Shown here piece after piece: positions 1 through 64,000 of a DNA stretch of 64,000 nt. The notes under the pieces were generated by a model. That model was not told where the DNA came from. It searched no databases and worked only from the letters and a program-made list of their open reading frames with translations. The stretch lies in the NCBI GenBank assembly GCA_000165425.1, contig CT868060.1:62001-126000 (forward strand). Direction: 5' to 3'. Position 1 is the stretch's first letter; every line of letters starts with the position of its first letter. Made by a program: the position numbers and the translations under genes. This stretch comes from Paramecium tetraurelia (Eukaryota).

Positions 1-682
1 ATGTATCTCTTTTATATATGATAATATTGAAAACTATTATTTCAAAATTAATTACTATCGATAATAAATTGTAAAAGCATTAAGACTAACTATTTTTTAT
101 AGTATATTTTGATTTAGGAACTATTTTTATTTTAAATTGTGATTTAAATGATCTGTAATGATATAAAAATATCAACTCACATCTTCACGATCTAAATTTA
201 CTTCCTTCCTAATTAATGTTCTTTAAGCTACAAATAATCAAGTGATAAACATTTTTTCGTTAAGAAACTAAGAAAATCAAATAGACTATGTTTCCAAAGT
301 ACAATAAATTCTTATTTGAGAATTGTATATAAAGCTCTGTAAATTTGATTTGTCCATCTAATGTAAAAAAACAATCTAACAAGTTAATTTATTTTTGAGA
401 TTGGTGCTATTCATTTAAATTGAATTGGAAAGCATCAATAAATTCTTTTACAAAAGGAATTATTCCTTTCCATTAAAGAGAATTTTTGGATACCTTCAAC
501 CTATTCTTCTTTTATACTTATGTAAAGTTAAAAACATGATCTCATTAAAAACTTTCAATTCCACATAATAATATATAGAAAGCATAATGAGCTACTAACC
601 CTTAAGTAGGTAAAGAAAGGGAAAAATATGCTGGATTGTGCAAAATAATTAATAGAATAATAAATCAGCTATTTTTAAATAA

Positions 683-1634
683 TCAAATAGCAATTACTAC
701 AGTCTGTTTGCAAATAGGGCAGTTATTATGCTACAATAACCAACTTTTGATGCATTTAGAGTGGTAATAATGATTGCATCCCAGTTTTCGATATTTCTCA
801 CCTATTTCCATGTTGCATTGACAAACTGGGCAGACTCCTTAGATATTGTCACTTTGTTGAATAACTCTTTTACGAATTCTTCTGATATCTTCCCTTGCTA
901 TGCCATTTGACACATTTCTGATAATATTAAATTTAAGAATACCCGATCTAATCTTCCAACTATAGCAATTATTCATAACTCATGTTGTCTACATCAATGG
1001 CTTGAGTTTAATATTGACGTAGTCTTTATTATTGTTATAAAAGTGGCAGCACTTGGGCTGTCATTCTTAGTTAAAGAAGAAGTGCCCTCATTTCCAATAA
1101 TTATTGAAATGGATCATGTTAATGTTATTGGTGCTATGATTATATTTCCTAACATTTTTTTTTGTAATCTTTTTTCTTGCCTTTCAATTTAATAATTAGG
1201 TCCTTTTGGTGTTTTATTTCCTTATCCTTAACATCAATTTTCGAAATAAAATAATCAATTTCTTCTTCTCTTTTCTTCAGTTCTCTTTCTAGTTATTTAT
1301 TAAGCTATGAGAAGAATAAGAATTATAATACTTCACTCATATTTGAAATTTTTTTATCATATTCATAACACTTATCCTTCAATTGCTATCTTAGTTGTTC
1401 ATTTTCATTCAAAAGTTTTTTTTATTCATCTTTACTAAATATAGTTCAATTTATATCAATACGTAAGTAGATTTGAAGTATTTTCTAATTAAGCTTGTTA
1501 GACTGGGGACTATTGGGGAATCTTACTCACAGGTTTTTGTGGAACTGTAATGAAATATATATTTTACTTGTTTCAATCTTTTGTTTTTACATTACTGTAG
1601 ACCTACGAATAGTAAACTTCTTGGTTTATTACAT
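683..1634 (-). CDS. RING-H2 finger E3 ubiquitin ligase with N-terminal coiled coil
   Basis: Table-6 translation reads ...DVDNMSYEQLLQLEDQIGNVSNG...CPVCQCNMEIGEKYRKLGCNHYYHSKCIKSWLLQHNNCPICK..., a C3H2C3 RING preceded by the typical 'MSYEQLLQL' motif. There is a short intron near 920-945 and TGA at 685-683. The start at 1634 and the 5' exon structure are less certain. Confidence 0.85.
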
Positions 1635-2102
1635 TGATATATTAATTAATATTTTATTTATAATAATTTTTACATGCAATATATCGATTTATATTCATAT
1701 TTTAGATTACAAACGTTCACAAATAGAATGCAGATGCAAGGCGGAGAAACAAAATGAGAAAACTTTTAGAACATAAGCACAAATTCAAAGTTATTTATTG
1801 TGTGGAACATCACAACGAAGATGTGATAAGATAATATGTGCAATCGCATTGATTTCAAATCCTAAATTTATTTTCCAAATGAGACAAACCTTTGGTTTAT
1901 TTCATTAAAGGGATTGAATAATATCAGGTTCAATGAGATTTGAAGACTTAGAATAATAATTATTAGATTGACTGAAACCTAAAGAAAACGTTTAAAACCA
2001 CACCAATGTTATTGACTGACTTAATATTACTAAATTCTTCATCTATATGGATTAAGATTGATAAAATTTAATTGATTATTATTTTAATTATATATTTGGG
2101 AT

Positions 2103-3115
2103 TCATTATTAATTAGGGAGGATGGTTAGGATGACATCTGCGATTTTATTGAACTTTTCCAGTTGATACTTTCTCCTGATTGCGGTCATGTTGAAACTTT
2201 TTAAAAGTGAAATAACAGGTAGGAATTCTGATAAACATTGTCTTAATTCCTCTTAGTCTTCAATATAATGCAAGGATGAGGGAAGAACTTGTGGAGATCT
2301 TAGCATATTGATGGCAAGGAGTATGGAGGTGGTGGCTAGCAATGAGGAAGAAAACCTAAAGGGGTTGTGATTGTAATGGTTACTTTAAACATTTAATGTC
2401 TAGTAGGGACAATTCTAGGATCATGCGGGAGGCATAGTTGATTTTATCGCAAAGGTTGGCTCCTTGAATCTATCGTTCTAAGAATTTAAGTGGTGAGGTG
2501 TAAGTCAAGCTGAATTGGACAGTCAAAAGGATTTTGCTTTCCATTTCTAATTGTTGATAGGGTTGGAGAAATACCTAAGATTTCTTCTTTGGTGTAGGCG
2601 TTGTCACAGACATGCACGAAATCCTTCAATTCAGGTGCATAGATCTCTTCAAATTTAGAGGCTATGAATAAAGATGCAATCCCAACCAATTGTAGTTTAT
2701 TTCTCATGATTGTGTTTTTTGACAAATAGCGATCTATAAGGTTGATTGTTAAGTAAAGGGTTTCAGGTTGTAACTTAAATTTGAGATGTACATCCACTAG
2801 CCAATCTATTAGAATTGAACGCATTTGATTTGTGATATCCAATTATAAATTCATATAAAATGGAGTCTAACACATGAACTTATGTTGATTGACACATAGG
2901 TATTCAAATATATCAACTACGTATGGGTTCACAAATTCTGGAGGGATGATTTCCTCTTCCATTTTAAGAATGGGCTTTGAACATATGAATTGAGAAGCAG
3001 AACGAGTGGGGATTCGCTAAAAGTTCGTGAGTTCATTTCCAAACTATCGATTGCGAGTAGTCATAAAGTTATTATATGACACTCTCACATAATTGTTCTC
3101 GTTGTTCTGCTTCAT
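2103..3115 (-). CDS. Mitotic (A/B-type) cyclin
   Basis: Cyclin box MRSILIDWLVDVHLKFKLQPETLYLTINLIDRYL...LQLVGIASLFIASKFEEIYAP, with a D-box-like RQFGNELTN near the N-terminus. Short introns lie near 2550-2575 and 2355-2385, and TGA is at 2105-2103. Confidence 0.92.
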
Positions 3116-3175
3116 TAATATTTAAATTAACTGTTATAATTAAAAATTTTCATAATATTCCTTTTTCATATAATA

Positions 3176-4159
3176 TCATAAACTCAACTCCCCATTTTTA
3201 AAAAAGTATACTTAGACGAATGAAGCATTCTTCTCTTGCACAGTCTTGAAATTGTAGATCACAGCCTTATTCAATTATTCAGCATTAAATTAATGGCTGT
3301 TCAACCTGGCATAATTGACAAAGGCATCAATGTGATTGGCTGATACCTTGACAGCCAAATAACTATGAGGAGCTGAAATTTTCCATTCGAAGATATTCTT
3401 CTCTGGATGATATTAAACACCGAACACAGGATGTTGTTTTCCTTGCATGGAGGCAACAAAAGTTTAACCCTTATTATCCTAATTGGTTCCAGTGATTTTG
3501 AAGAATGCATCTAATGAGGGATACTTTTTATACAAGTCTGGACTCACCCCCCAATTGTGACTGTAATATAAATATTGGTTTGTCTATATTGCCTAATATG
3601 TGTCGTCATCGAAATCTTTATATAATGCAAAATTTCTATCTCCATTTTCTAATGAGTGGCTGATACCGTTCTCCCCATAAACTCTATAAAGGAAGGGAGT
3701 TTTGTATCCAGAGATAATGTAGTGCAATGTTTGGAATCCCATGCATATTCCAAAGACAGGAAATACTTCACCAGCTTCATTCACTTGGAGTGCTCTATTA
3801 ACCATATAAGCAACAGCCTTAGCAAATTTGGATGGACCAGTTGGAGTATCAAGGTCAGATGCACCTCCTGGGATGATGATACCATTAATGCCTAAAAAGT
3901 ATTTCTCTAAAATGGTGTTGTCAGCCTCATACGGAATGGGTACAACTCTTGCTCCAGCCATTTCGACAAATTTAACATAAGATGCAGCCAAATAAGAATA
4001 TTAACTAGAGGGGTAATCAACATAGTCTGGATCTGAGGGTTGAGTGAATATTCCAATAACAACATTATTGTTGATTTCTGTCAGATATTCAATATCATCG
4101 ACGAAACTCGATTAACTCAAAAACAAGATGCAGGATAGCAATAACAATATTCTTGGCAT
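3176..4159 (-). CDS. GGH: Gamma-glutamyl hydrolase (peptidase C26) with signal peptide
   Basis: Signal MPRILLLLSCILFLS, then VIGIFTQP, SYLAASYVKFVEMAGARVVPIPY, INGIIIPGG, catalytic FGICMGFQ and GVQYHPEK. The frame is continuous when TAA/TAG are read as Gln. Confidence 0.93.
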
Positions 4160-4344
4160 TGGTTATAATATATTTAATAATAAGTTGTAATTGTATTTGG
4201 CTATTAATCATCGGAATAATAGGGTAGAATTGAAAAGAGTAATATAGAATTTAGTATTAAAAAAAAATCTCTACTACTACTGATTTATTGATAAGATGTT
4301 TGGTGTGAAACTTTTAATATAAAAATTATAATTAATTAAGTAAG

Positions 4345-4706
4345 TCATTTATAAGCATCTGCATCCGGCTGAATTTACTTAAGTTAGATGCCTGACTATT
4401 ATAGTTTGATGAGGTGGTTCCCCCTTTGGGATGCGAATCTTTATGAGAGTTCATATAATTCTAATTTCTTTTGGTCCAGTTGAGATTTTAATTATCTTTG
4501 ATCTGACTCCAGCCTCTCTATCAAGGCATCTCTCTCTCTTATGATCAATTCGAAAGTGGCATCTGTTATTATATATTATTAACTGCTCTATTGTGTATCC
4601 TGCATTATTTTAGACTATGTCAAAAGGATTGCCTTACTTACGGTTTCTCTTAATTATCAATGTCTCTTTGTTTCGATGACCTCTTGATAGGTTATGACTT
4701 ATCCAT
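4345..4706 (-). CDS. Small hypothetical coiled-coil protein
   Basis: MDKSQPIKRSSKQRD..., one 23-nt GTAAGG..ATAG intron that removes a TGA, then ...FELIIRERDALIERLESDQRQLKSQLDQKKLELYELSQR... ending in TGA. Confidence 0.65.
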
Positions 4707-4737
4707 TTAATATATTAATAATTTTTATATATATTTA

Positions 4738-5193
4738 ATGTTCAATAACCAATACCCCAATCCCATGTTCAATAATCAGTATTTTGAATTGATTCGAGAC
4801 AATTAGCAATTTCAACCTTAAAAAGACTCTACCCACTCACTTTACGTTGACGGTAAGATCTTCAATAATAAGTACAATAGGAATTCCAAATGATGCGCAA
4901 GAACGAGAAGTGGCACGTATCAAACCTCAATATACATTAGATATTTTTCGTCCTTATCCAGGGTTCCAAAGAGTCCGTCTAATTAAAAAGTAAACACAAA
5001 AGGGAAGAGAATATTTGCTCTGCTTCGTAGATTTCGATGATGCCTTCCAAGCTACTATAGTTATGCAGACTCTTCAAGTTATTCATAAAGCATTAAAATA
5101 TCTTAGGGATACCGTTTTGATAAAAATGACAAGACAGGCCTCAAGATTTATTTCGCAAATAACCCAAAATAAGAGAAGCAAAACAAAAAATGA
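4738..5193 (+). CDS. Single-RRM RNA-binding protein (RBPMS/plant NSR-like)
   Basis: Spliced sequence SLYVDGIPNDAQEREVAHIFRPYPGFQRVRLIKK...LLCFVDFDDAFQATIVMQTLQGYRFD...LKIYFA contains RNP2 and RNP1. Introns at 4853-4880, 4917-4940 and 5078-5106. Confidence 0.88.
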
Positions 5194-7009
5194 CATACTA
5201 AAGTATATAATGAGTAATTTATTATCATACCATTAAACTCCTCTTCTATTTATATACGACCTACTTATTGGATTCAACAAATACCACAACTAACTTATTT
5301 TTACTCAATTCAAAGCAAAAATCAGATTCTTAATATTCTCACTCCTTTAAATGGGTATTCTACTAATTCTAAGGGACTTTGCTAGCTAGCGTTCTCTAAT
5401 TGAAGGTTTCAAATTATTTATTTTGTATTTATACTCACACATTTCTCAGTCAATATTTGATTTATTTGGACTTGAGAACAGCTGTATGATAGGTCTAGAT
5501 GATATTCAATTGTTATAATTAATATTTTATGTTGTAGTTAAATTTTTACTTTGAAATCAACTCATCCTAATCAACCCAAACTACAAATGTTTTAAATAGA
5601 TTGTTTTAATCATGATGACTGCCATATTAAATCAAAGTTCTTTAAAGAGGGAATACTTTGGTTTAGTTTTGGCAATGAATTTAAACATTAAAAAGAATTA
5701 ATTAAAATGATAAACCCAAATGTAATTAATAGATAATAGACCAGTCTTTAAATATTTCTTATGAGGTTTTGAAATTGATTTAGAACAATTTCACTATATA
5801 AATCTTCAAACCCTGTCTAGCAAGTAGATATTCATTATGATACTCTACTTTGTTTTATAACGGAAACATTTATGGGCAATAAAAAATTGATCCCTCGCTA
5901 TCAGTATAATTTATAGCAAATCATACTTAGAGATCCAAGTTAATAAATTATCTTATTTCTTGGTTCCAATTTCAAAACTTATCTACATAATTGATTGCTC
6001 CCTTTATCTTCTATATCTTTGTCCAACTATTAGTAATAATGTCTATTTCTTCTACAAACAATTTAACCATCCTCTTTAAATTCTTGGTTATAATTTAAAT
6101 CACACAAAGAATCTCAAAGTCTTTAAAAATGTTTTGGTTTATGCATAATACTAATACCTAGAGTTAAAAAAACATTTGAGATTTCCGAAAAAACCTTTTG
6201 AAGGGATTGTTATGAGATGAATAAAGTAATCTAATTGAATAAAGTAATCTAAATTGAATAAATTTTAAAAATCCCAGAAAATTAATAATAAGCTATCTTA
6301 CTTTCTTAATTATTAGAATCTGATAAGAGTCGAAAATAACATAACCTAGATATAAGGGAAATGATTCTAACATAAAATAAATAATGCAAGATTATAGAAA
6401 ATGCCATAATTTATTTATATTAAGTGTTACTTTAAACATATATATTAGAAGAGATGATATAAATTAAAATACATTATATAGAGATCCAATCAGTTTGTTC
6501 AAGCTTCATCAATTATATTGGTTAATTATTGTCCCATTCTTTGTTTTACCTACAAATATCATTGTAGTTATATTTCTTATTAAAAAGTCATCAATATTTT
6601 GAATTAGACTAATAGGAGGATTTTTATGTTTAAAATGACCACTACTAACTTAGATGCCCTTATAAGTTTATGAATTAGTTGAGCCTTTGTTTTTTTTGTT
6701 TTTTAAATTAAATTTAAACAAATTTCTTTTTTTTCTCAAATTCCTTTCCCAAATTTTATTGGTTTTTCTTCATTCAAATATTTCTCTTACTCAAAAATTA
6801 CCAAAACCTTCCGCTATGATACAACTTGTTTTTAGATTAATCTAATTTTTAATATTTTTACTCCAACAATCAGCAACTTTGATCTTCGGAATATGGAAAA
6901 TGAATTTGGATTATTAATTAAATCATGGAATTCAATTACGATAATTTCGGATCCAATTAAGAAAAAGGATTAAATCGCATTTCAATTAAATTGACATAAA
7001 TTAATACAA

Positions 7010-7219
7010 ATGAACTCATAATTACAGTTAAACAAACCATTCAAACCCTTAGGAGATATTGAGGATGTTCAAATCAGAGATTTCTCAGTGTAGTTTAAAT
7101 CACAGAATTCAGTGTGCAAATTCAAAAGAACTTAAAGAGTGGACTTTATATCAACATTTTACACTGGCAACGTACCATCGTCATCCAAAACACCTGTAAA
7201 AGGAATACTCAAATAATGA
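7010..7219 (+). CDS. 69-aa microprotein with RVxF and GILK motifs
   Basis: The intronless ATG..TGA frame reads MNSQLQLNKPFKPLGDIEDVQIRDFSVQFKSQNSVCKFKRTQRVDFISTFYTGNVPSSSKTPVKGILKQ and has higher GC than its flanks. Confidence 0.6.
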
Positions 7220-7462
7220 TGTTATTACTACCCTTATTACTTATATAAATTGAGATTTTGAAATGTTTGATGAATGCTTCTCAGTTTTCTCATTCGGATT
7301 TTCTTTTTTTCTTATAGAATATTTAAACCATTCTATAATTTAACATCGTATTTTAATCACAACTAAAACTTTCCACATTTAAAGTAAATATAGAAGGGAT
7401 TAAAATGATTGCATATTTATAATTAAATAACAATGATTGTGAACAAACGAATTTCAAAATTT

Positions 7463-7519
7463 GAATGTCTTTCATTGTTTAATGTTTATTCTTCATTGAT
7501 CAAACAATGAAAGACATTC
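7463..7519. repeat. Perfect 18-bp inverted repeat with 21-nt loop
   Basis: GAATGTCTTTCATTGTTT (7463-7480) is the exact reverse complement of AAACAATGAAAGACATTC (7502-7519). A short (GA)n run follows at about 7533-7546. Confidence 0.9.
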
Positions 7520-7691
7520 TTAATAGACAGAAAGAGAGAGAGAGAGGCGAGTGATAAATTCGAATAAATAATGACTGGCTTTGATATCCACAAAATGGCT
7601 AATCAGTCAAAAGGAGATCTGTTATTAAAATTTATGGTAAAAAAAATGTTTGTAAAGTACTAAATGATAATATAATTTAATAATAATTCTT

Positions 7692-8234
7692 ATGACTAAT
7701 TATATACCTGAGACAAAAACCTTCGGCAAATTTGATCCACTCTTCTAAAACAAATATGAGAAGGTTGGCCCTGAATTTGGATAATTACAATAATGTAATG
7801 CTATTGTTAGTTATGACAGAGAAATCTGACTATTTGGCTGCAAATGTTGGGAAATTTGAAGTACAACCAGAAATCCCTTCATTTATCGAAGGACTAGTCA
7901 GAAGAACAGCCACCACAAGTGAAAAAATATTAATTAAGCGTAGGTCGTACTCCTGCAACAATGGCATGGTTCAGAAGAACAACATCTTTTGAGAGGAATG
8001 GAATTTTCAACATTCACACTCCAGTTATGAATACAAGAATATTGCCATGGGTGTTTTTCATCTTTATTGCATATGGATGGTAAGGATACTAGATTTCCTC
8101 ATGGAATTCAGTTGTTAAGAAAGATTCCAATGAACCGTAATGCATTTATCAACTATTATAGACGTAATACACCATATGACAAACTTTCCTTAAGGGAATT
8201 ACCCCCTGCTAAGAATTGGGCTAGACCTGGATGA
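7692..8234 (+). CDS. Single-pass membrane protein, possibly a mitochondrial respiratory-complex accessory subunit
   Basis: Three ~25-nt introns restore a frame ending ...MAWFRRTTSFERNGIFNIHTPVMNTRILPWVFFIFIAYGWQGYQISSWNSVVKKDSNEPRNTPYDKLSQRELPPAKNWARPG*, with one hydrophobic helix. The function is inference only. Confidence 0.65.
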
Positions 8235-8259
8235 AATAAATAATATTCATAAAAAACCA

Positions 8260-8490
8260 TCACCAATATGTTCTGGCATATAAATAAAAATCATGGTAGC
8301 ATAGTCCCAAACCAATCACAAGTGCTCCACCCACACTATGAGAGAATGAATAAAATATTCTTCCTCCACTGAGACCTCCATGTATGATACCTCCAAATAA
8401 TCCAAGAAGAGCACCCCATCTGAATGTTACAGGCATTTTGTATTTCAATTTTCTCTCAATTCTTCTTCTTTCCTACTCTGAATTGTCCAT
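8260..8490 (-). CDS. 76-aa Gly-rich two-TM membrane protein (Romo1/Mgr2- or Tim17-like character)
   Basis: MDNSEQERRRIERKLKYKMPVTFRWGALLGLFGGIIHGGLSGGRIFYSFSHSVGGALVIGLGLCYHDFYLYARTYW* contains repeated GxxxG motifs. The family assignment is tentative. Confidence 0.65.
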
Positions 8491-9236
8491 AATTAATTTT
8501 ATAATATATATAATTATTTATAAATTCGGCAATTACTATATCATTAAAAGAATACCTATTCTATTATATACATTCAGATGATGAACCTAATTGGATAAGA
8601 ACCTTTAAATAATAGATGTTTCCATAGAATACTTATTATATAGATCAGTAGTCCACTTATCACATATCTGATAAATAGTCTATTTAAAAAGTGACTAGAA
8701 CATTGTTTTTAACACCCTTAATTTGATTAATCTACAAATCCTAATATATTAATACTAATGATCTTTCTTTAATAAAATTGACCAATATATCTTATATTAA
8801 AATATCTAGAGCAATAAATATATGATCTTAATCTCATGCTTAAAACGATATTTATACTTTTAAGTTTATAGATACATGAATTTAATCATATGAGACAGTA
8901 GTTTATGTAAAATGAATCTAAAATATTAATCCAAATAGGATACTAGGTATACAATATTAAGTGAAGCTTCTGTTTTTCGTATTCACCAATGATTAATACT
9001 GCTTACCTTACTATAATAATATTAAAGAAGCAATATGAATAAGAGAGTCTACACAAGATATATCTAAAAATAGTACATTTATCTTATTTGTATTTGAGAT
9101 TAATATTGCATTAAATAGTTAAGATTTAACAGCAGGTAAAACAGATTGCAGAGATTTCAAAAATCATAATGAACTATTTTTTGCAAGTTTTTAAGATCTA
9201 TTTTTAAATATATATATATTAATTTAACAATAATAC

Positions 9237-9764
9237 TCATTTTTTTTTTTATTCTGCTATTTTTTTTTCTTCCATATATTTCTAAACAAATTCCTTAATC
9301 ATTAATTCGTATTTAGGTAAGTCTTGTTCAAAAATTTTAGCTAATTCAGCATTTGTGGGGGACTTTGGATTAGGACGATAAAGGAAATCTTCCAAGGCTT
9401 TCAGTATTTCTACACAGGTTTTGGCTGGCGAATATCCTATTTTATCATTGAGAATGTCAATGCAAGTTTTGCCTGATGAATAAATGTTCATATGTAGAAA
9501 TCTGTTTTTGGAGTATAACTTCCAAGTGTAGGTTGGTGATACAGTAGGATAGTTTTAAGGGAATTCTAAAGTACCTGCGAATTCACCTCCTTACCATATG
9601 GTATTTTCTCTTCCGTAGATTACCACATCCCATTTGGTGTAGTTTGCTGAGTTGTTTTCATATTAGATGGCAACTGTAATGTTATCAATGACACCTTCAT
9701 CTATGGCGTTTTATACTTACTCGAATTCTTTTTCCAATCTCTTAATCATTTAATCGTTTATCAT
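9237..9764 (-). CDS. Ubiquitin/SUMO-conjugating enzyme E2 (divergent, Ubc9-like)
   Basis: KRLEKEF...KWDVVIYGRENTIWQGGEFAGTLEFPQNYPTVSP...FLHMNIYSSGKTCIDIL...PNPKSPTN matches the UBC fold with the catalytic Cys present. The gene is intronless. Confidence 0.88.
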
Positions 9765-11190
9765 TATTATTATATTAATAGAAAATCAATTAAATTTTGA
9801 TCATTTATAAGTAATGGAATTTCACGCGGAAATCTTACATCTGTGTTGATTTATTCTATTTCCCTCAAAGCTGTTTCAAGTGATTCGATGGACAGCTAAT
9901 GAACGATAGAATTATAATAATAAATTAATTTGAATTGGTTGGCTTCGTAGTAGGAAACATGAAATTGATTATGAAACTTCTTGTTTACTTATTGTAACTA
10001 TTTGATTATTTTGGTATGATGTTCATCATATTGCGGTATCAGAATGATGAGAGTATTTTCATTGTATTAAATGTAGGGTTGCGAGGGAGATTTGTTTTAC
10101 TCCTTTTTGATGAATGAGTATTTTTAGTGAAAATGTTTGGAGTCCATGGAGAGGAAGTCTTTATAGAAAGTGAATATGGTAGTGAGATTATGCAAATCTC
10201 CATTGTAGATGGCATTAGCATTTGAATCCAAGTTGAAGATTGTCAGTTTGATTTCTTGATCGAATTTCTCTATTCCCAACATCTACAATCGATCTTCATT
10301 CAAATTTCCATCAATCCAAGCGAATCTTAGAGAGGGTAATTAGAGTGCGATCTTTTGTATTTTGAGTAAGTAATTCTGATTATCCTAAATGGAATCCATC
10401 ACGATAAGTGCATGTCCTAGATAGTATTTTGAATTGTCAAACTTCAATTCATTGATTAATGGCACAATTGGTTGAGCCAACAAATCGTCAACAAATTAAT
10501 AATGATTTGGAAATCTGGATATTAAAATATGGGAATAAGTGTTAAACTTTGAATAGATGTTTTTAATTTCTGATTTTTACATTAAGAATCCAAATTTGAT
10601 TCTATAATTATAGAGCTTCTTACATTGTTGAGTAAAGTGTTTGATTTCATCATGGTATTCCACTTGATCATAGAATAATCCGATGATATAAATGTCATAT
10701 AATGATTGCTAATTATGCTAATTATTGATGGCAGACTCGATCTCTTGGAGAGAGTGAAATTGGGTGAATTGCAATCCATTCAAGTAGTAGTGGATGAAGG
10801 AGAGGAGGGTTTCATAGTGAAGCAGGTCGTTATAATGATAGATGACTCCAGATTTGGTTTCCAGAAAGATGGCTGGAAATCGTTTGATTTGGTATTGTTC
10901 TATGAAGGAGACATTATCTAAAAGTGGTAGAGAGATATACCTTCTAATTCAATTCTCAAGAAGTTTACTTGTTTGGGGAGGTCTTGCAGTAATTATTTGA
11001 AAATGACTTCATGAATGCAACAGGCTTTGCATGCTTTGTGAGTGGCGAGAAGGAGGGTCATCTAATACTTGGGGTTGTTGATGGGTTTGGAAACTGAAAA
11101 ATATGGTAATCCAGGGGAACAGTTGCTAATCCTGAGATGTTGATTTAATTCTTTAGTAAATATCAATGTGAAACAGATGAACAAAATCAT
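9761..11190 (-). CDS. Secreted thioredoxin-fold / PDI-like protein
   Basis: Signal peptide MILFICFTLIFT, CxxC motif HKACKACC, cis-Pro loop QYQIKRFPAIFL, and a later b'-like segment LRFAWIDG. One 23-nt intron near 10919-10941; the frame stays open to TGA at 9763-9761. Confidence 0.7.
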
Positions 11191-11819
11191 TATTTATTTT
11201 AATTGATTCTTTTCCTTTGAATGTTTTGAGTTCTCTCGGTCAGTTGTTCGAAGTAAGGACTGTTGTGTTGGTTGTTGTATTTGAATTTCTCAGAGTAGGG
11301 TTTAACCTGAATGGGAGCAAGACGTTTGTTGGATTTGTAACGATCGTATCGTTCCAACAAACCATCATGAGAGAGATCTCTCTCCATGTGATTGACCCAA
11401 CTGAAATCCAGGTTGGGTTTAGATACACTCTGCAGGAGAGGAGGGTATGAGATTATTTACTCTTAGAGTTCTGCAATTTTCTTCTTCAACTCTTCAACTT
11501 ATTATTTTAGTTATACTTCAGCAATTTGAAAAGTCTCATTCAATAGGGATTGTCTTTACACTCTCTCATTCAATTAAGCAATCTAATTATCCTTCTGCTT
11601 GATCTGCTCAGTTAGATTCTGATTCAATTTCTACAACTGCACAATCTCTTCCCTCAACTAAGAGATGATCTCAGAATCTAAATTGATTTAAACGGACTCA
11701 TCCTGCATTTGATTGGATTCCGTCAATCTGCTCACCTATATTTGTTTCTCTTCCACTCCTTCCTATTGTTAAATGATCGATTGATATAAAAATTGAGATT
11801 CAATATCTGATTCTTACAT
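11187..11819 (-). CDS. Hypothetical coiled-coil protein
   Basis: Continuous table-6 ORF MQESDIESQFLYQSIIQQQEG...ISQLREEIVQLQKLNQNLTEQIKQKDNQIAQLNER...QRKRINQNKQ*. Confidence 0.75.
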
Positions 11820-11912
11820 AATTATTTATAAACAAATTTTGTATTTGCCTAAGCAAAATACATTTGTATTTCCTCAACAACAACAACAAATTTATACATT
11901 AAATTAATTAAT

Positions 11913-12619
11913 TCATGGTTGTTCCACACTCTTGTTGCTCTAGATCTCTTCCGAAGCATTCTGCAATGTCGTATAATCCCCCTTCATGGCCATCATATAG
12001 GCAGAAGCTCCAGCATGCATACTTAATTTCTTTATCAATTTCCTCTTCTCCTCAGTCGATTGAGGTTTGCCATCGGTGGACTTGAATGAACTGGATGAGA
12101 TAGGCTAAACGAATTTGTCAATGACTGCCATCGCCTTTTCAGTCTGACTAGTAGATTTTGGGATGATAACTATTTATATCCATCATATATTTATATACCT
12201 GACTGAGTCACTTTATCACTCCTTACAAATTCTTGCTGCTTCTTTGATAATTGATATTGCATCTCGTCATTGCATGCTTACAAATTATTAACCTTGTTTT
12301 CAAGTGCAGCAACTGCTTCTTTCAGTTCCAAAATTATAGTCTCTTTTAATTGCAATTCATCTTAGTATTTTTGGATCAAATCAGTTTCATCAGGCATTGT
12401 TGGAAGATTGCAATTGGCTGCTGATGACACTGAGACCTTGGATTCTGACAATTTGTTATTTGGAGTCTCTGCTTGATGTAATTAGATTATCAAGAACTCT
12501 CTCTTCCTTTTGTAGAAATTGCATCGCTTCTCAAGAAAGCGATTCTTACACAGCAATTTTTCAATCAAGTCTTATTGGTCGACCTCACATTAGACCTCAG
12601 GTATCGGGTTCAAACTCAT
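11913..12619 (-). CDS. Hypothetical coiled-coil protein
   Basis: MSLNPIPEVQCEVDQQDLIEKLLCKNRFLEKRC...IQKYQDELQLKETIILELKEAVAALENKV..., with one 29-nt intron near 12171-12199 and TGA at 11915-11913. Confidence 0.72.
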
Positions 12620-12776
12620 ATACTTTATAAATTTTATTTTGTATTTAATCAATCTCGATCCCTCTAATTTAACCTACCCCCCCTTATTAATTAAAAAGTA
12701 GAATAATTATATTAGAAACTTTATAATAGCAATATATTTATTATTTGAACATAATTATACTATTAATGTAAATCTA

Positions 12777-13344
12777 TCAATAGATACTCTGGCTTTTCAC
12801 CTTGTTAGTCACTTAATCTATCTTTTAATCAATATGCTTATGGTATTTCAAATAAACAGGTTGAACAACCTATAACAATATGAGAACTATCTTACAGTTT
12901 TGTACACCTTCTCTGCTCCATTGAATGATGGATGGAAGAGAAAGACAAACAACGCCAATCTAATCACGTGGTAGAATGGTATGAATTCCAAAACAAATCC
13001 TATGCTCGAATCTGCCAAGGTGAGGAGGGAGAACAATATCCAATACGATAGCCATTGTCTGTCATCTTCTTTGTCTATCATGTTAGTTAATACTGTGTAC
13101 TGTCTGATTCTATTGCTTTAATGCTTCTATAAGCAGGATATATCATGGATACGAAAGTGGCTAGAAAACGTGCTGCAATTCCTAGTACGATGCTGGCCAC
13201 AGAAACAACTGCACAAATAAACACAACGTGAGCTGGACGAACTCCGATTTTTTTGCATGGTCCCTTTAGGATCTCAATCTCATCCATATTATCAAGACCA
13301 CACTTTGTAACTAACGGGTTAAGTTTTTCGAATAAAATGTTCAT
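12777..13344 (-). CDS. TB2/DP1/HVA22 (REEP/Yop1) family ER-shaping protein
   Basis: VSMIYPAYRSIKAIES...DDRQWLSYWILFSLL...LEFIPFYHVIRLALFVFLFHPSFNGAEKVYKTVVQP, with two 26-nt introns. Confidence 0.92.
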
Positions 13345-13459
13345 TATATTAAAAATTTAATTCTTTTCATTCACTTTCTACTGACCATCTCGATATATAT
13401 TGTCATTTATTAATTTCTAAGTCTCCCGTACTCTATCAGATATGAATTGTCTTTAACTA

Positions 13460-14300
13460 TTATGATTAAATCATACCTTTCATCGTTCCTACTTTCAACT
13501 CGTACTCACCTAACTCTGATAATGAGCTTCTAATTCTTAATATTATCTCACACTCTCAGCCAAAGAACTTGAATATTCGACTACACAAATACTTTCTGAT
13601 CTCTCCACTCATTTTATTATAATCTAATATTCTCTTATTCCTTGTATTCATCTACCTCCAAATTGCTAAGAACTGCATCCCTTAATTATTAGCTCATCAA
13701 TTCCAGAATCCCCAAATACAATGTTCTCTAACCCATATTGCCTATATTCTTTAAGCCAACACTTCCACATGCTTACCTTTCCCCAATGTCTTGATCTCCT
13801 CCAACAGGATATCTTTCTCAATCAGACTGTGTCCCTCTTTAACCAAGTCATGCACGTACTCTGTAAATTATCGAATAAACCATCAATTATTTATTGCTAT
13901 TGATTCACACTTTGATCCTTGCATTCTTGCTCTCCACTGATAGTCTCAATTCCTCAAAGTCATTGACCAACCCTTATAATGCAGCTTCCTATCCCCACTA
14001 TTTCTCATTGAAATATTTTTCGTCCTCACAGCCAAGTTTTCTCTGAGCTCTTCTACAAGATCATTCTTCCTTCTAAATTATCATCAATAAGATTACTTTT
14101 CTTCATACTTTTTTTAATATAATTATCATTACAATAACCTTTCTCGTTCATTCTTACTTTAATTATTTATATTTAAATAACAAATCTACAAGACTAGAAA
14201 TCAACATTCCTCGACTGGAATAAAACAATATCAATTACAATCTCATTATATTATGAATTTCTTAATCATTAATATATGTACGATTACAAACAATTAATGA
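13460..14300 (+). pseudogene. Degenerate gene-like tract
   Basis: Coding-like composition and a plausible GTAC..AG intron, but no single frame on either strand stays open (TGA at 13901-13903 and near 13958). No homology is recognisable. Confidence 0.3.
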
Positions 14301-14727
14301 TCATAATAATAGTTGCTATATTAATATATTTGAATTTATATTTTATTCTATTTCATTTTGGAGATTTTCCATCTTATTGTTAATGAAAACTTATTAACAT
14401 CCAAATAGATCTAGTTTTTTTAATGTAGAATCTATAGATTGATATTAATATTCTCAACTCATTCAATTACAATAACTCTTATGGATGATGCATTAAAATG
14501 GAAATCTAGAAATTTTACTTATTATTATTTAAAAAATTCCTAGAATTTAACTAATTTAAAAATAATTAGATTTAAATATTCATTATTTAATATTAATTTA
14601 AGTGAGATTTGCATTTTTAGGCTAATGTTGTGTAAATTAAGGTTTTTGCTTTTACATAGTTTTATATAAAATTCTTTTATTGAATTTAATTTAATTTATT
14701 ATTGCCAAAGAGTTTGTATGACAGAAA

Positions 14728-17636
14728 TATTCGATAAAGTAAAAAGGCCAACAGAGCAACAAATTCAGGTAGCGGATTATTCTTGCGAGTATGTATTGGA
14801 CATGAATTAGATATTGTTTATAATCGGATGTTAATGCAGTGGCACAGTGTTTATAATGCAAAAGATGGTATTGCAATTGTGCGACCAAAAGTGGATCTCA
14901 CATAATCCTTCATTTGATTAAGAGCAAGCACAGTTAAATTAGTTTGCATGAGCAGAACAAGGTGCAAATCACGACGATAGAGTGCTACATTTGCGAGTAG
15001 AAGAACATGTTCACTCTTGGATAAGTTAATGGTATGGATTATTGAACATTCTTGATAGTTAGGGTGGATGAAGAGGAGAACATCTTGATTCTGTGTCGAG
15101 GATGCCTCCCACTGAAACAGTCCGACAAAATTACTTGGGACTCAAATGATTATGAGCCGCTCATCAGGGACAAGTGCATTAAGGAATGGTTGTTGGGACA
15201 AGGAGAAAAATTGAATGTACTCGAATTCACTAATTATTCGTCTAGTCCCGGATGGTTACCTTGGAACGTATAAATCAGTACGAGGAGGAAAGGAAGCAAA
15301 AGCCATAATTAAAATTCGAAGATTTCGATCGAAAGGGTCCAAACCAATAATTGAAAGAGGTGCAATTGAGATACAGAGATGCCAATCACTATTAGCAAGT
15401 ATTTTCTCCGTTGGTGAAATTGGAAGAAGAATAAGACAAGCAAGTTAAGGAAGGTCAGGTGTTGCAGAGTGTGAAGGTGAAATGGGATTTGAGTTTGAAG
15501 AAAAAGAGATTGGCTTACTTCTTGTATGGAGGCAGAGAAGAATTCGACACAAACACTCTTTAAGGAAGTGAAATGCAATTAAGTTTAAAATCTGGAAATT
15601 CCATTTGGCAATCCAAGGGAACTGTGGTTAAAGTTATTAATAATGAGGAAATCTGTTTGGAATTACATCAGAATGATCCCCCTCCCAATAATACAGATGA
15701 GGGTTACACTGTAGAATGCATATGGGTGTCAACTACATTTAAAAGAATGTAAATTGGATTAAAGACTTTCAATTTAAATGAGAGTTCAACTAGCAATTAC
15801 ATTTATAAGATGATTTTGGGTAGAATAGATACTTTGGCTCCTCCAACTAAAGTGGAGAATATTCCACAAAAGTTATCTGCTCCCAACCTCCCAGATTTGA
15901 ATGTTTATTAAGCAGATGCAGTTAAGAAGGCTTTGAAATCTCCCTTGTCATTAATACAAGGACCCCCAGGAACTGGTAAGACTGTCACCAGTGCCACCAT
16001 TGTTCATCAATTAGTAAAGGCATTGGAGAAGCAGAAGTAAAGAGGATAGATTTTGGTTTGTGCACCAAGTAACATTGTCGTTGACTAATTGGCTGAGAAA
16101 ATTAACAAAACTGGAGTGAAGGTTGTCAGACTCTGTAGTAAAACAAGAGAGAGTGTGAGTACGACTATTGAATTTCTGACATTACATAATTAAGTGAGAA
16201 GTTTGGATATCCCATAATATCACCAATTATAGATGTTTTATGAATTGATGGATTAGCAAGGAGAGTTAGATTAAAAGGATGAATAAGTGTTCATAAGAAT
16301 GAGGGATGAGGCAGAGAAGGAAATCATTGAATAGGCTGATGTCATTTGTACTACATGCATAGGGTCAGCTGATAAAAGACTCAAAGACATGAGATTCCCA
16401 TTTGTTTTAATTGATGAAGCAACTTAAGCAATAGAACCAGAGTGTTTATTACCCATGATAAAGGGAGCTCAACATGTGATCTTGGTTGGAGATCATAGGC
16501 AATTGGGTCCAGTGGTGTAAAGTCGAGAAGCAGCTTCAGTAGGTTTGGACAGGAGTTTATTTGAAAGGTTGGTGCAGTTGGGGATAAGACCTGTTAGATT
16601 GTAGGTTTAATATCGTATGCATCCTGAACTAACAGTCTTCCCCTCAAATACATTCTATGAAGGCACACTATAGAACGGAGTCACCATAAGCGATAGGACT
16701 CATTCTGGCAATTTCCCTTGGCCAAACAAGTAGAAACCCATGATATTCATCAATGTGTAAGGACAGGAACAACTGTCAGCCTCAGGCACTTCGTATCTGA
16801 ACACTCAAGAGGCTGTTGCTGTTGAACAAGCAGTTTATTATCTATACTAGAACACAGTCAAATTGAACAAGATCGGAATCATCACTCCTTACAAAGGACA
16901 ACGCACATATATAATTTCCTATCTCCAAAGGAATGGACAACTCCCGTATAATCAATACAGAGACATTGAGGTTGCTTCAGTGGATGGTTTCCAAGGTAGA
17001 GAGAAGGATTTCATTATTATCTCATGTGTCCGTTCAAATGACACTCAAGGCATAGGTTTCTTGACGAATCCTAGGAGATTGAATGTCACAATCACCAGAG
17101 CTAGGTTTGGATTGATAATCATAGGGAATGCGAGAGTATTGTGCAAAGTACATTGATGTAATCTATTGATAGGACAATCTTTGGAACAATATGTTGAATC
17201 ACTTTAAGGATCTGGACTTGTTGATGGAGGGTTCATTGCCCAATCTTAAACCAAGTTCTATGAAATTTAGGCCGCCTTAAAAGTTCATTCCAGAACGACG
17301 TAATAACACTATGAATGGAGCCAATGACGAAAAGAGTGTTTATTCATATGCATAGACAGGTAAACATGTTAAGTCAATTATTCGATAGATAACCTAAATT
17401 AATTTGACCATGATTTGGGTGATTTCCCATTAACCAAGGGAATCAGGAACAGTGAATTTGGATTCAATTTTATACCAGACACTCAAGCTTTCGTCAAGGT
17501 GGCTGATTAGAATGAAATCAGAAAAAACCAAGATTTAAAAGAGATTGATTAAACCAATGTAATTAATGTTGGATAATACCCTTCGTCGATCATGTAAATT
17601 GGAACATTCTAAAATGATTTACAATTGGATGTCTGA
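14728..17636 (+). CDS. UPF1: UPF1-family SF1 RNA helicase (nonsense-mediated decay)
   Basis: N-terminal CH zinc domain (CEYC...CLQCKRWYCN...[12 protein letters not shown]...ECYICEQKNMFTLG), then [60 protein letters not shown] and [11 protein letters not shown]. Five introns of 22-29 nt. Confidence 0.95.
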
Positions 17637-17694
17637 GCAATGGTGACTTGATGTAAGGTTTGAAAGGAATTATATTTTCATATGATATAAATAC

Positions 17695-18738
17695 TCATAA
17701 TTCTTGTCTCTTTGTGAATTTGATGTATCTATTCTATGACTGAATTCCTTAGTTTTTAATAGAGAATTTGAATCTTGATTTAAGAACTTGAAAGGGGTTT
17801 TAATCATAATATAAATAATATCATTTTTTTAAGACTTTGATTTTTTTTTAAGAAGTAATTTGACTTTTCAATTCCATTACTGCTCTTCGAGGAGAACTCA
17901 ATAAATAAACGGAGAATTTGCTTTATTCACGTTTAGAGTTGATAGAGGGTAGTTTGATTTGTTTTGAAGGCTTTGGAGAATTCAATACTCTGATTGTTGT
18001 ACAAGATTAAACAAATTACTGGACAGTCTTATTTATATTTGGATGCATCATTCCTTCAGTAAGTTTTCGACTATGCATGGAGTTATTTTTGATTTTAATT
18101 TTAGGAGTTGTGAATTGTAGTTGCTTATCTTGTAAGTGTTTTTAATGTTATTCGTCGTCTGAACTCGTTTTGGATTCGTTGATTATGTTGTTATAACTAT
18201 TAAGCACGAAGCTGGGAGATTTGGTGAAATTGACAAAGGATATGAGGGCAGCTTCGTAAGTTTGGGAACTCGATGAATTTTCTAAAAAGCCTTTCGATAA
18301 CTGAAGTTCGTTGTTATAGAAAAACTCGTACTTTATTTGCTGATCATCTTTGGTTAAAAGTCTCTTGCCTTTTCTGATTGTTTGCTGTAATTCTTTTGTG
18401 ATGGAAATCGTCTTAGCCTTTCTTAACTTGGGTGCATTCTGGAGGATGATTGTGTTGTTTTCTGACTATCCAACATTCAAACTGGTGGAAGTGAGGTAGG
18501 TGCCTTTTCTCCTTTGCATCCTCCGTTTTCTTTTCTTACAATGATGAGCTCTGATGTAGGTTTGCGGATGTTGAGCATTCTATCTTTCTTGAAAAGGCCC
18601 CACTCCTCCACATTCAGTGCATCTACAACTCTGTCTTCGAAAAGGCTTGTTAGTGATAGACTTGCCCATTTGAGGAGAGAGAAAACTACGTTTCTTATTG
18701 ACCAGCTGTAGCAATTCCTACCTGCGAGATCTATTCAT
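17695..18738 (-). CDS. Basic hypothetical protein with RRQSCxCxxCG motif
   Basis: MNRSRRQELLQLVNKKRSFLSPQMGKSITNKPFRRQSCRCTECGG... continues as a Ser/Lys/Gln-rich frame to a TGA near 17695. Confidence 0.7.
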
Positions 18739-18863
18739 ATTTAATATAAATTTATATTTAGTTCAATTATCATACCAAAAGTGAAAATGAGAATGTTGTT
18801 TTGTTTGTTTTTCAATTCAAATACGAAAAAGATCCGATTACATATTTATAGATATATAAGCAT

Positions 18864-20894
18864 TCAATCCCACAATCGCACTTTCATGTTATCTATCTTG
18901 CTAACTATCGAATCGTTGTCCAGATGTCTCAAGATTTGATTGAATTAATTGGCAGTCTCTGGAATGGTTGCCTCGTCAGATTCAAAATTAAAAAAGGGAA
19001 TGTCTATGAACTGTCTAAAATGAGGGTTCTCACAAACCAACGGATTCTTAATCAACTCATTAAGATATTGAAGCAGCAACCCACTTCTTTGGTTTGGATT
19101 GACATTCTACTGGAGAGCACTGCTCTTCTACGGCAATAGAGGTAGAAATTGGACCCTATTGATGATCAACACAATTGTACCTCTGTTTCAGGATGCTGTG
19201 CAATTCATCAAATTATGAGTATCGCTTAGTAATGACATGATATTGATTAAAGACATTATTATTCACAATTTGGAATTGGTACTTAAAGTATTTGTCTCCA
19301 TTCTAATCCTGAACATCCTCAAATTGCAAGAACTTCACGGTGGATTAAACGACTTACTCCACATCCTTTTGCATTCGTTGATGTTGCTTTTTTAAGAAGA
19401 GTTCCTAAACCATAGTGATACCAACAAACTTGAATAATGGCAAACAATTATGATTACTCCTGTCATTCAATAACACCTTCAAATAGATTTCCAAATCCTT
19501 CTTTCTTTCTTCCACATCCAAATCAGTCAACTTTCCAATACTCTTTTAAGGGAATAAGGAAGAGTATTTAATGCCCTGTTGTTTTAATTGCTCATTCAAC
19601 TCTGAGAACTCTCTGAATCTCTTCTGCGTAACCAGGGTTTCTTAATTGATCTTGATCACTATCCGGTATTGGATGTAGGAATCGCCATGCTGCTTAATTG
19701 TCAGATGTTCTTTGATCTTCACATTCACATACGGAATGTAGGGCTGTTGTAATTCCCATTTCTTGTAAGGGAAATTGGTTTATTGCTGCTTCTTAGTGAA
19801 TGACTATCTGTGGAGTTGTCTGTTTTGTAGTTTGATGTCGTCCAACAATTCTCTTTCTTGTTGAGGCAATTCAATGAAATCCAGGAAAGTAGTGCATATC
19901 AACTCTATTTTGCTCATGATGACATTTAAATATTTTTGGATGTAGGTGATCAATTGTAAATCGGTGCTCTCTGAAATCTACTTGATTAAGAAATTTAATT
20001 CGAGTTAGTCATTATTATGCTACTCAAAATAGGCTGTGCATTCCACCACCAATTTGGAATGCATGTCGAACAACTCCGAGACTCTCTTCTTCAATTTCAT
20101 GCTTTTCTCTTTCTCTGCAAAATGGCTACACTATACTATACTCAATTTACATATTCAATTTTATTTCTATATCATTATCCACAATATTCCACATCTTTTT
20201 TAGTTCCACAGAAAAAAATTGGGTTTGAAGATCTACTTATTAACATTTAAATTGTACTATTTAAGGTCGAAATTCTCAGCTTCTGCTCCTATGAAGAAAC
20301 ATCGATATCTGGCAATTCACTATTGAAAAACCCTAAATCTTCAAATTCTACCAAGTCTTGTTTTCTGATAAAGAGTGTGTATATCAAAAGAATGGATATT
20401 ATGAGTAATCTGCAGGATATTAAAATCACATCCAAAAAGTAACCTTCAGAATAAATGATCAAGGCTGCTATGATTAAAAGAACAATCCAATTAACAATCC
20501 AATAAAGCTTATGGACAAAAAATAAAGGTACTCGCTTCTTATACTCGAAGATCTAAATTTGCAAGGTTTTTGTACCATGAGGAATATTTAAAGGATTAAA
20601 GCAATCATGTTGACGAAGAGGATTATCAAAATGTAGTGTTGATATTCTTCACAATTCATGCAGAGAAATATAAATGCACACTAAGTACTTTAAATGCCTA
20701 GACTACTTATTAATATGGGAATGTATACCTATGTCACAAATCAATAGACTCACACGAAATTTCAGAGAACAATTCAAGTTTATTTCATCAGCCACAATGT
20801 CCGACTTTAATTGGCAATAACGACAAATCATCAGTATAACATATATTATGGAAACCGAGGAGGGAACAATAAATGAATATGCAAATAATTACAT
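18864..20894 (-). CDS. Multi-pass membrane protein with three PX-like domains
   Basis: About five N-terminal hydrophobic segments (e.g. FEYKKRVPLFFVHKLYWIVNWIVLLIIAALIIY) are followed by PX signatures KKRVSELFDMHSKL, QKRFREFSELNEQL...LFPQKSIG...VEERKKDLEIYL and TKRYSQFDELHSIL...LPLLPQKS...QRSGLLLQYL...HFRQFI. About five small introns. Confidence 0.8.
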
Positions 20895-21756
20895 AATTAA
20901 ATTAATAAACACAAATTTAATTGACAACATCAAGTAATCCCACCTCAAGTACAAATCTATCACTTTCATAAAATATTAATGATGAATCTACTTATAATTT
21001 AGATGTAATCACATATCCATATCCTCGAATAATAATAAGTAAAGGTTGAGGTGCAAAGAGAATTAAGAATAAGTACAATCCAATAATAATCTATGCTGGA
21101 TGATCTTTAATATAACTATGTCAATATTAAAAGGAAGGAAGAATGAAATTAAATAAGAAGAAAGAGAAGAGATATAAATCTATATGATTTGAATTAATAA
21201 AAATAAACTAACTCATCTAACAAAATATTTTTTAGGAACATTTAGAAAGAGCTTTCATTAACTATTTATGTCTCAGATAGGGATATATCAATAGATGTAT
21301 GAAAACTTCTTGCATTCCAATTCATTAATTAAATATTAAGATTATTTACTACTGTTTTACCTTATTAACAAAAATAATTTAGAGTTATACTTATAACTTA
21401 GTAATTAAAATGGAAGAAATGAATTTCATTTATTTTTTATTTCCAAACATAGTTAAAAACTAAGTACCTTGTCATAGTATTATCAATAATAAGGGAAATA
21501 CCTTAATTAAACAATTATAAATATTAAACTCTTTCCGATACCAAAGGAGTACGAATAATCGACATTTCACAATTCTTTTTTTGAGAGTGAGAATTTTATT
21601 TACTAATTCTTATCATCACACAGAGCAAATCTAGATGAATACAGGGAAATACATAATGAATTATTTAAATTATTTATATGACTAAAATTCTATTCTAATT
21701 GATTTGAGATTATTAAGTTGAATTGGCTTAAGAAGTCATTTAATAAAAATATTAAA

Positions 21757-22773
21757 ATGACAGATTTATTCGTTAATTTTCCTTAAATTTATTGCAGTAG
21801 GCATCCTAGTTATCAATTAAATATGGTTTGCAGACATCCAAATTGCATTAATAAGGGTGCAATATGTTGTAGATGCTAGTTAAAATATCATTGCGATAAT
21901 GGTCATACATTGGAATCATTTGTTCCATTAGATGAAGTGTTAATATTGTGTCAGACATAAAATCCAAAGGCTGAATATTTCGAGGATTTAAGTGTCGATG
22001 GAATGTTGGAAGTTCAGCAATTGCAATCTACACTTTCAAATATCAACAATTCAATTTAGGAATAATTGAAGAGGGAATTATTGATCTTGGGATAGTACTA
22101 AAAGCCATTCAAAGACATCTATGGCATCATATCCCATTACTCATAAATTGATGGGGATACCTCAAGAACTGATGACGGAACTTAGGGAGGGATGAAGTCT
22201 GATTTCATGGCCATTATGCAATACATAGCAGATAGGATAATAGTTGTTGATGGGGAATTTGCAATTGATTAATCAGACATGAATAATTGTTTAACATAGA
22301 TCATCGAAAGAAAGAGGAAGAACTTGAGCATTTTGCAAAAACTAAACAAAAAGTCATAGAAATAGGCCAGAATAATCTCAGCTCTATTTTAAACAGGGTG
22401 TTCCTTTGGATTGGATTAACACATTCCCATTTCACAGTTTAATTAGTGGGTGCAAGTTTACAATGCCTAATATTTTGAATATACTAGTTACTAAGACATT
22501 GCATAATTGGCGATCCCTCAGAATAGTTTAATAATGGTTGGCATCTTGAGAGAGAAATACTTGGAGTTTTGTGCAATAGACCGATATAAGGCAGTTTTCA
22601 AAGGGAAAGCTAATTCCTATTCAAAATTAAAGTGGACTTTAAATTAGGTCAGTTTTGGATGTGAATGTCTGAAATGGAATTTAAATGAACAACTATTGGA
22701 TCATTAAATTGATTAAAAAGAATACTTGTATCACTTAAATGATAGAAGGGTAATATATTATTTAGAAATCTGA
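21757..22773 (+). CDS. Hypothetical protein with N-terminal B-box-like zinc finger
   Basis: Intronless 338-aa ORF with YCSRHPSYQLNMVCRHPNCINKGAICCRCQLKYHCDNGH followed by a helical region. Confidence 0.75.
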
Positions 22774-22793
22774 TTTATAATATATATTTAATT

Positions 22794-23633
22794 TCAAAAC
22801 CATTTATTAAGCCATTATTTGAATTTTAGAAAAAATGCAACAAATATGTTAGTTTTAATAGGCGAGGATTGTTGTGAAGAGTCACTTTTTTTTTGTTGTT
22901 TTTTCTTATTTTTTAGATGGTCTTCTTGATTGTCAAGCATTTTAGAAAAGTCCTCCATGTCTTTACCAATCTAATTATAAGAGGAGAAGATTACTTATTC
23001 TTTTAAGTCCCACCAAATTTAGAATTTGTCATTTTTATTTTTGCTTAGATGCAACCACAATTTGGATTCAATTTTGGTGATATTCAAAACCATGGTGCCA
23101 ACACTTTCCACTTGCCAACCTATGGTCTTGTCAACTTGATTAAGGAGGGGAATCTCTAAGTAGAATTTAGTCAAGATGTTATTCTAATCGGATTCTGCAG
23201 AAATCTACAGATTTTGATTGAGGTATTGGATTTGGTGATTCTTAACACTAATGTAAGCAGGAGCATCGATTCTATGTGCAAATTTGACCTTGATCAAAAT
23301 ATTGGCTCTGGATTGTGCCCATAGGATAATGGGTTTGATGAGTACATGATTTTCATGATTGGTGAATCTCTTTTTGAGTGATTCCAATTGTAATAAATCA
23401 TTTTGAATGGATTGTTTTGCACATTGCAAATGAGACTCCAGAATGATTGAATCAGTTGTTATTAAATCGAGGATCTGTTGTCCAAATCCTCTGGTGATTA
23501 GCAATTGGATAGTTTGGCAATCCAATTAATTTTCATCTATCATTTGAAGCAGCTATTCTTTGAGGCCTTCTCCATTTAATGATAATTGCGCTATTTATGA
23601 TTATATAATTGTGAATAGAGTAAAAATAATCAT
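22794..23633 (-). CDS. CS-domain (p23/HSP20-like) protein with signal peptide
   Basis: Signal MIIFTLFTIIQS, p23-like IKPIILWAQSRANILIKVKFAHRIDAP...FYLEIPLLNQV...LNITKIESKLWLHL...QIWWD, and an amphipathic C-terminus. Confidence 0.78.
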
Positions 23634-23667
23634 TAAACAAAATAATTATTCCAATATTTACTTATAT

Positions 23668-24670
23668 TCAAACTAATCCCTTTAATGTGGCAGCTGTATT
23701 CTTTCTTTAATGAAATTAGTGTTTTTAAATAAGCAATTCAGATGAAATACTCTTTGTTACTGGTCGTGGTGTTCTGCTGAAAGAGGACTGAATGATAGTG
23801 TCGATAGGGTTTCTCGAAGTTAGATGATTTAAGTAAGGAGAATGTTGGATGGCGGAAGGACTGTTTTCTGTTTGATGAGATATTTTTAGATATGTTGAGC
23901 ACCTGGGGGATTTCTAATCCTCTCCCTTTGAGAACCTCAAGGGCTGAATGTTCGCAAAGGAGCTCTAACTAATCTTCTGGATCTTGGGCAATGTTAGTTG
24001 CGAATCTAAGGGAATGAGAGGTTGAGATTACCTTTATCGTGTAATTTTTATTGCAAATATATTCTCACTGATTGTCTTTATTTGTGTCTTTGATCAATAA
24101 TTTTGGCCTGTATAGATTGCGAATGGATGTTCATGTGATGTTTCTCATCATGTCCATTGAGTTAATGTTGTTGATGTTGAGAACTCAAGAGTGGAGATCC
24201 CTCCAAGAACACTTTGGTTTTATATCTGAACATCTTCTTCTGCTTGTCCAGCAACTTCTGTTTCCTTCTCTTGTAAATCAAGTACAGGATGCAATAAACT
24301 GCATTCTGGAACCTTAAGTGCAATCTCTGAGATCTTACTACTGACATTTGTGTCCGAAACTATCCGAATTTCTTTTGCAAATTTTTCATCTTCTTATTGG
24401 GCTTACTGCAATCGAAGCAGCAACAACTCCTATTGTCTTCAATCATCGTCGCTCTTGAAGACTCTGAACTACCCATATGTCGACGCATTACCTTTCCGAA
24501 GACAAACAGTCCAGGTTTTGTTAAGACATTGGCTTCGTATGCAAATTTAAGGGGTGAATGGCCTTGGAGTAAGTCTTTTTTGGCGACTTCTTCCTGGCAT
24601 GTTGTTTGTTCGTTATCAAAATCCCAGTTCTCTAACGATGAAGGGATTGTGGTTTTCTGCGATAATCCAT
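23668..24670 (-). CDS. Basic hypothetical protein with RSCCCFDC motif
   Basis: MDYRRKPQSLHRQR...EDNRSCCCFDCSKP...LRFQNAVYCILYLIYKRRKQK..., where two introns (23 and 26 nt) restore the frame. Confidence 0.7.
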
Positions 24671-24847
24671 TCTTTGCTTTAATTTTTGTTAGTAAATATA
24701 TATATATAATTTATATATATATATAAATATATATGTCTGATTATGTATGCCCAATTAATTTGAATTTTATATAGGAGACTTTATAATGTAAATATTATTT
24801 CAGCAAATCATTGTTTGGTATTAATTAAAATTCTTATACCGTCATCA

Positions 24848-25273
24848 ATGGGCATGTGCACTTCACAATCACAGAAGAAACCCAGGCCTCTCATAAAATT
24901 AATGAAAGTCAAAATGGATCCTGCTCAACAATCGAAACGCATCCAAGAAGTCATTCAAATATGGAACAACATCGATGGGTTGTTTACATAAATGAAATCT
25001 ACATCCAAAATCTCCAATGCTTAAATTCAAGAGCATGCAAATAACATTAATAAATTACTTAAATCTCATCCCAATTCGAAGTTTCTTGAGACCTTCTTTT
25101 CACACTTTGACCAATTCCAATCAAAATTGAATGAGCACATCAATGAACATCAAGAATTAGGGATTCAAGGCGAAAATATCTTCAGCAATTTGGACTCGCT
25201 TAATAGTAAATTCACTAAGTGGGGATACGCATCTCGTCTGGGATGCACACAATCACTCATTAAATATAATTGA
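24848..25273 (+). CDS. Small helical protein with N-terminal dual acylation signal (MGxCxS)
   Basis: Intronless 141-aa ORF MGMCTSQSQKKPRPLIKLMK... with Gly2/Ser6 myristoylation consensus, Cys4 and a basic patch. Confidence 0.72.
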
Positions 25274-25610
25274 TCTATCTATGTATTCAAAAATGATAAT
25301 TATAAATAATCACTCAAGAGAGTGCAATTTCTGTTGTTTATTCAAATTGTAAAAATATTAAGCAATATGTGATGACAAAAACAGAAAAAGACTTTATCAG
25401 ATCAAGAGGTTAGAGTCTGATCTGCATAAAATTGCAACCACATAAAATTAATTGAGAAAATTATTATAAATAAATGAAAATCAATTATCCATAAATTAAT
25501 TTTTTATATTCTGAATTCATCTTATTTCCTAAGCCAGATTTATTACAGAAGATACGTTTAGTTAACATTTAAACAATCTTAAATAGTAAATAATAATCAA
25601 TATTTAGAAT

Positions 25611-26707
25611 TCAACCTTAAGACAATCCTTTGTGATGAAAATGTAACCCATTATTATTTGATCCGCTAAAAACATTCTTGACACCAAAGGTTTAAAGAGT
25701 CAATTTTACTTGTTCAATTTTGTCTGATTTGATTTCAATGGCTGATTTGTGATGACCACTCATCCCTTGATTCCAAATATTCTCGACATTCTTTTGCTTT
25801 TAATATCTTCTGAAGAAGTCATCATTATTGGTTTATTTTAAGAGACTTCCCACACTTCCTTGCTTAAAAAAACTTTTAGGATTATTATTAGTATTTGTCT
25901 GTTTTGCACTCCCATTTACATAAAATTGACTCACTGAAGGACTTTCAGATTCTCGCTTGGTCTCTTTATATCCAGAAGACATTCTATCCAAAAAAGATGG
26001 TTTCGCACTGTGCAATGACCCTTTGCTAGCAGACGTAACTGATCCTCTGGGATTTGAATGGAAGGAGGCTCCATTTCTCGTTCCTTGATGGGAATTGAGA
26101 TTCTATTTGTATTCGTAATCCTATAGTTGTTTCATGAAACCTACAGAATAGCATTGAGAGCAATACCTGAATTCGGCTCGACTATTGATCTTGCTCCCTT
26201 GACTTTCTTGAGTGCCTCTTTGAGGGAGTAACCCAAATGTTTGATCATGTATGCAATCACAATAGAGGCAGATCTGGAGATACCAGCATAACAATGAACG
26301 AATACATTGGTGTTCTTGATGTGATCTCTTATGAAGTTGGCGCATTCATCGAAGTAACGATAGAGGTCGAAGTTGACTGCGTCTTCGGCCATTATCCACT
26401 AAGTTATGAGATGGGATTTGATACTAATCGAGTCATTGATGGATCAACTCGGATTTCACTTGTGTCGATCACAGCCACAATGGCATTGATGGAGTGTTCT
26501 CGCAGGTATTTGATGTCATTGGCCGCATTGATGTTTCCCAAATACAATTGTCCATAACGTGAATTCTTGTAAAGATCCACAATCAGATTCATGGGACTAC
26601 CTATTGAGTTGAGATTGTAGATTCATACGATTGCTGCACGTGTTGCCAACACTCTGATTGAGGTTTAGTTGCGTACAAGTTAGGCTTAAATCTAACCACT
26701 TAGACAT
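25611..26707 (-). CDS. Dual-specificity protein phosphatase
   Basis: GQLYLGNINAA..., AEDAVNFDLYRYFDECANFI, catalytic VFVHCYAGISRSASIVIAYMI, and RSIVEPNSGF after splicing. Has a Ser-rich C-terminal tail and several small introns. Confidence 0.92.
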
Positions 26708-26915
26708 TCGTTAAATTAACAAACAACAAATTAATGAATTTATTTATTTTGCATCAAATGCTTATAAATATCAATTGTGCTCCTCAAGAACTAGATAATT
26801 GATTTTTCATTATAGATGAACATTTTATTATTCAATATTTCAATTTACAACTTTTATGCTCATCCTATGAATGATATTTGTAAGATGCATCTCCATCTCC
26901 AAATCCATCCCAGAA

Positions 26916-27128
26916 TCAATCGATGTAATTGGTTTCATCTAACAATGTGTTAAATTCAGAATCTGTCAACACCACTGAAAATTAAGTCTTCTCCTATTTC
27001 CATCTTATGTGCTGCTACTCCCTTGCAGAATTCTTGCTCCCATGATTCAAGAGGTGCACAACAATTAAAGTAATCAAACAGATCGACACCAGAGTGAGAG
27101 CCTCTAGGAAAATGTCGTTTTTAAGCAT
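26916..27128 (-). CDS. Possible 70-aa protein with N-terminal TM helix
   Basis: MLKNDIFLEALTLVSICLITLIVVHLLNHGSKN...LDETNYID*. Competing short frames exist on the plus strand. Confidence 0.35.
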
Positions 27129-27399
27129 CACTTGATTAATTATAATATTGTATGATTAATCAATAAATTCAAGTTTTTCATATTATTCATAACTCACTTT
27201 ATCAACTCAACCACCGAATTAAGAGTCTATTGAAATAGAGATAACAACTCAATAGGTATTAATTATCTATTTATTGTTTAAGATAATGTTATCACTCATC
27301 GTAATTCATCTCATTGAATTGATCAAAATGTGAGTACTAATATTTCTTGCAAGTATAGCATTTTATATGTTCGGATTGGATAAATATTGGATTCATTAG

Positions 27400-27859
27400 A
27401 GAGTATGTATGTTTGTAGAAAGGAATAAACTTAAAATATTGATAGGGTGGATTCATCATTCTAGCAAATACTAATTTAGTCTAGTCTCTAGAATATGAAA
27501 ATATATAAGATGGATCATTAAATCAGAAGATTTCAAGAGTGATCGAGAATCTATTAGACTATATGGCAATCCTTGTTAAGCTCAGATTAAAATCATTATT
27601 ATTTAAATTAACCATATTCTAGATGATTATTTGGACATCTTAGTGAAAGATCTATGACAGAAAGGAGGTGATAAAGAACTTAATGAGAACTGAAAATGAT
27701 AACTTCTGGTTAGTCAATATGGATGCGGCTTTTTCTAAATATAATTCAGATAACTCGAGATAATGGATTGTCAATTATAGAGTTTTCTATCATCGCTTTC
27801 TTGTTGATGGTCTTGTTAGTGGAGTAGTATTCAGAAGTATTAAGAAGATAGAACAATGA
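27400..27859 (+). pseudogene. Decayed gene remnant
   Basis: The 3' segment reads well (IYDRKEVIKNLMRTENDNFWLVNMDAAFSKY...VVFRSIKKIEQ*), but upstream frames are broken by TGAs and frameshifts that no intron repairs. Confidence 0.35.
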
Positions 27860-27900
27860 ATTATTATTAAATAATAGAATAAATATAATATATTTATTAA

Positions 27901-29241
27901 ATGAATAGAGAAAGATAATTTGAAGTAATTAAAACATAATAAGTAAATTAACACTTATTATGCACTATTTGTAGAGAAGTATTTTATAATCCAATAAGGG
28001 CAACATGTGGGTATCATTCATTTTTCATCAGTAGGCATACTTTTTGCGGAACTTGTTTGGTTCGTTGGATTTAGATGAAAAAAAGTTGTCCTTTATGTCG
28101 ACATCGACTTGAACGAAACTATTAATTTGACAAAGACATTCTAGCCACCAAAATTGTTGGAGATATTGAAGTTAAATGTTTAAGATGTCAATTATGGGAG
28201 GGAACCTTGGCTTAATTTAAATAACATAAAAAATCATAATGTACTTACATATCTATTAACACTGAAATACATCAAGATGCTATTGAAATTGGAGATGATG
28301 ATGATGAATTTACATTTGCGAATCTTGTAGAAGAAACAGAACCTTAAATTAAATAATAAATCATTGAAAATTTTGGGTAATAAATTTTGATTTCGATTGA
28401 TTAATCCTAAAATCAAGAATAGCAACAACAATCTTAATAAAGCAATAATCTAAATTAGAATCATTAGGATCCTCCATTAGAAACTAATTCTAATAATATT
28501 AATCTCAACTCTAATCAAATAGAAAATCTAAATTAAAATCCAGAATTGAATAATGATTTGCCTCAATAGAATCTAGAGAACAACCAAATCGATAATCCTC
28601 CTCAGGAAATCAATTAAGAGAATCAGATTAGTCTCTCTATTATTTAGGATGATTCAATTAATTAACAGAATACTACCCACCAAGTTGATTAACATATTAA
28701 TTAAGCAAAATAGTTGAATGATTAATAACAATAGGATATACCTTAGATTCCAGACTCTAACCAAAATGAGACTGAGGAAAAGCCTTTATCTTTAGAAAAT
28801 TAACAATTAATATTGCAAGATAATTAGGACACTAGTTAAAACAATATCCTTAACGATGAAGCAAGCGTTCATTAAGACAAACTATAATAAGTGGCAGACA
28901 ACATATAAATTCAACTGTAAACAGAAATCAAGGATGATTCTCCTAATTACAATTAAACTAATCAATAGAATCTAAATTCTGCAGAGTAATTTAAGACAAA
29001 TGATCCTGATATTCAGATAATTGAACCTCCCATCAAATTTTTAAATAATAAAGATCTGAAGAAATTTAAGGCTACCAATAAATTTAAAATTAATATTCTC
29101 AAAAATAATGTGAAAATTTCAGAACCTATGATGATGGAGGAAATACATGATAGTATATTTTTTGAATTTGTGAACCAAATGAAAAAAGAAATGGTTAGGA
29201 AATTAAGTGACATCTAATACTACAATACTCTGCTTGGTTGA
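27901..29241 (+). CDS. RING-HC (C3HC4) E3 ligase with TRAF-like zinc finger and Q/N-rich tail
   Basis: LLCTICREVFYNPIRATCG[intron 28011-28034]HTFCGTCLVRWIQMKKSCPLCR, then EVKCLRCQLWEGTLAQFKQHKKSQC. Confidence 0.88.
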
Positions 29242-29769
29242 TGTAATTATATTTCATTTCATATATTATTTCTGTAATTTTAATCATTATTACTTATGAT
29301 TTCTATCTTTAGTAAAACCCTAGATGAATATCCTTTTCATATTCTAACAAGGACATGATGCACTTTTATTATAAAGAACTTCTTTTTTATTTTTATAGAT
29401 AATAAATTCAGATGAAAAAAGATTATGAATCACCATTATTCGGTTAGGTTATATAATTAACCAGCCAAAAATTATCTGAATATTATCTTATTGAAATTAT
29501 TATAAATATCTAATTTATTTTGATCGATCCAAATGGTTAAATCTGTATATTTATTTATTAAAAATCTAATTAAAATCTTATCACTTGGTGCCAAAATGAA
29601 TTAATTTTCAAAATAAATCGAATTCATTCCTTTACAACATCCAAATTCATCGACATAGTCTTCCAATCCACCTCCGCATTATTGAATCATCAAATTCGCA
29701 TTGAATAAATGAAAATTAAAGTTTACTCCAAAAACCGCAATTTAAATCATCCTATCATATACATGATAG

Positions 29770-30108
29770 TCATTCTGAAGGATAATGGTACACACTGATT
29801 TTAAATGAATGGAAGCCCCAGCTAGCCTATATCTTTCTAATATGATACATTTTCATTTTCTAAATAAGTTTGAAACATTTAAGAATGGAATTTTTCCTGT
29901 GATGAGAAAATTCAAATACCAGACTTTGCACTTAGTATTCTATGATATTTCTATATTTGAATTAGATGTCAGCTCTGGGCATGATCTTGGATGTAGCAAT
30001 GAGGATGAAGTTATAGAAATTTAAGTATTATCATTTTCGATGACCAACTCTTCTAATACTAATTCGAACCTAAGAGGTGTAATTAAATGTATACCACCAC
30101 AAATTCAT
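29770..30108 (-). CDS. Small hypothetical protein
   Basis: Two GTAT..AG introns join MNLWWFELVLEELVIEND...KCKVWKNSILKCFKLIQKMKMYHIRKIQASWGFHSFKISVYHYPSE*. The start is uncertain. Confidence 0.4.
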
Positions 30109-30647
30109 TTCTATTGTTATCTTGAAATGCGAAGTTAGATCAAAAATACTCTAATAGTATTTAAAGTAAAATACTTTTAAATTACGGTATCATGTGTAAA
30201 CACATCATATCCACCAAAGTCAGGCTAATTAGTTTATTCTAGCTTGTAAATGACTTGTTAAGAGTTCACGAAAATTAAAATAAAGATCAAGAAATATCTC
30301 ATGAATATTAATATTTAGCTAATTCAAAATCTATACTTTAAAAAAATGATTATTTGGAATAGTTCCATAAATATGTATTGTAATTAATAATGTTAATTCA
30401 AATATTAATAAGAGATATGAAAATGCTTTATTAATTTACCAAAAATTAAAACTTAATTAATAATGGACACAAGATACAGAGCTTTATAATGCAAATTAAA
30501 ATAATTAAAGGAAATTATAAATTTCATTCTTTTTGTTGACTCCACTTGTTGTTCTTAATCTAATGGAAATTAACAACCATAACCAATTGACGTAAGCTGA
30601 ATTTGCTTTAATATATAATTATTTTTAATATTTAATTTTATTAGAAT

Positions 30648-33600
30648 ATGCAGTAAATCACTTCTTCACTTCTTAAAGTAGTGAGCACTTAGATTTAAGG
30701 TATAGAAATAATGTAAGAGTAGATCTTGATTCACTTATTTCAAAGCAGGAAAAAGTCATTAATGAACAAGCTAGCGAGATAAAGTCTCTGAAAAATCGAA
30801 TCAATCAGAAGGAAATGTTGAGTTAGCCCATTTTTGACAATCCAATTGATCAATTATTAACTTACCCTAAATCCCTGAATGCACTTGGTTTACAGATACA
30901 AGAGGAATTTGAGAAGTTGAAATCCTAATTATAGGAAAAGGAGTAGGAATTACACCTGCTTAGATCTGGCATAGAGGGTCAAAGGAGATCATACAAGCCG
31001 AACACGACCCAGGTAGATGAAATTATTAAGCAACACGAGGAGATTGATGATATTCTGATTGAGTTAGAGAAAAAGCTATATGACAAGAAGCAATAAAAAT
31101 AAGAGTTAGAATAGATTATAAATACTTATGGGGATGACGAAAAAATATTAAAATAATTGAAATAGCAAATATCTGTGTTGAATGAGTAACTGGTAGTAGA
31201 GAAGGCATATAATTAGGAGGTAAGGATTTAATTAAAGAAATTGCAATAAGAGACTTAGAATTTGAATGATTAATTGGAGATGAAGCTAGCAGAAAAGTAA
31301 GATTTTGAAGATTAAGTGGCAAAGACTAAAAGTTAATTGGATTATTTAAAGTCCTAAAATATTATGTTAGGGATTGGAACACCAGTAAAAGGAGAGACTG
31401 AAAAGTTGATAGCAATAGATGACTTAGTTAAATAGAATTAAGCTGTGGACGATTTGATGAATGAATTGCAAACCAAATTGCTTGAAAAACAATAGGCTCA
31501 CAATCAGCTGATGGATTAATTAAGTAAGCAGAATATATAAGAGAATGAACAGAACTCATCCACGTCTCTCAGACCTCAAAGTCTGTCTCCAAAAAAGGAG
31601 TTAATCTCATAATTAGAAGTCGAATAGCATGAATGTGAAATAATTCAATAGCAATTGAAATAAAAACAACTAGAAATCGAAGAGTTAAGAGATTAATTGG
31701 AGAAGGAAGAATAGGAAGTGTTTAGGTTACAGTACAAACTGCAAGAGGAGATAGAAGTCAAGGTTTCAGTTGAATAGCAAATTTAGAGTGTGCAATCAAG
31801 ATAACTAATAATAGAACCAACAGTAACTTCTTACATTCAGGAGGCACCCACAATCAATGTCTTTGGTCCTTAAACAGAATCAATCCCTCAGGATTACTAG
31901 TTTTAAATCGATTAATTGAAGGAGACAATAAAATAGTAGGAGTCGTAGATTGAGTTCTTGAAGTTTGAAATTCAATAGAAGGATGAAATAATGAATATGT
32001 CACAACACACATACTTGCAAGACTTGAATCAATAGAATTAAGAAGTCGAAAGTAGGATACAAGAGTTAAAGAAACAATTGAGTTATAAAATAAAGAGAAA
32101 GGATCAATTGGAATCTATTGTGAATGAGGATCAGAAGCCTAGGAGGAAATCTTTTGTTCAAAATACAGAGCTGATGGATTTGTAGGAATAATTACATGAG
32201 AAGAATATGAATATTGTATAGCTATACGAAGAAATATCTAGATTTTAAAAATAATTATACGATAAGGAATAAGAATTACAATAAAGGGATGTTGAATTGA
32301 GATATTAAGCATTGATGAAGACGAATGAAGATTAATGTGAGAAGGCAGATGAATTGGTTAAAAAGAATTTGTCAATGGATGAGTTGATTCATTCATTGGA
32401 GGTAAGGTTGGTGGAGAAGGAATCAAAATTAAAGGAATTAGAGTATTTGAATTCATCAAAGAATTTTGAAATTGAATCTAATCAAAATAATAACTCATTC
32501 TATAAAGATAGAGAAAGCATTATAAGAGATAGTGGAATTAATTCATATGATCAAGACTAAGATCACTAATTTGTTTAATAATAATAAATTCTAGCTGGAT
32601 TCAACAGTGGCTTGGAACATTTAAAGAGCAGAGTAGAATGTTAGAAGTATGAATTGCAAGAAAAGGATAAGATTATTGAATAGCTTAAACAATAATTAAA
32701 TGATTTGAAAAGAAGTAATTTCAATCAATAGATTTTGGCAACCCAGGACGTGTCTGTTATTAATAGATAAATCAATGTGTTGTAGGAATAGGCAGATAAT
32801 TTAGTTAAGTAAAACTTAGCTTTGGAGGATGTTATACATGAATTAGAGTACAAGTTGTAAGAGAAGAAGAACAAATAAGAAGAAGTCTAATAGATCATTT
32901 AAAATATGATGGAGGAAGAGGTTCAATTAAGATAACTTAAATCAGACGAGATGGTTAAGAAGAATTTGGAGTTGGATGAGAAGATCTAATAAATGGAATC
33001 GAGGTTGATTCAGAAGCAGCAATAATAGTATGAATTAGAATAAAGATTGTCATAGCATTAAAGGTCAATGCCTTAGCGATTGCCAGTATTCCATGAGGAT
33101 CAGGATATCATCTAAGATCATAATTCAAATTTATCTGAATTGACCATTTAAATCGCTTAGATAACAGAGTCAGTCAGGTAATTAAGTTAAGATGATATTG
33201 AATTGGAATTCTTATTAAAATAAAAAAAAGAAAAGTAATCTCAAATTGAATAACTAAAATTGTTTATCTAATCATCAACTGATGTACTCCAAGATTTGTA
33301 GTCTGAGCAATAAATCAAGTAGGAATAGGTTGAAAAAATGAAATCTCAAAATAAAGATATTGAGTAAATGGTTAATGATTTATAGAACTAACAAGTTAAT
33401 TTAATTGAAGATGTCAACAAATCGTAATAGAATGTTCCTAATTGGTTGAATTAGAATATGGAATCATCTAAAAGGTTGAATGAACTCCAAAAAGGGTAAC
33501 AAAAAGTGAAAGAGCAAATTAAGAACTTAGAATCCTTGATTTTGGATTTATAAATAGTGGTTAAGGAAAAACAAGAAGAATTATAACGAATATCATAAGA

Positions 33601-36600
33601 GAACTATTAGTTGTCCATTCTGACAAGAAAATAGAAGTAGAAGAGAGATCATTTACTGAGAGAGTAAATGCCCTTGGGAGAGAAGGTTGGATTACTTGAA
33701 CAATAAGTGAATGATTTGGTGGCAGAAAACAAAAGATTACAGCTTGAATTAGCAAGATTATTTTAAGAGGCTGAGTCTGCTAAATAAGTGAAGTAAACTA
33801 AGGAATAGCAAATATCAGCATTGAGCATAGAGAGTTCGCAATTAGATTAAAATATAATGTTGTTAAAAGACGATATTGAGTAAGCAAAGATACTGGAATA
33901 ACAATTGTTGGATCAATAGAATTAGTACAAGTAAAAGAATGCCTTGATAGAATAAGAAATTAAGATCTACACAGAGATGAATTTGGATGGTGCAAATATA
34001 AATAAGAAGATAGAAGACCTAACTCATTAGATTTCAGAGGAAAAACAACTATTCGAATAGCTTATTGAAGAATTGCAAATTCAAAAGGAATAGGTCTTGT
34101 TGATAGTGCCTTAGAAAGATGAGATCTAAAAGTTATATTTACAAACTAAGCAATAATACGATTAGAGTGTGGAGGACCTATCTGAACTATAGAAATAATA
34201 GCAAAAGGTATAAGATTAAAAGAATCAAGTGACGCAGGAGGTCAATTACCTTAAATTGTTCACAGAGAATTAAGAAAAGTAATTAGTTGAATTGTAGGCT
34301 TTAAGGATCAAGTTGGATGATAATATTAAATAAGAAAATACATTAAAAAATGCAATACAGGATAAGGCTGATAGAATTTAATAGGAGTTGGATCGCAACA
34401 AGCAAGCAATTCAAACCTAGATCTAGATTCTAGAAAAGTAGAACAGAGAGAAAGAACAACGATAAGAGTAGATTCAGAAGATTCAAACGGAGATTGAAGA
34501 TTAGAAGAACAATTTGAATAAATTGACAGATTAACAGATGAAACATCTTTATCAATTAGATTAGATTGCAAAATTAGATAAGGATATGGAAAGGTTGATG
34601 AAGGATGTATTTGAGAAGGAAGAGTAAGTGTAATAGTATGCAGGATTAGTATATTAGAAATAATAGAAGGTTAATGATTAAAAGTAGAAGTTCAATTAAT
34701 TGGAGGATGAATTGAAGTTTTATGAGAGAGAAGAGGAAGAAATAAAAAAGAGGATATCTGAATAAGATGAGAAGTTAAGCAAATTGGAAAGAGAATTTTA
34801 AATAAGGTCAGAAAAGAGGAGTAAATTTGAGGATGAAATAGCGAAGGCTGAAATGGATTTAAGTAATTTGGAAGAGATGCTAAGAAATAGGGATGAAGAA
34901 TTAAGAAATTTTAATGAGTCAAAGGTGGAGTTAATGAAATTTAAATAGCAATATTCTACTATTTAAGGAGAGATAAGAGAGAAGTAGGAGTAGATCTAAG
35001 AATTTGAGAAGTAGAGATCGAAGTTGTCTGAAGAGATCAAGAAGGAATAGGAGCAATTGACAGAAATCAATCAAGAAATATATCAAACTAAGGTTAAAGA
35101 AGAGGAAATGAATTTCTAAATACAGTAGAAATTGAAGGATTTAGATATCTTGAATGATTAATTTAGAAAATTGGATGATGATGCAAAAATGTTGGAAGCT
35201 GTAATATAATTGAAAGAGAAAGAGTTGAAATAATATTAGGATAAGAAAGAAACACTCAAGAAGGAATTAGATATAGCTAATTTTTAAGTAGTGGAAGTGA
35301 AGAAACAATTGAATAAAAAGAAGCAATAAAAGCCAATAGAAGCAGATAATAATGAAGTAGAAGTGTATGAGGATGCATTATCATAACAAATAAGTTGTTT
35401 AAATACTAAGAACTTGAATTTAAAGGATGATTTATAGAGGTTGGTGCAATCACAGAGTCAACCAATATTCTAAACCATGCAATAGATTGAAGGAACTAAG
35501 ACTCAATTGGAAGAATTACAATTGACTATTAGGGAGAAGGATAAGAAATTAGATATATTGGAGTAATAATTATAACAATTATCTATGCATCAATCTAAAG
35601 TTACTATTCAATCTGGTTTCTACTTTGATGATGAACCATTGTTGTTGGAATTGTAGGATAAGTTCACTAAAGAAAGTGAGATGTTGGATGATCTATAATA
35701 GAAATTAAAGAGAACTGCTGAGAGACATCATGAGTTAGCACTTAAATTGTAGGATTGGGCTGAAAAAGAGCATAAATTGGCCATAGAATTGGATTAAAGA
35801 AGACAATGTGTGGAGAAGATAGAGAAGGAATTAGAAGTCCTATTTTAGAAGTAATCAGATTTAGAGAGTGACTAGGTTAATCTGCAACAAAGGATGTACT
35901 AATTAGAATTGGACAATTAAGAGTTGAATGAATAAGAAATCATTTCTTTGAATAGAATTAAAGAAAAGAAAGATTATGTTTAGGTGTTATTCAAGAATTT
36001 GATAGAAATGGATGAAAAATTGTTATAATTAAGAAATAGAATGGCTGTTTATTCACGAGAAGGTAGACAGTTAGCAGAGTAAGTAGAGAATTTGGAGAAT
36101 GAAAAGGAAATGAGAGAAGAGAGTTTGCAAGTGATTTAAGAGGAATTGGAGAGTTTAGAATTGGAAAAAGGGGAAAAATAGAGCATGATCTAATAGATTA
36201 AAAAAGAAATACAGGATTAAAACACAGAGAAAGATAAATTGGAAATATAATACGCTTTAACACATAGTAAGAATTAGCAATTGAAATTATTCATTGGAGT
36301 AGAGGAGTCCTTATATAAGAAAATGTAGACTGAATTTGAAATTCAATAGAAGAGGGATTAAAGCAAATATGAAAATATGTTTGTTTGCAACAGCACATAA
36401 ACATATTATGAAGTTGATTAGATTGAAGTTTTGATGGATAATCTAGTTGGATAGAAAATAACAAAAAAGGAATTGCAAAAATTGAAAACAGAATGTTATA
36501 CTGAAATATAACAATTATTTGCTTAAAATAAATCTTATGTTTAGGATAATGTAAATGTGAGAAATCTAATTTAATTTTAATAAATTCTAATCTAAGTTGT

Positions 36601-36973
36601 GGAAAGTGAAAACATATTGCTCTCTGAGAAGACTAAATGCAGAAAATCATTAACAATATAATCTGAAGAACAAAACACATTCACATTAGAATTAGTAAGT
36701 ATATTAAATTATTAAGATCGACACAATTATGAATTCCTCTTCATTAATTGAAATCTCAATAAATGAACATAGTTTAAATATAGGAGACAAGAGAATACCT
36801 AGATAATGGATAGTCGATAAATACTTTGATTATAATCATTAGATTTATCCCTTGGGAGTGTTGTATATTGTTTATAAGGTAATAATCAATCAATATTTTA
36901 GGTATCACTATGTTAAGTAATAACTTTAGCTTTAACCGGTACTAAAATAATCTAATTATATTCTTAAATTTGA
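30648..36973 (+). CDS. Giant (~2,090 aa) Q/E/K-rich coiled-coil protein
   Basis: A purine-rich frame runs for more than 6 kb with hundreds of TAA/TAG (Gln) codons and heptad patterns. Introns near 30700-30722 and 36695-36716. The exact 3' end is uncertain. Confidence 0.85.
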
Positions 36974-37000
36974 TTATTACAATATATATATATAATTATG

Positions 37001-40000
37001 TCACAATTATTGTTTCATAAATTTAATTTCGTCTGTTATTTATTGACTTTAATATGTCGAAGACATTGGCAATTAGATAGCAGATTTTCCCTTTAAAATA
37101 TAAATTAATTAATACTTAGAATGCCCTTTTGGATTTCTTGTTCTTCAATAATATTACATTTTCACGACAATCTATATTTTCTACATCCTTATACAAAATA
37201 GACCAAAGTTTTTAATGCTAATCCAAATCAAATAAAATCAGACTAAGATCTGTCTAAATCAATCCATAAGTTTTGTTATCTCTTTCAATAGTTACAACTT
37301 TGAGAAGCCTATGATTTTCGTATTTTCCATTTTTCATTCCTTTAATAACTTCGTAGCATTCTGCTTCAATCCAATTGTATTCCTTATAATACCCATCACT
37401 TTCATAGAAAGGTCTCATATATCTAATCCTATTGTTGTTAGGCTATCCATCAGATGATAACTAGTTTTTAACACCCTCTGATGTTTTTGAAATGACATCT
37501 AGAACTCCTGTGACAGGCTTAATGATTAGCCCTGAAGTGCCTTGCCACAACCCCTTCAAAAGTCCAGAAGCTCCATTCTATTAAGCACCCTGAATGGGTT
37601 TACTAAAGAATCCAGATATGCCCCCTGCTACTCCCTTGACCAAAGATACAGATCCTTCTTATATTCCAGAACCAACATTCCTAGCTTATTGTTGATTCTG
37701 GATTTATCTCTGCTTTTGATAGGATTCATCCATCGTCACTTTAGATAAGCCACTAGAAATACTGCCTACAACATTCTTAACACTATTAAATACTCCAGAG
37801 ACAGTGTGACTGACTAAGGAAGTGGCTCCTTTTAAAACCCCCATGCCCCCTTCAAGTGGGCCCTTAGTGAATCCTTCAATGGGTCGTTCGATTAAATCTT
37901 ACATGCCTGATACAAAGTTTTTCAATAATTTAGTAGGATTTCCTATGACAGCCAGACTACCCAAAATAGCAGGCAATTGATATTGGATATTAGAGAGGTA
38001 TCTTTAGGTTAATTTGATACTTAATCCATGTATGCTGTCAAAAACGTCATCCATTTGAATACCCTTCAATGCAATTTCGGCTTCATCAACAGAGGCTAAT
38101 TAAAATCCAACTCCAGATAGGAGTGATGTAAACATAGAGTTATTAGCATCTTGATCTTTCTTGTTACTCCATTGGACTGTAACTTAAATTATGATAGGGT
38201 ATATGGCTATTGATCCAAAGTAGGTTGGAATCAATTTATCAGGTAGAGGACATAACTTCCAATCGAATTTCTATTGTAATTTTTGTTGTTGATTGTCCCT
38301 TATCTATATCATTTTATTGATGGTTTTAAGTATAGTCTTAAGTATGGCATCATTGATTTTAATGGCTAAACGATTGGTTTCAAGAGAGAATTTCTCAATC
38401 AATTACAATTTCTTAGCCTATAAATTCATTTATATTAAGACGTTTAAAATTGGGAATTATTATTTGACTTTACCAGTAGGAAGAAGTGTTAACAACACGG
38501 GAAATAGAGGGTGTAATTGAGATGTATTATCAATTTACAATGCAGTCAATTTACATTAAAAGATAGCCTTGTTTTATTTGTTTATCAATAAGATGGCTTC
38601 AGATTGATAAAGTACAATGTTAATAATTTCTTATGGATATGATAAATGGTTATCAATCAGAGACAGATTGACTTGAGTTATCACAATATCAAATTTCAAT
38701 TATTATGGTCCTTGAATTTCTTTTCCTTAATTCTCTTTATATTTCTTCATTTCCTCTTCACTTGAATCAATGAATTGAGCATGTCTAGTAAAACCATTCA
38801 TTTCAGTTATCAATTTAATGATAACCTTATCATTATCATTAGGAATTTTTGATCTAAGAGCAAAGAAAATGGGATCTGTTATTTTATCAATTCTAAATTG
38901 ATATTCCACGACTTCGTATTGATTTATCTTAGGATAAATAATAAGAGGGACTGTATTCTATCTAGTTGGTTCATCCCAAGCAAAGTAGCAATCCTAATTG
39001 CAATCTAGCTCTGCTGGCAAATTTAAGACAGTGACTGTAATCATATTGCTCTGATTAGTGATTCTATAGGGTGTTTGATCATGCTTAGTTTCACTGATGA
39101 CTACAAACAATACCCCATTGCTTTCATTGATGTCAATTTAAGCAAATTTTCTAATTTCATTGTAGATGTTGCTTCTTAATTGCAAATAAAAGACTCCAAT
39201 CTGATTACACTCAATTTAGCCACTCCAATTCCAGTTATACTCTTCCATAAATGTGAATTGAAATTGATAAATGCCTTCAGATGATTGAGGTATTTTATCA
39301 GCAAAACAGATCTCCAAAGGCATCCTTTAATGTGGTTTAATCTCAAAAACCTTAAATTGCTTGATGCATACTGAATAATCAGAATTATTGACTAAAATGA
39401 TCCTATTCTTTATGCTCACAATCTTCTAACATGTCTCTTGAATTAATTTGATCTCAGATGTAACTGATAATGGTGCGATATAGAAGACTTCCTTTCTCTT
39501 AAATATGATATCGCTAGCTGTAGTCCCTATTGAATTGATCTAGGCAGGAGTACGCGAGTACAAAAAGGGTGAGCCTCTATCTGAAAATACTATGTCATTA
39601 GATTTATTGGAATTATTCAATATCAATGGCCTTATTAGTGATCCTTACATCTATCCACCAATAAATGAGTATTATTCACCCTTACCTTGACATACAATAA
39701 AATCGTATTAAGTTTCATTCTTAATATATTCCTGAGCAAACAGTACTGCACTGCATAACCCACTTTGCTTAAACAAAGTATAATTGTATTCAAGAATCAA
39801 TTCACTTTTGCCTCCTTTGGTCATTTACCCTTCTTCGCCTACCAAGGAGATCACAGTTTCTTGAGACTTGAAATTTCTGCTGTTCAATATTGGGATAGGT
39901 TGAGACTGCTTATAGGAATCGATGTCTATTAATATAGAATGAGATTCTTTAGTGCTTTTGATTTGATGTTCATCCAAATATTGAAGTGGTTGTAATTTAG

Positions 40001-43000
40001 CAACTTCAATCTATTTGTATTCAGACAACCTACTTATGGTCACAGGGAATGGCAGTAAATTTTACAATCTGAAATTTGGTTGGATATAAATTATGCATCG
40101 ACCATAGAACCCTGGATCTTTGCGCACGTTCAAATTTATAAAGAAATTTTCATTCAATTATAGTTTAAGGGCTTCCTTACTCTCGTAACATTTGTTTAAG
40201 TATTTCATATTGTATGATTAAGACTTCTCTTAATTTTTGAGGGCCTTTCTGATATAAAATTCACTCTATAACAAATATTATGGAAGCACAAATTAATTGG
40301 CTTAACTAGTAATTTGTTATGCATTTAAGTTCTGCATAAATGGTTGCAACTTAGTGATGTGGAGGTTTCCTTTGGTATCTTTGAATACTATTTCTAAATG
40401 GGTTTAAGTATTGTTTTCAAAGATAAATTCAGAACTCAAATAAATAACTCTCTAATTTTTTAATTGATCGACGAAATTCTTAATGAGCACCGGACTGTTT
40501 TCTCCAATTTTCTTTATTTTTTGTTAGAGCTTATTGATATTCCAATTGGTAATTTCAAATGGAATTTTATCACCTTAGATCTGCAGATTCACTGAGTGGT
40601 TAGTACTAGAATTATTAATATCAAAATCCTTGTATTCATTCTATTGGACAATTATCATTTTATTGTCTTGGGTTTCACAAAGAACTTCAGATCCTAATTG
40701 ATTATAGATTGCATATTTGGCATATGAGTTATGCTGAAATCTTATTTGGTTTATGTTCTTGGCTTACAACCTTTAATTTAAGATAGTCAATGCTGGATAA
40801 ACGGTCGAGATCATTTGAGTCGATATATTGATATTAACTCCATCTTTTATAAGAACATCTAATTGATTTACGCTAACTTGATCAAAACCAGCTAGATCCT
40901 TTATATATATAATTGAGATGTCACATGTTTCAATAATGGGTTCCCAAATCCCAATGTTTTAATTGTAATAAAGCAATTGAATTGGTAAATTGATTATGAA
41001 TTTAAAATTCCTAGATGTTTGATCTAATTTGGTTTCAGTTTAGAACAATGTAAATTTCGTGATATACTAATAATGATTCTCAATATCATTCAAAATCATC
41101 ACTTCAATGCCATCAATTACTAAATCAATATTTTATAATTTATTTTATTTTTGTTAATTACTCATTTCCTACTATTGTTGCCTTATATCATTGTTGGTTA
41201 ATTCATTAATAATTTGCAATTAGTTATTAATCTGATTTTAAATAAATAACACATCCGTGAAAGCAATCCTGAATTCAAATGGACTCAATGACAATCTTAT
41301 ACTCTGTTTTTCGACAAGTGCATCCTAGTCTTCGGATAGCACTAATTATTAACTCTGATTTAAGAGCATAGTAAATGGCCATATGATTTACCTTTTATTC
41401 TCAATTTGATTGAATTATTAACTATACAATTATTACTTTGATGCCACATATGCTTGCACCAGTTCGACCGACACTGATGATTTGATTTTGTAGTTCATAT
41501 CGTTTTAATCATTATAATTCAAACTTTTTTCTTTAATTAAACAAAGCAATTCATCTGAACTCACAGTGTTTAGTGTATTCAAAATAATGTTGAATTTACC
41601 AGTAAACGTTAGAATTGAATCCTCATTTGATGGAATCCCAATTATTACATCCCCTAAGGTAATAAAGATTTGAGAATCTGTAGGTTGAACCTCTTCTTCC
41701 TTTTATTAGCTTCTCAAATATTCATCATATTTAAACTAATGTTCCTATAATTGTGTATTTACAAATTGACTCAATTCCTCTCTCTCAAATATTGTCAGAA
41801 CCTATAAGATTATCTTTGTCTAAATTGTAAGTAAAAATGATTCAAATTTTAAATATAATTTATTATGGGTCTGGTTTTAAGTGGGGCTGATATATATTTC
41901 AATTTTACCTGACTCCTTATCTGAATTAGATGCATTCTCTATCAATTATCTTAAATTATGTAAATCATCATATTTCTTCTCCACTTGTATTCCTATTAGT
42001 GGTTTACTGACATAATATCCATCAATCTACTCATATACACATGAATTGAATGAGGAGATGTTGATAACTATTTCTTTCTTACCATCCCTCTTCATTTTAA
42101 ATTCTATATTGCTATCCACTATTGACAATCGAATTAATGGTCTATGCAAACATAAAAATATTGAAACATTAATAATTTTCAGTTTCAATTTAATAAAGTA
42201 ATCCTAATTTCTTGTTCTCTTCTCAACATCCTACTTTAATATAATTTTCGATTATTCTTAGTTTATTTAATTTGATTTTTGAGTATTAAGCAATACATAT
42301 TGATTAAATGAATCATTTAGAGTGAAATTATACACTATTAATCTATTGATCAATTTAACAGTATTTCTATCTACGTTTAAAATAAATTAGCTCAATTCAC
42401 AATTAACATAAAATGCTTCGTCAACATAGTTACTGATCTATTTATAATATTTTACTAAATCAGGTACAGTGACAGTCAATAACAAATTAAAATCACTTGC
42501 AATGATAGACTTCTCGCTGTCACACTCTCCTGTGATGTTTAGTTGAGTGATTTATATTGTATAAATGTCCTTATAAAATGAGTTTATCTATTACTTTATG
42601 TTAGTAACACTGATCATTCCTAAATTGATAATCATGAATTCATTTGAAAATGTGTTTCTAACGATAATCTAAGGATTGTCAATCTTTACTCTTAACTTTA
42701 TTCTAGGGGGATCTTAAGTAATCTTAATTGAATCCTCTTTAGAGGGTTCAACAATAATTATACTAGGTTACACAATCTCTTTATAGATATTTTCAATTGA
42801 ATAGCCTTAAACTTTAAACGAATAGGGATTGATGAAAGGTTCTCTCAAGTTTTGAATATAATCAATAATTCTGAGAATGGGCTATTGTTGATAATCAGTC
42901 ACAATTTAACTTATATTTGCATCAATGTTAATGATATCTCGATTTAATTAGGCTTTCTTAGATAATGGTTCTATTAAGATAATTTTAACAAATAATAGAG

Positions 43001-46000
43001 ATTGACCCTTTTATTTGATTCCCAAAATTTAGTAAGGTTTAATCAAATGGTAATCTTCCTCTTATGTCAATGTATAAGGATGATTGGTCAAATCATTGAT
43101 TTATAGATCGCCTAAAATGGCTTACATTTATAATTCATCCTGATACTTGAGTATTTCTATAGCAGAATCTTAGAATTGAATATCTAAAAATGGCAATTTG
43201 GTAATTTCGTGAATAATAGATAAACTGATTTGATTGATCTACACATTCGCCTTTAATAATAGAAATTGCTTTTCAGCTTCCAAAAACTCTTTTTCCATTT
43301 TATTAAATGATTTCTCCTATTAATTATCCTTTTTTTTATGACCAATGAATTATAACAAATAGGCAATTGTCTCACTTTTGAAGTTGATGTGCATCTTACC
43401 AAATTTCAAATCTATTTGTTTATCCACATCCTTATAATTTTTAGAATTCCTCTTAGTTTAATGAAATTATATTTCAATAAGTTCTCCATTCTCTTTTTCT
43501 GATATGATAAGGTTACTTAATTACTGCTTACAGTATTATCTTAGACTATCTTATAGTTGCAATCCTGAAAGAGAAAGTTGAGCCTCCAAGAATTCAGAGT
43601 GCACCTTCATTCTAAGAGATAAATCGTTAGTTTTCAGAACTAGAAATTACTTAGATTTTGAATCTTATAAATTAATTTAGACAACGGATATTGTAAAATT
43701 AATGAACTTCTTAAACATAATAGGTTCTATCAATTATTTATCTTATTCATTTTCTAATTATTTAAGCAATTATCTCTCTAGATCATTCTATGATGAGATC
43801 TTTTGAATCAGATCTTGGATCTGAGTTTAATTTTGGATACCAATTTCAAATGAATTATTCTCATTTACAATTTTGAGAACATTCATTTTAAATTCATCAA
43901 TTCCCTTTTCGACGATTGTTGAATTTCTTACGTATTTGATGTAGATAGGTTATTAGGATTTTGGATTTGTATAAAAATATAAATTAGAACCATCCATCAC
44001 ACAAGTGTATTTAACCCATTAATTCAATGGACCTTCCTTAATGTAAAGTGGTCCAATGTTTGTAGCATTTTCAATTAGTATTTTGTTTTCGATTTCTGCT
44101 AACTTATTTTACTTTTAGTATTCTTAAACACTTATTGACGGAGTTAAACAATCTTCAATTTTTTTTAGTTTTTGATATATCTATGGATTCAAATTGGTGA
44201 TAATTTCTTGGATGTTACCATTCATGATCAGATTTTTGTTTTTATGATTTGGTAACTATAAATCAAGCAGAATAGTAAAATTGTCAATTACACTATATTG
44301 AGTTTAAGATAGATATTTCAATCCTATGTTTGAAATTTACACTTTGAACAACTCTTAACCGTTCATGATGCTACTATTAATGTTTATTAAACCTGGACAA
44401 AATAGCCAAGATTCTTATGAGTTGTTTAAGGGGATTTCAAAATAGAACTGCTCCATTGTTATATTAACCCATCTATTCTTTTCAACAATTACTTAATTAG
44501 CCAAGGCTGCTTGTGCATTCTGTTTAAGTTCTTGAATTCTATCATTGGCCATATTTTTAATCTAATTTGACTTCAAGTCTACATTACTGAAATCACTAAG
44601 CACTGTAATTAGGTCTGGATGAAATCTTAGTTTGGAGGATCTTGTTTCTAATTAAATTTATGTGGTGGTAGACTCAATCAAGTTGAAATTCAATAGGATT
44701 ATAGGTTTTGAGTTATCATTGCTTGTATTGGTTAGAAATTGTTAATCATTGAATAGAACAATTATATCTATTAAAGATAGATCCACTTTTAGATCCCTAT
44801 CTGATTTTAAATTGCATTTTAGATCTTAGAATATAATTTTAATTTGATCCACTTTTTGTTATCTAGGATTGCTTAAAATTATAGTTCCTTGTCTCATTTT
44901 GCCATTCACTACTATTTAGGTAACCTTCCCTTAATTGGCTTAAGAAGATTCATCCTATGAGAAATTTTATTATAAAAATTTCTAGATTTCCTCTGATTCT
45001 TCAGCTAAGAGAGTTGGAGTTTCATTTTATTATTGCTATTTACCTTTTCCAAACCAATTTTATAAGAATCCTTAAGGTTATTTCTTTTTCAACGCCTTTT
45101 ATTTCATGTCCTCATATTGTTACTCTTTGATAACTTCTAACACTATTGGTTTTACCTCTTCTATCTATGTTTTCTCTAAAATGGCACAAAGCTCTTATTT
45201 TTAATCTTTATTGAGTGCATCTTTATATTTTTTATCCAATTGTACTGATTGCAAAATTTGCTTAATTCGTCCTTGATCCTTTTCATCCAATGGTTAGATC
45301 ATCAACTGTTATTTCTAAAATTTGATCTTAGCTCTATTGTAAGAATTCAAATAGTGCGTAAGATTGATAATTTGTTGGACTTAAGGCTTCGATAATTGGA
45401 TGTCAAATGATTGCAAATCTAGATCAAATTTGAAGTCTGGAAGATTCTCACTCTATTTCGGTGGTTGTACAACCTTACTCTATAAGGAGATTCTAAATAG
45501 ATAATCATGCTTTGGTATTTCCTTTTCGAACAGAGATTCAGAAAACTGAATACCATCCTAACTCTGCCAATATAAACCAATATTACTAATCATCAAACTC
45601 TTAATCAACTGCTAATTTTTATTTGAAGTTCTATCAATAAATTGTTCCACCCCTTGTTCATTTACTGTAAGTAAAGTGAAATTCTACAGTACAAACCCAT
45701 AGCTTATCTAGGCATCTTCCACTCTGATGTGAATATTTTAGATGCTAATCTACAGATTTTCAATCACTCTGATTATGATTCTTTACATCATACCATCTTA
45801 TTGTTCTTTATTCGATATTCTCTCTAGGAGTTTCTGTTTAAAGGAATCAACTTCTATTAATTTGTCTGCCCCTGTAACACACCCAAATTTCCAATCGTGT
45901 GCTTCTTGAGGGTTTAGTATTAAATACAAAGTATCGAGGTTTGCTTTGATTGGAGCACTCGCTAGATTCTTCCAAGGAATATTCAAATTAAGGGTTCCCA

Positions 46001-46181
46001 ACTTGCTATACTTAACGAGGAAGGGGAGGTCTAATTTAATAAAAGCGTCTGGTTTCAATCTAAGATTCTCAATTTTGGCTTCTCCACTCCAAATCCCAAC
46101 CTTAAGGGATTGTTGATCCAAACCATCAATGTATTCTCCCAAAACCTATTAAAGGATATTTTCAATTAATTTCTCAAACAT
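37001..46181 (-). CDS. VPS13: VPS13-family lipid-transfer protein with internal PH domain
   Basis: Chorein_N MFEKLIENILQQVLGEYIDGLDQQSLKVGIWSGEAKIENLRLKP...IPWKNL, IGIWEPIIE, CYFAWDEP, and C-terminal LGSLAVIGNPTKLL...GVLKGATSLVSHTVSG...GLIIKPVTGVLDVISKTSEG. Confidence 0.93.
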
Positions 46182-46200
46182 AAAATTAATATTTTATAAA

Positions 46201-47451
46201 TCAAATATCTTCCCTGATTCTCTCGAATACAGGGAATCTTGGTTTGCCATCATCAGTCAATCCATAATAAGTATACGAAACTCTAGAACCAATCTTGGGA
46301 GGGTCTTTCCTTAATTTGCTATTGAATCCAACTCCAATCTAAAAGGTGATTCCAGCATCTGTCTACACTTTCAATGCTCCCAATTAATCCTTAAACTTAC
46401 CCATACCACTGATGTGATCAATTACAGTAGCCTCTGAATCCATCGTGGTTTTAACCTTTAATAGCGTATTTGATCGTTTTCCTTCATATATGGATGATGG
46501 ATCTCTCAACATCAATCCTTCTCCTCCTGCCTATTGAGCAAGTGCCAATTCTTCTTTTAAATGTTCGTAACCTCTGCATACAACATGTGGAACATAAACC
46601 AAATGAGGATTCTTTATTTTCTCAATAGCCTTCTTCAATTTGGAGTATCGATTAACAAATGGCTCATCCAACAAAGGGGCATCAAAAACCATAAATTTGA
46701 TATCCTTCCAAGCCTTGTAATCAGATTATTTCTTTTTGGCTATGCTAACCAATTTCTAAAATTGTCCCCTGTCAAGCCATAATTCTCCATCCAAATAAGT
46801 AGTTGGCCATCCTTCAACAAATGAAGTAGGGAAGTTTAATGAGTTACCAGTCCGAGTAAACATTTCACATCCACTCCAAATTATACGCATCCCATCCAAT
46901 TTCTCAGACAATAAATAATTTGTTGGATTAATACTTTCATTCCATTGTCCAGCCAATAAACAAGCAATAGGTTTTGTGTCTCCAGGAGGACCTAGATCCA
47001 AGGTCTCACCAAAATGAGTTCTGGCTCTGTATTTTGGCCATTCTCCCACTAGTTTCCCCTAAGTAGCATCATCTGTCAGTGCTACAACTGGTTTCCTTTA
47101 TTCTGGCAAGTTCACCTTCTTCAAAATCTTCTATTGCATCAAATCCTTTTTTGAAGTTGCAACCATTTTCTCCTAGAATTGTTATTCATTTGCCTTCAAT
47201 ATATCATTGCTATTGATTTCTCTAAATCCCTTGTGCAACTTTTACTAGATTTAATCACTCATCACTTCAATACCTCTTTCCATGGTTGGGAACTTGGTTA
47301 ATGAGATTTCTATGGTCTCTTGTTATTCTAAGTTGCCGTTCAAAAATCCATTCCGAATTTGAATTGTTATTGGTTTTAATGATATAAATTAACAATGCCA
47401 AAACTGGTCATTCTTTATTAAGTACATCTCAGGACTTTGCTACTTTTTCAT
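46201..47451 (-). CDS. Minimal ATP-dependent DNA ligase with N-terminal WGR-like domain
   Basis: Intronless 416 aa. Motif I SEKLDGMR, III YLDGELW, IIIa KFMVFD, IV GEGLMLR, V LLKVK, and an OB fold ending GKPRFPVFERIR. The N-terminal QFWHCQ...IRNGFL...QKLHKGFREI resembles WGR. Confidence 0.92.
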
Positions 47452-47580
47452 TATTCTTATAAATTTCAATTATCTTTTAAGAATTTCTTATACATTTAAA
47501 AATCATTTTAAAATTATTACTCCGCATCCCCCCAAATTAATATAATCCATTTATTTATCAGATAATAACATAAAATATTA

Positions 47581-49229
47581 TCAATCATCCCTCTCCTCAT
47601 AAACTACTGGAGTCATTGAAGATCCTTTATTCTCTATTTTCTCAAATTTCATTTATTTTTTAGAATCCTGAGAAGGACTCAAATTATGTCCCTCCATTTC
47701 TATTGAGTCATTCTCTACCATCTCATTGTATTTGACAAAATTTTCATATTTCTTGAATTCTCTGCACACCTGACAGATTAACATCATAAACCCAAGACCT
47801 AAGATAAATGCAACCACATAAATTAATATAATGTAATAATAACCTCCACCTCTCGTGGGAGGGATGAAATTAATTGTGTAAGTTTTTTATATCTAGCAGT
47901 ACTCCCCCTTCGTAATATTGAGATTATCTGGACATTTCGTAGATTTTTGCTTATAAACAAATGTTGTCGAAAGCATCTCAGTATAATTTGCCTAGCATAC
48001 AATTAAACTTGGAGCCTAGTATTTGAATAAACATTTACTTCTCTGATGGAGGAGTAGAAGAATCTATGCTTTGTGAATCCAAAAATAATAGTCTTGTTTT
48101 TATAATCAATGTAATCTAATTGTTATAGATTGGGAATGATAATTGAATTTGATGATTGATTACTAAACTTTTGAGGTAAGGAATGTCTTTACACTTAATG
48201 ACCATTCTAGCCTAAGATGATCACGTATTTATTCAGAATGTCTACATCTTGCACATCCTTAAAAGTATTATATTTATTGATTTATCTGTATGTGTTGTTT
48301 GTTAAATCTAATTCTAACTCATTTACAGATGAAAATGTAGGTTGGTGTCTGATGATGATCAAAACAGACTATTTTACATCAAAGATATCTCCAGCCAATG
48401 GGATAGTTCCCAATTTAGTATTCTAAGAGATCAAGGTTGTAACAGAATTATATATGTATTGTTAGACCCCAACATTCTTATCCAAAACATAGATGGTATA
48501 GATTTGATCTTGGCTTTATGAGAACACTTTGATGTCCACCACATTTTACAATTGACTACTTGTTTAGCCATTCACGACCCAAGGAATTGATTAAAAATTC
48601 TTCTCTTTAAATTAATAGATCGAAATGCCCAATTTTCCCATTGCAATAAACATAATGTCATTGACTGTAGTTACACTTGAGATTTAATCCACGTTGAATT
48701 TATCATACAACTTTAATTTTTGTGAATCTTCAAAGACATCCGTGTTATTTGAGAGTTAGAAAGCTAAAGTTTCTTAATCTGCTATTATCACTAACACTCT
48801 ATTTTTACTAAAGTATTGTAAATGTACCTTTTTTGTGGTTGTAATGTTTATCTGAATTGAACTTCCTAAAGTGATTGTATTGGTAATCAGTAAATGTTAT
48901 AATTTACCTTATCGAGTTAAAACTATAGATCCATTTTTAATTGTGACAGCTGCTATGATTTCATCTATTTGTCCACTTAAATGACCTTCCTCATAATGTT
49001 GAACGAAGAAAGTTTCATTAAAAGATTCAACAATATCTATATTTAAGCCTGAACTTTGCACTAACTGTTGTTTAGTGAAATGGCAAGGTTAGAATGATTT
49101 GTCCATGTATTCCATCTCCTAGAAAAATATTTCGCCATATTGTTCAAATCTGTCAATTATTTTTTCAGAATCAGCAGAGATATTATATTCTTAACTCTGC
49201 ACAATTGTGAGTAATAAAAAAATTAGCAT
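47581..49229 (-). CDS. Type I membrane protein with beta-rich ectodomain (paralog A)
   Basis: Signal MLIFLLLTIVQS, DIMFIAMGKLGISIYQL, LDKNVGV...LGTIPLAGDIFDV, and TM YYYIILIYVVAFILGLGFMMLIC followed by REFKKY. Confidence 0.78.
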
Positions 49230-49259
49230 TAATTATTTATTACAATATAAATATTAAAT

Positions 49260-50852
49260 TCATTAAACTTAATGCAATCTAGATATATTACTGATTATAG
49301 AAAATTATGATGAGTGTGTTTTAGTTTAATTGTATTTAAAATTTTTAGTTGGGCTTTCAAATGTCTCCATAGAAATTTCATTTGATTTTTGGACATTCAT
49401 CTCGAGGTTATCAACAAATCTATGATATTTCCTGAATTCCTTGATTAGTACAACCACAATTGAAATAAAGGCTGATGCAACAAAGAATAGAATTAAATAA
49501 ACTAAATACTTTTACTCTGTTGTAATTATTGGCTTGATTGATTGTATTATATAATCTTGATTATAAGTGCAGATGCCAGTTTCCTTTTTTGTGCATTCAG
49601 AAATATGAGAATAGCTGAGTTCAACCTATTATTCATGTTCAAAGTAACAATATAAGTAACTCTATTTCAATTCCAACTTGGAAAAGTAAAAGTTATGTAG
49701 ACTAACACCAATCAGATACAATGATCCTTAAGTTTTGATGAAATTCAATTTAATCAAGGAAGGCATAATAAATCTTTGCTATTTTATTTGAAATGCTGAT
49801 GGAATTGAATGAAATATAACTGTGTTTCCATTTTGACCCAAAGTTATGGCAACATGATCTAAAATCTCAATATCAACGATAATGTAATTGATTACATGTT
49901 TATTTACTTATTTCCAACTAAAATCAGAATAATTCAATTTAATTTCTTAAATAATTGTTTATTAATCCTAAAAATGAGCAATCATCATTGTATTATTGTA
50001 AATATCAATAATATCCCCAGAAAATGGTATTGTGCCTAGTTCTTCATTCTTATAAATCAAAGTAGATTTGGGATTGTATATGAAGGATGCGACTCCCAAA
50101 TCATAATCAAGTAAATAAATAAAATATACATCGAATTGATGAAACACTTTGAGATCAGTTGCATTGTTGATTGAATACTAAAAATCAATTGAACCTAGCA
50201 CTTATCCATTCAATTAAAATATGTGTAAGCCTCCAACCCCCATTGCAATAAATAACATATTATTGACTACAGCAACACTCATGATTTTATTAGTATTGAA
50301 AGATTCGTAAATTCTAAAGGATTTCTCAAAAATATTCTCAGCCTTTGCGCCTAAAGTAAGACCTATAGTATCTGAATACATGATAATAATAAGTTAGTTC
50401 TAAATTATCTCCATAAAAACGGGATACTACAAAATGGTTAAATTAATATTAAGATTAATTTTATCTGCTACAACAAAGGTTTCATTAAAAAATTGAAGAT
50501 ATATAAGTTCTGCTGAATTTGTTAAAATGACTACATCATTCCCAACATTTACAAATGAAATGATACGAGGTATCAATCCTGAAAATTGGCCATCATTAAA
50601 AAATTAGGAAAACTACTCAGCTTTATATTAAGGTATTATAGGTAATGATTGCTATAACAAATTCTGATTGATTAGTTACTATGGCACAACCTAACAAGGG
50701 GAAGTAGTTAAATTCATATCTACAGATGATGTGAGATTTTGTTCTATTATGATTCCTGAGGTTTAATAATACTCAATTATTTGAGGGTTGCCGATAAGGA
50801 TTTCATATTACTATAAGGAGCGAACGAAAGAGAGAGTTAGAAATATGAGCAT
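49260..50852 (-). CDS. Type I membrane protein with beta-rich ectodomain (paralog B)
   Basis: Signal MLIFLTLSFVRS, NMLFIAMGVGGLHIFQL, LDYDLGV...LGTIPFSGDIIDI, and TM YLVYLILFFVASAFISIVVVLI followed by KEFRKY. Confidence 0.78.
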
Positions 50853-50906
50853 CTTAGTAGTTATTAATATATATAATATGAAAATGTCACTAAATTACAT
50901 ATAAAT

Positions 50907-53125
50907 TCAAATAGTAAATATATTCATTAGTTATTTTTGATTGAAAATATTATATTTTACCGATAGGTGTTATAATTGAAGTTTAATAAATAGCAGTTCC
51001 AAGTGATTTGCATCTGAAGTGGATTCCTTAAGATTTTGTTCCAAAAACACTACCAATTTACCCAATCCAAATCCAGAATGGATTGATAAGAACTGTGTTG
51101 TCACAAAATCGGATAATAAACTGTCTATCTTTTCTTTTTTATTGAATAGGTGCTCAACCTTCTTGATAATTTCTAAGAATATTTGCAAGAGTTGGTTTGA
51201 AACTTTCTTTTAATCCTCTAGATTCCTCTCACTATACACATGCTTATTAATTTGATATTTCAGACTCTTCAATTAGAAATGCCACTATTTGTTATAGATG
51301 TCATTCGAGTCGATAATATTCTTAATACTATTTAATTAGTATAATAGCTTCTTAATTTGAATTAGATCGTCTACCTATTCTTAGAATTGATCCTAATTTA
51401 GTAAATTCTCAATATTATTATATTGTAGCCTATCAAATTCATACGCAATCTTCTTGATCCCCTTATATATTTAACATTAAATTCTCTGAGAGTCTTATGG
51501 ATTCATCAGAGTGTTTTTCTCTTCTAATCGTTTTAGATTATTAGGAGACAATGGAATTTGTCTTGTGATTTCATTTATTCTTGTTGTCTAAATCTTATTC
51601 TCCAATCCCAAATTATCTAATTGGGCTAAGCTCTATACTTTTATCGAAAAAATCTCATCACATTCATCTGACAATTGTGATTAATAGAATATCTCATTTT
51701 TTGTTAGGATATGTTGAATCTCTACTTTCTAAAAGCCCTTCAAATATTTGTAAATGGTTAAGTCATTCTTTAAATAATCGATTGGAATCAAATCATGATA
51801 ATCTTTCTAAAATATGAACTCAGGAAATTTGTAGATGAAGAATTTTACAATATAAATCTGTCTAGTAAGGACTGCCAAATGCAAGCAATTGTGCTTTTAC
51901 TTTTAGGTTTTCTGTCTGAAATTGAACTTGTATTCTTTCTGTTTATAGACGTATTCAATCACTTAGATGTATCCTTTTTATACAGCCAAGTGAATAGGAG
52001 TGTAGCCATTATGATTGATATGATTGCCATTGACTCCATTCTTCAATAGCAATTGCAGAATCTTTTGAGCCTCTGCTTCATTCATTTAATACACACAAAA
52101 TAAGTAATGAATACTATTATTACCGTAAATATCTTATTCATGCAATCCTACATTTCGCTTGATTAAATCAAACACTAAATAATATTATAATTTAGATACT
52201 GCAATATTTAAACAACTCTTAGCCCATGAACTATATATTAATTATAAACATACGCTCCTTTATTTGGGTCAGCATTTGCATATAACAAATATCTTGCTGC
52301 TAAATATTTCTCTTCCCAAATCGACAATCCTAAAGGAGAGTAATCATCCTGATTAATTTCGTCAATCTAGAATTTTTTGGGTTCCGACAGCAGTATTCTC
52401 AGCATCCCAATATCCTCATCCAATATTGTCTAGTGTATTTTATATTGGATCTAAATGTCTTTGTCCTGGTACTTTAAGGCAAATTGTTTAAATGCAATCG
52501 AACTTAACAATTGTTTTGCTGATATCGTTTCGCCTGTGCAACATAATTCAATCGTGTGAAACAACTGATATATCAGCTCTTGGGATTGAAATAACTCCTG
52601 AACTCCTGGATCTCCATACTTGAACCAATCAAGTTGGAACACATTTAGAGTATCTATGTTAATCACTTTAATACATTTTAGTTTGGTGATGCTCTTTGGG
52701 ATCTCCATGAAACTGTTATGTGAGATGAACAATTGATCAAGCTACAATAAGTCGCCTATGTCAGCAGAAATTTTCTTAATATGATTTTATGATATGTCCA
52801 ATTGCTGCAAATGCTTGAATTTTCCAAATTAGAACTCTTATAATAGATTATTTCTGATAAACAATATTTCCAAATTCTTAAATCCATCCAAAATATTGTA
52901 ATCTAATTGTTTAATGTAGTTGTCATTCAAATTTAAAGATATCAATTTTTTTAGTTTCCCCAATCCATCTGGGAATGCAGTAATTCTCGTCTATTATAAT
53001 GAGAGATGTTTCAAAGATTCGTCAAAATCTTGCTGATTATTCTAAAAAGCAAACCTAGGCACTGCACTCTTTTAATTGATTTTGCTTCTAGTTACTTAGA
53101 GTTATAAATCGTATTCCTAATCCAT
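50907..53125 (-). CDS. Leucine-rich repeat plus ankyrin repeat protein
   Basis: LRRs LKKLISLNLNDNYIKQL, LEILFIRNNLL, LQQLDISQNHIKKI and LDQLFISHNSFMEIP. Ankyrin repeats DYSPLGLS, YGNNSIHY, NGYTPIHLAV and HNCLHLAV. Confidence 0.85.
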
Positions 53126-53302
53126 TGATTTATTAATTTATTATAATAATATTCTGATTAAATATATATACATCATCTATAATTGTTTGGCTTAGTATTT
53201 TTTGATCAATATTTATCAAATTTTTGCTTATTAGAATTGTAGATAAATTAATTTGCTATATAAGAAATAATTTGAATTTATAAAATCAAAATCATTGATT
53301 AA

Positions 53303-55645
53303 ATGAAGTAGTGGGAGAAGCAATAAAGTCAGAAGCTCTATGAAAAGCGAATCCAGCATGCCAAAGCGCAAGTGCCTGTTTCAAATAAGAAGAAATCAAC
53401 TAAAGTGAACGAATCAATGAATTCCATGAATTCCTCCATTTCAGGATTCACACACAAAGAAAAAGAAGATAAGGAATCAATCCCTCTATACAAATTGTTG
53501 AAATTGTATCAGCTGTAATAATATGCTCAATAACTAATAACAAGAGGATATGGGTATGATTTAATTAAATTTGCGATGCTCACAGACAATTAAATTGAAT
53601 ATTTGTTCAATGACATCAAAGTATTGCCAGGCCACAAAGTCAAACTCCTGGATCTGATAGCCTACATTAAAGAGATTATTACACCTTCAAACTCATCCAA
53701 ATTTAGAAACACTAGTTATACAAAAAAAAATAGTAAAATCATAACACAATAAAAACCCAAAACAAGTTAAACTTAAAGAATAAAACCACAATAACAATAA
53801 TAATAATAATAATAACAATAATATTAACAATAATAACAATAATAATAATAAATACAAGCCATCAACAAATAAAAGCAAATGAAAATTACAAACATTGGCT
53901 TTGATTTTTTCTAAGATGAGAGTGATTATGAAGATGAATTCAATTAAGCACTAAACTAAATTATGGAGAAATACAAAGGAGACACAACTACAATTATTAA
54001 TTCTAATAATTAGACCCTCTAAAATCAATATAGTAAACCAATATTAACAAAAACTAATAATTTTTTATAAACTACAACAGGACCAATATTATCTGATACC
54101 AGCAGAACTCATACAAAACCAAAAGCAAAAGATGATATCATCTTGGTTAGTAAATTTCAAGATGATAAATTGGTTACAGAAGTTAAGGAGAACAAGTAAT
54201 TTAGACTTATGATTTTAGGTTGATAAAGAATTTGGAGAAGCAATTAAATTAGAAAAGAAGAAAGAGAAATTTTGAAGAGGATGAAAATTTGCCAGATTTA
54301 CAAATGTCCTAAATTAAACACATGTACTTATCCTATGATACTGGTAAATTGACTTCAACCCTTGTGAATTTGGATATTGAGGAAATGAGTAATTGCCTAG
54401 CTTGGGCTATATTGAAGCATATACAATTTAGTAAGAGGATTAACTATTCGACAATGAAAAATTCCAGTATTCCTTTCTCCATGGATATAAGATTTCGTGG
54501 AACTGGCATGAATTACTAAGATACTTCCTAAAATCCAATTGAAGAACCAACTCAATTGCATCTTTATAGTGAATAACAATAATAACAATAGATAGGATTA
54601 TTCTAATCATAATAAATATCAAAATTAGATAAAACCAATTTGAGTAATAAGTAGAATAAGACCTTGGCCTAAATAAGTGAGAAAACCTTAAGCAAAGACG
54701 AAAATGAGTTTGAGATTAAGAAGTAGGAAATATAAGATATTTTGAAGGAAAGTTATCTTCATAATGAGTAATTTGATAATGAAGAAAATGATGACTACTA
54801 ATAAGATTATGATGTTTGTTCAGAGGAAGAAAATGATAATGAAAATTAAATTATTTAGGTTTAATAGAATGAGTCAGACTCTTTTAGTCCCATTAAACCT
54901 AAATATATATAACATTAGTAATAATAATTGGTTAAAGTCAATAATATCTCTGAAGAATCTTTACAACATATTGAGGATTCTTAAAAAATATACAACTACT
55001 CTCAAAGTATGCAGTATTAAGAGTAATAATCCTTATTTTAATCTAAATTTGACTTTATTGAGATGGAAGAGGATGACAAAGAAATTAAGCTCTAATACTA
55101 AAAAATTTATTTTGATGTTAATTCTGAGTAAGTTATACCAACAGCAGAAGTTGTAAGTAACTATTGTAAAAATGTTATAATAACTTCAAAAATGGAAAAG
55201 GAAGTGACAATTCTTTGTCTGGTTTACATAGAAAGATTATTAACATTAGCTAATATTAGTTTAGAACCATAAACCTGGAAAAGAGTAGTTCTTATATCAT
55301 TGGTATTTCTCTTTATTATAATATTAGATTATTGCATCTAAGATTTGGGATGATGAATCCTTTGAGAATGACAATTTTGCAAAAGTGTTTCCCCAATATA
55401 GAACAAAAGATATTAATGAAATGGAAAGAATATTTCTGATGTTATTAGATTATAGACTTCAAGTATATCCAGCTGAATATGCAAAATACTATTTTATTTT
55501 GAGAATGTATACAGAAAGCAAAAAGAGAAGTTTTCCTTTACGCCCATTAGATTTAAATACTATCATGAAATTACAAAAGTAATCCAACCAGGCAGAATTT
55601 GGATTGAAGTAAAAGTATGGACAAAGTTTAAATAAATCTTTTTGA
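53303..55645 (+). CDS. Cyclin Y-like protein with N-terminal SAM domain and polyQ linker
   Basis: SAM-like LYKLLKLYQLQQYAQQLITRGYGYDLIKFAMLTDNQIEYLFNDIKVLPGHKVKLL. C-terminal ILCLVYIERLL...TWKRVVLISLIIASKIWDDESFENDNF...INEMERIFLMLLDYRLQVYPAEYAKYYF is the cyclin Y signature. Intron near 55303-55327. Confidence 0.88.
53780..53882 (+). repeat. (TAA/CAA)n trinucleotide run encoding polyglutamine
   Basis: CAATAACAATAATAATAATAATAATAACAATAATATTAACAATAATAACAATAATAATAA lies in frame within the cyclin gene. Confidence 0.85.
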
Positions 55646-56196
55646 ATATAACTAATAATAACAATAACATTAAAATCATATTTTAATATTGTGCTTAAAA
55701 TTATAATTCTCTACTAATGATTTTATATATTTTTGATTAAAAATTTAAATCTTTTGATGATTTCCTTTACAAAAAAATTTTAATATTTACATAAAAGATT
55801 AGATTTAATTTAGGCATTATCTAGAGTCAATATTAATTGCAAATATAGAAAATTGATTTAAAGATCGTATTGCTTGAAGGATATTTCAATGGTTTCAGCA
55901 TTTGTTTCATTTAATAATCTTTCTAATTTTGAAATATATTTTTATATAATGATAAATTCTTAAAGTTAAATAATATATCAAAATTTTTATCGTTTACAAT
56001 ATTAAATTAGATTATTTTTAAAATAATATTATCATAAATTTATAAAAACTAATTGATAAGAATGTCAATAATATCTTCGGAATTATGGCTCTAAGATTTG
56101 TATGGTTGTTGCATAATTTAATAAATTATAATAATTTCACACAGGATTTGTAAAATGAATAAAAATCTCATTATCATATATAATTTTTTTATTATT

Positions 56197-59100
56197 ATGA
56201 TTTTTATAATATAACAAATATTGATTGCTGATTTCTTTCTACGAGGGAATTGTTTAGATATATGCAATCAATAGTTATCCTATTCATCATGTATCAATAG
56301 CATCGAGGGTTAATGTATGTGGGATTCAGTGAGAAATCATTGTCAACACACGAATGATTATATGCAAGGATGTAGTACTTTTTTGAATTTGTTGGCTTGT
56401 TAAAAGTAATTAGGAGATGCCCTAGGTTAGTTTGCAAAATGTATAATATAAGATTGAAATAGGTCGATTCAAAAAATTCTGTGAAAATATTCCTGATGTA
56501 TTGACTGAAACATGTTATAATAATTTATCAAAGTATGGATGTTTATCTGTTTAAAATCCAAAATAGATTTGCATTTGGAAAAATCAGAAATGTTATTTCC
56601 TAGGAACATCATCATAATCAAGTTTAATATAAAATGATTTCGATAAGATGATGTATAGCGCGTCTGCTTGTTCACTTATAGAACATTATTTAGTGATTCA
56701 TAGTAGTTTATTATGGAATCTCACCTCATACATTCCTGATTTACAATTAGAGGCGTTTCAACAATAATAAAGAGATTTGAATATTATTGACACTGACGAT
56801 ATAAATTTCGATGACCCAAGCCTAAATGAGATGCAGAATAACTATTTAACAAAAAACGGAAAGTTTATTTGGTATAAATTAGGAAAATCTCTCTAATTTA
56901 GTTAAACAAATTGTAAAATATTGATTGATATATTAAGTGTAAATATCAAATAGATTTCGAGAAGGCTGTATTGCATTAGAAATATATGATGACGATGACT
57001 TTTACTCAATTTTTAGTGTATAAGGTGAAATCTTAGGTGTAAATCATGTGTATTGCAAATATTTAAATTAAAATCCTCAAATAAACTAAAAATATATATT
57101 CATAGATAATAAATGTGTGAAGTTTGATACAAATGAATTAGCAAACTAAAGAATTATAGAGGAGTATAACATAAATTGTAAATCATTAGATAAATATTAA
57201 TGTATATTTTTTAACCCAAAAGAATATAATTGTTAAATAGAAGATGATTAAAACGAATATTAGTGCGTGGAAGTTTAAAATGATTATGAAATTGATTGTA
57301 GTGATGCATTTTGCACTATCAAACAATGTCAAAAATTAGATAATCATTATATTGATTTAGGTACTAATATGTGTGTTAATACTTGTACTTCAATTTCAAA
57401 TATGAATGAATGTCTAAGTCAGGATTGCAATTATTTAGGAGTTAAGAGTACATAATCGGAAATCATTTGTGCACCGATAAATATATGCAATTAAATCGGT
57501 TTAACCAAATCTGGTTGCATATTCTTAAGAGCAAAATGTGATTGGGATAATAATGAAAATAAATGTTATGAATTGCAGGACAATGCGATTTCTTTAATGA
57601 AATGTTCAGATGTCTAAAACTTACATGTTTGCACTCTCATATCATTAAGCGATTAGTTGTGTTATTGGTCTGAACTGATGATGAAATGCATCAACATACT
57701 CGATTAACCACTATTGATGGTACAAACTATATTTATGGACAGAAATTTAGATGAAAATTATTAATAATAAATAAGTTTGGTTTGCAATTTGAATCTCTGT
57801 AAATATAACTCTTTGCTAGCAACTGAGTTTGATGAGGTAAAAAGAGTATGCTTATTCGATTAATTAAATTTGAATAAAAACTTAGCCTTAATAAACAAAT
57901 ATGATTGTCTCCACAATTTTAAAGGTTATTATCTATGGAATTAGGAGAAGTAGATTTGTTAAAAATTTGAATAATCCCAAATCAAAAATCAATATTGTTT
58001 GGAATTGGTAGATGTAAATGAACGATTTTGTCAATATAGTAAGTTATCTTCAATTACTGTTCGATGTGTTTATGATTAAATCACTACTTCCTGTATTGAA
58101 AAAACTGAAAATGAGGTAAATATTTTGGGGTGTTCAGGGAATGGATTATCAGAAGAGAAATGTTTAAATAACAATATTAAAGGACAGTTTTGTACTTATT
58201 AAGATGAATTGTGTATGGAAGTTTCCATAAATACCATTAATAATCTAAAGTGCTCATCTCTAATTAATGTAAATGAATAGATTTGTAGAATGTATTTTAT
58301 TAATAAAACACTTTGTAAATATAATGAGGTTACTCATTCATGCATTGAATTAAGTTCAACGGATTTAATAGAATATAATTACAATTTAAATAGGTATGCA
58401 TGTTAGGCAGTGTCAGATAGTTATACATACTTTGATGAGTAGATAAATAGGTGTATTGAATTTGATTCAACCTCAGATATTTATTTAATGAAACTAAAAT
58501 GCGAAGAAAAATATGTTAATAAATTGACATGTTTAAGTATTATAACTGATGGACAATTATGTATTTGGAGTACATCTCTAAACTAATGCAAAAATTATTT
58601 TGATAATTTTCCTAGTTGTTCATTTTTTGAAAATGGTAGTAGTTAAACATGTGTTAAATTGAAAAATATGAATAAATAGGAATCTACGATGGAAAATTAT
58701 TGTGTATATTAAGATAATAAATGTATCTCAAAAATAGAAAATTAGATTGATTGTGGAGATGAGGATATAATGAATATTCATCGTTGTAGTGGTATGACAG
58801 GGATTGACTAAGATGGCTATTTTGTGTAAATGTGTGCTTTTGTTGCTAAAAAGTGTATAACATTGATCGATTCCAGCATGGATACAGAAATAATACTAAA
58901 CACAATTACTTGTGAATAAGCAAATTAGAAATCTTGTGGATAAGTGAAAACTCCTGGTTAATTTTGCTATATCACAAAATCATCAGATATCAATAATATC
59001 ATAATAAATAAAGGATGCAGATTTCAGAAATTGGATAAGAAGTATTGTTATTTGTTGAATTATAAATATGGAGAAGATATTAATTTATTAAATCCAAAAA

Positions 59101-62100
59101 TATGTTCATAAGCAACCGATGAGTGCATTTATGATTCAGCAGAAGGTTGCATGTCTATTTATGATACAACTTTAAATTATGATTGTGAGCAGCCAGGAAT
59201 ATCATATAAGTTATGTATAAGTTAGACAAAAGAACGTAGATGTGCTTTTATAGACAAGACTTGTAAATATATTTCAGAAAATTATGTATTTACAAAGGAT
59301 TGCAAATATCTTAATGAATTTGCTTGTTCCTCGTCTCCATTTATTTAATGTGTTTGGAATGAATATTATATGGAATGCGAGCTTATGAGTTTTTATTACA
59401 TAGAATCAATTACTAGTGATTATTTCTGTTCTTCTAATCACGATAATATATTCATGATATCTGGTGAAACTGAATGTATTGAAATAGACTAAGCTGATTA
59501 CAATTTATACACTTGTGATACTCCAGGGTTGAATAAGTATGGTTGCTATTCAATTCCAACATAATATTGTCAATACCTAAATAATAAGTGTTAATTTTAT
59601 TCTTCAGTATTGTGTGATGATACCACTTTTGAATGTGAATCAAATGATACTAATGATTAATAATGTGTATTTAAGGATGGTTAATGTTTTGCCATAACAA
59701 ATACTCTCTTTGATTGTGATTCTTTTGAGAAGACTAATTACCTATTTTGTCTTTAATACCCTAATTGCATTTATAAAGATTCTCAATGCTAATAGATTAA
59801 ATAATATCAGAAATACACAGATTGTTAGAGTATCGATAATGTTACTACATGTACTGTCTAAAACAGTGAACACTAATGTTAATATATAGAAGAATGTGAT
59901 AGTCTTGATTAGCTCTTAGATATCTGTCCATCTCTTTCTGGGTATTATTCAAGAAGTGTATGTTCAAATTTCTAGGATTGTTAATATGGATACACAAAAA
60001 ATGGTTTTGGCTTTTGTTTTTAAGGATAAAACATAGTTGAATTAACTTGTGAACAATTACCTTAAGATCTCTGTTTATCAGATTTATCCCATTTAAATGG
60101 TGATCTGACATGCTTTTGGGATAGTACTGAGGAAACATGCAGGAATGTATAAAATTATAATATTCTGACTTGTGATGATTTATCATAGTATAAATCCAGT
60201 TATGCTGCATGTATGCACATTGGTAATAATGATTGTAAGTACTCCTTTCAAGACAATAAATGTAAATTAGTGAATGAATACTTTGGTACAACTTGTCAGG
60301 GATCTACTAAGTAATAATGTGATTAGATTGAATCCATCTGTTATTTTAAAGCTTCCACATGTGTAAAATCTGGAACTAATGATCAAATTAATAAATATGG
60401 ATGCATCCATCAAACAGGCTATTACAAATACCACCAAGGAAGTTGCAAATTATTAGAATCTACAGATTATCAGTAATCTTGCCAAAATCTTTCTAAAGAT
60501 GCTTGTTTGAGTGAACTCACTAAAGAAATTCATTGTAGATGGATAAATGAAAAGTGCAAAACTGTACTCATATAGGAAAATAAGGAAATATCTTCATGTT
60601 CAGATTTAAATCAAAGAGTTTGTCTAGAAGTTGCACTTTCCAATATTCAGTGTAAATGGAATTCTGAAATCAAAAGCTGTGAAACAATTATAATCACTCA
60701 GTTCGATTGCACTTTGACTGATTAAACTAATAATACATCTAAAAGTTTATGCAGTGGTCAAACATCTAATTATTGTGTAAGACGCCTTGATGGGACTGAA
60801 TGTTCTCCTGCTACTACTAAAATTAATTCTTGCGTTCTTTTTGGATTGAATTTGAATGCTTGTGTAGAATTAACTAATGATGTACCCTGTATATGGAAGT
60901 AATACAACAACGGAGGATATTGTGAAAATGCAAATCTATATTAATCTTAATGTTCAGATCTACTCAACGAAAAGGCTTGCATGAATGTGAAGAATTTAGG
61001 GTAACATTGTAAGTGGGATATCGATCAAAAACGTTGTTAATTTTAAGAGATTACAACCTGTTCATCAGCAAGTTACCTTAATGGAATTCTACCATGTAAA
61101 GCTGTATCTGAAGAACTTTGTTAATATGATGAATTATTTAATTAATGCAAAAAGATAATTGATACACTAACAGATTGCTCTGAACTCTATAATTAATAAG
61201 CTTGCATTTAATCTAGCAAAGGTTGTGTTTGGAATTTGAACTCTTGCAAGTAATAAATATTATTAAGGTGTGAATTGTTTTTAAATAAATTTGTCTGTTT
61301 GAATAACCAATAAGTTGGATGCTAATGGGTTGATAATTAGTGTGAATCATTTGAATCTATATACCAAAAGATTTATTGTGTAAATCTGCCAAAAGGACTC
61401 AATAAATTTGCTTGTCTAACTAATGCAATGGATCCTTGTAATTTAAATTTTCAATTAGAGATGTGCCTACCATCCCAATCATTTTCCCAGAATTTTGATG
61501 ATTATGTTTCTGTTTCACAACTTCTAGAGATTTAAACCTTGGATTATCCATAACCATTATTGTTTAATTAATGCGAATAATTTGAAACTAAACACGATTG
61601 TATTCATTCAAGAAAAGAAGATTAACCCTGTGTTTGGATTGAAACATGTCAAAGAGTGACCAATTTTGATAAATTGAAATGTTCGGATGCACTCAACATC
61701 TGGGGTTGTTTAGGTATTACAAGTACCAATTAACTTTGCTTTTGGAATCATAAATGTTTAAATTGGAATTAAGATAACCCAATTATGTCAAATGTTAATA
61801 TAAATGTTTGCATTAATCATAGTATAAGTAGCATATATTCTAAGAATTCCTGTTAAGTCAAGGATCTATAAACAATAGATTGCACATCGGTTGGAATAAG
61901 TAAACTAACATGTTTATCAATTCCTAATTAACCTTGTTAATGGATAGCATCACTTAATCAGTGTTAAAAATTTGTTTAAGACAATAAAAAAAATAAATGT
62001 TCAGATTATTAATTAGTTTCACCTTTTGTTTGTTAAATGCTCTCAGATTATGCTTGTATTCATGATACAGATACATTTAGTTGTATTACAACTGATCAAG

Positions 62101-63680
62101 ATAATTAAATGATAGGTCTATCTAAATTGGCATGTCTTCAAAATAATTAAAAACCTGTGTATTGGAACGAAACTAATTATTGTGAAGACTTGAAAATATA
62201 AATAACTTGTGATTCTAAATTGTAAGTTAACTCAATTGCTTGTTAAAGCATTTCTGACACCCCTTGTTTATACAATAATAAATTAAATTAATGCATTAGC
62301 TAATTTAATGTATGGTCACTCACATGTGACGCAGCTGGTTTAAATCTACATGCATGCAGCATGGTCCTTTAAGAACCATGTATCTTTAGGAATAATAAGT
62401 GTTAGAAATTTAATGATTATTAGTCATCTTGTATCACTGTAAAGAATGTAAATGCTTTGGCTTGTGCATCGATAATTAATGAAAATTGTATATATGATTC
62501 TGTAAAACTATAATGTAATGTTCCTATCTATCAATCTAATACTTGTAATGTTTCTGGCAAAAATAAAATGTTTTGTGAAACAAATTCTCTATGCAATTGG
62601 AGTTAAGAAAAGTTAATGTGTACATGTATTGAATTCCAATCAGAAATTTGCAAATTTGATAAAATTAATGAATGCAAAGCAAACTCAAATTGTTATTTCA
62701 ATGGTAATTAATGCACCAGAAAATAGTGTTATCATTTAAAATCAGAAGATTGCAATTCCATTTTAGATGATAAATAATGCTACTTAAATAATTTAAATGA
62801 TTGTCAATCAGCAAGTAGATGTGAAGATATTATTGATTCAAAGTTACCATGTTCTAACTATGTTATCAATTCTATTCAATGCAGTTAAGCAGGGAATCAA
62901 TGTGCTTCATCTAATAATCTAGATCTATATTGTCCATACTCTGATTGCTCAAATCCTAAATGCAAATATCAATTTGGTATTTGTAAAGTTAGAACTTGCT
63001 CTGATTACAGTATCAAAGATTGCAATGGTGTAGGTGGTTGCTATTTAGATTCAAATAAGATATGCTAAATACTAAGTTCGTGCTCTTTGGTAAATAATTA
63101 TGGAGAGTCTGCTATGAATATTTGCAATCAATTATCAGTATAAGGTTTTAGATGCAATTGGCAGAAAATGTCTCTATTAGATTCTATTGAAGTGTGTACA
63201 AGTCAACCATGTCAATTATATGGATCATCAAAAAGTTTATGCCATGGAAATGAAATAAATGGCTATTCATGCATTCTTTCTAATTCATTGATTTGTTCAT
63301 AATGTGAACAAATTGTAGAGAAGTGCCAATGTGAAAATTAATAATAGATCTGTTCTTATGCTAATGGTAAATGTGTTTCAATCTTATGTTCTTCCTTCCT
63401 GACAAAGGTTGAATGTTTATAGGCATAAGACCGTTGTTATTGGAGTGCTCAATTGAAAGAGGATAATTCTATTGTTGAGAAATGTGTAAAAGAATGCATT
63501 AAAATTATTGATTCAGATGAATGTACTTCTAGATCGAAGGAATGTTACTATGAACCTTTGCAGATGAAGTGTATGAAGGGTCAAAAACAGGTCATAGATT
63601 TAAGCACTGATATCATTATTGAAGAATTCTATTCCCATGTCATGTCAACTTTGATCCTAATTTTTATTTTATTGTCATGA
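56197..63680 (+). CDS. Giant (~2,480 aa) cysteine-rich surface protein (surface-antigen-like, probably GPI-anchored)
   Basis: Hydrophobic N-terminus, then dozens of degenerate C-x(n)-N-x3-C...C-x-W-x(4-6)-C modules (CMWDSVRNHC, CIWKNQKC, CKWNSEIKSC). One 25-nt intron near 56913-56937. It ends in the hydrophobic tail HVMSTLILIFILLS* with no cytosolic residues. Confidence 0.88.
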
Positions 63681-64000
63681 ATTAAAATAATTATTTTAAC
63701 AATTCTCATCTATTCTCTCTGATCAATTTGATTTATAATTGATTATTTAAATATATATTATATTTATTACTGTTGAATAATACTTACATCATAAGAACAG
63801 ATTAGGAGTGTATTTAATAGAAATTACCAGGATGAGATATCATATAATAAGTATGGTTTTAAATTAAATAGATTTGTTATAATGAATAATTAGAATAGTA
63901 TTCCAACTTAACTAGTTAATTTGTCAATAATTGAGAGTATTAAAGATGAGAATAGACAGAATAATAAATATCAATCGTATTTAATATGTGCATATGAGAA

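What the first reader, a model, noticed from the sequence alone, without database searches (positions are those of the whole stretch)
9237..11819. Three tandem genes chained by ATGA stop/start overlaps (operon-like, zero intergenic DNA)
Seen in sequence: the coiled-coil gene ends ...AAT AAA TAA TGA with TGA at 11189-11187, overlapping the ATG (11190-11188) that starts the PDI-like signal peptide. The PDI-like frame then ends ...ATA TAA TAA TAA TGA at 9763-9761, overlapping the first ATG (9764-9762) of the E2 gene; a second in-frame ATG lies 15 nt further on. Established: ATGA overlaps are the hallmark of translational coupling in prokaryotes and of termination-reinitiation in some eukaryotic viruses, and they are unexpected in monocistronic nuclear genes. 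Inference: either promoters and poly(A) sites are buried in the neighbouring coding sequence, or the three genes share a polycistronic or reinitiating transcript. Because TAA is Gln, an AT-rich 'TAATAATAATG' start context reads as Gln-Gln-stop in the -1 frame, which may generate such overlaps naturally.
Basis: partly seen in the sequence, partly recalled or inferred. Interest (0 to 1): 0.7.

Follow-up and report, generated by a model that had tools for sequence, protein, structure and literature searches.

The report
Overlapping start-stop genes in Paramecium
Three unrelated Paramecium genes touch end to start with no spacer DNA, and the last has about twenty times more RNA than the one before it, so they are likely separately transcribed genes squeezed together rather than a bacterial-style operon.

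Summary
Both ATGA junctions exist. Homologue names place the window in Paramecium tetraurelia. Junction 1 is a true overlap of coding sequences. The thioredoxin/PDI-like N-terminus from that ATG aligns with distant homologues, and the next Met is Ile in P. pentaurelia. Junction 2 is probably true too, but a second ATG 15 nt on is not excluded. This is not a three-gene operon. E2 RNA depth is 16-32 times that of the middle gene, and no raw read covers 9764-9823. An RNA-run contig starts 16 nt above the E2 ATG, inside the upstream coding sequence. Whether the first two genes share an RNA is unresolved. In a 1.68 Mb genome sample, apparent in-frame ATGA is at chance level (20 of 169 against 25 of 203 controls). 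Three other true ATGA overlaps were found. With TGA as the only stop, ATGA is by far the commonest place for a run-on frame to end. Verdict: real overlaps, likely a neutral product of genome compaction, which gene annotation gets wrong.

The parts
11187..11819 (-). Coiled-coil protein gene, 210 aa, no intron, ends NQNKQ*
   Evidence: ORF; 8 of 12 full-length aurelia rows end NQNK[QK] and the other 4 end two residues earlier; RNA depth 4-5x
11187..11190 (-). Junction 1, ATGA: stop of the coiled-coil gene and true start of the thioredoxin-like gene
   Evidence: homology from Met1; Met44 is Ile in P0010; start context at the 67th percentile of predicted starts, Met44 at the 0th
10941..11190 (-). 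Thioredoxin/PDI-like gene, exon 1: hydrophobic signal-peptide-like start (codons 1-12) and CKAC motif at 11031-11020
   Evidence: hydropathy 2.5-3.2 over the first windows; alignments
10918..10940 (-). 23-nt GT..AG intron
   Evidence: only single-intron solution; 23 letters left out in the X3 contig
9761..10917 (-). Thioredoxin/PDI-like gene, exon 2, ends LIQQQ*
   Evidence: orthologues 83-84% identical; Pfam Thioredoxin and Thioredoxin_6 on orthologues; raw RNA depth 1.3-2.2x; no read or contig covers 9781-9823
9765..9803 (-). Very AT-rich last codons of the middle gene; likely the E2 transcription start region and 5' UTR
   Evidence: 10% GC, 1.2th percentile of 734 predicted CDS ends; X3 E2 contig ends at 9780
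9761..9764 (-). Junction 2, ATGA: stop of the thioredoxin-like gene and first ATG of E2
   Evidence: MINDQ kept in P0012 and MITDQVV in P0008; context at the 95th percentile against the 8th for the second ATG
9237..9764 (-). Ubiquitin-conjugating enzyme (E2) gene, 175 aa (170 aa from the second ATG at 9749)
   Evidence: Pfam UQ_con E 5e-28; RNA depth 29-49x
11235..11260 (-). Rejected pseudo-intron that gene finders use to fuse the first two genes
   Evidence: chosen by my no-overlap model and, by its protein, by the P. pentaurelia model P0010; score at the 1.2th percentile of introns; not spliced in the X3 contig

Best explanation
The three reading frames overlap by four bases at each junction, the E2 gene has its own far more abundant RNA, and all three genes are likely transcribed as separate single-gene mRNAs whose ends would lie inside the neighbours' coding sequence. 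Shown: the overlaps, the true start at junction 1, and the 16-32-fold RNA step at junction 2. Inferred: each downstream gene starts transcription about 10-25 nt above its ATG, in the AT-only last codons of the upstream gene (Gln TAA, Lys, Asn, Ile, Leu, Phe). Also inferred: each upstream gene is polyadenylated about 40-50 nt into the next gene, and translation is ordinary cap-dependent initiation with no coupling. Origin (inferred): in the ciliate code only TGA stops. When a spacer shrinks or a stop is lost, the upstream frame runs through the G-poor start region of the next gene. The first TGA it meets is most often the one inside ATG-A.
For: Mean plus-mate depth, E2 against middle gene: 48.7/1.5, 34.2/2.2 and 28.7/1.3 in X19-X21 (my means of bins). 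Bin 9704-9763 has 29.5/20.2/19.9 and bin 9764-9823 has 0/0/0. In X3, E2 lies on its own contig (depth 352, ending at 9780), apart from the contig with the other two genes (depth 63). 9780 is -16 from the first ATG, inside the published -26 to -11 midspread of start sites. Published 5' UTR median is 19 nt and 3' UTR median 44 nt, and genes 'sometimes overlap'. Two paralogues of the coiled-coil gene end in ATGA-TTTT with no intact thioredoxin gene behind them, and the E2 paralogue has none before it. The P. sonneborni orthologue ends IQYNNNDQ*, which implies an 11-nt rather than a 4-nt overlap (inferred from protein only). Run-on frames end at ATGA 249 times against at most 27 at any other single offset listed; that is 13% of 1911 frames under code 6 and 3.9% under the standard code. 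The three proteins share no evident pathway. Other true ATGA pairs join unrelated genes, such as dynein heavy chain to a mitochondrial ribosomal protein.
Against: No start site or poly(A) site was seen directly for the first two genes. One X3 contig runs unbroken across junction 1. Coiled-coil and thioredoxin depths differ only 2-4-fold. The depth dip at 11144-11203 (1.48/0.37/0.32) lies in a 17% GC bin, and depth tracks GC (rho 0.60), so it does not show a transcript boundary. The zero at 9764-9823 is also in a 13% GC bin. No RNA evidence covers the last 60 nt of the middle gene, so its mRNA is not shown to reach its stop. Consecutive accessions and shared contig lengths indicate the genes stay neighbours in 4 other aurelia species, which also fits a functional link. 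The three raw runs come from one study, and only 33-42% of each was read.
Confidence: 0.8

Rival explanations
1. The coiled-coil and thioredoxin-like genes share one bicistronic mRNA, and the second protein is made by termination-reinitiation at junction 1; only E2 is independent.
For: One unbroken X3 contig across junction 1 and depths within 2-4-fold. The ATGA geometry is kept in P. pentaurelia, where the first 43 residues are identical (43 of 43, against 70/77, 112/130 and 133/145 further on).
Against: Overlapping UTRs would also join the contig. Met1 has an ordinary start context. UGGGA (TURBS core, recalled) is absent in the 110 nt upstream. Coiled-coil paralogues persist without the partner. 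A 1.4 kb region after a stop should invite nonsense-mediated decay (recalled knowledge, untested).
Confidence: 0.1
2. Junction 2 is only apparent: E2 is translated from the second ATG (9749), which leaves an 11-nt spacer. This is compatible with the best explanation on transcription.
For: No raw read reaches 9764; fragment ends pile at 9755 and 9747. P0004 and P0005 are annotated from the second ATG, and the paralogue starts MIDNRLEK. Apparent in-frame ATGA is at chance level.
Against: The X3 contig reaches 9780. P0008 keeps the first Met and has Val at the second. Start context is at the 95th percentile against the 8th (the score mostly measures AT content). For the neighbouring gene the read-end pile also lies inside the ORF (12615 against ATG 12619).
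Confidence: 0.25
3. The first two ORFs are one gene, fused by splicing of 11260-11235 into a coiled-coil, membrane-spanning, thioredoxin protein.
For: The P. pentaurelia model P0010 (629 aa) and my no-overlap model both make this fusion.
Against: The intron scores at the 1.2th percentile and is not spliced in the X3 contig. The 'intron' encodes SPYF[ED]Q, kept in all 12 unfused coiled-coil rows. Distant thioredoxin homologues begin with their own hydrophobic N-terminus.
Confidence: 0.03
4. A three-gene operon with translational coupling, as in prokaryotes.
For: Two consecutive ATGA overlaps; neighbourhood kept across aurelia species.
Against: The 16-32-fold RNA step and the separate E2 contig; unrelated functions; the exact overlap is apparently not kept in P. 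sonneborni.
Confidence: 0.02

Closest known systems
Overlapping transcription units in Paramecium tetraurelia (Arnaiz 2017, PMC5485702, passages seen; Jimenez-Marin 2026, bioRxiv 10.64898/2026.09.19.752804, first sixth and passages seen; PMC12716044, passages seen)
   Same: Very short UTRs, genes that sometimes overlap, intergenic DNA 'sometimes simply absent', and promoter elements proposed to overlap the upstream neighbour.
   Different: The passages I saw speak of overlapping UTRs or genes in general. Here the coding sequences themselves overlap by ATGA, twice in a row.
Overlapping transcription in compact microsporidian genomes (Peyretaillade 2009 [author name recalled], PMC2803860, passages seen)
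   Same: Control signals displaced into adjacent genes. Most annotated CDS overlaps (120 of 129) vanished on correcting start codons, and a few kept signals inside adjacent CDSs.
   Different: Other lineage and standard code. Here annotation errs the other way: it drops a true overlapping start.
Prokaryotic translational coupling at ATGA/TGATG (Huber 2019, PMC6728339, abstract and outline seen)
   Same: The four-base stop/start geometry.
   Different: It needs a shared transcript, which fails at junction 2 and is unproven at junction 1.
Polycistronic nuclear genes of green algae (Gallaher 2021, PMC7896298, passages seen) and viral TURBS reinitiation (PMC10275272, passages seen)
   Same: Closely spaced same-strand ORFs; AUGA overlaps in the viral cases.
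   Different: A single promoter, a single poly(A) tail and co-expression are not met for E2. No TURBS-like core was seen.

Membership tests
Prokaryote-type coupled operon | Stop and start overlap as ATGA | tested here: met
   true start at junction 1
Prokaryote-type coupled operon | All three ORFs on one transcript at similar level | tested here: not met
   E2 16-32 times the middle gene; separate contigs
Prokaryote-type coupled operon | Downstream translation depends on upstream translation | not testable with these tools
   needs reporters or ribosome profiling
Eukaryotic bicistronic locus (green-algal type), junction 1 only | Single promoter above the first ORF and co-expression | tested here: inconclusive
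   depth ratio 2-4, one contig across, dip confounded by GC; one study, no second condition
Eukaryotic bicistronic locus (green-algal type), junction 1 only | Single poly(A) tail and full-length long reads | not testable with these tools
   no long-read run among the 24 listed; no loose poly(A) ends at this depth
Viral TURBS termination-reinitiation | rRNA-complementary TURBS core upstream of the overlap | tested here: not met
   UGGGA (recalled motif) absent in 110 nt above both stops; complementarity to ciliate rRNA not checked
Overlapping monocistronic transcription in compact genomes | Downstream gene starts transcription inside the upstream gene (E2) | tested here: met
   depth step and contig end at 9780
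Overlapping monocistronic transcription in compact genomes | Own start site for the thioredoxin-like gene; upstream poly(A) sites inside downstream genes | tested here: inconclusive
   no start or poly(A) pile at 1-8x depth
Protein disulfide isomerase family (middle gene) | Thioredoxin-fold domains with a CxxC motif | tested here: met
   Pfam PF00085 25.5 bits over cut-off 23.5 on P0002 and PF13848 on P0009; CKAC motif; Atlas hits all PDI-like at 0.90-0.91
Protein disulfide isomerase family (middle gene) | Cleavable signal peptide | tested here: inconclusive
   hydropathy only; homologues have a similar hydrophobic start; no signal-peptide predictor run
Protein disulfide isomerase family (middle gene) | C-terminal ER-retention motif (KDEL type, recalled) | tested here: not met
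   ends LIQQQ; so PDI-like, not filed as a canonical PDI
Ubiquitin-conjugating enzyme E2 | UQ_con domain over the whole profile | tested here: met
   E 5e-28, profile 1-139 of 140

The most novel reading that the evidence does not exclude
The coiled-coil and thioredoxin-like genes form a true bicistronic nuclear mRNA translated by termination-reinitiation at ATGA. It would be one of perhaps 150-200 such overlaps in Paramecium that annotation hides, and a ciliate case of prokaryote-like translational coupling.
Probability: 0.1. Interest if true: 0.75.

Novelty: new member of a known kind. Interest (0 to 1): 0.3.

Why it matters
It shows that Paramecium can place a transcription start region and 5' UTR wholly inside the last codons of a neighbour, with no intergenic DNA. 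Such junctions are natural minimal test cases for what a ciliate promoter needs. It also exposes a likely systematic annotation error. All five public models of the middle gene seen here miss Met1 as the start or fuse it to the neighbour, so four lose the signal-peptide-like N-terminus. About 1% of tandem pairs may be affected. It is not evidence for operons in ciliates.

Tried and rejected
Rfam scan of 8500-13000: 0 matches at E up to 1, so no known RNA family explains the conserved junction. Fusion by splicing was rejected. Assembly indel was rejected (X15). The depth dip at junction 1 was rejected as proof of a boundary because depth follows GC. Overlap-permitting gene models gave no clean excess of ATGA over control junctions. 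At strict penalties there were 3 against 5 and 1 against 2 picks. At loose penalties real introns were swapped for false overlaps, for example 11 of 150 against 8 of 160 (output partly cut). A coding-score filter kept 0 of 54 A and 4 of 86 non-A candidates and dropped junction 1 itself, so it was abandoned. The relaxed list had 18 A and 13 non-A rows. Several are plainly artefacts, and I kept only two of these loci plus one from then on Pfam or ohnologue evidence, picked by eye. The run search listed no holder on record as RNA; raw RNA runs added by species label were laid instead. No per-gene expression table was reached: PMC3091696 supplements gave no hit (two PDFs unreadable), the PMC5485702 table was too large, and bioRxiv supplements are closed. 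These could hold start sites or expression profiles for these genes. Eight paper searches were run; none listed a paper on ATGA coding overlaps or polycistronic mRNA in Paramecium, but subscription papers are not covered. Earlier-findings look-ups returned nothing. No fold or complex prediction was run, because no binding is claimed.

Full report
Observation. On the minus strand, 11190-11187 and 9764-9761 both read ATGA. Under the ciliate code the upstream ORF (11819-11187, 210 aa, coiled-coil-like, only weak Pfam hits) stops at junction 1. The middle gene starts there, has one 23-nt intron (10940-10918) and stops at junction 2 (468 aa). The last ORF is an E2 enzyme (Pfam UQ_con, E 5e-28), with a second in-frame ATG at 9749. 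DNA contigs of run X15 show no indel. The intron is spliced in a contig of run X3, which also shows that X3 holds RNA.

Is the start at junction 1 real? Yes. Public models of the middle gene start at Met44 (P0001, P0002, P0009), start in another frame (P0003), or fuse it to the coiled-coil gene (P0010). In P0010 (P. pentaurelia) the first 43 residues are identical to the window's and position 44 is Ile, so Met44 cannot be the shared start. There is no Met upstream in that frame. A Tetrahymena homologue and an unnamed one carry the same N-terminal region: a hydrophobic start, then HL..SNC or LLIDNC, then the CxxC motif. BLASTP aligns from residue 1 with P0028 (E 6e-10) and from residue 6 with P0026 (E 8e-12). 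Met1's upstream context is at the 67th percentile of predicted starts; Met44's is at the 0th. The upstream stop is real too: 8 of 12 unfused coiled-coil rows end NQNK[QK] and 4 end two residues earlier. The fusion intron 11260-11235 scores at the 1.2th percentile of 1942 predicted introns and is unspliced in X3.

Junction 2 is likely real but less certain. For the first ATG: MINDQ is kept in P. pentaurelia (P0012); a distant homologue reads MITDQVVKRLE, with Val at the second Met; the context is at the 95th percentile against the 8th; and the X3 contig reaches 9780. Against it: no raw read reaches 9764, ends pile at 9755 and 9747, two orthologues are annotated from the second ATG, and the paralogue starts MIDNRLEK. 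The P. sonneborni thioredoxin orthologue ends IQYNNNDQ*. That reads as a frame change running 11 nt into E2. This is inferred from the protein alone, but it suggests the exact four-base geometry is not required.

Transcription. In three oligo-dT runs of one study (33-42% of each read), my means of the bins are 48.7, 34.2 and 28.7 for E2; 1.5, 2.2 and 1.3 for the middle gene; and 4.6, 3.9 and 5.5 for the coiled-coil gene. Bin 9704-9763 has 29.5/20.2/19.9 and bin 9764-9823 has 0/0/0. In X3, E2 is on its own contig (depth 352) ending at 9780. The other two genes lie on one contig (depth 63) from 9841 upward. So E2 has its own start, and it lies in the last codons of the middle gene, which are 10% GC (1.2th percentile of 734 CDS ends). 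Position -16 fits the published midspread of -26 to -11 (bioRxiv 10.64898/2026.09.19.752804). At junction 1 the depth dips to 1.48/0.37/0.32 between flanks of 4.2/3.5/4.3 and 4.9/7.2/1.9. That bin is 17% GC and depth tracks GC (rho 0.60, p 0.003), so the dip is not proof of a boundary. A contig across two genes does not show one transcript either, since overlapping UTRs (medians 19 and 44 nt, PMC5485702) would join them. Junction 1 is therefore open. No RNA covers 9781-9823, so the middle gene's mRNA is not shown to reach its stop; conservative substitutions in that stretch among orthologues indicate it is coding.

Paralogues. The closest duplicate region keeps the coiled-coil gene with the same junction letters, but only decayed traces follow (best tblastn E 0.082 for E2, nothing significant for the middle gene). 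An older duplicate also ends ATGA-TTTT with no thioredoxin gene behind it, and the E2 paralogue has no thioredoxin gene in front. The middle gene has a single match in the genome. In four other aurelia species, accession order and contig lengths indicate the genes are still neighbours.

How common, and why. I trained a simple gene finder on 1.684 Mb of six contigs. It reproduces 22-29 nt introns with multiples of three depleted. It gave 816 genes and 378 tandem pairs, with a median gap of 152.5 nt and 21 pairs at 20 nt or less. Of 372 pairs without N, 169 stops are preceded by A. The xTG codon is open and in frame with the next gene in 20 of 169 A cases and 25 of 203 controls (Fisher p 1.0). 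An apparent ATGA is thus a 5% chance event. Three other loci are true overlaps. At C91:397437 the zf-HIT domain needs the overlapping Met (E 1.4e-10; no hit from the next Met). At C47:304094 Dynein_C runs to profile position 308 of 309 just before the stop, and the Img2 ORF has no other Met. At C49:99136 and its duplicate C77:127397 both copies keep the overlap. These were picked by eye from noisy lists, so about 1% is a rough lower bound. On 20,233 tandem pairs (PMC8997360) that is some 150-200 pairs. Two true overlaps in a row would then be expected about once per genome (my arithmetic, assuming independence). The geometry has a neutral source. Frames entering 30 nt above 637 predicted starts end at ATGA 249 times, against at most 27 at any other single offset listed; that is 13% of frames under code 6 and 3.9% under the standard code.

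Mechanism. Most likely three monocistronic mRNAs with overlapping ends, translated by normal cap-dependent initiation (0.8). The E2 part is shown by RNA levels; the rest is inferred. Rivals: a bicistronic RNA for the first two genes with reinitiation (0.1); E2 from the second ATG (0.25, compatible with the main reading); splice fusion (0.03); a three-gene operon (0.02). No UGGGA core (recalled motif) lies within 110 nt above either stop, and Rfam finds nothing.

Comparison with what is known. Overlapping genes and vanishing intergenic DNA are stated for Paramecium (passages of PMC5485702, PMC12716044 and PMC8997361), and displaced signals are known from microsporidia (passages of PMC2803860). 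The locus has the geometry of prokaryotic coupling (abstract of PMC6728339) and of viral reinitiation (passages of PMC10275272), but fails the shared-transcript criterion for E2 (criteria in passages of PMC7896298). My eight paper searches listed nothing on ATGA coding overlaps in Paramecium; the library lacks most subscription papers, and key supplements were not readable.

Verdict. This is a new member of a known kind, with a useful lesson for annotation. Interest 0.3.

Noticed in passing
window 11190-11062 (-): The first 43 residues of the middle gene are identical between this species and P. pentaurelia, against about 89% elsewhere. It may reflect double duty as the coiled-coil gene's 3' UTR; unexplained.
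   Followed up: partly
L156:7434 (G000:C91:397437), L167:4091 (G000:C47:304094), L082:9133 (G000:C49:99136) and G000:C77:127397: Other true-looking ATGA overlaps: into a zf-HIT gene, from dynein heavy chain into Img2, and from an fn3-domain gene into a SANT/DAMP1-like gene in both duplicates.
   Followed up: partly
window 11975-11976: A>T (plus strand) in 2-8 of 34-48 reads in all three RNA runs but not in DNA run X15, next to a run of five G on the minus strand, in the highly expressed neighbour gene 12619-11913. Sequencing artefact or a minor poly(A) site.
   Followed up: no
window 10184-10963: Low opposite-strand RNA depth (up to about 1.3x) inside the thioredoxin-like gene in X20 and X19.
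   Followed up: no
window 10396: C>T in the X3 contig and in 2 of 2 X19 reads; it would change Asp to Asn in the middle gene. Probably a strain difference.
   Followed up: no
L015:2125-2700 (G000:C49): Decayed traces of the thioredoxin-like and E2 duplicates behind the retained coiled-coil duplicate.
   Followed up: partly
G000:C513:395081: A one-base difference from its duplicate creates an apparent stop and frame change inside a gene; possibly an assembly error or a young pseudogene.
   Followed up: no
window 9237-9290: E2 raw read depth falls to almost zero over the A-rich last codons, a reminder that AT-rich gene ends are under-read in these runs.
   Followed up: partly
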